Part shown: in pieces, positions 1 to 64,000 of the stretch
Layout: the number at the start of each line of letters is the position of its first letter
Position numbering within the stretch: the first letter of the stretch is position 1
Assembly: GCF_009914755.1 (NCBI RefSeq)
Contig: NC_060935.1
Length of the DNA stretch: 64,000 bases
Source: the human T2T-CHM13v2.0 reference genome, Homo sapiens
Direction: 5' to 3' (one strand)
Translations under genes and position numbers: made by a program
The notes under the pieces: model-generated
What the model was told of the DNA's origin: nothing
The model's input: the letters and a program-made list of their open reading frames with translations, nothing else
Databases searched by the model: none

Positions 1-169
1 GGCAAAGCCATTCAACAAGTCTCTAGGAAGCTCCAAACTTTCTCACTTTTTTTTGTTTTCTTCTAATCCCTCCAAACTGTTCCAATCCCTTCCTGTTACC
101 CGGTTCCAAAGTCTCTTCCACATTTTCAGGTATGTACAGCAGCTCCCCACTCTACTGGTACCAATTTAC
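1..169 (-). mobile_element. THE1-int (MaLR internal region), 5' part; continues off the left edge
   Basis: Reverse complement of the internal start GTAAATTGGTACCAGTAGAGTGGGG, which is also seen at 31783; abuts the LTR at 170. Confidence 0.9.
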
Positions 170-529
170 TGTATTTGTCTGTTTTCATACTGCTGATAAA
201 GACATACCCAAGACTGGGCAGATTACAAAAAAATAAAAGAGTTTTAATGGACTTACAGTTCCATGTGGCTGGGGAGGCCTCACAATGATAGTGGAAGGCA
301 AGGAGGAGCAAGTTGCATCTTACATCTTACATGGAGGGCAGCAGGCAAAGAGAAAGAGAACTTGTGCGGGGAACTCATCTTTACAAAACCATCAGATCTT
401 GTGAGACTTACTCATTGTCATGAGAACAGCACAGGAAAGACTTGCCCCTATGATTCAATTCTGGGTCTCTCCCACAACACATAGGAATTCAAGATGAGAT
501 TTGGGTGGGGACACAGCCAAACCATGTCA
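170..529 (-). mobile_element. THE1 5' LTR (THE1A-like short form)
   Basis: TGTATT...ACCATGTCA termini. Minus strand begins TGACATGGTTTGGCTGTGTCCCCACCCAAATCTCATCTTGAATT. Confidence 0.9.
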
Positions 530-894
530 GTAACTAGGAAACTATATTGAACTTCTGGTCACATTTTAATTTGCTCTTTAAGAATATTTATTGATTATCT
601 ATGCTTTTCAGGCTTTTTTGGATTTTTCAGTTAAGAAGATGAACAAAGACGTCTGCCCTTTGGAGATTGAGGGTGGCATGGGTCAACAACCACCTGTGAC
701 TCTTGCTGGATTGCTCATCTTCATAATAGCAACACTTCTTATTTGGTCAAAGAATACAATAGGTCCCTGTTGATGCAATCACCTTTGTGTTACCTGAAAG
801 TCTTAAGAGGGGGTCAAACAAATTCACTGTCTTACTACCTGCACATGGATGCTCGGTGGGTATTTCAAAATAGAGTCCAATAAGTTAAATAATA

Positions 895-1020
895 GTAACT
901 GTATCTCCTTTGTATCAAATAGGAAACTATTCAGAGAGGTTGATTAGCCCAAGTTCATTCTGTCACTTCCATCAGGTATTTCAACCCAGCTGTCCTAATT
1001 CAAAGTTGTCTATTGTTCTC
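895..1020 (-). mobile_element. MIR fragment
   Basis: Degenerate MIR core (GGAAACT..CAGAGAGGTT, ATTTCAACCCAG). Confidence 0.45.
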
Positions 1021-2599
1021 AGAGTCCTTTGCAAATGACTGTTTTGAGTTGTTCATTTTTTGATTTAGCTATTTAGTTTTATCATTCTAAATATATTATA
1101 AGCCTGCCAATGTCAGGGATCATGTCTCATATTTTTATATTATTCATAGACACTTTCCCGAAGGATGAGAATATAATAGCTGCTTATGAATGCACATGAT
1201 TATATTTTTTCTCATTTTTTAAAAACAGGAGACTTTTAGAGCATGTGTATTAAGTATAAAAAGGTAAATCTTCTAAAGACAGGTGTTAACATTTCTCCAA
1301 TATCTCCCTTTCCATTAACCAGCACATTGGATCTGTAAACAGATGTTCACTAGAACAAAATAGCTACTTACATGTACAATTACCAATTCTGTATGCACCA
1401 GTGAATGCACCAAATTTAGAAAAAGTTGCTAAATATGTTTCATTTTACTGAACTCTATCTTCCCTAAGGGCTGGAAGTCTTGATCTTGCTAGCATGCATT
1501 AGGAAGATAAAGTGCTTCCAATTCATCTCTTGGATTGCCCTGCTGCTGTAGCCTATTTGCTGAAATGGGGGATGGATCTGCTGAAGACTCTTGCACATGT
1601 GTTCCCTACATTTCACAGTTAAAGACTCCAAATTTTCTCTCAATCCTGGGATCAGAGTACAATGGCAGCCAGGAATAATTACATTTGCATGTCTTATCTA
1701 CTGTGATGTTTTCCTCAAGGAAAAGAGAACAGCTTTAGGATACTGAATGCAGAAAATGCAAAGCTTTTAATTCACCTATACATTCTGAGTCTAATCTATC
1801 CAAAGATTCTTTGGAAACAAAACATTCTTTAGTAATCATTTCATAGCATCTGTGTAAGACCTAAGTTTCAATATAAATTATAATTTTTAAATTATGTATT
1901 TCAAAAAGTTGCTTATTAACAATTTAGAGAAAATGTGGTTACAATAATGTGCAACAGAGGCTTTAGGGAAGAACTGAGACTAAGGGCAATATTTTTAAAT
2001 ACATGGATTTGAAGACATGGATTTATATCTTTCAGCATTAAATTATCTTATAATTAGCAATTTGTTAGTATTTCTTCAGAGACGATCAGTTGTAGGCAGA
2101 TACAAAATAAAGACTTTCAAAACATCTACACTGTGAACAGATTTCAATATAGATTTCTTTTGGAGTCCACTTTGATATTGACTTGCCATTTTGACCCAGC
2201 TTACTTTAAAAAGTGTTCCAGAATATTTATAACCTTTCAGGAAGAAAAATAAGACATTTCTTCCACATTCACTCAATGAACTATGAATTTTGCCAAAAGT
2301 AATAAAAGCAAATTTATCAGCTGAAAATAGCCAATTATTGTAAACTTTAAGCTCTCAGCAAATATTGTGCTCTGGTTATTTTTAGCTTGACGCAAAACAA
2401 TATCCAGTCAATTTGGAAATCAGTAATATATAGAAAAACATTTGGTGGAATGTTCTGAATAAGGAATTAGCTAGTAACTGCCATTGCTGCTTTAAATCAA
2501 ACCTCTGATAAATATGTCTTTTATCTTCAGACATGTTAATGTTAACAAAATTAGTCATTGCTTTTATTCAGAAATACAGATTCAAGTACCTCTTAATTT

Positions 2600-3000
2600 T
2601 TTTTTGTTTTTTAATAGTTTTAGCTTTAGAGAAAAATTGCAAAGATAATACGGAAAGTTCTTGTATATACCATACCCAGTTTCTCTCATCATTTACACAT
2701 TGTCTTAGTATGGTATATTTGTCATATACCATAATATTAATCATGATTAATAAGACAATATTAATCATGTTATCAATAAATTATTAACTATAATCCATTT
2801 GATTCATATTTCTTTAGTTTTTGACTAATGAGCTTTTTTTCCTTTTTTTAATCTCAAGATTTCATCCAATTTTCCTGATTACATTTTGTCCTCTTGTCTC
2901 CTTAGGCTCGTCTTGGCTGTGACAATTTTTCAAAATTTTCTTGTTTTTGATGCCCTTGATAGTTTTGGGTACTGGCCAGGTATATTTTAGAATTCCCCCT
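2600..3000 (-). mobile_element. Old L1 (L1M, L1MC/MB-like) 3' end fragment
   Basis: GTCTCCTTAGGCTC..CTTGGCTGTGACA and GTACTGGCCAGGTATATTTTAGAAT resemble the L1M 3' UTR. Confidence 0.65.
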
Positions 3001-3004
3001 TTTG

Positions 3005-3261
3005 GGCTGGGCAGTTCATTTTCTCTTGCCCTTGTATGTCACAGTTTATGGTTCTCAGCCCTTCAGACTCTGGGACTTACTCCAGAATCCCCCACCGCCA
3101 GCCCTGTTTCTCTGTCCTTCATGGTTTTCCAACTTGTAGACAGCATACAGTAGAACTTCTGAGCATCCATAATTGCCTAAGCCAATTCCCATAATAAATT
3201 TACTTTTATCTATCTATGTCTCCAGTTGATTATGTTTCTCTGGAGAACCCTGACTAATATG
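3005..3261 (+). mobile_element. MLT2 (ERVL LTR) 3' portion
   Basis: AGCCAATTCCCATAATAAAT poly(A) region and terminus TCTCTGGAGAACCCTGACTAATA. Confidence 0.8.
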
Positions 3262-3269
3262 CTATCACA

Positions 3270-4100
3270 TAGCAAAGCAATTGACTTTTGTATGTTGACC
3301 TTGAATCCTGTGACCTTGATATATTCCATTATTATTTCCAAGAGGATTTTTATAGTTTTTTTGGTGATTTTCTACCTCGATAATCATGTTATCTGCAAAC
3401 AAGACAGTTTTATTTGTTTCCAATATGTATGTATTTTATTGCATTGTTGGTTTTATTTAACTAGGCAGGACTTTAAGTACTAAATTAAATAAGTGTGAGT
3501 GGTAAGAAAAAGCATCCTTTCCTTGTTTCTAATCTTAAGGAGAAAGTGTCCAGTTCCTTACCATGAAGTATAATATTAATTATAGGCTTTTATAGATGTT
3601 CTTTATCCAGTTGAGAAAGTTCCTCTCTTGGCTTTCTGATAGTTTTTATTTTGAATATATGTTGCATTTTATTAAGTGTTTTTCTGCATCATTTGATATG
3701 GATCACATGACACTTTTCCAATGGGCTAAGGGCTTTGCAAAGTCATTTCCCTTAGAACTTAAGCTTTTGCATTATAAAAGACTCTGGGCATATTTCATTA
3801 AAGTCATTCTTCCCCTCCCCTTCCAGAACTCATAAAGGATCTTTCTTCAGGTCTGCACTATAAGAACTGGGTGCAGATATAGGAGGTAAAGGTCTGTGCT
3901 CCCCAGGAGATTATTACATTAATGCCAGTTCGCACTCAGCTTCCAGAAGTTCATCATTTAAGTGTTCCTTTTAGTTTATGGTTGCAGTCGCTTCTGCTCC
4001 ATGTAAGTAGGTTTTGGTTGTCTCCTTGCAGATGAAACTGCCTCTCCATATATAGGGTGGCTGTTTGCCCCATAACCTCATGAGTGTGTCTCCCTCTCTG
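3270..4100 (-). mobile_element. Old L1M fragments (ORF2 RT region, then probable 5' region)
   Basis: ATAATCATGTTATCTGCAAAC is the antisense of the FAD(D/N)M motif; degenerate L1 sequence follows. Confidence 0.65.
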
Positions 4101-4255
4101 AGGTCATAATTTTTATTGTCTCCACCATTCGTTTTATTTTGTACTTATACAGATGCTTTCTTCTATGTTGATTGCATTCATTGTTAATTACTATTTAAAG
4201 TTTAATACATTTACGTCCTGGGTTCCCCCAGTCAAGTATGTTTTTTGAAAATATA

Positions 4256-4596
4256 ATCATCCCTTGGTATCTGGGGAGATTGGTTCTAGGATGTCTCCCC
4301 ATTCCCACTCCCTACTCAGGTAGGATGCTCAAAATCCACGGATGCTCAAGTCCTTTACATGAAATTGTGTAATATTTGCATGTAACATACATCCTCTTAT
4401 ATACCTCAAATCATCTTTAGATGACTTATAATAATATTACATAATACAATGTAAATGCTATGTAAATAGTTGTTATATTGAATTGCTTTTTTATTTGTAT
4501 TGCATTGTATTTTTATTTTTTACTCTATTTATTAAATTGATTTTAAACAATTTTGAGCCATGGTTGTGAAACCCATGGATACAGAGAATGGCTGTG
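4256..4596. mobile_element. MER2 (TcMar-Tigger MITE)
   Basis: CCCTTGGTATC..GGGGATTGGTTC, AAAATCCACGGATGCTCAAGTCC, AATACAATGTAAATGCTATGTAAATAGTTGTTATA and terminal CCCATGGATACAGAG. Confidence 0.85.
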
Positions 4597-6859
4597 GTTA
4601 CACGGTCTTCTATATTTTTCTATTACAGAGAGTAAAAAACCAAGTAATTGGAATTTACTTAAAGAGACTTGATGGTGGGAGTTGGGGAGATTAGATTTAA
4701 ATGTTTTCCAATCTGTTCTCAATTTATTTACTTTTTGAAGCTCAAATCGAGGTAAAACATTTGTTTTACAGTGAAAATCATTATATTATTTCACAGTAAG
4801 TAGGTATTAATGAGATTTTTCTCTTGACATAGAACAAATCCAAAGCAGCATATCAGAGATCTTCACCTCTTTTATATCATCTAGATTAATTAGAAAACAA
4901 TTTCCTAAAGTAAAAAATGCCAAAAGAAAGTAACATTGCTAGTCACATTCTATAGTCCTTTCTTTTATGGAGAGATGTTATATTCCTAACACATTATTTC
5001 ATTTAAAAAACCCATCAATATTTATGCTTTATTTATTAATGCCTTGTTTATGCTTTATTGTGTTTCTTTTAAGTTACTTATTACAGCATTGCTAATGTAA
5101 CCTGTATTCTATCCATATTTATTTGGATACTGAAAGCAAACGCATTTATTTATTTAGTGTAAGTGGGGATTTCTTGATTTACAAAACAGGATTTTATGTT
5201 AATCTCTAGTAGTGATTTTTTTTTTTTCATCAGAAGCTGTGTCTCTTTCTAGAAAAGCTTTAGTGCCATAAGAAAATCATCAAAATCCCCAAAGGCTCTG
5301 ATATGAAAAATGAAATTAGAAGAGTTTGTACAAATAGGTGGTGATTAAATATTCAAGCCTATCTGACATCTAATGTTTCCATGGAAGAAAGAACAAGAAG
5401 ACGCATTACATTTACAGCTACTGTTATTTTGGAATGAAGAAATCTGTAAATATCAAGATAAACACAAACAGAACAAAGTAGCAGAATGTCCTTGCTCGTA
5501 ATCCACGGAGATCCATCTAGCTCAAAACATGGTAATATATCTTTAAAATCCTCACAGTCAGTAGAGACTGATAGAATTAGATGTGTCAGTGTAAGGAGAG
5601 GGAGAAGAGAATCAGAGCCTGTGATTACCCCCTAGACAAAAACTCACAAAAATAATGACAAATATGTGTTGAAAAAGCAAACGCTTACTGCCTCTTCATA
5701 AACATGTATTGTTATTAACTTATCTGGACTCATGTTTCTAATTATTTGTTGCCTCAGAATAGCTGTAAACAGCATCTTGAGAAAACAACACTGAGGAGTA
5801 TGGCCTGCCAATTTTAGTGGCTAACACTGAAACAACAGTGGGGTGGAGTAACAATACACCTGTGGATTATTATACAATTATTGAGCCAGAGGGTAAAAAG
5901 CGGTTGATGTTAAATTCTCTCACCACTCTAGAACGTAGGTCTCATGACACATTCTTGATTTGTCAGTCTTCCTCGACTGCTCATCAATATAAAAGGAAAG
6001 ACTCAAAAATGTTGTGTATATGCACTGTCCAAAAAGGACATAGAATGTGCAAAACAGTGTAGAAATTGTTTTCCCAAAAGAGAATTACCTCTTAAAGAGA
6101 CAAACATTCTTCCTATGAAAACATAGATCACTCCCCTGAATAATGTGCATTGTTTCACGATTTGCCATAGAAATATGCTTATCAAAACAACATGATTAGC
6201 AACAATTCACTCTAGGAAACACAAGCCTTAAATATATAAAGGGTTCCAGATTACATAATAATAACTACAATGTATGTAAATGAAATGCATACATCAATGA
6301 AGGAGAGAGAAAGAGGACAGAGAAGGGGTGGAGGGGGCGATATTAGGAAGGTTTCTGATTGAATAGTGGAAGCAAAAGATGGTAAAGCTTTCTTGTCCTA
6401 AGAGTCCCAGGAATCTTAAAATAAACATTCAACTCAAGATTATGAAGCTTTGACACTTAACTCGTGATGTTTCCTGTTATTTGGGTAACAAAAATATTAC
6501 TGTCATCTTAAATACTGCTTGCCAATTGAGATTAAGAGTTGTAAGAGTATTAATATCTTTGTTTGATATGTGTTACCCTTGCAGAATGCAAGCAAGGGCA
6601 CATGGCCAAAGGATAGACACATAAAGCCTAATGGAGCTATGTTCATTGGTGAAAACTCATATTGACATCATCAGTAGTGTGTGTGTGTATTGAGGGTCTG
6701 CATCACCCTTTTATTTTAGGGTAGTTCTCAGATATCCAGCAGGTCAAGATGTCATAAGCTAGAATGTAACCCTAAATCCTTGAGCTCCGTGGCTTTTAAA
6801 CTATATGATTAGGCAAGGTCCACACTCTTCCCTGGTGGAAGCAGAGCCAGATTAAATAG

Positions 6860-7733
<874 letters not shown>

Positions 7734-8564
7734 CATTGACTTCAGTTTACATTATAAGCTCACATTTGTAGTTGATTTTAGCACTGGTGTTTCCTTTGGA
7801 ATGAGAGCAGGGAGGCTGAGGTTCAAGCCTTATAAGTTGATCAAGATTGCAACTGCTAAGCACTATCTATTCCCGCAGAGCTCAGCAGAATGTAACTTCT
7901 GTTTCTGGGAGGCCAGATTTCAGGGAATCAGTCTCAATAAATTAAACTTACCTCTCCTGTGAATTTGTTAAAGGAGATAAATTTCTTTATGACATTTTTG
8001 AGGCACATAACATAGATTTAAGATTTTATTAACATAAACAATATTTAGCAACATTGATTTAATGATTTCTAGATGAAACCAGAAAGACTCCTTCCATAGG
8101 TTAGCAAATTATCACCTTGCGTATTAGTTACCTTCCTTGCTATTCTTGAAGATGACTCTCCATTTTTATTTCTTTGTCTTTGGGGACAGTCCCTCCTTAT
8201 AATTAGTGTTCCAACCACATACAGGGTCAAAATCATGTTTATTATTCCCTCCCCTTCTTGACTGTAATTGACTTTTTTTTCACTTTCCTTTATTCTCCCC
8301 ATAACTCTCAATAGCATAAATAATATAGACAGATTTTACAAATATGCCTACTAGGAAAGTTGGGGGCCTTATTTCCTTTCTCTTATTGGGACCATCTTCT
8401 TTCTTCTTTCTCAGGTGTTTTCTCTACTACAGCTTTTAGATAACTTGCTTCCTTACAGCTTGGTTCCTTCTGTAAGTTCTTCACATGTCCTAAAACAACA
8501 TAATTCATCCACGGATATGCAGGGCTATGTCTGCACAAAAATTTGGTAGACGTGAACTTCGGGA

Positions 8565-8770
8565 CAGAGCTAGATTGAAACTTTGAAATCTGTTTGCTAT
8601 GTTACCTTGCACAAATCCATTCACTCTTTTATAGCATAATTTCCTAGCATACAAAATGGAGATCATACTATGTATTCCTTGGGATTTACCTGAGAATTAT
8701 ATGAGATTAATACTATATGGACTTTTCCTACTGCACTGCCTGGCCAATAGTAGATACTAAGAAAATACTA
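8565..8770 (+). mobile_element. MIR
   Basis: TGTTACCTTGCACAAAT, TTTCCTAGCATACAAAATGGAGAT, TGCCTGGCCAATAGTAG. Confidence 0.65.
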
Positions 8771-8857
8771 ATTCCTTCCTCATGTTTATATTTCAGAATT
8801 ACCATAATGATTGTCTTCACAGTTTCTGCAGAGTACACATTAAAAATATAAAGAATT

Positions 8858-8985
8858 GGCTGGACACTGTAGCTCAGGCCTGTAATCCCAGCACTTTGAG
8901 AGGTCAAGGCAGGAGAACTGCTTGAACCCAGTAGTTGAAGACTAGCCTGGGCAACATCGTGAGACCCTGCCATACAAAAAAAATT
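8858..8985 (+). mobile_element. FLAM / Alu left monomer
   Basis: Single ~130-bp 7SL-derived monomer ending in an A-tract. Confidence 0.85.
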
Positions 8986-10845
8986 TGAAAATTAAAATTA
9001 AACTCCTTTTGAGAATCGTGTAGATTCACAAACACTTTTAAGAAATAACACAGAGAAATCCCATGCATCCTTTACTTGATTTCTCCCAATGGTAACACTT
9101 TGCAAAACAAGCCTACACTATTTCCAACATGTCCAATACTTAGACTGGACCAAAGTATAAAAATTCGGTGTTTTTAATAGTTGTTTCTGAAAAATTACTT
9201 ACATAATTTATTGTATGTTATCAATTACTATGTGAGTTGCTTTAAAGATCATTTTATTAAAATGTTTTTCTCTCTTTCTGTCATAAACTCAATTCATCCT
9301 TTGAAGAATGGCATCTGCATTTCTGTAAATTCCATAAAATGTAACAATTATCAAAGCTATCAGAAATATCCCCAAAAGACATAATTTTGCTTTTCTTATG
9401 CATTTATTACTTAAATGCAAAGTATATATTTTCAAAAGTAAAAAAAAATTATCATGCTTTGACAAGGTTGTTTTCAATTTAACCTGTTAATAGTGAGCTA
9501 AAGTTAAATTTAAATACCCAACAGTAGAAATGATCAAAATTTATATATTAAATCATATTCACAGATTTTTATTTTTATTTTCATACACAGAAGTTCTGAG
9601 AGAAAAAAATCATAGATTTTTAATTTCCATAATATTCTTTCTATTGTACAAAATAGTACAAGTACTATCACACTTTCTGACATTCATCTTTAAATTTGTG
9701 ATACTAGAAAATTGGGATCCTGGTCCAGAGAAAGGTGACTGTGATGGAAAATAAGGTAAAATAATTTATTCAACCTTGTCAAACTTTGAGCAGTTTTTTT
9801 CTTAGATAATTAAATGTCAGCCAGAATAACTGAAACTAAATTGTGTATTAATTTAAACTCAGATTATAAACCTAAAGTGTCTCAAAAAAAAGTTCTTCTT
9901 CTTTCAATATCATCTCCTTTCAAAATTATATCCACGCTTCTTTGTTTAAACCTGCTTTATATCATGGCCAATAATTTGCTTATAATAGTGCTCAACACAG
10001 GGCAGTGACTGGGCCCTGATAATATTTATTTCCACTACATACTTCTCAATGTCCTCTATGTGCTATCTTCATAATAAATACCACATTTGAATGACTTTTT
10101 AAGGACAGAATATATTGCTAAGTTATCTTTAGAAAGTATTTTGATAGAGAATGATGTTCTTTATGGATCTCAAACTTTCCCGCTACTGGACAAAATGGCA
10201 TAAGCCTAACTCAACCCATGATGACTCCATAACAACACTGAAAACAATAAAAGTTCACTCTTGACCTTCCCCACCAACTTCTCTTATATAAGTATTATTC
10301 CTTTCCACCCCAGTGCAAATTTATTTTCTTGAATTTATTCTAACTTTTTGGAGGTATATTTCAAATATATATATATACTCGTGCTATGTCACTCCTTTCC
10401 TTTCTCACTTTTTCATCCCAGACTCCAGTGTCAACACTTCTCACTCTCAACACCTATCCAGCTCATATAATAGAATACAGGTCCTAAGGGGAAAATAAAA
10501 ATCTAATAAATTGCCCAATTGAAAACTTGGTGTCATATGCAGACAATGAAAACATTCATCAAATAGTTTTTAAATCTTTATGCTAAAATTAATATGTGAA
10601 GAAACCCACCTTTGTCTCACATATTAAAACAAGTTTACTGAAATATACATGCTATTCTTCTTAATAAATCATATTTTTTTAGGTTTACTTTTAAATACAA
10701 ATAGACCTGGGATAGTTCTTATTGCTAACCCCAGCTTTTAAGTAATATTTTAAAAGAAAGAAATATGACTTATCATCTATTATTATTATTTACTATAGTA
10801 GTTATTATCATTATAAAGAATTGACATTTTTAATCTATTAAATTA

Positions 10846-11158
10846 CAGATGGTCCTCAACATGTGATGGATTGATTTACTATTTTTAACTTTACAATGAT
10901 GCAAACTTAATACGCATCCAGTACAGTAATCAATAAATTACATGAGATATCCAAGACTTCATTATAAAACAGGCTTTGTGTCAGAGGTTTATGCCCCATT
11001 GTAGGTTACTGTAAGTGTTCTGAACACATTTGAGGTAGGCTAGGTTAAGCTATGATGATCAGTAGGTTGGGTGTATTGAATGCATTTTCGACTTAAAAAT
11101 TTTCATTTTCTGATGGGTTTATTGGACTGCAACCCCATTGTAAGTCAAGGAGCATCTG
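10846..11158 (-). mobile_element. MER47A-like Tigger MITE
   Basis: TIRs CAGATGGTCCTCAAC / GTCAAGGAGCATCTG with TA on both sides. Appears shorter than consensus, with a probable internal deletion at CAGTA near 10920. Confidence 0.85.
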
Positions 11159-12438
11159 TATAAAAGTTACTATGAATCATTTTTAAGCTCAAAAACTTTT
11201 GTCATATAATGTATTTTACATCCTATGAAAATCTGATTAAGTAGGTTATGCTTCTCTTTCATGTAATTTCTTTTAGTTCAATTTAATATTGAAGAACTTT
11301 GTCCCTTCACTTTCTTTTTAAAAGAGAAAGAGATTAAACCTGGAAAGACAAGACACTTAGCCACTTTTATATACTTCAATGCAAAAAGTACCTTTGCTAC
11401 TTAATAGCCGATGAAAGTTGTTCTCTGAAGCAAAATAATCTCCATGATGGCTAATAAAATGAACTTAATAATGATCAGATGAGAGAAATGAATATTTCTC
11501 TCATATTAAAGTATATACTTAGAATTAAAATTACTCTAAACTGATAAAAATTTAATAAGGAAATGTTATTTTTAAAGTATCATTTCTCTTGTATCTTACA
11601 TTTCTTCACTAGAGCATAGAAATATATGCAAAATTACAAAAAAAAATTGTCATTGAAATCCCTTTCTATATCAAAGTTCTTAGGTATCAAGATCCATTTT
11701 ATCTCATAAGCCTAAGAAGAAGATACCAATCCAAGTAAAAGGAAATAAGTTGAATATACATTATTTAAAACAATATTCATTTACCAAATACATTATCTGC
11801 TTGCAAACTCTTTGTTCATATTATTAAAAAGATAAATATTTTTAAATGACTGAAAATTTTCAGTCATCACCAGACTATTCTTTATTTTTGAATTGTCAAT
11901 TTCAATAAGAACATATATATCAAACCAGAATTTCTTTCTTTTCTCTTCATTTCTACCTTGCCCACAGAATTCATATTTAAAAATATAGAAGGAATTCAGG
12001 TAGTTCTAAAAAATCCTTTCGGATCACTTTCAAGAACTACCTATTACATCCTGTGAGGAAATAGGAACATGTAAAAATATGATTTTGAAAATTTTCTGTT
12101 TATAAAAAAAGCAAAAAGGGAGAGTTTTCTAAGGTCATGCTGAAAATATGCAGCAGTATAGAGAAGGTTCTTTTCTCACTAAACTTTTTATGGTTTTACC
12201 ACTAGGCTACTTTTCTCTGTGTGCCTGATAATATTCCAAAGAGAAAATGGTCTGTCTATCCCAAACATGGCAAAATTATCTATAATTAGGCAAACCTAAT
12301 CCCCCACCCCAATAACATATGATGAAGAAATTTTTAAAATAAACATTTATTTCTGAAAATACTAATTTTTAGAAACAATGCAAAGTAAAACTATTTTTTA
12401 TTTTGATGATAGTTATAATTTCCTGTCTTGAATTTACA

Positions 12439-12781
<343 letters not shown>

Positions 12782-12954
12782 AAATTAATACTGTTTTTTA
12801 CTTGAGACCTTTTGATTTTGCATGAGCCATAATCCACATTGGAATAAATCCAGAGCTGTTAAATGGGAAAAGAAGAGTGCAAAACCTTGAATGGATAATA
12901 TAGATACAGTGACTGTTATTTTTTAAACATCATTTCTAATTGTGAAACAGGTAA

Positions 12955-13665
12955 AGTAGTGGTTGAGAAAGAGTAAGAACTTCCAATCAGTTGGACTTTA
13001 TTTTAAATCCCAGCTACTACATTGACTTACATTTATGATCTTGGGAAAGTTATTCAATTTCTCTGTTCTTTGATTTCTTTGTCATGAAAAAAAGATGTAA
13101 TAAAGCATACCAGACTGTTGGTTGTAAAGATTGAGAGACACATACACAAACAGAAAGTGGCCAGACCATATATTACAGTAAACTGACTTACAACCTCTGT
13201 AGCAACCATCCCTGGGAGCCAAGCCACAACTTCTGTAGCAATCGGCCCAGGATGAACAGGACTTAGTTCATGATCACCAATCTCTTTCTTTTTTTCTTTT
13301 TTTCAGTTGTCCTATTTCCAACTCAGGACCAATGATAGAAAGCCAAATATTCCCCTAAACTAGTCACATAAGACCCTCCACTTGTAGTTAGCATGCCTCC
13401 AGACTCCCCATTCTAAAAACTTGCAAACAGTATGCCTGAAGCCTTCTCCCTTTTTATTTTTTCACTGTAAATCTTTCCCATGCCTCTGCCTGCCTTTAAG
13501 TCTCTGCCAAATGTTGGTGATAGTGGCTTTCTACATAGCAAACTAAATAAATATCCTTTGTTTGTTCTCATTTGGGTGGTTTTCATTTATTTCCACAGCT
13601 CCAGTCAGAGAATAAATGTAAAGATTCAAGTCTCATATTTGGTACATAAGTGTGCTCAATAAATG
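12955..13665 (+). mobile_element. MIR split by an LTR insertion
   Basis: 5' part TTTAAATCCCAGCT..ATCTTGGGAAAGTTATTCAATTTCTCTG (to about 13120); tail GGTACATAAGTGTGCTCAATAAATG after 13600. Confidence 0.55.
13123..13597 (+). mobile_element. Old solo LTR (ERV1, MER89/90/110-like; name uncertain)
   Basis: TG...TTCCACA ends, duplicated ACAAC(C/T)TCTGTAGCAA motif, AATAAA near the 3' end. Confidence 0.55.
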
Positions 13666-15734
13666 AACAGAAACACCTGTCAAATGGTTGAGTCTACATT
13701 CTCCTTAATCTTGCTGAAGGTGATGTTTCAAACATGGTTAATATTATGTATTGTGTTTGGAAGAGTTTAACACACAGGTATAATTGATCTCTTCCAGCTT
13801 GCATATACAGCGACTGTAATTAGTAAAAGAAATGCTTACAGCGACTGCAACTGTAACTAGTAAAAAGTGCATTACTTTGAAGAATAGTGAGTCCCCTGCC
13901 ATAGGAACCAAAAATGTGGTGGCAAGTGACCTCTCCAAGACATTCAGATTCATTAGTTTTTACCTGGGGCCAAGTCATCTGTATTCTTTAAATGCTCACC
14001 AGGTCAATTTGATGTACCTACTTTAGTTCAGCCTCCTAATGTGTAATCTGAATGTTTAGGGGATGGGATCCAAGATTAGGAACATTAAAAATCTTTCCAG
14101 GTCATGTCAAAGATACTAATCTATAAAGCATATTGAAGAACACCTAAATTACATAATTTTTCCTTTTTTAAAAAATTAGAAATACAAAAAAGTCTCAACA
14201 TTATTAAAAAAACTAAAAAATAAGACAAATTTTAGTTATATCATGTATTTACAGAATTCTCTATTATTAAGATTAACACCAAAATATAGGTTCTCTATGC
14301 CAACCTTATATCCTCTTGACCAAAGAGGAGATTTGAATTCCATTTGAATTCCAGCTTTTAGGGAAGACAAGCCTTTTATTTGAGCTCAGGTTGCAACTGT
14401 TTTCATTCCCACATACAGTAAGAATTATGGAGAGCCCACTAAAAGCTAGGCACTATTTTCTTCAGCTTCCTGACATCCTAGTCATTGCTCTATAAATTCT
14501 GCCTCTTACTTTTAGAATCTCTTAAACTCTTGTCTTTCCCTGGCACTCAGCCTAGGAGGAAGTAGAGTACTTCAAAAACTCTTTTGACTCAAAAACTCAA
14601 TTTCCCATGACAAGAAAAATATGCATGAGTGAGACAACCTAAATATGGGCAGGAGCCTTGGCTCTTTAAGGACATCTCTGAGCCTGACATGTGACTTGGG
14701 CTCTGTGTGAGTTACCACACAGCAGACAGTGGCATGGAGACTGCAGGTGCTTTCAGCCGTGACTCACAGCATCCACCTTTCTTTAATGTAGCTGTGAAAA
14801 TTATTTCCAGATATTTTACTGTTAAAATTGTGAGGAAAATTCAGAAGCATGCCAGCCTTACAGAGATGCTAAATGAGGTACAGAGCATTGCCAATTGCTG
14901 GATACAGCTCCTGAGAGGAAAAATTAAAAAAAAAATCTGAGGATGTGGGTAATGTGACATAACATATGCCCCTCTAAATATACCAAGCAACTTCTCATTG
15001 AGCCATCTGTACTTTAACTTGCTTAGTAGGAAACTATCTTTCCTAAAAGGATTTACTCCATTAATGAGTGGCCTCAAGGTGCTTGCCATTCATACTGCTG
15101 CTGTGTTTTTTAGGAACCCAATTGTTTGTTCAGTCAGCAAGATCAAAATCACTCGGTTTGAAGTAGGTTGCCTTGATAAGATCAGAGACAGGATCTATGC
15201 TTCCCCAACTCTCTTCATATTATAAGGAAGAAGCTCTTGTAAATTACATATAACCTCAGTGCACTAGCCAACTCCAAATGACCCAGACAAGCACCTTGGA
15301 TCTCCATGTTGAGAAAGAGTGAGAGGCTCAGTCGTGATTCAGTGGAAAAGAGCTCCATGCAAGATTAGAGATATCATTTGTGGGCCTGGGGTCATCCTTG
15401 TCATATTTCATTATAATTATCTATTTACCTGCCTAACACTCCACAAGCATAAGCTTCTGTAACAGAGATAATTTCTTCATGTCAGTATCATCATTTACAA
15501 ATAAGCCTGTCCCCCAGTAGTTAGTTTATATTTGGGGAATAACTGTTCTTACTTCTTGATGGACTGCATCATATAGTAACAACTACAAGTGGTAATGAGA
15601 ATGTATTTCTGTTCCTTCAGAAGGTGAGATCTATTGTGATAACTAAAACTCCACTCCCAGCCACTGCCATGTTCAACTGCATCCAACATTCTCCTTCTGA
15701 ATGAAAACCAAGAGCTATTTCAGTTTCCCCTTCA

Positions 15735-16166
<432 letters not shown>

Positions 16167-16492
16167 TTACTTCATTTTAAAAAATATTTTCTTCTCCAAG
16201 ACTTAAATGTTTTAAATAATTTTGCAATTTAATCAGTAGTTTAAATATATACATGGGTATATGTACTTGTGTATTTTATATCTATACATGTATACATTTG
16301 TGTATATGAATTAGAACACCTTGGTAAACAGTTATTTGTAGTTTATTTATCATAAAATGTTAGTGAAAATATATAGTTTTTCTTTATATAAACTATTTCT
16401 TGGTTTTTCTCCTTCTTCCAATATCTACATACATTTTGAGCTTTTCTTTCCCAGTTTGCCTTTGCCACTATTAAGTTAAAAAAGAAACAAAA

Positions 16493-16903
<411 letters not shown>

Positions 16904-17642
16904 TTAAAGTAATTTTATTCACTATGGGGGTCAGTAAAGTCTTGGTATTGCTTAATGAGATTGAACTAATCAGCTCTTAGCAAGTAAAGTCTCTCATCCC
17001 TGGCACGCCTCACTTGCCTCCAAATTTCTTCTTCCCTACAAGCATTTACTCTTTCATCAAATATTTATTGAGTGCCTATTTTATATACAGAGTTGTTTGG
17101 TATATGTAAATAATTCTATACCATAGTATATGAGCTTAAGAGATGTCCAATTCATTTGAGGGAAGCGGGCATTCACAGAAAAAGAGAAAATTGGAAAATA
17201 AAATACTGTAAAATTAGAGCTGCCATCTAACAACTGGCTTGATCCATAAACTTTGGGGTCTTCCTTTATACTGTCCTCTCCTTTACTTACCTCTATTCAC
17301 TCAATTGGTAAGTTTTGTCAACTCAACCGCCCATCCATTTCTCTTCATGCAAGTGTCCAATACCATGTCCTTCTGTTCTTCGAACTAAAAGTTTTGAGGA
17401 TGCTGTCTCTTTATTTATTTATTTTTTCTTTTTTTAAAATTATACTTTAACGTTTAGGGTACATGTGCATCATGTGCAGGTTTGTTACATAGGTATACAT
17501 GTGCCATGTTGGTTTGCTGCACCCATCAACTTGTCATTTACATTAGGCATTTCTCCTAATGCTATCCATCCCCCAGCTGGCAACACCCTGATAGTTTCCA
17601 GTGTGTGATGTTCCCCGCCCTGTGTCCAAGTGTTCTCATTGT

Positions 17643-20570
<2,928 letters not shown>

Positions 20571-20634
20571 TATGATGTTAGCTGGTTTTTTTGCCCATTA
20601 ATTGATGCAGTTTATTCATAGCATTGATGGTCTT

Positions 20635-21654
20635 TACCATTTGGCATGTTATTGCAGTGGCTAGTACTGGTTGTTCCTTTCCATTTATAGTGCTTCCTTC
20701 AGGAGGTCTTGTAAGGCAGACCTGGTGGTGACAAAATCTGTCAGCATTTGCTTGTCTGTAAAGGATTTTATTTCTCCTTCACTTATGAAGTTTAGTTTGG
20801 CTGGATATGAAATTCTGGGTTGAAATTCTTTTCTTTAAGATTGTTCAATATGGGCCCCACTCTCTTCTGGCTTGTAAGGTTTCTGCCAGGAGATCCACTG
20901 TTAGTCTGATGGGCTTCCTTTTGGGAGTAACCTGACCTTTCTGTCTGGCTGCCCTTAACATTTTTTCCTTCATTTCAACCTTGGTGAATCTGACAATTAT
21001 GTGTCTTGGGGTTGCTCTTCTCAAGGAGTATCTTTGTGGTGTTCTCTGCATTTCCTGAATTTGAATATTGGCCTGCCTTGCTAGGTTGAGGAAGTTCTGG
21101 ATAATATTCTGAAGTGCGTTTTCCAACTTGCTTCCATTCTCCCCATCACTTTCAGGTACACCAATCAAACGTAGATTTGGTCTTTTCACATAGTCCCATA
21201 TTTATTGGAGGCTTCGTTCATTTCTTTTTACTGTTTTTTCTCTAAACTTGTCTTCTTGCTGTATTTCATTAATTTAATCTTCAGTCACTGATACCCTGTC
21301 TTCCACTTGATCGAATCAACTATTGATTCTTTTGCATGTGTCATGAAGTTTTCGTACCATGATTTTCAGCTCCATCAGGCAATTTAAGGTCTTCTGTACA
21401 CTGTTTATTCTAGTTAGCCATTCATCTAACATTTTTTCAAGGTTTTTAGCTTCCTTGTGATGGGTGAAAACATGCTCCTTTAGCTTGGAGAAGTTTGTTA
21501 TTTTCAACGTTCTGAAGCCTATTTCTGTCAACTCGTCAAAGTCATTCTTTGTCCAGCTTTGTTCCGTTGCTGGCGAGGAGCTGTGATCCTTTGGAGGAGA
21601 AGAGGTACTTTGGTTTTTAGAATTTTCAGCTTTTCTGCTCTGATTTCTTCCCAT
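20635..21654 (-). pseudogene. L1 ORF1p remnant
   Basis: ORF fragments 21316-21654 and 20845-21189 match L1 ORF1p; broken by stops and frameshifts. Confidence 0.9.
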
Positions 21655-22924
21655 CTTTGTGGTTTTGTCTATCTTTGGTTATTGATATTAGTGTCCTACA
21701 GGTGGGGTTTTGGTGTAGATGTCCTTTTTGTTGATGTTGATGCTATTCCTTTCTGTTTGTTAAATTATTCTAACAGTCAGGTCCCTCAGCTGCAGGTCTG
21801 TTGGAGTTTGCTGGAGGTCCACTCCAGACCCTGTTTGCCTGGCTATCACCAGCAGAGGCTGCAGAACAGCAAATACTGCTGCCTGATTCTTCCTCTTGAA
21901 GCTTTGTCCCAGAGGGGCACCTGCCTGTATGAGGTGTCTGTCGGCCCCTACTTGGAGGTGTCTCCCAGTTAGGCTTCACGGGGGTCAGGGACCCACTTGA
22001 GGAGGCAGTCTGTCCATTCTCAGAGCTCAAACACCGTGCTGGGAGAACCACTGCTGTCTTCAGAGCTATCAGACAGGGACGTGTAAGTCTGCAGAAGTTT
22101 CTGCTGCCTTTTGTTCAGCTATGCCCTGCCCACAGAGGTGGAGTCTATAGATGCAGTAGTCCTTGCTGAGCTGTGGTGGGCTGTGCCCAGTTCAAGCTTC
22201 CTGGCTGCTTCGTTTACCTACTCAAGCCTCAGCAATGGCGGACACCCCTCCCCCTGCCAGGCTGCAGCCTCACAGGTTGATCTCAGACTGCTCTGCTAGC
22301 AGTGAGCAAGGCTCCATGGGTGTGGGACCCACCAAGCCAGGCACAGGAGAGAATCTCCTGGCCTGCCTCTTGCTAAGACCATAGGAAAAGTGCAATACTT
22401 GGGCAGAAGTGTCTCATTTTTCAGGTACAGTCTGTCATGGCTTCCCTTGGCTAAGAAAGGGAAATCCCCCAATGCCTTGTGCTTCCCAGGTAGGTGACAC
22501 CCCACCCTACTTTGGCTCACCTTCCACGGGTTGCACCTACTGTCCAACCAGTCCCAATGAAATGAATAGGTATCTCAGTTGGAAATGCAGAAATCACCTG
22601 TCTGCTGCGTCGATCACGCTGGGAGCTGCAGACTGGAGCTGTTCCTATTTGGCCATCATGCTGTCTCTTTCTTTTGTCCCTCACTGAAATTTGTACTATA
22701 TATACAGCATAGTAGGTGTTCAGGAAATATTTATTTTTAAAAAGAAAGTTGAGTCAAGATCATGGAAAAACTTGAATATGAGGCTAAGAAAATGCAGGAA
22801 ATATAGATTTTACACGTATAGTTTCTCAGAAACTGTGCACTCATTAACTTAATTAACTTTCTCAGTATCTTTGAAAGGAGAGTCAAAATTAAAAGTTCAT
22901 GTTTAAAAAGTTAAATTGGAATAA

Positions 22925-23227
<303 letters not shown>

Positions 23228-24509
23228 AATTTCTAAGCATTTTTAATCAAAAAAATAAAGTGACTTGCATAGATACACAATAATCTTCCAATTACAAAAT
23301 TGCTAAGTAACAAAGTAGGAATTTAAACTCTTGTCTGTACAACTTACTCTCCTATTAAATAATGCCTAAGATACTTCTATTATGAACAACTGGGGAGCTA
23401 GTAAAGATTTTTGAGCCAGAGAAAACATGGAAACAGCTGTATTTTAGAATTTTTTCATATGGTAAATCAGTGTCATGATTTTGAACAGAGATATTAAAAT
23501 CAGGGAGTTAAAAGACTAATGCAATGACCAAGTACATTGTATTAAATAGTGTCCAGGTTAGGATAGAACCAGTGGAAATTAAAGGAAGGAATAACTTCTG
23601 TCATAAATTATATTGCAGCTTGTGGTATATTTATGAGAAACTACTGTGTTTTTTTCCACTGTAGAGAAAGAAAATATTTTTTAAAGAGAGGAATCACCTT
23701 ATGGAAAACATAAGTCAAATACAAACTCAAAGGTATTTCAAAAAATTGATGGTGTTGTTATTCTAGTTTAGGAAATGTGCTACAATGGCAAGACAATTTC
23801 TGACGGTGTTGTAGCTCTTCTATCTCCTGGAGTAATCCATCAAATTAACTGCAGGCAAAAACCTTAAAGGTTTGGTGTTTCCTATTTCATCAGCTGAGAA
23901 CAAGCCTCACAGCAAACTATAAGGGAATGTAAGTTTGAGAATTGGGAGGAATGACTCTTTGGCAAGATTCTCCATAGGTATTCCTGAAGAACTAGTACAG
24001 TGTAGGACACAGCTATGAGGAAGTTGTTACAAGGCTTAAAAATCATGTTAAATAAAATGTTAACAAAACCTAATCTGATTCATTGTTTTACACATCTTAA
24101 TAATTATTTGTAAGTCAGCAATCATCTCTTGAGTTCCAGCAGCCTTTAAAGGCCAGAGTGGTAACTGGTAGGCTATAGATGGTCTCAATAAGAATGAAAA
24201 ACAAACAAACAAAAAACTAAGAATGAGTTGATACAATTTGACAACTGTAATAATACTTTAGGAACAAAAAATTCTGGAAAGAGGAGATATAGTTATCAAT
24301 ATCATCAAAATGCCAGAAAAAAAAGAATAAGTTTCTTACATAATGTTGCATGGCTAGAGTAGAGTGAATGCTTTAATTTACCATTTTTTCTGTCTAATAA
24401 TTGTTAAGAGGAAAGGATAAAATTGTATTTCTATTTTATATTACTGGAAATTTTTTGCTATAAAAGAAAAACTCTGTAAATATATATTTCAAAAAACATT
24501 GAAATGCAC

Positions 24510-24773
24510 TTGCCCAGACCTGAGTGCAGTAAAGTGATCATAGCTGACTGCATTCTCAAATTCCTGGACTCAAGTCATCCTCCTGCCTCAGCCTCCCAAG
24601 TAGTTAGAACTGCAGGTGCACACTACAATGCCCAGCTAATATTAAAAATTTTTTGTAGAGATGGGGGTCTCACCATTTTGCTCAGGCTTATCTCAAACCC
24701 CCGGCCTCAAACAATCCTCCTGCCTTGACCACCCAAAGTTCTGAGATTGTAAGCATTAGCCACCATGCCCAAC
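24510..24773 (-). mobile_element. AluJ lacking its tail
   Basis: GTGATCATAGCT..CTCAAATTCCTGGACTCAAG J-type sequence; flanks TGAA(A/G)TGCAC. Confidence 0.88.
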
Positions 24774-24825
24774 TGAAGTGCACATTTTAAATGCATGAAC
24801 TTCATGGTATGTAACTGATACTTTA

Positions 24826-27800
24826 TTTTTGTTTATTTGTTTGTTTGTTTTTCAACTTTTATTTTAAGATCTGGGGTACATGTGCAGGATATGAAGGTTT
24901 GTACATAGTTAAACATGTGCCATATTGGTTTTCTGCAGAGATCAAACCATCACCAGGTATTAAGCCCAGCATCCATTAGCTATTCTTCCTGATGCTTTCC
25001 CTTCTCCAGCCCCCCCAGTTATAGGTGCCAGTATGTGTTGTTCCTCATCATGTGTCCATATGTTCTCCTCATTGGCTCCTACTTATAAGTGAGAGCATGC
25101 ATTGTTTGGTTTTTCTGTTCCTGCTTTAGTTTGCTGAGGATAACGGCTCCTGTTTCGTCCATGTCCCTGCAAAGGACATGATCTTGTTCATTTTTATGGC
25201 TGCATAGTATTCCATGGTGTGTATGTACCAGATTTTCTTTAGCCAGTCTATTGTTGATGAATACTTGGATTGATTCCATGTCTTTGCTATTGTGAACAGC
25301 GCTTCAATGAACATACATGTGCATATATTTTTATAATAGAATGATTTATATTATTTTGGGTATATAACCAGTAATGGGACTGTTGGGTCAAATGGTATTT
25401 CTGCTTCTAGATCTTTGAGAAATCACTATACTGTCTTCCACAGTGGTTGAACTAATTTACATTCCCACCAACAGTGTAAAAGTGTTCCTTTTTCTTAGCA
25501 ACCTCACCAGCATCTTTTGTTTCTTGACTTTTTAATAATTGACATTCTGACTGGCAAGAGATTGTATCTCATTGTGGTTTTGATTTGCATTTCTCTAATC
25601 AGTGATGTTGAGCATTTTTTTATAAGTTTGTTGGCTGCATATGTGTCTTCCTTTGAAAAGTGTGTGTTCCTGTCCTTTGCCTACTTTTTAATAGGGTGGT
25701 TTGGTTTTTTTCTTGTAAATTTGTTTAAGTCCCTAGTTGACTCTGGGCGGTAGTCCTTTTTCAGATGGGTAGACTGCAAACATTTTATTTCATTCTATAG
25801 TTTGTCTATTCAGTCTGATGATAATTTATTTTGCTGTGCAGGAGCTCTTTTTTAGATACCTTTTGTCAATTTTTGCTTTTGCTGCAATTGCTTTTGGCAT
25901 TTTTGTCATGAAATCTTTGCCTGTGCCTATGTCCTGAAAGGTATTGCCTAGATTTTCTTCTAGGGTTTTTATATTTTTGGGTTTTTCATTTAAGTCTTTA
26001 ATCCATCTTGTGTTACTTTATGTATATAAGGTGTAAGGATGGGGTCCGGTTTTAATTTTCTTCATATGGCTAGCCAGTTCTCCCACCACCATTTAGTACT
26101 TTCCCCATTGTTTGTTTTTGTCAAGTTTGTCGAAGATCCGATGGTTGTAGGTGTGTGGTCTTATTTCTGAGTTCTCTATTCTGTTCCATTGGTCTATGTG
26201 TCTGTTTTTGTACCAGTACCATGCTGTTTTGGTTACTGTAGCCTTGTAGTATAGTTTGAAGTCAGGTAGTGTGATGCCTACAGCTTTGTTCTTTTTGCTT
26301 AGGATTGTCCTAGATATTTGGGCTCTCTTTTGGTTCCATATGAATTTTAAAGTAGTTTCTTCTAATTCTGTGAAGAATGTCAATAGTGATTTAATAGCAT
26401 TTAATCTATAAATTACTTTGGGCAGTGTGGCCATTTTCATGTTATTGATTCTTCCTATCCATGAGCATGGAATGTTTTTCCATTTGTTTATGTCCTCTAT
26501 GATTTCCTTGGGCAGTGGTTTGTAGTTCATCATGAAGAGATCCTTCACTTTCTTTGTTAACTGTATTTGTAGGTATGCTATTATTTTTGTAGCAATTGTA
26601 AATTGGAGTTCATTCATGATTTGGCTCTCTGCTTGCCTTTTGTTGGTGTATAGAAATGCTAGCAATTTTTTCACATTGATTTTGTATCCTGAGACTTTGC
26701 TAAGTTTGCTTATCAGCTAAGAAGCTTTGGGCTGAGATGATGGGGTTTTCTACATATAGGATCATGTCATCTGCAAACAAAGATAATTTGACTTCTTCTC
26801 TCCCTATTTCAATACATTTTATTTATTTCTCTTGCCTGATTGCCACCACCAGAATTTCCTATACTATATTGAATAGAAGTGGTGAGAGAGGGCATCCTTG
26901 TTTTGTGCCAGTTTTCAAGGGGAATGCTTCCAGCTTTTGCCCATTTGGTACGATATTGGCTATGTGTTTATTATAGATAGCTCTTATTATTTTGAGGTAT
27001 ATTTCTTCAGTACCTAGCTTACTGAGAGTTTTTATCATAAAGGGATGCTGAATTTTGTCAAAGGCCTTTTCTGCATCTATTAAATAATCATGTGGTTTTT
27101 GTCTTTAGTTCTGTTTACGTGATGAATTAAATTTATTGATTTGTGTATGTTGAACCAACTTTGCATCTCTCCTGGGATGAAGCCAACTTGATTGTGGTGG
27201 ATAAGTTTTTTGATGTGCTGCTGGATTCAGTTTGCCAGTGTTTTATTGAGGATTTTTGCATCGAAGTTGATCAGGGATATTGGCCTGAAGTTTTCTTTTT
27301 GTTGTTGTTGTTGTGTCCCTGCCAGGTTTTGGTATCAGGATGATGCTAGCCTCATAAAATGAGTTAGGGAGGAGTCCTTCCTTTTCAATGGTTTGAAATA
27401 GTTTCAGAAGAAATGGTACCAGCTCCTCTTTGTACCTCTGGTAGAATTCACCTGTAAATCCACCTGGTCCTGGGCTATTTATTACTGCCTCAATTTCAGA
27501 ACTTGTATTGGTCTATTCAGGGATTCAATTTCCTCCTGGTTCAGTCTTGGGAGAGTGTATGTGTCCAGGAATTTGTTCATTTCTTCTAGATTTTCTAGTG
27601 TATGTTCATGGAGGTGTTTACAGTATTCTCTCATAGTTGTTTATATCTCTCATAGAGGGTAAGTGGTGATATCCTCCTTATCATTTCTGATTGTGTCTAT
27701 TTGGTTCTTCTCTTTTTAGTTCTTTATTGGTCTAACTAGTGGTCTATTTTATTATTTTTTTCCAAAAACCAGCTCCTGGTTATGTTAATTTTTTGAAGGG

Positions 27801-30800
27801 TTTTTCGTGACTCTATCTACTTCAGTTCTGCCCTGATCTTGGTTTTGTTTCTTGTTTTCTGCTAGCTTTGAGGTTTTTTTGCCCTTGGTTCTCTGGTTAT
27901 TTTACTTGTGATGTTAGGTTGTTTATTTGAGATCTTTCTAGCTTTTTGATGTGGGCATTTAGCACTATAAATTTTTCTCTTACACTGCTTTAGCTACATC
28001 CCAGAGATTCTGGTACATTGTCTCTTTTTTTCTTGTTAGTTTCAAAGAATTTTTCGATTTCTGTCTTAATTTCATTATTTACCCAGTAGTCATTCAGGAG
28101 CATGTTGTTTAATTTCCATGTAGTTGTGTGGTTTTAAGTTAGTTTTTAAATTTTGAGTTCTAATCTGATTGCACTGTAGTCTGAGAGACTGTTTGTTATG
28201 ATTTCAGTTATTTTCCATTTGCTGAGGAGTGTTTTACTTCTGATTATGTGGTCAGTTTTAGAGTAGGTGTCTGAAGTTTAAGTTCTTTGTAGAATCTGGA
28301 TGTTAGACCTTTGTGGCAATGAGAAGAATGTACATTCTGTTTTTTGGGGGGTGGAGAGTTCTGTAGATATCTATCAGGTCTACTTGATCCAGAGCTGAGT
28401 TCAAGTCTTTAATATCTTTGTTAATTTTCTGTCTCAATGATCTAATATTGTCAGTGGGGTGTTAAAGCCTCGCAATATTATTGTGTGGGAGTCTAAGTCT
28501 CTTTGAAAGTCTCTAAGAACTTGCTTCACGAATCTGGGTGCTCCTGTATTAGGTGCATATGTATTTAGGATAGTTAGCTCTTCTTGTTGGATTGAACCCT
28601 TTACCATTATGTAATGCCCTCCTTTGTCTTTTTTTATTTTGTTGGTTTAAAGTCAGTTTTGTCAGAAGCTAAAATTGTGACCCCCTGCTTTCTTCTGTTT
28701 TCCATTTGCTTGGTAAATTTTCCTCCAACCCTTTGTTTTGAGCCTATATGTGTCTTTGCATGTGAGATGGGTCTCTTGAAGACAGCTATTCAATGGGGCT
28801 TGACTCCATCTAGCTCGCCACTCTGTGTCTTTTAATTGGGGCATTTAGCCCATTTACATTTAAGGTGAATATTGTTATGTGTGAATTTGATCCTGTCATC
28901 ATGATGGTAGCTGGTTATTTTGCAGACTTCTTTATGTGGTTGCTTCATAGTGTCACTGGTTTGTGGACTTTAGTGTGCTTTTGTAGTGGCTGGTAATGAT
29001 TTTTCATTTCAATATTTAGTGCTTCTTTCAGGAGCTCTTGCAAGGCAAGTCTTGTGGTGACAAATTCCCTCAGCATTTGCTTGTCTGAAAGCAATCATAT
29101 TTCTTATTTGCTTATGAAGCTTGGTTTGGGTGGATATGAAATTCCGGGTTGGAAATTCTTTTTTAGAAGAATGTTGAATATTGGCCTGCAATCTCTTCTG
29201 GCTTGTAGGGTTTCCACTGAGAGGTCTGCTGTTAGTCTTATGGGCTTCCCTTTATAGGTGATGTGGCCTTCCTCTCTGGCCAATCTTCATATTTTTCCTT
29301 TCATTTTAACCTTGGAGAATTTGATGATTATGTGTCTCGGGGTAATCTTCTGGTGGAATATCTTACTGGGGTTCTCTGGATTTCCTGAATTTGAATGTTG
29401 GCCTGTTTTTCTAGGTTTGGGAAGTTCTCCTGGCTGATATCCTAAAGTATGTTTTCCAACTTGATTCAGTTCTCCCCATCTTTTTCAGGTACCCCAGTCA
29501 GTGATAGGTTTAGTCTTTTTACATAATTTCATAGTTCTCAGACATTTTGCTGTTGCTTTTTATTCTTTTTTCTCTATTCTATATGTATGCCTGCTTCATT
29601 TCAGAAAGATAGTCTTCAAGCTCTTATTCTTTTTTCTGTTTGGTCTATTCAGCTATTAATACTTGTGATTGCATTGTGAAGTTCTTGTGCTATGTTTTTC
29701 AGCTCCATCAGGTCGGTTATGTTCCTCTCAAAACTGGCTATTCTGGTTATCAGCTCCTGTATTGTTTTATGATGATTCTCAGCTTCTTCGCATGCTCCAT
29801 TTTCTCAGCAAAGTTCATTATTACCCACCTTCTGAAGCCTACTTCTGTCAATTCAGCCATCTCAGCCTCAGCTCAGTTCTGTACCCTTGCTGTGGAGGTG
29901 TTGCAGTCACTTGGAGAAGAAGAGGCACTCTGGGTTTTTGAATTTTCAGCATCTTTGCATTGATTCTTTCTCATCTTTCTGGGCTTATGTACCTTTGATT
30001 TTTGAGGTCGCTGACCTTTGAATAGGATTTTTGTGGGGTCTTTTCTGTTGATGTTGTTTTTGTTGTCGCTTTCTGTTTGTTTGATTTTCTTTTAACTGTA
30101 GGGTCATTCTTCTGTAGTGCTGCTGGTTTGCTGGGGTCTATTCCAGACCTTAGATGCCTTAGTTCCTCCCATACCTGGAGATATCACCAGTGAAGGATGC
30201 AAAACAGCAAAGATGGCAGTCTGTTCCTTCCTCTGGGAGCTCTGTCCCAGGGAGCCACCAATCTGATGCTGACCGGAATGCTCTTGTAGGAGGTGTTTGG
30301 AGACCCCTTTTGGGAGGTGTCACCCAGTCAGGAGGAATGGGATCAGGGACCCACTTAAAGAAGCAGCCTGGCTGCCCACAGAAGCAGGTGCGCTGTGCTA
30401 ACTGCCTGGATTCTTCAGAGCCATCAGGCTGGAAAGACTAAGTCAACTGAACCACCAAGACAGTGGCTGCCCCTCTCCTCAGGAGCTCTGTATAACCCTG
30501 GCTGGAGTTGCTGAAATTCCTCACAGGGAGGCCCTACCTAGTGAGGAGGGATGGATCGGGGTCCCATTAAACAAAGGAGTTTGGCCACAACCAAGCACAG
30601 TAGCTGTGCTGCACTGAGGGGAACTGCTCCCAGTCCGTGGTGCAGGCAGGCTAGAGCCACCAACTGGAACAGTAGAGATGGTGGCTGCCCCTCTCCCTGG
30701 GAACTCTGTCCATTTCAGGCTCTCTGTAGCCTGCTGCCACTGGCCAGCTGCAATTCCAAGCCAGTGGGTCTTACCTTGTGAGGTGCCATGGGAGTGGGGC

Positions 30801-31322
30801 CTCAGAATAACATCACTTGGCTTTCTTGATTCAGCCCTCTTCCTAGGGGAATGCATAGATAGATATCCTGCCTTGCTGGACTTCCTGGGGCTGGTGTATG
30901 CAAAACTCCTGGGTCTTCCTGTATGCCTGAGTGAGCTAGTGAGTGTTTCTACCAAGACTTACACATTTCTGTGCTTTGGACCCAAGGCCATGATGGCATG
31001 GGCTCACAAGGGGATCTTCTGATATGTGGGTTGCAAAGATCCATAGGAAAATCGTGCTTTCCCGGGAAGGGTTGCACAATCACTCGTTGCCTTCCTTGGT
31101 TGAAGGTGGGGGCTCCCCTGACTCTGTGACACTCCCCAGTGAGCCAGTGCCCTACCCTGTTTTTCCTCACTCTCTCTGGGTAAAGCCATCTGCCTAGTCA
31201 GCCCCAATGTGAGAACCTGGGTACCTCAGTTGAAGGTGCAGGATTCACTTGCTGTTTTTATTGCTCTTTGCAAGAGTTGCAGATCGAAGCTGCTTCTAAG
31301 AGGCCATCTTGGCCACAACCTC
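24826..31322 (-). mobile_element. Full-length older L1PA (about L1PA10-13)
   Basis: 3' end TATTAAGCCCAGCATCCATTAGCTATTCTTCCTGATGC; ORF2 fragment 26093-26674; long 5'UTR ending GGCCATCTTGG (YY1 site). TSD TAACT(G/T)ATACTTTA (24812-24825 / 31323-31336). Confidence 0.96.
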
Positions 31323-31403
31323 TAACTTATACTTTAATGAAGCTATTAGCCAAAAAGATAACTGATTCAGATAAAAATTAAATAAATAACTACACATGAC
31401 AGC

Positions 31404-33707
31404 TGATATGGTTTGGCTGTGTCCCCACCCTAATCTCATCTTGAATTGTAACTCCCACAATTACCATGTATTGTGGAAGGAACCCAGTGAGAGGTGACTG
31501 AATTATGGGGCTGGAATTGTTATGCACTATTCTTGTGATAGTGAATGAGTCTCACAAGATCTGAGGGTTTAAAAGGGGAGTTTCCCTGCAAAAGCTCTTT
31601 CTCTTTGCCTGCTGCCATCCATGTAAGATGTGATTGCTCCTCCTTGCCTTCCACCATGACTGTGAGACCTCCCCAGCCACATGGAACTGTAAGTTCATTA
31701 AACCTCTCTTTCTTTTGTAAATTGCCCAGTCTTGGGTATGTCTTTATCAACAGTGTGAAAACAAGTACAGTAAACTAATACAGTAAATTGGTACTAGTAG
31801 AGTGGGGCATTGCTTAAGAGATACCTGAAAATGTGAAAGTGACTTTGGAACTGCGTAAGAGGCAGAGGTTGGAACAGTTTGGAGAACTCAGAAGACAGAA
31901 AAATGTAGCAAAGTTTGGAACTTCCTAAAGACTTGTTGAATGGCTTTGACAAAAATGCCAACAGTGATAGGAACATTAAGTTCCAGGCTGAAGTGGTCTC
32001 AGATGGAGATGAGGAAATTGTTGGGTACTGGAGCATATGTGACTCTTGTTATGTTTTAGCAAAGAGACTGGTGACATTTTGCCCCTGCCCTAGAGATTTG
32101 GGAAGATGAGTTAGGGTATCTAGCAGAAGAAATTTCTAAGCAGCAAAATATTCATAAGGTGACTTGGGTGTCCTGTTAAAGGCATTCAGTTTTACAATGG
32201 AAGCAGAGCATAAAAATTCAGAAAATTTGCAGCCTGACAATGTGATAGAAAAGAAAATCCTGTTTCCTGAGGAGAAATTCAAGCTGGCTATAGACATTTG
32301 CATAGGTAACGAAGAGGCAAATGTTATTCCCTAAGACAATGGGGAAAATGTCTTCAGGGCCTGTCAAAGATATTTGCAGCAGCCCCTCCCATCACAGGCC
32401 TAGGAGGAAAAAGTGGTTTCGTCGGCCAAGCCCGGAGTCCCCATGCTGTGTGCAGCCTAGGGACTTGGTGCCCTGTGTCACAGTCACTCCAGCCATGGCT
32501 TAAAGTGGCCAAGGTAGAGTTTGGGCCGTGACTTCAGAGGATGCAAGACTCAAGCCTTGGCAGCTTCCATGTGGTGTTGAGCCTGCGAGTGCACAGAAGT
32601 CAAGAATTAAGGTTTAGGAACCTCTGCCTAGATTTCAGAGGATGTATGCAAATGCCTGGATGTCCAGGTAGAAGCTTACTGCAGGGGTGGGGCTCTCATG
32701 GAGAACCTCTGCTGGGGTAGTATGGAAGGGAAATGTAGGGTTGGAACCCCCACACAGAGTCTCTACAGGGGCACTGCCTAGTGGAACATTAAGAAGAGAG
32801 CCACCATCCTCCAGACCCCAGAATGTTAGATCCACCCACAGCTTGCACTGTGTGCCTGGAAAAGCCACAGACACTCAACACCAGCCTGTGAAAGTAGCCG
32901 AGAGAGAGGCTGTACTCTGCAGAGCCACAGGGGCAGAGTTGCCCAAGACCGTGGGAAACTACCTCTTGCATCAGCATGATCTGATTGTGAGTCATGGTGT
33001 CAAAGGAGATCACTTTGGCTTTAAGACTTGACTGCCTTGCAGGATTTCAGACTTGCATGAGTCCTGTAGCCCCTTTGTTTTTGGCCCATTTCTCACATTT
33101 GGAATGGCCGTATTGACCCAGTGCTTGTACTCTTATTGTATCTAGGAAGTAACTAACTTGCTGTTGATTTATAGGCTCATGGGCTGGAAAGACTTGCCTT
33201 GTCTCACATGAGATGTTGGACTATGGACTTTTGAGTTAATTCTGAAATGAGTTAAGAATTTGGGATACTGTTAGGAAGGCATGATTGGTTTTGAAATGTA
33301 AAAAGGATGCTAGATTTGGGAGGGGCCAGGGACAGAATGATGTGGTTTGGCTGTGTCCCCATCCAAATCTCATCTTGAATTGTAATTCTCACAATTCCCA
33401 TGTATCATGGGAGGAACTCAGTGGGAAGTGATTGAATTATGGGGGCAGATCTTTCCTGCATTGTTGTCAGGATAGTGAATAAGTGTCATGAAATTTGATG
33501 ACTTTAAAACCAGTTTTCCTGCAGAAGCTGTCTCTTTTTGCCTGCTGCCATTTACATAAGATGTAACTTGCTCCTGCTTGCCTTCTGCCATGACTGTGAG
33601 GCCTCCCCAGCCACATGGAATTGTGAGTCCAGTTAAACCTCTTTTTCTTTGTAATTTACCCAGTCTCAGGCATATCTTTATCATAAGCTTGAAAACTGAC
33701 TGATATA
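31404..33707 (+). mobile_element. Full-length THE1 (LTR 31404-31782, internal 31783-33337, LTR 33338-33707)
   Basis: Two TGAT(A/G)TGGTTTGGCTGTGTCCCC LTRs; PPT GGGAGGGGCCAGGGACAGAA; 5-bp TSD ACAGC/ACAAC. Confidence 0.96.
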
Positions 33708-33759
33708 ACAACTGAAGCTAAGGAAAACAACTTCTAGTTTATGCAAAAACCTGATATTA

Positions 33760-33940
33760 CAATTAGAAATATTTATTTGAGAATTAATTTCCTGGGAAAT
33801 AAAAGAGATACATATTTATATCTAAGAGTCAAATGTGTATGGACTGAAATCTTCATTGCAGAATTACTCCTAAGAGTGAAAAATTAGAAACAACCTAAAT
33901 GTCCCAAACAGAAAAATTAAATAAGTATGTGGTTTACTCT
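33760..33940 (+). mobile_element. Old L1M ORF2 3' fragment
   Basis: AAAAATTAGAAACAACCTAAATGTCC motif. Confidence 0.55.
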
Positions 33941-33964
33941 GAATGACTTCCCGAGTTAGCTAAA

Positions 33965-34525
33965 TAGTGAGGTTTGAGGGTTGATTCTCCAAGAATATCT
34001 CCACTTCTGACACAAATTGAAAGTTCAGGAAATTCTCAAAATTACCCTTGGTTTTCATAATTCATTACACTGAATCACAGAACTTACTGAAAGCTGTTAT
34101 AATCATGATTGCAGTTTATTACAAAGAAAGTTTACAGATCGAAATGAGCCAAAGGAAGAGATGCATAGGATAAGGTCTGTGAAGGTTACAAACATGAAGC
34201 TTTTGTTGTCCTCAAAGTGTGTTACTCTCCTGTTATTGATCTGTGACAATAGGCATTGAGGATTGTCACCCAGGGAATCCCACCTGAACATCAGTATTCA
34301 GCCTTCAGGTTGACTAATACAGCATGACCCAAAGCCCAAACCCTAAATCACATGGTTGATTTTTTGAGATGTGAGCAATACTCACCCTATTATAATAGGT
34401 ATAGGGTTAGCCCCACCTGAAGCAAAGACACTCCTATTATATGTGACATGGATTACCTCCCAGAAGCCAGGGCAAAGTGCAGACAGAGCTCTTTTTATGA
34501 AAGTCAAATTCCGTACATTATATAC
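33965..34525 (-). mobile_element. MER21-like LTR
   Basis: CACAGAACTTACTGAAAGCTGTTAT..GTTTATTACA and ATTACCTCCCAGAAGCCAGGGCAAAG. Confidence 0.65.
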
Positions 34526-34914
34526 AGTGACATATTAGGTAAGTAAGTAGCAAAAAGCTAAATATGGAATAATTTCTAAGCACTTGAAAAGGTCTAGTAG
34601 GAAAACATGGGAAAAAAAGAAATGTGATTTTTTTTCCATGGTGGGCTTGAGAAATATCATTTTAATTTGTATTTTATGATATTCTAATAGCAAATATTTT
34701 GCTTTGTTTATTTCAAAATAAAAATATGTGAGTAATATAAAATAATGAAAGTCCTTTACATAAGGTATTCATTTTTACTATTATTGGTTTAAATACCAGT
34801 TTTTACCACCCTACTATGAGCTCCTTGAGAGCAAGAGCAATGTCAAATTCATGTCAGTATTCCTGTTACCTGACATGCCCCCAAAACCAAAAGTTACTGA
34901 ATAGCATTTTACCA

Positions 34915-35165
34915 GAAAGTGAAGGGGTTAAGAGCATGAACTTTGAATCTGGACTACCTGAATTTAATTCAGCTCTGCCAGTTACAAACTGTAACTTTGG
35001 TGCAAGTTTATTTATCTCTTTCTGCCTTGAGATTCTCATATATGAAACGTGTATAACAATATCCACCTCACAGGACTATTGTAAAAATTACATGTGCTGG
35101 TATATGTGAAGTATACCGAACAGTGCTGGAACATTGAAAGTGTCCAATAAATGCTTGCTACAAGT
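34915..35165 (+). mobile_element. MIR
   Basis: GGTTAAGAGCATGAACTTTG...AATAAATGCTTGCTA, near full length. Confidence 0.8.
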
Positions 35166-35558
35166 AATGGAGGAATGAAAGCTCTTTAATCCCTTTAAAA
35201 GTCTCCTTCTCACAAATATTCTATTTGTCTTCCTGGTTTCCTAAAATTTCCATACTAATTTTTCATGATAATAAAGTATTTCACTAGAACGATCCTCACC
35301 TGAGAATACTTTGTGCATCCAAGTTGTGGGGAAATGCTATATAACATGAGAAATTGTAATGACAGGAAAGGGAGTGCAATTTTCACACCTGAGAGCCTTC
35401 ACTGGGAGCCTTTAAGTGAATATCACAGTGAAGGTGTTGGGTTCTGGAGGGCACTGGAAACAAAGCTACTGGGAGAATCCACCAAATGGATTTAGTAATT
35501 GGAAAACAAATAAAAGGGAATCAAAATCAAAACTGACCCATTTTATGATATCACCTAA

Positions 35559-35909
<351 letters not shown>

Positions 35910-36704
35910 TAATTTTCAAACTAAAAATATTATGTGGGCTCTAACAAGCTGAACATCTTAATTTTAGATTTGCCACAAAACTCACTTTAATTATTCCTCT
36001 CATGTGCTTTGAAATATTGGAATTGCTGACATAAAGAACTGCTGATCTTCAAAACCCCAAATAATCTGACTTACAACTTAATTTGTCTCAATAAACATTT
36101 ATTCACAAAGAAGTGAACTTAGTCTTTTGTGACATACTTGGATAAATAAGTCATGATCTCTGTTCTGATTCTTACTTTAAAAACACAGCTGTGTTCTATT
36201 TGAAGCTATATTATTTTAGATTGGTAAATTTCAGTTGCCATAGCAAAAACTGTAGCAATCTTTTGGTCTTCTTTAAAGGCCAGTAGATTCATAGTGGATG
36301 TATGTATGACAGCAGACATTCTTGACGTTGAGGTGCTGGTTTTAAAACAGGAAGAATTAGAAGGAAAGAGTATCCAAATAAATATTCTCTCCCTCTTTCC
36401 CAAATCTAGAATATTATCCCCACTTTCAACACTTTTTAAACTTGCTTCATATAAAGGTAGAAATCAGTATAAAGCATGGATGCTAAAAAGGCATACGAAA
36501 TTATTCAATTATTTTCAATGAAATGCACTAATGCTATGTTCCTTGTGTCATTTCATTACATTAATTCATCATTTTAGACTAGAGATTTTGGTTCAAATAT
36601 TGATTTTAAACAAATGCTAAATCAATTTTATGCATGTATAATGAAGCATTTTTTGAGCATCTTAAATGTGCAAAGCACATTAGCTTTTTTGCAAACAGCA
36701 CTTT

Positions 36705-37283
36705 GATAGGACCAACAGATATGAATGCCCATTGCTCAGTAACATACCAATACACTTAGACAGTTGTGTTTGCAGCAGAGAAAGAGTTTGATGATTACAG
36801 GACACCAAGTGAAGAGTTAGGAGGAGACCCTCAAATCCATCTCCCCGAAGAGTTCTGAGCTAGGGTTTTAAAGGGGATTGTGGAGGATAAGGGGCTAGAA
36901 AATTAGCATCATTGATTCGTCATAGTAAGGAGTATTAGATCACCAGGATGTGGAAACTGAATTATTTGGTAAGACAGCTTCTTGTGGGGTCTTTCAGACA
37001 GCTGCTGTCAGTAGTTTCATCGATATGCAGGACCTAGAAGAATGTCTCAAATAGAAAACTCAGTGTTTCAAAACATTCAAGTTGTTATCTATAGAGCAGA
37101 TGGGGCGGGGGGTGCTATAATCCTGTGACAGAGTCTACATGATAGGCAGCAAACTTGAGAAGCAGGTCAGAGAGCAACTGACCTAATGATTAATGCTGAA
37201 TATGCTGCCAGTTTGGTTTATTTTTTTCTCCCTCTCCCATTTTTCCCTTCTTAATTTTATAAAGTTTATAGGGATAATTTTAG
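36705..37283 (-). mobile_element. MER4-group (ERV1) solo LTR
   Basis: TTGCAGCAGAGAAAGAGTTT..GGAGACCCTCAAATCCATCTCCCCGAAGAGTTCTG motif typical of the MER4 group. Confidence 0.65.
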
Positions 37284-37448
37284 CAACAGACTTTAAGAAC
37301 TACAAAAAGTAATGTGATTAAGATATAGTCATAACATCAAGATAAAAATAGATTAGTAATTGACTGGCTGTATGACAAATATAGTTTGGTAACAAAAGCA
37401 TGCCATTGGTAGAGTTAAGAGGAGGCAATCATAAACTGTGGGCCCACC

Positions 37449-37749
37449 TGAAACCCACCCAATTTTCCAGCAAGCTGGATGTCCACAGAATTGAAGCTTG
37501 AGAAACTTATACAATAAGACATACCTGCTGCCTTTTTCTTGCACTTCCTGTTTTTCTTCCCTGTTTTAAAAACCCCTAACTTTAGTTGGGCACAGAGGAA
37601 GGTGAACAGATTTGAGGCTTGTCTCTTGTTTCTACAGCTGACATCACCCATAATAAAGCCTTCTTTCCTTGCGATACTTTTTGTCTCAGTAATTGGCTTT
37701 CTGTGCAGTGAACAACAGGACTAGATCAAATTCCTGGCATTTAGTAACA
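37449..37749 (+). mobile_element. LOR1-like LTR (shortened)
   Basis: TGAAACC..CCCAATT start; AATAAAGCCTTCTT and GTCTCAGTAATTGGCTTTCTGTGC..GTAACA end. Confidence 0.7.
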
Positions 37750-37849
37750 ACACCAGCCTCCGCAACTGTACCTCTTTCACTCTGTTCCATGCTTTATATG
37801 TACAATTCATACTAAAATAATTACAGTGACATTAACAAGTAATGCTGTT

Positions 37850-38240
37850 GCAACTCCATGCCTTTGTAAAAGCTGCTCTTTCTTCTTGGAAGATCTATTT
37901 CCTTATACTTTCTTCACTTGCTTCAACTTTTATTAATTCTTTGAGACTTGGTTTTGGTTTTATGTCTTAGGGAAGTGTTTTCCGAGAATTCCAAACTGTG
38001 ATAGCTGCTCCTTTGATGTGCTTCCAATATCTTTTGTTCTTTTCTCTATCCAGGCAACATCAAACTTTTTTTAAGTGTCAACTTAACATTTCTTTCTCCT
38101 AAACTTGAAAGTAACCTGAAACTAGGTTCTGATCCTTAATGCAACACTATGTGTCCTCAGTAACAGAATACCCTGTGCCTTATATCTAATCAAAGTTTGT
38201 TTATCAAATAAATGTACCAATGACTTGATTAAATAAGGAA
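37850..38240 (+). mobile_element. L2 3' fragment (degenerate)
   Basis: CCATGCCTTTG..GCTG, pyrimidine-rich body and an L2-like tail. Confidence 0.4.
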
Positions 38241-38539
38241 TAAAGTTTATAGGAAGTTCAGGAAGATTTTATTTAGCCATTTGATAATTAGTCTGTTCCT
38301 ACCAACTATGAAGTTAAACCCTGTGCTAAATAATAAGGTGCTAAACAGAGAAGACTTTATAGACTCTATTGTGTGTGTGTATATATATATACCATTTAGA
38401 GAGACACTGAATAAATAGTTAGAAGCCAAAGTGTTACATTCAGGGTAAAGAGTGAAGAGTGCTCTTTTAGACGAAGACACCAGGGGCTACTTCACCAGAA
38501 ATGAAATAACTCAGCTTTTGAGTGAGATAGTCTGAGAAT

Positions 38540-38725
38540 TCTCCTTGGAGGAATTTTCTTCCAATCTGCATCCTATGGGTGAAGGTGGTGATGGTGAAGT
38601 CATGTAATTAGATAACAAACACAGAATGAGACTCTCCTTGGAGGAATTTTCTTCCAATCTGCATCCTATGGGTGAAGGTGGTGATGGTGAAGTCATGTAA
38701 TTAGATAACAAACACAGAATGAGAC
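38540..38725. repeat. Perfect 2 x 93-bp tandem duplication
   Basis: 38540-38632 is identical to 38633-38725. Confidence 0.97.
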
Positions 38726-39307
38726 AAAGATTTATGGCTGAGAAAGCTGATTAGTTCATATTGAGTCTGAGATGAATCTGAGAAATGAAGATGGAGGGTT
38801 TGAGACAGCATGAGGTTCTGGTAGGTCATATCCAGGTTGGGACTCAAATCTTAAATCTTAGGCATCGTCTTTTTAAAAAGGAACACAAAATTAGCAATGA
38901 AAGGAAAGACTTATTTTATTTTTCTTAGAAAAAAATATCACAACAAAATGCACATTTTTAAAAAGTTCAAAAACACCAAAAACAATACAAATTATTCTGG
39001 AAAAATAGTATCAATTTTGCTTTTTTTTTTTATTATCTACCAGCCATAGATCTGTAATTTTTTTCTTTTTTTTTTTTTACTTCGTGTTCCTTGCTTGCCA
39101 CTTCATAAGATAAACATTTTGTAATATCATTTTCTATAGAGAAAAGGAAAGGTAAATCCATCTTGCTTCCATCATAGTTGATTTTTTAAAATAATAGGTT
39201 AGGTTAGGTTAGAAAAGCTACTTCCACCTTTACATGCCCTTACTGATAATGTCATGTCTTTAATTTTCTCTTTGGGTGTTTACACACAGGCACTGCTTCT
39301 TGGTTGG

Positions 39308-39674
39308 TGTATTAGTCTGTTCTTACATTGCTGATAAAGACTTACCCAAGACTGGGTAATTTACAAAGAAAAAGATGTTTAATGGACTCACAATTCCATG
39401 TGGCTGAAGAAGCCTCACAATCATGGCAGAAGGTGAAAGACATGTCTTACATGGCAGCAGGCAACAGAGAGAATGAGGGCTAAGTAAAAGGGTTTCCTAT
39501 TATGAAACCATCAGATCTCATGAGAGTTATTCACTACCATGACAACAGTTAGGGAGAAACTGCGCCCATGATTCAATTATCTTCCACTCACTGGGTCCCT
39601 CCCACAACATGTGGGAATTATGGGAGCTACAATTCAAGATGAGATTTCAGTAGGGACACAGCCAAACCGTATCA
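39308..39674 (-). mobile_element. THE1 solo LTR (THE1C/D-like)
   Basis: TGTATTAG...CGTATCA termini; perfect TSD GTTGG. Confidence 0.93.
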
Positions 39675-41241
39675 GTTGGGAACACTGGCCTTGGCATAGA
39701 CCCTAGTCTGCCCAGACATTTCCTCAACATTGTTTCTGTCTCTACCCCACTATCACTGTACTCCAACCACATTTTTTTATGGTGAGCAAAGTGTTCCTGA
39801 AGCCTGGGTTTTAGTGCTGCCAAAGCAAGGAATGGAGAAATAGCTCATTCAATCCTTTCTGGAGACAAAAATGGGGTCCAGATGCACCAGGACGTCATGA
39901 GAACATGTTGCTGTGTGGGGAGGGGTGGGCGAGGAAGTCATTCTGTCAACCATCGTCTTCATCTGCAGCTCCAGGATTACTACCAAAACAAAGAAAATTT
40001 TCCCAGGCTGGGGTATCTCTCTCACTCTCTACCCATGATGGGATCCTCTTCTCTCTTATTTTTTGTCCCAGAGAACACTCAGAGCTTGAGAAGGAGACAT
40101 TTGTGACTGAGCTATTCTGCACCTTAAGCATCTTTAGCTACATAGTAAATATCCCTGTGGGTTCTGAAACATAGAAAATAAAGTACTTATTTCCTGTGAT
40201 ACACCCAATTATTCTGCCTTGGAAGAATTGACTATCTTATTCAGAGAATTCATTTACATGTCTATTTACACACAAAATACCCCATTACGATTTTGTCCAG
40301 GCAAGAAGTAATAAATATTGACTGTAATCAATGCTATAGAAAGAAAGAAGACATCATTTCAAATTTGGGTGGGCCCAAAAGTTTTGGAACTTTATTAAAG
40401 TCCAGATCCACAAATAGAATTTATGTAAATTTATGTAGGGGAAAAGTATTCCAAGTGTAATAAACAATGAGCAAAAACAATGAAAGTAGGAATCCAGAGT
40501 AAGATATCATTAATTTTAAATAACGACAACTAATTTCTGGAAGTTATAAAAGCAACACAAAATACTGGCTTTGTGGGTGTTGCCAATATTTATGAAGAAG
40601 CAGTCTACTATCCTACCATCATATGTGAAATAGAGGTCATTAAACTTTCATCTTCAGGTCAAATAAAAACACAAAGAGAATGACTCCCTCTTCCAGAGGG
40701 TCAATCCAACAGACTGAAATTATAGAAGCAGAAGAAAAACAGAACAACATGGAGCTCCTCTGTAATAAATCTACCTTGACTATTTTGGCTGTGAAAAGTT
40801 ATTACTGTTTGTGGAGGATAGGATTTGTAGCTGTTATCCCCAAGACATTATACAAACGAAAGGCACATCCCTTTTGGGGCCTGCAATGGAAATGAAGTAG
40901 AAAAAAAAATGCTTTCGCTTTCTGGCTGCCTAGCTAAATTGCAAAATAAAAACTGGAATATTAACTCCTTATGTGCAATTCACAAATAGTGGGCATAATG
41001 ATATGAATTTTCACATTTAGTACAATTATACTAAAAAGGGAATAATAGCTATTAAAGTGTATAATGCTATGTTTTTGCAAAACATAATTTTCCACCAGAA
41101 AACTAAAAACCTAAATAATTTTTTGGGCAAGGGGCTAGAAAGAGCATAGAAAGTGTCAGTATAGCTCTGTTTCCCAATCTCTTCCAAATTATTCAAATTC
41201 TATTAAATGATTTACAACCTTACCATCAAGACTCACTTTTC

Positions 41242-41541
41242 GGTCAGGTGTGGTGGCTCACACATGTAATCCCAGCACTTTGGTGGCCCGAGGCGGGTGG
41301 ATCACCTGAGGTCAGGAGTTTGAGACCAGCCTGGCCAACATGATGAAATCCCGTCTCTACTAAAAATACAAAAAATTAGCTGGGCATGGTGGCGTGGTCC
41401 TGTAATCCCAGCTACTTGGGAAGCTGAAGCAGGAGAAGCACTTGAACCCAGGAGGTGGAGGTTGCAGTGAGCCAAGATTAGTGCCACTACACTCCAGCCT
41501 GGGTAGCGAGAGTGAAACTCTGTCCAAAAAAAAAAAAAAAC
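41242..41541 (+). mobile_element. AluS (Sq/Sx-like)
   Basis: Full dimer; TCACTTTTC on both flanks. Confidence 0.95.
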
Positions 41542-42536
41542 AAACTTCACTTTTCATTCCCCACTCATCAGCTTGAACTCTATGAATGTTTAAGTAGAAA
41601 CTTAATCTATTTCAAAGGGAAAGAAACCTATCTGTGCCCTATTAAAACTTCTAAAGCTTTTTTTCCCTGTGTGAAAATTGCAAATATGGTTTGTTTCTCA
41701 GCTTAATTTTACTCACCTATGAGAATCAGACTACTATTACTTTTTTTCTTTTCTTTTGTATTTCCTATTCTTATACCTTGCCTAAAAGAAAACAGGTCTG
41801 TACATGTTTCTTATATACTTCAGTAACAATTTTACTTTTCAAGTACAAATATTGTAACCAAACTCAGGTCTGGGACACTAGTCACTGGAAAGCCAAAACA
41901 CAAGAGAAAAGCTTTGGTGAAAAGGAAAGTTAGTATTGGTATTAGTCCATTTTCATACTGCTGTGAAGAAATACCCAAGACTGGGTAATAAATAAAGAAA
42001 AAGAGGTTTAATGGATTTACTCTTTCATATGGCTAGGGAGGCCTCACAATCATGGCAGAAGGCAAAGGAGGAAGAAAGCCACGTCTCACGTGGTGGCAGA
42101 CAAGAGAACATGTGCAGGGAAACTGCCCATTATAAAACCATTAGATCTCATGAGACTTATTTACTATCACAAGAACAGCACAGAAAAAACCCACCCCCAT
42201 GATTCAGTTACCTCCCACAAGGTCTCTCCCATGACACATGGAGATTATGGGAGCTATAATTCAAGGTAAGATTTGGGTGGGGACAGAGCCAAACCATATC
42301 ATTTGACCCCTGGCCCCTCCCAAATCTCAAGTCCTCACATTTCAAAATCAATCATGCCTTCCTAACAGTCCCCTGAAGTCTTAACTCATTTCAGCATTAA
42401 CCCAAATGTCCATAGTCCACAGTCCACAGTCTTATCTGAGACAAGGCAAGTCCCTTCTGCCTAGAAGCCTGTGAAATCAAAAGCAGGGTAGCTACTTTCT
42501 AGATACAATGGGGGTACAAGCATTGGGTAAATACAC

Positions 42537-42764
42537 TGTATTATTCAGGATTCTGTAGAGGGACAGAAATAATAAGATATATATAATATATACACACACA
42601 CATATATATTTATATACATACATACATAGCATACATACATACATATATATGTCCTATTATTATCCTATTATAATAAGGCCATAATTACACCTAACATAAT
42701 ACAACTATCTTTTGTACAACTGGAAACACACCAATCCCAACCAAAATGCTCTCTCATATATATA

Positions 42765-42799
<35 letters not shown>

Positions 42800-43355
42800 G
42801 AATATACATAATAGAATATATATATTAGAATACATATCTTCTAAATATATATATAGCATCTATATTCGAATATATATATAGCATATATATTCGAATATAT
42901 ATATAGCATATATATATATATTCAAATATATATATATAGCATATATATATATTCGAATATATATATAGGAGTTTATTAAGGAGTATCAACTCACACAATC
43001 ACAAGTTCCCACAATAGGCCATCTGCAAGCTGAGGAGCACAGAAGCCAGTCCGAATTCCAAAGCTGAAGAATTTGGAGTCCAATGTTTGAGGGCAGGAAG
43101 CATCCAGCATGGGAGAAAGATGTAGGCTGGAGGCTAAGCCAGTCTAGTCTTCTAACATTTTTCTGTCTGCTTTATATTCTGGCTGAGCTGGCAGCTGATT
43201 AGATGGTGCCCACCAAGATTAGGGGTGGGTCTACCTTTCCCAACCCACTGACTCAAATGTTAATCACCTTTGTCAACACCCTCACAGGCACACCAAGGAT
43301 CAATACTTTGCATCCTTTGATCCAATCAATTTGGCACTCAGCATCAACCATCACA
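42537..43355 (-). mobile_element. MLT2A (HERV-L) LTR with an expanded TA-rich tract
   Basis: TGTATTATTCAGGATTCTGTAGAGGGACAGAA (U5 end), GGAGTTTATTAAG (poly(A) signal complement), CAACCATCACA (U3 end). Confidence 0.92.
42578..42967. repeat. Complex (TA)n/(CA)n/(TG)n tract with TTCGAA-(TA)n-GC-(AT)n units
   Basis: Read directly from the sequence. Confidence 0.9.
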
Positions 43356-43810
43356 AGTCCACCCCTTGTCAGCATCAACCATCACAAGTCCACCCCTTGT
43401 CAACTTGAACCCATACACATCTCCTGAGATCATACATAATCTTCAAATAAACACCTTCAAATAATGTCATATTTATGCCTAAGATGATACAACTATCCTT
43501 TGTACAACCGGAAATGCACCAATCCCAACCAAAATGCTATCACATAAACAATATATAACTGCTGATATGAAGTCAATAAATCTTATGTCACATGGTAAAA
43601 AAAGGAAATGAAATGAACATATTTTCTTAGTACAAGTGTATACATGCACAAACATATTTTTAGCAAAAGAAGGAGGAAATACTCATGACAATTACAGTCC
43701 TTGTTTCTGCAACTGGTCACATGGTCGTAGCTAGTAGAGATGACTACCGTTTTCTACTACCCATTCTGTATTCCCTTTGCCTTCAGCAAGAACCTCCACA
43801 GGTTGTGGGG
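43356..43810 (-). mobile_element. HERV-L internal 3' end with PPT
   Basis: AGTCCACCCCTTGTCAACTTG is the ERVL PPT complement; TTCTACTACCCATTCTGTATTCCCTTTGCCTTCAGCAAG matches the ERVL pol 3' region. Confidence 0.88.
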
Positions 43811-43849
43811 TTTGTTTTCTGTTTTTTTTGTTTGTTTGTTTTTGTTTTT

Positions 43850-44138
43850 AATGAAAGAAAGAAGTTTTTTGGACAGTTCCATATGGCTGAGGAGGCCTCA
43901 AAATCATGGCAGAAGGTGAAACTCATGTCTAACATGGCAGCAGACAAGAGAAGAAAGCTTGTGCAGGGAGACTCCCATTTTTAAAACCATCAGATCTCAT
44001 AAGACTTATTCACCATCACAAGTACAGCACAGAAAAGAAAGGCCTGCCCCCATGATTTAATTACCCCCACCAGGACCCTCCCACAACACGTGGGAATTCA
44101 ATATGAGATTTGGGTAGGAACACAGCCAAACTATATCA
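43850..44138 (-). mobile_element. THE1 (THE1A-like) LTR, U3-R only, U5 missing
   Basis: Intact U3 terminus CAGCCAAACTATATCA. Lacks the ~55 nt TGTATTAG...GGGCAATT end present in the other THE1 LTRs in this window. Confidence 0.9.
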
Positions 44139-46289
44139 TATACCCATTCCAAATAGGAGAAATTGGCCAAAATGAAGGGGCTACAGGCCCCATGCAAGTC
44201 CAAAATCCAGTGGGACAGTCAAATCTTAAAGCCAAAGTGATCTCCTTTGACTCCATGTCTCACATCCAGGTCATGCTGATGCAAGAGGCGGGTTCTCATG
44301 GTCTTGGACAGTTCCACCCCCATGGTTTGCAGGGTACAGCCTCCCTCTCAGCTGCTTTCAAGGTCTGGTGTTGGGTGTCTGCAACATTTCCAGGCACACA
44401 GTACAAGCTGTGGGTGGATCTACCATTCTGGGTTCTGGAGGACAGTAGCCCTCTCCTCATGGCTCCACTAGGCAGTGCCTCAGTGGGGAGTGTGTGTGGG
44501 GCTCCCACCCCACGTTTCCCTCCCACACTGCACTAGCAGAGGTTTCCATGAGGGCCCTGCCCCTGTAGAAAACTTCTGCCTGGACATCCAGGCATTTCCA
44601 TATATTCTCTGAAATCTAAGTAGAGGTTTCCAAACTTCAATTCTTGGCTTCTGTTCATCTGCAGGCTCAACACCCCATGGAAACTGCCAAGGGTGGGGGC
44701 TTGCATCCTCTGAAGCCATCCTCTAAACGGCCCAAAGTGTACCTTGGCCCCTTTTAACCAAGTATGGAGCAGCTGGGACACAGGGAGCCAAGTCTGTGGG
44801 CTGCACACAGCAGGGAGACCCTGTTCCAATCCTAAAACCATTTTTTCTTCCTAAGTCTCCAGGCCTGTGATGGTGGGGGCTGCCACAAAGGTCTCTGACA
44901 ACCCCTGGAGACCTTTTCCCCATTGTCCTGATGATTAACATTTGGCTCCTCATTACTTATGCAAATTGCTGCAGCTGGCTTGAATTTCTTCCCCGATAAT
45001 GGATTTTTCTTTGCTACTGCATGGTCAGGCTGCACATTTTTCAAACATTTATGCTCTACTTCCTCTTGAACACTTTGCTGCTTAGAAATTTCTTTCACCA
45101 GATACCCGAAATCATCTCTCTCAAGTTCAAAGTTTCACAAATCCCTAGGGCAGCAGCAAAATGCCACCAGTCTCTTTGCATAGCAAGAGTGACCTTTACT
45201 CAAATTCCCAACAAGTTCCTCATCTCCATCTGACACTACCTCAGCCTGGACTTTATTGTCCATATCACTATCAGCATTTTGGGCAAATCCATTCAGCAAG
45301 CCTCTAGGAAGTTTCAAACTTTCCCACATTTTTCTGTCTTTTTCTGAGCCCTTCAAACTCTTTCAACCTCTACCTGTTATCCAGTTCCAAAGTTGACTCC
45401 ACATTTTCAGGTATCCTTAATAGGAGTACCCAACTCTACCAGTACCAATTTACTGTATTAGTTTATTTTCATACTGCTATAAAGAAATACCTGAGGCTGG
45501 GTAATTTATAAAGAAAAAGGGGTTTAATGGATTCAGTTTCACATGGCTGAGGAGGCCTCACAATCATGGCAGAAGGCAAAGGAGGATCAAAGTCATGTCT
45601 TACTTGGCAGCAGGCAGGAGAGCGTGTGCAGGGAAACTTCCCTTTATAAAACCATCAGGATCTTATGAGACTTCTTCACTATCATGAGAACAGCACAGGA
45701 AAACCTGCCCCCTTAATTCTATTACCTCCCACCAAGTTCATCCCATGATGTGGGGATTATAGGAGTTACAATTCAAGATAAGATTTGGGGAGGACACAGC
45801 CAAATCATATCAGTATTTTTTGGCAAACCAGCAACCCAGGGAAGGGCTAGGAATCTCTGTTCAGAGATTGCATCTCCAAATTGTGTCTCTGGGTAAGGAG
45901 TTTTTAAGGAAAACTAGGAGAGTACAAATGATGATCAAAGCATTCTTGTGAAACGTGCACTGTCTCAAGTTGGCAGTTAATCATTGCTTTCTTGGTTATT
46001 GTTTTGTGGCCTTCTGCAATCACCATCAGGCTATTCTTTATCAGGCCAGTCAGCTCATTCTCAGAGTTGCTGGCTAGCATATTTTCTTTTATCTCTGTTG
46101 AAGGTCCTGTCTTCCTGAGGCTGTTTTTAATGAATAATTTACAAACTTAATCAAAGTAATAATTATATCCAAGCAAATAAGCTTTTCTCTAACAGAGTCA
46201 ATACTGTTACAATATAAATATCAGTATTTTATATGTTAACTTTTCTAATGGTTGCTTTTTGCCAGAAGAATGCTTAAATAGTATTTCTT

Positions 46290-46515
46290 GAATATAAAAT
46301 TTCATCTATGATCACTTATTGGGCCTTTGCTATGTCAAATATTTACTAAATATAATTCATAGATTATTTTGTTAATTCTCACAAAAAAATCCACAAAAAA
46401 CAAATGAGCTAGATACTGCTATTATCTGCTTTTTATAAGGAACTGAGGAATAGAGAGATTTGTTATTTGAAGCCAGGCAATCTGACTCCAGAGCTTGTGT
46501 TCTTAAATACTACAT
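46290..46515 (-). mobile_element. MIR
   Basis: GGAACTGAGG..AGAGAG and ATTTGAAGCCAGGCAATCTGACTCCAGAGC. Confidence 0.7.
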
Positions 46516-47325
46516 TACCCTCACCCATATATTACGGTAGTATGCACAGACAGAGCTCTTAGTAAAAGCACAGTAAAGTTGAATTGAAATTCTAAGATGA
46601 CTAAGGACCCTTTTCTTCTGGAAACTTAGTTCTTTATAGGTAAACAAGAAAAAAAATACTTAGTTTGTAATTTAAATCACAGGCATCATTCACTTCTCTG
46701 AGTAACACCACCAGGATTTATCTAACCAATATTCACTGAATACCTACTGGATGCAAACCATACACTATTAAGGAATGTTTAATTCTTATGATAACTGAAA
46801 AAAAAAAGAGGCTGAGTTGTCTCAGAACTTTCCTTATTTTCATGCAAAAATTTGACCTTAAGTGGATATGTGTACTTTTCTGAGTGCTTTTCAAGGCTGG
46901 CATTAGAGTGTCCAAGAATGAATGACATCCTCCCCAAAATTAATAACTACTGTCCTGGATACAAAAGACAAGAAAGGCTGGTTTTGGACAAGGTCACTTA
47001 GTTCTAGATTAGAAGAGTCCTCTGAAAACACATGCCCAGATCCAGCTTATTCATATCCAGAGTTCAATCTGTGGTAGGAGACTCAAACTCTATAGTGTTG
47101 TGAAGTGTGACTTTGTCCAGAGTCCCCTTGCACAAATGAGGATTCCAAAGACTGAATGCAAGCACCTCTCCAACTCTTTCCACTATGAAGCTTCATCTAG
47201 CTTTACAGCTACATCCCCAGGAATGATAAATTGATAGGAGAACCAGTGGTGTCAGCAGAGTTAGTATTGATAATAGCATTTTTTATTGTATATTTGTACT
47301 TGCAATAGAAATTTGTTCAAGATAT

Positions 47326-47946
47326 TGTGGAAAAATTAAAAATAAAATTCCCTGTGAACTCAGAAAATCCTTTCCACAAATGTAGGAAAAATTATTTTAT
47401 TATTGAATAAACATTAAATTAGACTGAGATATACATCACAGGTAATCTACTAATAAGATGATTATATACAGGTTCTCAAGATTAATGATAATTTGTCTTC
47501 TTGGAAGAGGACATTACAACACCGCTTGTTATACATTTTTTCATAGTTCATCCCAAATTTGCCTGGTAATGGAGTAGCCAGCTAGGCTAGTTAATTGCTT
47601 TTCTCTGAAGAAATAGGAAAACTTCTGTATATTTCTGACAAGCAGATGGTTACAGCTTGGAGAAGGCCTTTAGGCTAAAATTCTGAGGATAGGTAGATAG
47701 GGACTCTAGCATCCATGACATTTACATTTCAAAGAGATAGCTCCTAGGCTCTTAAGAGAAACATTCCTGAGTTGTAACACTAGCTTATTCATCCTTTAAA
47801 AAGATTTACATACATATCCTAGGGATACAGAGGTTTTGTAGGCATTTTATAGCTCAAGAAAATACTCTAAGAAAGGAAGAAGAAAAGAGTTTTTTTGACT
47901 TTGGGCATCAGGGAAAATTCTTTAAAAAATTTAATTTACACTTACA
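47326..47946 (-). mobile_element. Old ERV1 solo LTR (MER67-like)
   Basis: TGTGG...CTTACA ends; ATTTACATTTCAAAGAGATAGCTCC motif; TTTATT near the left end. Confidence 0.55.
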
Positions 47947-48074
47947 AGAGTAAAATAAATCCTTCAAGAATTATAATATTAAGGAAAATATGAGGGTAGT
48001 AGCTTCACATATGAACTATAATATTTTTTTCCCATCCCTTGAGATGACAAATTTAAGGGATAATGAGTTCAATA

Positions 48075-48405
48075 TATGTTTCTGGTCCTGTTGTCCAAAA
48101 AGTATACTCAGAAATTTATGTAAAGGAGTTTAATGGGGAATCCTTATGATCAATACTTCAGGGAGAGTAATGGAAGCAGGATTCACAAGGGAGAGGGTCA
48201 TCAGCTTTGTTGCAGAGAAGGCCCCCTGCATACATGGAGGCAAAGTGGCTGGATTTTTATAAGGAGGGAAGGAGGTATAACCTTGGAAGAAGTGGTTCTC
48301 TTCAGAAAAGGGCAATTCCTAAAGAGGAACTTAGTCACCAAGCATTTGAGGAAATGAGTGCTTTTGTTCCAAAGATGGTGGGGATTGGCATACCACAACA
48401 TGCAC
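48075..48405 (-). mobile_element. Ancient ERVL-type LTR fragment (LTR33/LTR16-like)
   Basis: GGAGTTTAATGGGGA..GGAAGCAGGATT..AGGGAGAG pattern; heavily diverged. Confidence 0.35.
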
Positions 48406-49507
48406 TATGGTGTGTGACATTTTCTGAGATTTAAATTCTACTATATGTCAGTATCATTCTTATATTTATATATTGTAAGATTCATGTGGGTAAATCATGT
48501 TTAATAAGAGAATTATTGGAGGATTTGTAGATAGTCTCAATCTGTGTACTTAAGGAATACATGTAGAACAATATGATTGGGCTATTAGAAAAGCAGGTGG
48601 CCTAGATTCAATTCCTAAGTCTCCATTTTTAAAAATTATGTCTCTTTCCCTTCGCCTGTCCCTTCTCAGGGAGTCTGTGAGGCTCAGCCTAGACATTTAC
48701 AAATCTCCATTGAAGAAAATCTGTCATTCTCAGTGATCAAGTGAACATTATCAGGATTAAATCTACAGCTTGTGTGGTTATTAAGGAATTTTGAAATAAT
48801 AAAGCATTACACTTGACAAATAGTAACATATACCTTAATTATGTAGTTTGCTAATTCTATCTATTGTATTGCTTTGTAAAAGAAAATTAAAAAAAAAAAA
48901 AAACCTCACGACTACCAAATTTCTTTTGCAGAAGGGAAGGTTAAGCCTGGAAGCTGAGTCATGCAATGCCCTCTTCCAAATGAATGTTGTTACTAGCATC
49001 GTGGATTAGCCAGATCCCCATGGGAAGGTAAAAGGACACAGTGTTAGAAATAAGAGCTTAAAGTCATGAAGAAAATGAGCACTTGAACAAAAGATTTCTC
49101 AGCAAGGCAAATTTACTTCTGCAGAAGGGTGCATCTTGTGCCAGTCACGAATGCAAGAGCACACCTAGTGGGTTAGGGCAGGGGATTTTATCCCTAACAC
49201 AGTTCCTAGCACTTCTGTGTCCTTTCCCCATTGGTTGGGGTTGAACCTCACAATCTAAGCTAACTTGATTGGCTAAGGTTTAAAATTGAATAGGGTCTAT
49301 TAGGCGGGAGGAGGAGGGACTGTCTGTTACTAGGTGGGAAGGCATATCTGGACTTGTCTGGGCGGGGCAAAGGTGAGAAGGTTGTTTACAGAGCAGGTAG
49401 CCAGAAGACAAGGAAGTCCAAGGAAGTTGGTCTTAAGAAACAAAGAACAGGGAACTAAAGCTTTTTGAGAGATATTTATCATCTCTGACAATTTCCCCCT
49501 CTTGATT

Positions 49508-51480
49508 TTATAGTTTTTCCTCTTCAAAATGCCTTAACATATATAGGCTCTGTTGTTCTTCTTGGGTGTCAAGAAGGAAGAGTTTATCTGAGTAAGGCAG
49601 GGAAGAACTAAGGGAGGTTTTGGTGAGAGCTGTTTCTATAAGTCTTTGCACTAAACCACGAACACAGGGTATGATACAGCATCCTATAAGAATGAGCACA
49701 GCTATAACTATTATAAGGGAGGTGAATATTGAGGTGATAATTCCATTCCATTTCCTGAACCATTTCTACATGAGGCTTGTAAAGGGGTCATCTGTTCCAG
49801 AAGTTTTAGCTAGCTCATTTGATAAGGAAGTAAAGCCTTGTAAGGCTTTTGTTATTGTTCCGTCAGGGGTTATGTTATTAGGAATAAAAGTACAATACTG
49901 GCCTCAAATTATGACACAAACCCCGCCTTTTTCAGCTAATTTTATGTCAAGGGCTATTCTATTTTCTCAGGCCATTTGGCTGGTAGGGCCTAATTGTTCA
50001 GCTATTCCTTTAATTGCATCTCTAGTAAAATTAACAAAGCATTGTTGATTATAATAGATATAATTGATCTAAGCTGCATTCTTGTTTATAGTTGACCACC
50101 AGAACAATATAGACTTGAATCCTACAGCTATTTGATTTTGGGGTTTGAATTCATCTGGTACCCCTCGTGGTACTCCAGTAGCATCCATATAAACATGAGG
50201 ATCAAAGGATCAATGAGGGACATCTCTCTTTTTACGATATTCTGTCTTCAACTTTCTTGGTTGACGAAATGCCAAGGTCAATGGGATAGCTAATTGAATT
50301 AGAGCACAATTGCCACTCTGGTTACTTGGCAGAGTACCCATCAATAGTCCCCCACAATACCACCACACACCTGCTTGGGAATGAACAAGGGCAGACTTAT
50401 TGGTAAGCTCTTGAAAAGGCTTGGTTTCACTGCACCCTGTTAGGTCTCCAAGGACTGCTAACTTTTCCCCCTGCCATGAAAGGCACAAGGTGAAGTTAAC
50501 ATCAGGGACTGGAGGCTGGATAGCTGTTGGGGTTTGACCCACAGGGCTTTTGACTTCAGAGAACAGCAGTGAAAGTGTCTTGCATGACTCATTACCCCAG
50601 GCTGTGGGGTTCTGGAAGAGAGCTACCATACAGCTCATGCCTCGTTGGTCAGCTGACCATCCAAGTGGGAAGGGCACAATTTGAGTTTCTGGCCTATCTG
50701 TTGCACAAGTGCCACAGTCGCTTTTACTTAGTGGACAGACAGAATATTTAATCCATTCCAACCAGGCATTTGCAGCTCGATATCCTATTTTAGTAGCTAG
50801 AGTTTGCTTTAAATCTTTAACTTCTACAATGGCTACTTTAGTTTTATCATTGTTTATGAAGCGAGAAAAGGTTTGGTTAGAGGAGGGTTTAGGAGAGGGA
50901 GAAGTGAGTGAAGGAGGTGGAGGAGTGATGAAGTGATAGGCTCTTTTGAAATAGGCTATAGGGTCTGTCCCTGAGACTTCTGCTTCGGTACCTTAAAAAT
51001 GGCTCAAGGAAGGATAAGAACCTTGGGAAGCCGGGATGGTAATGGAAATTTGTACAGGATTACCCTGGTTATATTGGCAATTGGGAGGAGTACTCCCTTT
51101 AGTAAAATAAATGTATGGTTTTAGGAATATACAACTACTCATTTGGGCAGTCCATCCTTGGTTTTTGGTGGTCCATAGAACATTAGACCATCTACAGCAG
51201 AGATGCTGATGCTCTGCTTTAGCAGGACAAGGTTCCCAATTAATGGAATCTCTGTTAAAATCTTCCCAGACTAATTGATCCCAGTAATGGATTTCCAGTC
51301 TGAAGAGAACCAGGAAAGACAAAGATACTTTTCTGAAGTAGAGAGTTGTCTTTGACCTTACAGATCTCCACAGAGTGTAACAAGACAAGCATCACAAGTG
51401 ATAGTTCGAGGTGAGCTAGACTTAGTAACATTAATAATAAGATGTGGGTAGCTGGGGAAAAGAGGAAAAGGAGGAAGAGG
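49508..51480 (-). pseudogene. ERV env remnant
   Basis: CxxC-like CGTCATDRP, WWYCGG, furin site RKKR, ISD ENRIALDIKLAEKGGVC, TM segment LILIGCCIIPC; stops and frameshifts. Confidence 0.88.
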
Positions 51481-51499
51481 AAGATCAAGCTTTTCTCTT

Positions 51500-54400
51500 T
51501 AACCTTACTTTGGTGGGGTAAGTCCTGGAATGACAGTTCATGACTTTGGAGAGTGTAAAGCCTTTTTGACTTGGGTATGATGGTCCATCCTCTCTCAGTG
51601 GTCTGGATTGCTGTCTCAGTTATAAGGAGCACTAGGTAAGGCCCTTCCCAAGTGTATTTCCCTCTTTCCAACTTCTGATAAGGATGTCATCTCCATGCTG
51701 ATGTTGATGAACTAGGAATTCAAGGTGTGGAGTTTGTGCTAGGAGGCCTTGAGTCCTGAGGGAGGAATGGGTAGAAGATAGACCTAATACATAGTTTCTA
51801 AGAAACTGATCTTTTGTTTCAAATGTAGGAAGATCAGTAGTAGAATGTAGATAAGGCAATCCATAAAGCATCTCATAAGGGAATAGGCCTATGTCTTTTC
51901 AGGGAGCAGTTCAGCCACTCAACAGGCAATAGGCCTTTCTACTTTCACTGATGTGGGAGGATGCCATGGTGTGTGGTATTCCCATTTTCTTTAGGGTTTT
52001 TTTGTTGTTTTTCTGCACACTATGCAACTATCTGCAACTTGTCTAGCAAGGGTATAAATTCCTATGCATCCACAAACTCTAAGGACTGCATCACACATAA
52101 CTTGGGGGCTCTAGTGAATTCCTTGATGTAGCTTTGACAGTATCTCTCACATGAGGGGCTTAGGCAGCATTTCTCTCTTGTCTGGTAGTACCCGTTTTCC
52201 CTTGAGGCTTTCTTTGGCTCCTATTTCTTTTAGCTTTCATTGCTCTCTGGGAGAGAAGATAGGGGCTGCAGCTGGAGGGGGAAGAAAAGGGGTTAGGTGG
52301 AAAATGGGTGCTGCTTGAGAAGAGGCAGCTTGTTTGGCTACCTGGTCAGCTAGATTTTTCTCTCGGTTCTCAAAGGAAAGATTCTTCTAGTGACCTGGAA
52401 TATGAACAACTGCTATCTCTTCTGGCAGCTGTAAGTTCTTTAGTATTTGGCTTAAGTCTCTATGCATCAAGTTTTGGCCTTTACTGTTAATGAGGCCTCA
52501 CTCTGCCCAAATTTTCCCAAAGGTGTGGACTACTCCAGAGGCATACTTAGAGTCAGTATAAATAGTTTCTTCCTGGTTTTGCGGAAATTTTAAGCCTTGA
52601 TTTAGTACTAATAACTCACATGGTTCTACAGACCAGTCATTAGGAAATCTTCCTGGTTCTATTTCTGTGAGAGTGTCTCCGTCTACTACTGAGTGCCTGT
52701 TATGCCTTTTCCCTTTTATTACTTGAGAAGAACCATCTACAAAAAGGTGTCTTCTGGTTTGAAAGGGAATTTTGTTTAAGTCTGGTCTAACTTTTGTCTG
52801 ATAGGCAATGTTATCTAAACATCTATGCCCAAGTTCTTCTGGTCTGGGGCATGGGTGTTTTGTTGTTGTTGTTGTTTGTTTGTTTTATTTTGTTTTCTGG
52901 GTTTGAATTTTCTGTTAAGAAGGCAGCAGGGTTAAGTGAATCATCAGTGGTTAGGGTTAAATCACCTTTTTCTAACAAGATAGCCTTGTATTTTAAAATT
53001 CTTGAGTCAGTAAGCCACCTTTCTGCTTTCTGACATAGGATAGTTCTGACCTGGTGAGGTGTGGTCACAATGAGGTTTCCTCCAAAAGTTATTTTTCTAC
53101 TTTCTTCTGTTAGCAAAGCAGTTGCCACTACAGATTGCATTTGGGCCATCCACAGGTTACTGGGTCAAGGATTGTTGATAGGAAGGCTGTGGGTTGCTGG
53201 TGGCCTTTGTCCTTTTGGGTAAGTACTCCTAAGGCTATGCCCTTGGTTGCACTGAAAAAAGATGGAATGGTTTCTATAAGGAGGGTAAAGCTAGGACAGG
53301 TGCAGTTACTAATAGATGTTTTAACTTTTCCACCTGTTGGATTTCTGGTAATTGCCAAATGAGGGGGTCTGGCTCGTCTTGGATGAGCTTTTTGTATAAG
53401 GGTTTTATTTCTAGGGCATAAGAGTCTATCCATAGATGAAAGTATCTGACTAATCCTAAAATTTTCTAAGTTCTTGTTTAGTCTCTAGTAGAGGCAAGGA
53501 TATGATACCTTCAATCCATTCAAGCCCAATTTTCTGTTTACCTTTGCTAATTAAATGGCCTAAATACTTTACTTCAGGTTCTACAAATTGGAGTTTGTTT
53601 TTCAAGACCCCTAGCCTTTTATCCCATAGAAAATGTAAGACATGGGTTGAGAAGACTGCTACTCCTTCTCTATCACCTCCTGAAATTAGAAGATTATCCA
53701 TGTACTGGAGAAGGCATATGTGCAAGGGCAGGGAAAGTTTTTCTAGGACTTTTTCTAATATTTGGCTAAATACATTTGGAGACTCCGTAAACACTTGGGA
53801 TAAGACTGTCCATTGTTAATGCTGTTTTCAACCAGAGTAAGGGTCTTCCCACTCAAAGGAAAATGGGTCCCAGCTACCCTCTGCTAATGGAAAAGGCTAG
53901 AAGGCATCTTCTAAATTTATTACTGTAAACCACTGTTGGCTGTATAGGACCCTACTGATAATAGTATAAGGATTGGGAACAACAGGGCTTGTAGTTTGGA
54001 CTATCTGATTAATAGCTCTAAGGTCTTGCACTAACTGGTATGACCCATCTGGCTTCTTTACAGGCAGTATTGGAGTGTTATAGGGAGACATACAGGGTTC
54101 AAGAAGCCCATCACAAAGAAGACTTCAATTATAGGTTTTAAATTTACCCTGGCTTCTAAAGGAATAGGATATTGCTTTTGCTTTAATACCTTCCCAGGAG
54201 TTTTTAATTTGACATGAATTGGAGGAATCTGTACCTTTCCTTAATTCCCATCTTTGGACCATACCTCAGGATGAATGTGTTCTTTGTCTGTGGTGGTGAG
54301 CAAGTTCAGGGAGAGGAGGAATTTTCCATGATTGATTTGGAGGCTTAAGCCTAATTTTAGAATTAAATTTCCTTCTCATAGATTTGTGCCTGCTTCTGGA

Positions 54401-54660
54401 ATTAACAAAAATGTGATACCAGCTTATTGGTTTTTACATTTTACTTCTGTCTCCTCTAAGATTTTTGCTCTAAACCCTACTCCTTTTACCCTGGAGATAA
54501 AAAGTTCTTGTGAACAAGTTACACTAGATGGAAGATAACAAACTGGGGAGCGAGCTGCTCCTGAATTGATTAAAAAGGTAATAAGCTCAGGTTTAGGTCC
54601 CACTTCTAAATTTATCCAGGGCTCTTGGTTGGACTCAAGATAAAAAGATAGAGCCTCTGA
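51500..54660 (-). pseudogene. ERV pro-pol remnant
   Basis: Protease FLINSGA (DSG to NSG); RT SPYNTPILPVKKPDGSY, VQDLRAIN, LLQYMDNLL; RNase H region; integrase WEYHTPWHP and WEGPYLVLL with core deletions. Confidence 0.9.
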
Positions 54661-54664
54661 CTTC

Positions 54665-55980
54665 CCTAGTCTTCTTTAAAAGCCATAAATCGGATGACTT
54701 CTTCTTACTTTTCCTATTCGAGACATTGCCTTTTAAAGTGACCTATTTTTCCACATTTGAAACATTTGTTCTGTAATTTCTTAGTAATGTCTGGCCAGCT
54801 GTTGGTGACAAAGTGGAGCTTTAACCTTCCTTGTCCAAGGGAGTTTTCTGATTCTAGGTCAGCATATTTTCTCATTTGCTCTTTAAGCCTTTCTAAAAGG
54901 CCTTGGTAAGATTTTGAGTGCAGGGCACTGATTCTGAAATTCCTTTTATTATCATCTCCCTAAGGTCTTTCATATTTCCTTGATGGCCTATATTGTTGTT
55001 ATCCCATTGAGGATCCTGGGCTGGGAATTTTGTTCAGCCACTGGAATGTTCTGACCAGTAGGGTATTCACGTTCCCAAATGGTCATAGTGGCCGTGTGTA
55101 TCATGCTTCTTTCTTCTTCTGAGAATAAGATGCCTAAGATATACATTAACTCAGCCCAGGTATATAAGTATATAACTTATATAAGCCAAGTATATAGCTG
55201 GGGCTCTAAAACTGATCAATTTGATCTGCCACTCCATAATGGTCATCCAAGAGTGGTTTAAGCTCATTTTTTAGGTTTTGGACTTCTGAGCTGGTTAAGG
55301 GAGCATTCACAAAGCCAATGTCCCCTCCTACAAGATGCACTTTTCTGGGGAAAGAGAGTTGGAGCAGACACTTTGGAGGTACTGGGGAAAGGGAAATTTT
55401 GGATATCTTTCTTACATTGCTCTATCTCACGTCGAAGTCCTCTTGAGGGGTGACATTCAGGTTTATAGAGGGGAGGAATAACATGAGTAGGGAAAGGGTC
55501 TGGGTTGGCAGCTGCTTGTGGGAGAGGAAGGTTGGTGTGTTCAACAGGGGAAGGTGGTCTAAAGGGTCCCATGTGTTAGCAGACTGTTTGGGTTTAATCT
55601 CTTTGGGGGAGGCAGTTTTTGGCTTACCTCCTGTAGCTTTGAGGGGTGTAGGAGGACAGGACCTTTCTGCCAGAAAAAGGCATATTCTATTTCCTCCTGT
55701 GAGACAGGACTTTTATCATTAACATATTCTATTAAGAGTTGACAGATTTGACAGATCCAATCCTCATTTGATCCAAATTTTGGCCAGAAAACTGAGGGTT
55801 TGAGTATAGGTTATTTAGTTCAAATAAAACATCAGCATTTTATTATTTGCTGCTTTTTCTTGTGTTTGGTCCTTCCATTATCCCTCCAATATTCTAACAT
55901 TAGGCCTAGGGGAATATCACAGGGGATATTATCATGATCATGACCTTTCCTATCTTTTGTCTTACTTGCTGTATTTCCTA
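54665..55980 (-). pseudogene. ERV gag remnant
   Basis: MA-like IGNTASK..PLGLMLEYW; zinc knuckle CFKCGKIGHFKRQC near 54723-54770; TAG-GG gag/pro readthrough-type junction. Confidence 0.85.
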
Positions 55981-56011
55981 TCCTGGAGAAAGTGTTTTCC
56001 CCTGAGTCTAC

Positions 56012-56181
56012 GGGTCTCAATCTGTCTTACTAGAGATTTCTTGCACACTAGCGAGTCTGTGGGGCTCAGCCTCTCCTACTAGAGATTTCTTGCACCCTAG
56101 CGAGTATGTGGGGCTCAATTTCTCCTACTAGAGATTTCTTGCACCCTAGAGGCTCACCCCTCCTACTGGAGGTTTCTTGCA
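56012..56181. repeat. ~49-bp tandem repeat (about 3.5 degenerate copies) in the proviral leader
   Basis: Repeating CTACTAGAGATTTCTTGCAC core. Confidence 0.85.
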
Positions 56182-56628
56182 TTCTTCAGCTTTCGCTTCA
56201 TCCTTCTCTGTCTGCTTCCCTTATGGGAATTTTCAGGTCCCTCTTAGCATAGGCAAATAGGTATAAACTGCACGACAGGCAAGCTGCCTCTAAGCCATAT
56301 GAGGTGACCGCAGAACCACATCTGGGCTCTGCACTCGCTCCACACTCAATTGTCCATCTCACTCACACGCTTTCAACCTCCAAGATGTCCCGACCACCAG
56401 GGAAGTACTTCACTGCACCCATGGTTTTTCTTACCTTGGTCTGTGCACAGAGTAACCTGGTTGCTGTGGTATCTGTAGGCCTTTTCTTTCCATGTTACTG
56501 AGAGTCTGGGTTTATTCGTCACCCTGGGTGGGTCTCAATCCCTTAGCCCTGAGGCCACCGCAATGAGGCAGCAAAATGTGTCTCCTCATGAGAGATGATC
56601 AGAGACCCCTCCCCGGAGGAGAATGGGA

Positions 56629-56646
56629 ATCCCAGGTGGGCCCCCA
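56629..56646 (-). promoter_or_regulatory. Primer-binding site, tRNA-Pro-like
   Basis: TGGGGGCCCACCTGGGAT versus canonical TGGGGGCTCGTCCGGGAT, just 3' of the 5' LTR. Confidence 0.75.
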
Positions 56647-58450
56647 AATTGTTAGAAATAATAGCTCAGAGTCATAAAGAAAATGAGCACTCAAACAAAA
56701 GATTTCTCAGCAAGGCAAATTTACTTCTGCAGAAGGATGCAGCTTGCACCACTTACGATCACAAGAGCACACTGAGTGAGATAGGGCAGGGGTTTTTATC
56801 CCTAATGCGGTTCCTAGCACTTCTGGGTCTGTTCCCCATTGACTGGGGTTGGACCACACAATCTAAGCTAACTCAATTGGCTAAGGTTTAAAATTGAATT
56901 GGGTCTATTAGGCGGGAGGAAGAGGGACTGTCCATTACTAGGTGGGAAGGCATATCTGGACTTGTCTGGGCACGGCAAAGATGGGAAGGTTGTTTACAGA
57001 AACAGGTAGCTAGGAGAAAAGGAAGTACGAGGAAGTTGGTCTTAAGAAACAAAGAACAGGGAACCAAACCTTTTTGAAGAGGGATTTATCATATCTGACA
57101 TCAGGCACATATGAAAGACTGCCGCACAGATCATTTATAAATAAATTATTTGCTGGCCTCCCCTAAACAAGGACATTGCAATTGTAATGTTAGGTCTACA
57201 ATCTACATTTAGCTAGTAAAACTAAAGTCTGATTTCCCAGTGATCATGTCAATTACAAACTTATGTTCCTAGGTGCAGAGCAAGAACAAGACAAAGAGAT
57301 CCGTCATTCCTCCACCTACCCACAGATGTCTGCATAGTTGATTCTTTATTCCCTTTTTATCTTCACCTCATGTAAAATGTTGATTTACTGAACACTAACT
57401 AAAATCTCACAAGAATGTAACTATTTGCCTTAAGGGCTACCTGCCTGTCTTCCTACATGCCTTATCCCACTTTAAGGAAAGACATAAATACTAAACCTCC
57501 TGAAAATCTTTTTGAAAAACATCTGTGGCTCATGTTTTTCCTGGACATGCCCTAAGGCTTTCTTAATAAACCTCAACTGATGTTTGAGATTTTTTTCCTC
57601 AGTCACTCATTTCAATGATCACTTTACCATTACCTCCCCACCACTGGTATCACAGGAATTAGTCCTTATGATGGCATGTTTTAATTTATATTTTTACTTG
57701 TGATAGAAATATGTGCAACACATTAATAAGTGAGGCCTTTCAAAGGAGGTTACAATATGTATACAGTGTTATTTTACCTTGAAAAGGAAATGTTCCTACC
57801 TGTGTTCTTCACTAATTTATAAGTATTTAAACAAGAATGTTATCTGAGATGTTTACTACTGGAAAGTTTTTCTATGAAAACTTTAGGCTGAAAAAATATT
57901 CCAAACTTTCATGCTTAGCTTATAAATCTGTCAGTCTTAGATGCAGGCAAGGGGCTCCCTGCCCATGTTGCTGTGCTTTAGAGAACATCTTGTGGCCCTG
58001 TTCTGGTTACACTCACCCCTTTCCACAAGAAGGCAGTCTATGGGGTCAAGGGAATATGCCTATCTGGAATCTGTGCTTTTGCACCCCACAACTTTCAGAC
58101 TGTGCTCTAGATTTTTTGTCCAATGGTGGTCTGTTTCCAGGACATAAGCAGGCCTAATCTTATCAGTTCTTTTTTTTTAAAATTTTTAATTTTAGTTTTC
58201 CTTTTTTACAAAGCTCAGCTTTCTGATCTATCATCAATTCTTAATAGTAGACAGCACCAAGGGGAATGTACCCGCAGACCTCATGAGTGGCCAAGGGGCA
58301 GCTGGTTCTGACCATACTCTGCAGAGCTGGGACTCTATAATTCTCTGTGTGTCACCCCTGCACCCTTTGAATGGTGAAAGATGAGCCATTTGGAGAAGAT
58401 GAGGGTAGAGCTTGGATGTTTATGCTGGGGTTTCTTTACCTTTGTGAGTG

Positions 58451-59172
58451 TGAAACTGCCTTTGTGAAAATTATAAAAGTGAGAAAATTATGAGTGACAG
58501 TGATCTGATCTAAATAACCCCCATCTTTCCTTTAACCTCCAAACTGCTTTTAGTGATTCCTGTGTTTGGGCCAACCTAACTTTGGGAAAAATTTAGTTTA
58601 TAGTTTAAATGGTAAAAACCCTTCCTCCAAAGTCAAGTACCATTTTAAAGCTAATGAGAGACCATCAGGTTAGGAGGATGAGGAGCCCAAATTCTGCTAA
58701 GGTATAGATGAAATGATTATCAGTCATTATTCCACAGGTCAGAAGATTTGCAACTTCCCCAATTATTCCTGCAGATAACATCATTATTATAGAAACATTA
58801 GTCTTTTGAGATGTCTTTTCAGGGTTTTGTTGCATTTCTGATGAGTGATGGCTCCACCTGGACACACAACTGGTCCTGTGGCCCCAACTAGAAGTGACTC
58901 AATGCGCAGAAGGACCATTTTCCACATCCCTATAATTACACCCCTGACCAATCAGCAGCACTCATTGCCTAACCACTCCCTTCACCCAAACTATCTCTGT
59001 AAAACCCTCACCTCCAAATTCTCAAGAAGGCTGTTTTGAATAGTAATAAAACTCTAGTCTTCCCTTTAGCCACCTCTATGAGTATAAGACCCTTTCTCTA
59101 TAACAATTCTTCTGTCTTGGTAAATTGGCTGTATCTGGGCAGCAGGCAAGAAACACCCACTGAGGAGTTACA
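58451..59172 (+). mobile_element. LTR8-like solo LTR
   Basis: TGAAACTGCCTTTG start, GGAGTTACA end; TSD AGTG/AGGG. Confidence 0.85.
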
Positions 59173-59204
59173 AGGGTGAAGCTCTCAAGGTAAAGGGTAG
59201 ATCA

Positions 59205-59266
59205 TGTGTTACTATTAACTTTGAATGTAAATAGCCTAAATGTTGCAATTAAAAGACATAGAGTGG
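59205..59266 (+). mobile_element. L1 ORF2 N-terminal fragment
   Basis: TAACTTTGAATGTAAAT..AATTAAAAGACATAGAGTGG encodes LTLNVN..IKRHRV. Confidence 0.8.
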
Positions 59267-60629
59267 TGTATTAGTCCATCTTCACACTGCTGATAAAGAC
59301 ATACCTGAGACTGAACAATTTACAAAAGAAAGAAGTTTAATTGGACTTACAGTTACACATGGGTGGGAAGGCCTCAGAATGACGGCAGGAGGTGAAAGGC
59401 ACTCCTTACATGGCAATGTCAAGAGAAAATGAGGAAGATGCAAAAGCAGAAACTTCTGATGAAATCATCAGATCTTGTGAGACTTATTCACTACCACAAG
59501 AACAGTATGGGGGAAACTGCCCCATCATTTAAATTATCTCCCACCAGGTTCTTCCCACAAAATGTGGGAATTATAGGAGAAAAATTCAAAATGGGATTTG
59601 GGTGGGGATACAGCCAAACCATATCATTCCACCCCTGGCGCCTCCAAATCTCATGTCTTCATATTTCAAAAGCAGTCATGCCTTCCCAACAGTCCCCCAG
59701 AGTCTTAACTCATTTCAGCATTAACCCAAAAGTCCACAGTCCAAAGTCTCATCTTAGACAAGGCAAGTCCCTTCTGCTTATGAGCCTATAAAATCAGAAG
59801 CAAGTTAGTTACTGCCTAGATACAATGGGGGTACAGATATTTGGTAAATACAGCCATTCCAAATGGGAGGAATTGGCACAAAAAAGCGGGGGTTACAGGG
59901 CCCAGGCATGTCCAAAATCCAGTGGGACAGTCAAATTTTAAAGCTCCAAAATGATCTCCTCTGACTCCAGGTCTCACTCCAGGTCATGCTGATGAAAGAG
60001 ATGGGTTCCCATGGTCTTGGGCAGCTCTGTCTCTCTGGCTTTGCAGGGTACAGACTCCCTCCCAGCTGTTTTCATGGGCAGGCATTGAGTGTCTGTAGTT
60101 TTTCCAGGTGAACTGTACAAGCTATCAGTAGATCTACCATTCTGGGGTCTGGAGGATGGTTGCCCTCTTCTCACAGCTCCAGCGGGGATTCTGTGCGGGG
60201 CCTCCTTCCCCACATTTTCCTTCCTCACTGCCCTAGCAGAAGTTCTCTATAAGTGCCTTGCCTCTACAGCAAACTTCTGCCTGGGCATCCAGGCATTTCC
60301 ATACATCTTCTGAAATTTAGGCAAAGGTTTCCAAACCCCAATTCTTGACTTCTGTGCACTTGCAGGCTCAATGCCATGTGGAAGCTGCCAAGGCTTGTGG
60401 CTTGCACCCTCTCAAGCCATGGCCTGAACTCTACATTGGCTCCTTTAAGCCACAGCCAGAGCAGCTGGGATACAGGGCACCAAGTCCCTAGGCTGCAAAC
60501 AGCACGGGGACCCGGGGCCTGGTCCACAGAGCCATTTTCTCCTAGGCTTCTGGGCCTGTGATGGGAGGGGCTGCTGTGAAGACCTCTGATATGCTCTGGA
60601 GACATTTTCCTCATAGTCTTGGGGATTAA

Positions 60630-60631
<2 letters not shown>
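59267..60631 (-). mobile_element. THE1 3' LTR (59267-59626) plus truncated internal region
   Basis: Complete LTR, PPT complement, and internal sequence that stops at GGGGATTAACA. Confidence 0.92.
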
Positions 60632-62040
<1,409 letters not shown>

Positions 62041-63399
62041 GCAGACGGGCAGGAAAAGAGGCATTGCAGACTGCAGGCCAGAGGATCAGAAACAGCTTTC
62101 TCTCTTACTGTCACATTCTGATATAGATTCCTAAGATGTCCTAGAATTTTAAATTAAAAACTGGCCTTCTAAGTTATACAAGGTTTGTAAGTCACAGTAA
62201 AAAGATAGAACTTATTTAAACTTCATTTATAAGTTCTGAAATTTTTGATGCACGGTATTTACATTTTATTTTTACTCTTCCCTCATGCTTCATGAACATT
62301 TAAAGCAGGCCTACTTCATGAGCTGGCCCCTAATTTTCTCCTCAAAACTATCTTTTTTAAACCCTGTCTCTTTTCTTGCAGTGTGCACTAGGAACATATT
62401 TAACTACTAACAATTTCTTAAATACATCATTGTGTTTTTACTCTTTCTATGTTTATAGCTGCCAGTGAGAGTGATTTATTTCTCTATAGACTGACTGTCC
62501 CATGCCTCAAACCCTTTTGCCTTGTCCTCCAGGTCTGCATTAAAGAGGCAGTTTCAACATTTCCTCCTTGGTGACTCTTTCCTTTATGTCCCTATCCTCT
62601 GCCTCCCAGTCACCCAGATGCCCTTATTTACTTATTCCTCTCTATTCTCAATTAGAAATATTGGCATCAATTAAACTATATTCCAGTTGTTAGTCACTTG
62701 AGGACAGTTACTATTTTTTAGGCATCTAATAACAGAGTCTGTCATAGTATCTTATGATGAGTAAATAATTTAAAAACATTTGATCAAACAAATCTATAAA
62801 CTATTCATTAATGTGATGTTAGCACTTTTGGAATTAGAAAAATGAACCAAATAAATATTATCATATGTATTTGAATGTTAAATGTAGTCTCTCTCTTGTT
62901 TTAATATTCCCAGGTTGAGAAATATTTAGATTTTATATATATAACTCTTACGCATCAGTAACTGTGGAGACATAGAAAATAAAATTACAAAATCCAGAGA
63001 GAGAAAATATATAGCAATGAATCAAAGGAAAGCTTTGTATTAATTCATTCTGTAAACAGAGCCCAGTGACTAAGAGCTATTTTTATTTTTAAAATTTACT
63101 TCAGGATTATTGATGAAGTTAAAAATATACATTCTTCATTCCTTTTATGATAGTTTGAAAGATAAAGTACTGAGAGAACGTTGAAAAATGGAGGTTGTGG
63201 ATAAACAATCCAAATGGAATTGAGTAGTGTTTATTTCATGGCTGCCAAAGATAATGCTTAAAACTACGTAAATTTAGAGAGTGTTGTCCACATTTATTCT
63301 ACAACCTTATATCATTTCCTTAGAGAAATTGCAAGTTATCTCCTTAGATTTAGCTAGCACAAAGTAAATACACAGAGCTCCATTAATAGAGACAATTTA

Positions 63400-64000
<601 letters not shown>

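What the first reader, a model, noticed from the sequence alone, without database searches (positions are those of the whole stretch)
42537..44138. Chimeric THE1 / HERV-L provirus with two heterologous LTR ends inside one TSD: fossil of MaLR-ERVL co-packaging?
Seen, minus strand 5' to 3': an intact THE1 U3 end (44138) and THE1 U3-R stopping just past the poly(A)-signal position, with U5 absent. Next come a ~39-nt A-rich tract (43811-43849), ~450 bp of HERV-L 3' internal sequence, the PPT and a complete MLT2A LTR with an intact U5 end (42537). The host THE1 internal sequence ..GGTAAATACAC|CCATTCCAAAT.. resumes exactly, with a 5-bp TSD TACAC (42532-42536) / TATAC (44139-44143). The THE1 piece is the short LTR form, unlike the host LTRs. 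Known: MaLRs lack pol and are thought to be mobilised by ERV-L, and both make 5-bp TSDs. Inference: minus-strand synthesis on HERV-L RNA switched at an internal A-run onto the poly(A) tail of a co-packaged THE1 RNA. Plus-strand priming at the THE1 PPT would then give an integrable DNA with THE1-U3 and MLT2A-U5 ends. An alternative is bimolecular integration of two cDNA ends. Caveats: the TSD has one mismatch and the THE1 poly(A) signal here is degenerate.
Basis: partly seen in the sequence, partly recalled or inferred. Interest (0 to 1): 0.85.

Follow-up and report, generated by a model that had tools for sequence, protein, structure and literature searches.

The report
Hybrid MaLR / HERV-L retroelement insertion
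A single ancient insertion on human chromosome 11 has one end from a helper-dependent MaLR retrotransposon and the other from the HERV-L retrovirus, joined in a way that suggests the two RNAs were copied together inside one virus-like particle.

Summary
Window 42537-44138 (minus strand) is one block inside a full-length THE1-like element. It is flanked by a true 5-bp target-site duplication (GTATA/GTGTA). In 7 of 7 other THE1-internal copies the host sequence runs straight through the site with one copy of the 5-mer.

The left part is a MaLR LTR with an intact 5' end. Its homology to full LTRs stops 15-19 nt after the poly(A) hexamer, and the last ~60-65 nt (U5) are missing. Six L1-type retrocopies elsewhere in the genome end at that same LTR position and carry poly(A), which marks it as the natural MaLR poly(A) site.

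The A-rich tract sits exactly where HERV-L has an internal A6-9 run. That run is the only A>=7 run in two of three near-full-length copies, and one of two such runs in the third. After it come about 400 nt of HERV-L 3' internal sequence, the PPT and an MLT2-type LTR whose U5 end abuts the duplication.

Best reading (about 0.6): reverse transcriptase jumped from the HERV-L A-run onto the poly(A) tail of a MaLR RNA, and the dead-end cDNA was integrated. No second copy was found. Orthologues could not be checked. The MaLR piece looks MST-like rather than THE1 (recalled label). This is a new variant of a known kind and moderately interesting.

The parts
41938..45812 (-). Host: full-length THE1-like MaLR element. 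5' LTR is 45812-45454 and 3' LTR is 42301-41938. Its own 5-bp duplication AATAC lies at 45817-45813 and 41937-41933.
   Evidence: the two LTRs are 83.4% identical over 361 aligned nt, and AATAC is found on both flanks; a PBS-like TGGTAC... follows the 5' LTR.
44139..44143 (-). Upstream copy of the 5-bp target-site duplication (GTATA on the minus strand; one substitution).
   Evidence: 7 of 7 other THE1-internal copies have a single 5-mer here, with G at its third position in all seven.
43850..44138 (-). MaLR LTR U3-R, short-form AATAAA type. The 5' end TGATAT is intact. The degenerate hexamer lies at 43870-43865. Homology ends at 43851-43848. U5 is absent.
   Evidence: 81-84% identity to the six nearest genomic LTRs over the whole piece, and 87-89% over the last ~140 nt. 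family D2: no U5 copy in the insert.
43811..43849 (-). A-rich tract at the junction, in the position of HERV-L's internal A6-9 run.
   Evidence: in 22 other HERV-L copies, 18 have A6-9 here, 2 are degenerate or divergent, and 2 are expanded to A-rich microsatellites.
43403..43810 (-). HERV-L 3' internal sequence, starting immediately 3' of the A-run.
   Evidence: 39 of 39 non-self scored hits are 85-88% identical; alignment with 14 copies.
43338..43402 (-). PPT (gacaaggggtggac) plus the first ~19 nt of the LTR, present as a perfect 31-bp tandem duplication.
   Evidence: period 31, 100% matches; the duplication is absent from 6 of 6 other copies.
42537..43355 (-). MLT2-type LTR of HERV-L. The LTR proper is about 43355-42950 plus 42590-42537, and the U5 end ...aataca lies at 42537.
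   Evidence: BLAST to 11 other copies. (the end aligns in 6 of 6).
42591..42968 (-). Extra material inside the LTR, just 3' of its AATAAA. It consists of TA/TG/ATAC microsatellites and an 87-nt copy (42758-42672) of internal sequence 43546-43460.
   Evidence: (D10, 85%). The copy and its in-cis source share two states absent from 11 of 11 other copies.
42532..42536 (-). Downstream copy of the target-site duplication (GTGTA on the minus strand).

Best explanation
The 1.6-kb block is one integrated, dead-end recombinant cDNA.

Inferred course of events:
1. Minus-strand DNA synthesis began normally on a HERV-L RNA. It copied U5-R, jumped to the 3' R, and then copied U3, the PPT and about 400 nt of 3' internal sequence.
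2. At HERV-L's long internal A-run, the nascent T-run left the HERV-L template and paired with the poly(A) tail of a MaLR RNA in the same particle.
3. Synthesis then continued through part of the tail, MaLR R and U3, and into the MaLR PPT region.
4. Plus-strand priming at the MaLR PPT set the left end exactly at the first base of MaLR U3.
5. A class III (ERV-L-type) integrase joined the MaLR-U3 end and the MLT2-U5 end to the target, making the 5-bp duplication.

The product has no PBS and no matching R regions, so it could not replicate further.

What is shown: a single 5-bp duplication around heterologous, exact LTR termini; a junction at the MaLR poly(A) site on one side and at the HERV-L A-run on the other.

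What is inferred: the template switch, the PPT-primed left end, and co-packaging.
For: 1. One duplication for the whole block, with no host base lost (7 of 7 comparison copies).

2. Exact termini. MaLR TGATAT... is at the left and MLT2 ...aataca at the right. No MaLR U5 and no second duplication lie inside.

3. HERV-L breakpoint. In 14 of 14 aligned copies the sequence 3' of the junction follows an A-run directly, and upstream HERV-L sequence (...ccaccagg) is replaced by the MaLR LTR only in the window. In three near-full-length copies the numbers of A>=7 runs on the sense strand are 1, 1 and 2, and the shared one is this run.

4. MaLR breakpoint. It lies 15-19 nt after the hexamer. Six of seven fetched loci (L049-L054) are MaLR LTR fragments that stop at the same ...tttg(t)(aaatt) position and continue as 11-21 A. 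One has an 18-nt duplication and three lie behind sequence I recall as an L1 3' end, so these look like L1-type retrocopies that record the natural poly(A) site.

5. Shared machinery is plausible. HERV-L and MaLR copies share the terminal gactaataca in most rows, a similar 5' terminus, a PBS core TGGTACCAG.AG.G placed 5-6 nt after the LTR, and 5-bp duplications.

6. No second copy of the junction was seen, as expected for a non-replicating product. Of 39 non-self scored hits, 0 span it. Two pattern scans found only the window.

7. Precedent in print. Retrovirus-derived RTs switch between internal A-stretches and poly(A) tails in vitro (PMC6839120, abstract). Co-packaged VL30 and host RNAs recombine with MLV by template switching (PMC4997597, passages). 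Template-switch complexes flanked by a single 5-bp duplication occur in grasses (PMC1950507, first part of the text).
Against: - This is a single locus. Two pattern scans for a MaLR motif next to the HERV-L post-A-run motif found no other case. Their sensitivity is limited (33 fixed bases, at most 3 mismatches).
- The A-rich tract does not prove a poly(A) tail. The same A-run is expanded without any chimera in 2 of 22 other copies, and two more expansions are visible in the listing.
- The hexamer in this copy is now AAAAAA, so its function in the donor is only assumed.
- The left end needs an unusual step: priming at the acceptor's PPT, and loss or trimming of the minus-strand extension. No direct trace of this step exists.
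- The element has been rearranged after or around integration (31-bp perfect duplication, 87-nt internal copy, large microsatellites). Deletions at this locus are therefore not far-fetched.
- The identical ~10-nt termini of MaLR and MLT2 LTRs offer a slippage route to the exact right end.
- Orthologous loci were not examined, because none is held.
- The pattern was not specific: the reversed control gave 138 matches against 87. The seven loci examined were picked by eye from 22 distinct places.
Confidence: 0.6

Rival explanations
1. Stepwise origin at this locus. A MaLR solo LTR integrated first and made the GTGTA duplication. A HERV-L provirus later integrated into the last ~60 nt of that LTR. 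One deletion removed the HERV-L 5' LTR and about 5.5 kb of internal sequence. A second small deletion, by slippage between the near-identical ...gactaataca termini, removed the remaining MaLR U5.
For: MaLR and MLT2 LTRs end in the same ~10 nt, so a precise slippage deletion is conceivable. A-rich tracts are unstable. The element shows other rearrangements.
Against: This route needs two deletions whose four breakpoints all fall on special positions. These are the MaLR poly(A) site, the only shared long A-run of HERV-L, and both exact LTR termini. No remnant of MaLR U5, of the HERV-L 5' part, or of a second 5-bp duplication is present.
Confidence: 0.12
2. No co-packaging. At a donor locus an L1-mediated retrocopy of a polyadenylated MaLR RNA landed in the A-run of a HERV-L provirus, a good L1 endonuclease target. 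RNA from that composite donor was then reverse-transcribed, the internal MaLR PPT primed the plus strand, and the truncated product was integrated here.
For: L1-type retrocopies of RNAs ending at the MaLR poly(A) site exist in this genome. An A-run is the kind of site L1 uses (recalled). This route explains the same junction.
Against: No donor or sibling with this junction was found: 0 of 39 non-self scored hits span it, and the pattern scans found only the window. It requires an extra rare event in an active HERV-L copy, and it still needs the same unusual left-end step.
Confidence: 0.1
3. Bimolecular integration. The U3 end of a MaLR cDNA and the U5 end of a separate HERV-L cDNA were inserted together at one target, and the host then joined the two free inner ends.
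For: It would also give heterologous exact ends inside one 5-bp duplication.
Against: A normal MaLR cDNA carries U5 after R and no poly(A). The inner joint would be expected at arbitrary positions, not at the poly(A) site and the A-run.
Confidence: 0.08
4. A reverse-transcription switch without a poly(A) tail. The HERV-L minus strand jumped, through AAA microhomology, onto a MaLR DNA intermediate (plus-strand strong-stop DNA) or onto MaLR RNA within ...gtaaa.... The long A-tract is a later expansion of the HERV-L A-run.
For: The A-run expands on its own in 2 of 22 copies. Copying a strong-stop DNA to its 5' end would give the exact U3 terminus without trimming.
Against: The match of the MaLR breakpoint with the mapped poly(A) site would then be chance, roughly a 10-nt window in a ~365-nt LTR.
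Confidence: 0.07

Closest known systems
Retroviral recombinants with co-packaged retroelement or host RNA (MLV with VL30; oncogene capture)
   Same: Template switching during minus-strand synthesis between a replication-competent virus RNA and a co-packaged non-autonomous or host RNA (PMC4997597 passages; PMC6466679 passage on VL30 co-packaging). That poly(A) or A-rich joints occur in such recombinants is recalled, not checked.
   Different: Those recombinants keep matching LTRs and a PBS and can replicate with a helper. This product has two different LTR ends and no PBS, and is a single dead-end copy.
[quoted passage not shown]
   Same: The composite of two parent RNAs is flanked by one 5-bp duplication, which was taken as proof of a single integration (PMC1950507, first part of the text).
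   Different: There both parents belong to one family, the outer LTRs are alike and a third LTR is shared. Here the parents are an autonomous element and its presumed parasite, and the outer ends are heterologous.
Mosaic HERVs (Harlequin and others)
   Same: Inter-element recombination after cross-packaging is proposed. MaLR fragments are noted inside HERV chains (PMC4724089 passages).
   Different: Those mosaics have like LTRs, and several re-integrated as families. The MaLR pieces were mostly judged there to be secondary insertions or software artefacts. No MaLR/HERV-L joint at a poly(A) site is described in the passages read.
L1-mediated chimeric retrocopies and 3' transductions
   Same: RT template switching or read-through joins two RNAs. 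MaLR LTR poly(A) sites are used in such copies (L049-L054).
   Different: L1 products end in poly(A) and have long duplications (18 nt in L052). Here the A-tract is internal, the ends are exact LTR termini and the duplication is 5 bp.
RT template switching between internal A-stretches and poly(A) tails in cDNA synthesis
   Same: It uses the same homology (A-run against poly(A)) and retrovirus-derived RTs (PMC6839120, abstract).
   Different: It is an in vitro artefact and does not give an integrated genomic product.

Membership tests
Integrase-mediated class III (ERV-L / MaLR) LTR-element insertion | Exact TG...CA element termini | tested here: met
   Left end TGATAT... (aligned with 9 LTRs). 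Right end ...aataca (aligned with 6 of 6 HERV-L LTR ends).
Integrase-mediated class III (ERV-L / MaLR) LTR-element insertion | 5-bp target-site duplication | tested here: met
   GTATA/GTGTA, with a single 5-mer in 7 of 7 uninterrupted copies. For comparison: host AATAC/AATAC, HERV-L L041 CCCGG/CCCAG, MaLR L014 CCATC/CCATC.
Integrase-mediated class III (ERV-L / MaLR) LTR-element insertion | Two LTRs of the same kind, with a PBS after the 5' LTR | tested here: not met
   The left LTR is MaLR U3-R only and the right is MLT2-type. No TGGTACCAG-type PBS follows the left LTR. It is therefore not a normal provirus of either family.
RT template-switch recombinant (copy-choice between two RNAs) | Both parents identifiable, with one duplication around the whole | tested here: met
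RT template-switch recombinant (copy-choice between two RNAs) | Joint at a stretch of shared sequence between donor and acceptor templates | tested here: met
   HERV-L A-run against the MaLR poly(A) addition site.
RT template-switch recombinant (copy-choice between two RNAs) | Both RNAs present in one particle | not testable with these tools
   This is inferred only. A shared PBS core and shared LTR termini make a shared machinery plausible.
Simple nested insertion | Inner element flanked by its own duplication, and outer element continuing on both sides | tested here: not met
   No MaLR sequence follows the MLT2 end, and there is no second duplication.
L1-mediated retrocopy | 3'-terminal poly(A) and a 7-20-bp duplication | tested here: not met
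   The A-tract is internal. The 3' end is an LTR terminus. The duplication is 5 bp. Contrast L052, with an 18-nt duplication.
   No repeat library is held. The piece is 81-84% identical to short-form AATAAA LTRs and 78-79% to the host's long-form ATTAAA LTRs. Calling the former MST-like is recalled.

The most novel reading that the evidence does not exclude
The locus is a physical fossil of a MaLR RNA and a HERV-L RNA inside the same ERV-L particle. One reverse transcriptase copied both, and one integrase processed a MaLR U3 end together with a HERV-L U5 end. That would be the first direct evidence, beyond sequence resemblance, that primate MaLRs were mobilised by the HERV-L machinery. It would also single out HERV-L's long internal A-run as a hot spot for jumps onto poly(A) tails.
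Probability: 0.5. Interest if true: 0.65.

Novelty: new variant of a known kind. Interest (0 to 1): 0.55.

Why it matters
MaLRs are the most numerous LTR elements of mammals. They encode no enzymes and are assumed to have been moved by ERV-L (stated as such in PMC11319637, passage read). That assumption rests on resemblance alone. A chimera whose joint carries the signature of an RT jump onto a MaLR poly(A) tail, and whose two ends were integrated together, would link the two families mechanistically.

It also gives a concrete search image for a genome-wide or mouse (MERVL with MT/ORR1) survey: a MaLR LTR cut at its poly(A) site, then an A-tract, then ERV-L 3' sequence and an MLT2 LTR, all inside one 5-bp duplication.

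As a single non-replicating copy it has no evident effect on the host.

Tried and rejected
- Second copies of the junction. A 301-nt junction query gave 39 non-self scored hits out of 3117 first-look candidates. 25 covered only the LTR side and 14 only the HERV-L side.
- Pattern scan 1 (MaLR motif, gap of 60-170, HERV-L motif, up to 3 mismatches). It gave 88 matches, with 0 for the reversed control. By eye, all but the window are HERV-L's own upstream sequence, which happens to resemble the short MaLR motif, plus a few unrelated interruptions.
- Pattern scan 2 (a different MaLR motif). It gave 2 matches: the window, and L048. L048 is a THE1-like LTR nested in an inverted MaLR LTR, so it is a false positive.
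- Smit 1993 (PMC309426 / PubMed 8388099), wanted for the published MaLR poly(A) site: not held. The site was mapped from retrocopies instead.
- L055, the seventh locus, is not a MaLR LTR and was dropped. The other 15 of the 22 distinct places were not examined.
- Literature. Searches listed no paper that, by title or abstract, describes a MaLR/HERV-L chimera or MaLR co-packaging. This covers only the open-access library, and only listings and the passages named in this report were read. Supplementary tables of PMC4724089, which list mosaic chains, were not opened and could contain this locus.
- L1-mediated origin at this locus: rejected on the 5-bp duplication, the internal position of the A-tract and the exact LTR termini.
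Full report
**What is there.** Read on the minus strand, the window holds a full-length THE1-like MaLR element at 45812-41938. Its two LTRs are 83.4% identical over 361 aligned nt, and it has its own 5-bp duplication AATAC. Its internal part is interrupted by a 1602-bp block, 44138-42537.

**The duplication is real.** I searched the window's own assembly with the host sequence just 3' of the block. That gave 39 non-self hits at 88-92% identity, scored out of 2030 candidates. I compared seven fetched copies with both flanks. In 7 of 7 the flanks are contiguous and overlap by exactly five bases (GTGTA in 3, ATGTA in 3, TTGTA in 1). The window has GTATA (44143-44139) before the block and GTGTA (42536-42532) after it. 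No host base is missing.

**Left part.**
- From 44138 the block aligns base for base with the start of MaLR LTRs (TGATAT...; six genomic relatives and three LTRs of the window).
- It belongs to a shorter LTR form. It lacks a 15-nt block (also absent from 4 of its 6 nearest relatives) and a 10-nt block (absent from 6 of 6). Both host LTRs carry both blocks.
- Its relatives carry AATAAA where the host LTRs carry ATTAAA.
- Identity is 81-84% to those relatives and 78-79% to the host LTRs. From memory this form is MST-like rather than THE1. No repeat library was available to test that.
- Homology to complete LTRs stops at 43851-43848, 15-19 nt after the hexamer position (43870-43865, now AAAAAA). 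The remaining ~60-65 nt of the LTR are absent. The U5 block found in the three other LTRs of the region has no copy in the block (family D2).

**Right part.**
- 43810-43400 matches HERV-L internal sequence. 39 of 39 non-self scored hits are 85-88% identical, out of 1328 candidates.
- The PPT (gacaaggggtggac) and the LTR start (ttgtgatgg...) follow. Here they form a perfect 31-bp tandem duplication that 6 of 6 other copies lack.
- The LTR aligns with other HERV-L LTRs over about 43355-42950 and again over 42590-42537. Its last bases ...aataca align with the ends of 6 of 6 other 3' LTRs and touch the duplication.
- Between the two LTR segments, just 3' of the LTR's AATAAA, lie about 360 bp of TA/TG/ATAC microsatellite. 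This stretch includes an 87-nt copy (42758-42672) of internal sequence 43546-43460, at 85% identity.
- That copy shares two states with its in-cis source that 11 of 11 other HERV-L copies lack. It therefore comes from the same lineage, and it is old. I cannot explain it.

**The joint, HERV-L side.**
- The junction query showed that HERV-L hits run into the A-rich tract. Four hits begin at query positions 142-148, which correspond to window 43849-43843.
- Fourteen copies were aligned with 120 nt of upstream flank. All 14 read ...ccaccagg, then an A-run, then cc.acaacctgctgagg... Twelve have A6-9. Two (L011, L012) have the run expanded to a roughly 40-nt A-rich microsatellite.
- Eight further copies were examined. 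Six have A6-9, one is degenerate at that point, one is too divergent to read, and none is expanded.
- In the window everything 5' of the run is replaced by the MaLR LTR.
- In three near-full-length copies (about 6.5 kb of mutual homology), the counts of A>=7 runs on the sense strand are 1, 1 and 2. The shared one is this run. The HERV-L breakpoint therefore sits at the one long A-run of the genome.
- This also means the 39-nt tract is not proof of a poly(A) tail. It could be an expanded internal run.

**The joint, MaLR side.**
- Smit 1993 is not held, so I mapped the natural poly(A) site from the genome itself.
- A pattern of the hexamer region followed within 5-30 nt by 14 A gave 87 matches at 22 distinct places. 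The pattern was not specific: the reversed control gave 138 matches.
- I picked seven places that looked MaLR-like by eye and fetched them.
- Six (L049-L054) are MaLR LTR fragments that stop at ...tttg...tttgt...tttgtt or ...aaatt and continue as 11-21 A. None continues into U5.
- L052 is a 5'-truncated fragment flanked by an 18-nt duplication. L049, L050 and L051 follow directly on what I recognise from memory as L1 3' ends, as in 3' transduction.
- These are L1-type copies of RNAs polyadenylated in a MaLR LTR. They place the cleavage site 14-19 nt after the hexamer, the same position (within about 3 nt) as the end of the MaLR piece in the window. The seventh locus (L055) is not MaLR and was dropped.

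**Interpretation.**
- The block has exact, heterologous LTR termini within one 5-bp duplication. Internally, the 3' end of a polyadenylated MaLR RNA (U3-R) is joined to HERV-L at its A-run.
- The simplest single event is a minus-strand template switch from the HERV-L A-run onto the poly(A) tail of a MaLR RNA in the same particle.
- Homopolymer-guided switching between internal A-stretches and poly(A) tails is documented for retrovirus-derived RTs in vitro (PMC6839120, abstract). Template switching onto co-packaged retroelement or host RNAs is documented for MLV (PMC4997597, passages). Single-duplication template-switch composites are documented in grasses (PMC1950507, first part of the text).
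- The exact MaLR U3 terminus implies priming at a MaLR PPT. The acceptor RNA therefore carried MaLR internal sequence upstream of the LTR, and a transcript merely ending in a solo LTR would not do. This step, and the trimming of the minus-strand extension, are inferred.
- HERV-L and MaLR copies share the terminal ~10 nt gactaataca and a PBS core TGGTACCAG.AG.G placed 5-6 nt after the LTR. Both make 5-bp duplications. All this fits one shared machinery.
- The product lacks a PBS and matching R regions. In keeping with that, no second copy was found.

**Rivals.**
- Stepwise insertion plus two deletions would need four breakpoints on special positions and leaves no remnant. However, the shared LTR termini could guide a slippage deletion, and this element has clearly been rearranged. 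I give it 0.12.
- An L1-mediated MaLR retrocopy in the A-run of a donor HERV-L, followed by aberrant replication, explains the joint without co-packaging. It needs an extra rare event and an unseen donor. I give it 0.10.
- Bimolecular integration does not explain the joint (0.08).
- A switch onto a MaLR DNA intermediate with later A-run expansion makes the poly(A)-site match a coincidence (0.07).
- An L1 insertion at this locus is excluded by the 5-bp duplication and the exact termini.

**Comparison with what is known.**
- RT-level recombination between co-packaged elements is well known.
- MaLR dependence on ERV-L is stated but is indirect (PMC11319637 passage; PMC6466679 passages).
- Published ages are MST 75, THE1 55 and HERV-L more than 80 million years (PMC1794541, Table 1). 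Overlapping activity is therefore plausible. Nesting inside a THE1-like host shows that both partners were still active after that host inserted.
- Eight literature searches listed no description of a MaLR/HERV-L chimera of this kind. Only the open library was searched, and the supplements of PMC4724089 were not opened.

**Verdict.** The decisive orthologue comparison could not be run. I rate it a new variant of a known kind, with interest 0.55.

Noticed in passing
window 42672-42758 and 43460-43546: An 87-nt stretch of HERV-L internal sequence is copied into the microsatellite block inside the LTR, just 3' of the LTR's AATAAA. The two copies are 85% identical and share two states absent from 11 of 11 other HERV-L copies. 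The duplication is therefore old and from the same lineage. Its mechanism is unexplained; it could be a second aberrant strand transfer or early repair synthesis.
   Followed up: partly
window 43338-43402: A perfect 31-bp tandem duplication spans the PPT and the first ~19 nt of the MLT2-type LTR. It is absent from 6 of 6 other copies, and at 100% identity it is presumably recent.
   Followed up: partly
window 38540-38725: Two perfect tandem copies of a 93-bp unit (family D7). The context was not examined.
   Followed up: no
window 39310-39678: Another MaLR LTR in the same orientation, long-form with ATTAAA. It was used only as a comparison sequence.
   Followed up: no
L049-L054 (six places in the window's genome): MaLR LTR fragments that end at the LTR's poly(A) site and continue as poly(A). 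One has an 18-nt duplication (L052). Three lie directly behind sequence that I recall as L1 3' ends, which looks like L1 3' transduction terminated by a MaLR LTR.
   Followed up: partly
L011 and L012; also two rows: The internal A-run of HERV-L is expanded into A-rich or GAA-type microsatellites of about 40 nt in a minority of copies.
   Followed up: partly
L041, L045, L017 and window 45453-45430: HERV-L and MaLR elements share a PBS-like core TGGTACCAG.AG.G placed 5-6 nt after the 5' LTR, as well as the last ~10 nt of the LTR.
   Followed up: partly
L048 1246-1606 and flanks: A THE1-like LTR is nested in an inverted MaLR LTR. It matched the second pattern scan by chance resemblance and is not a HERV-L chimera.
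   Followed up: yes
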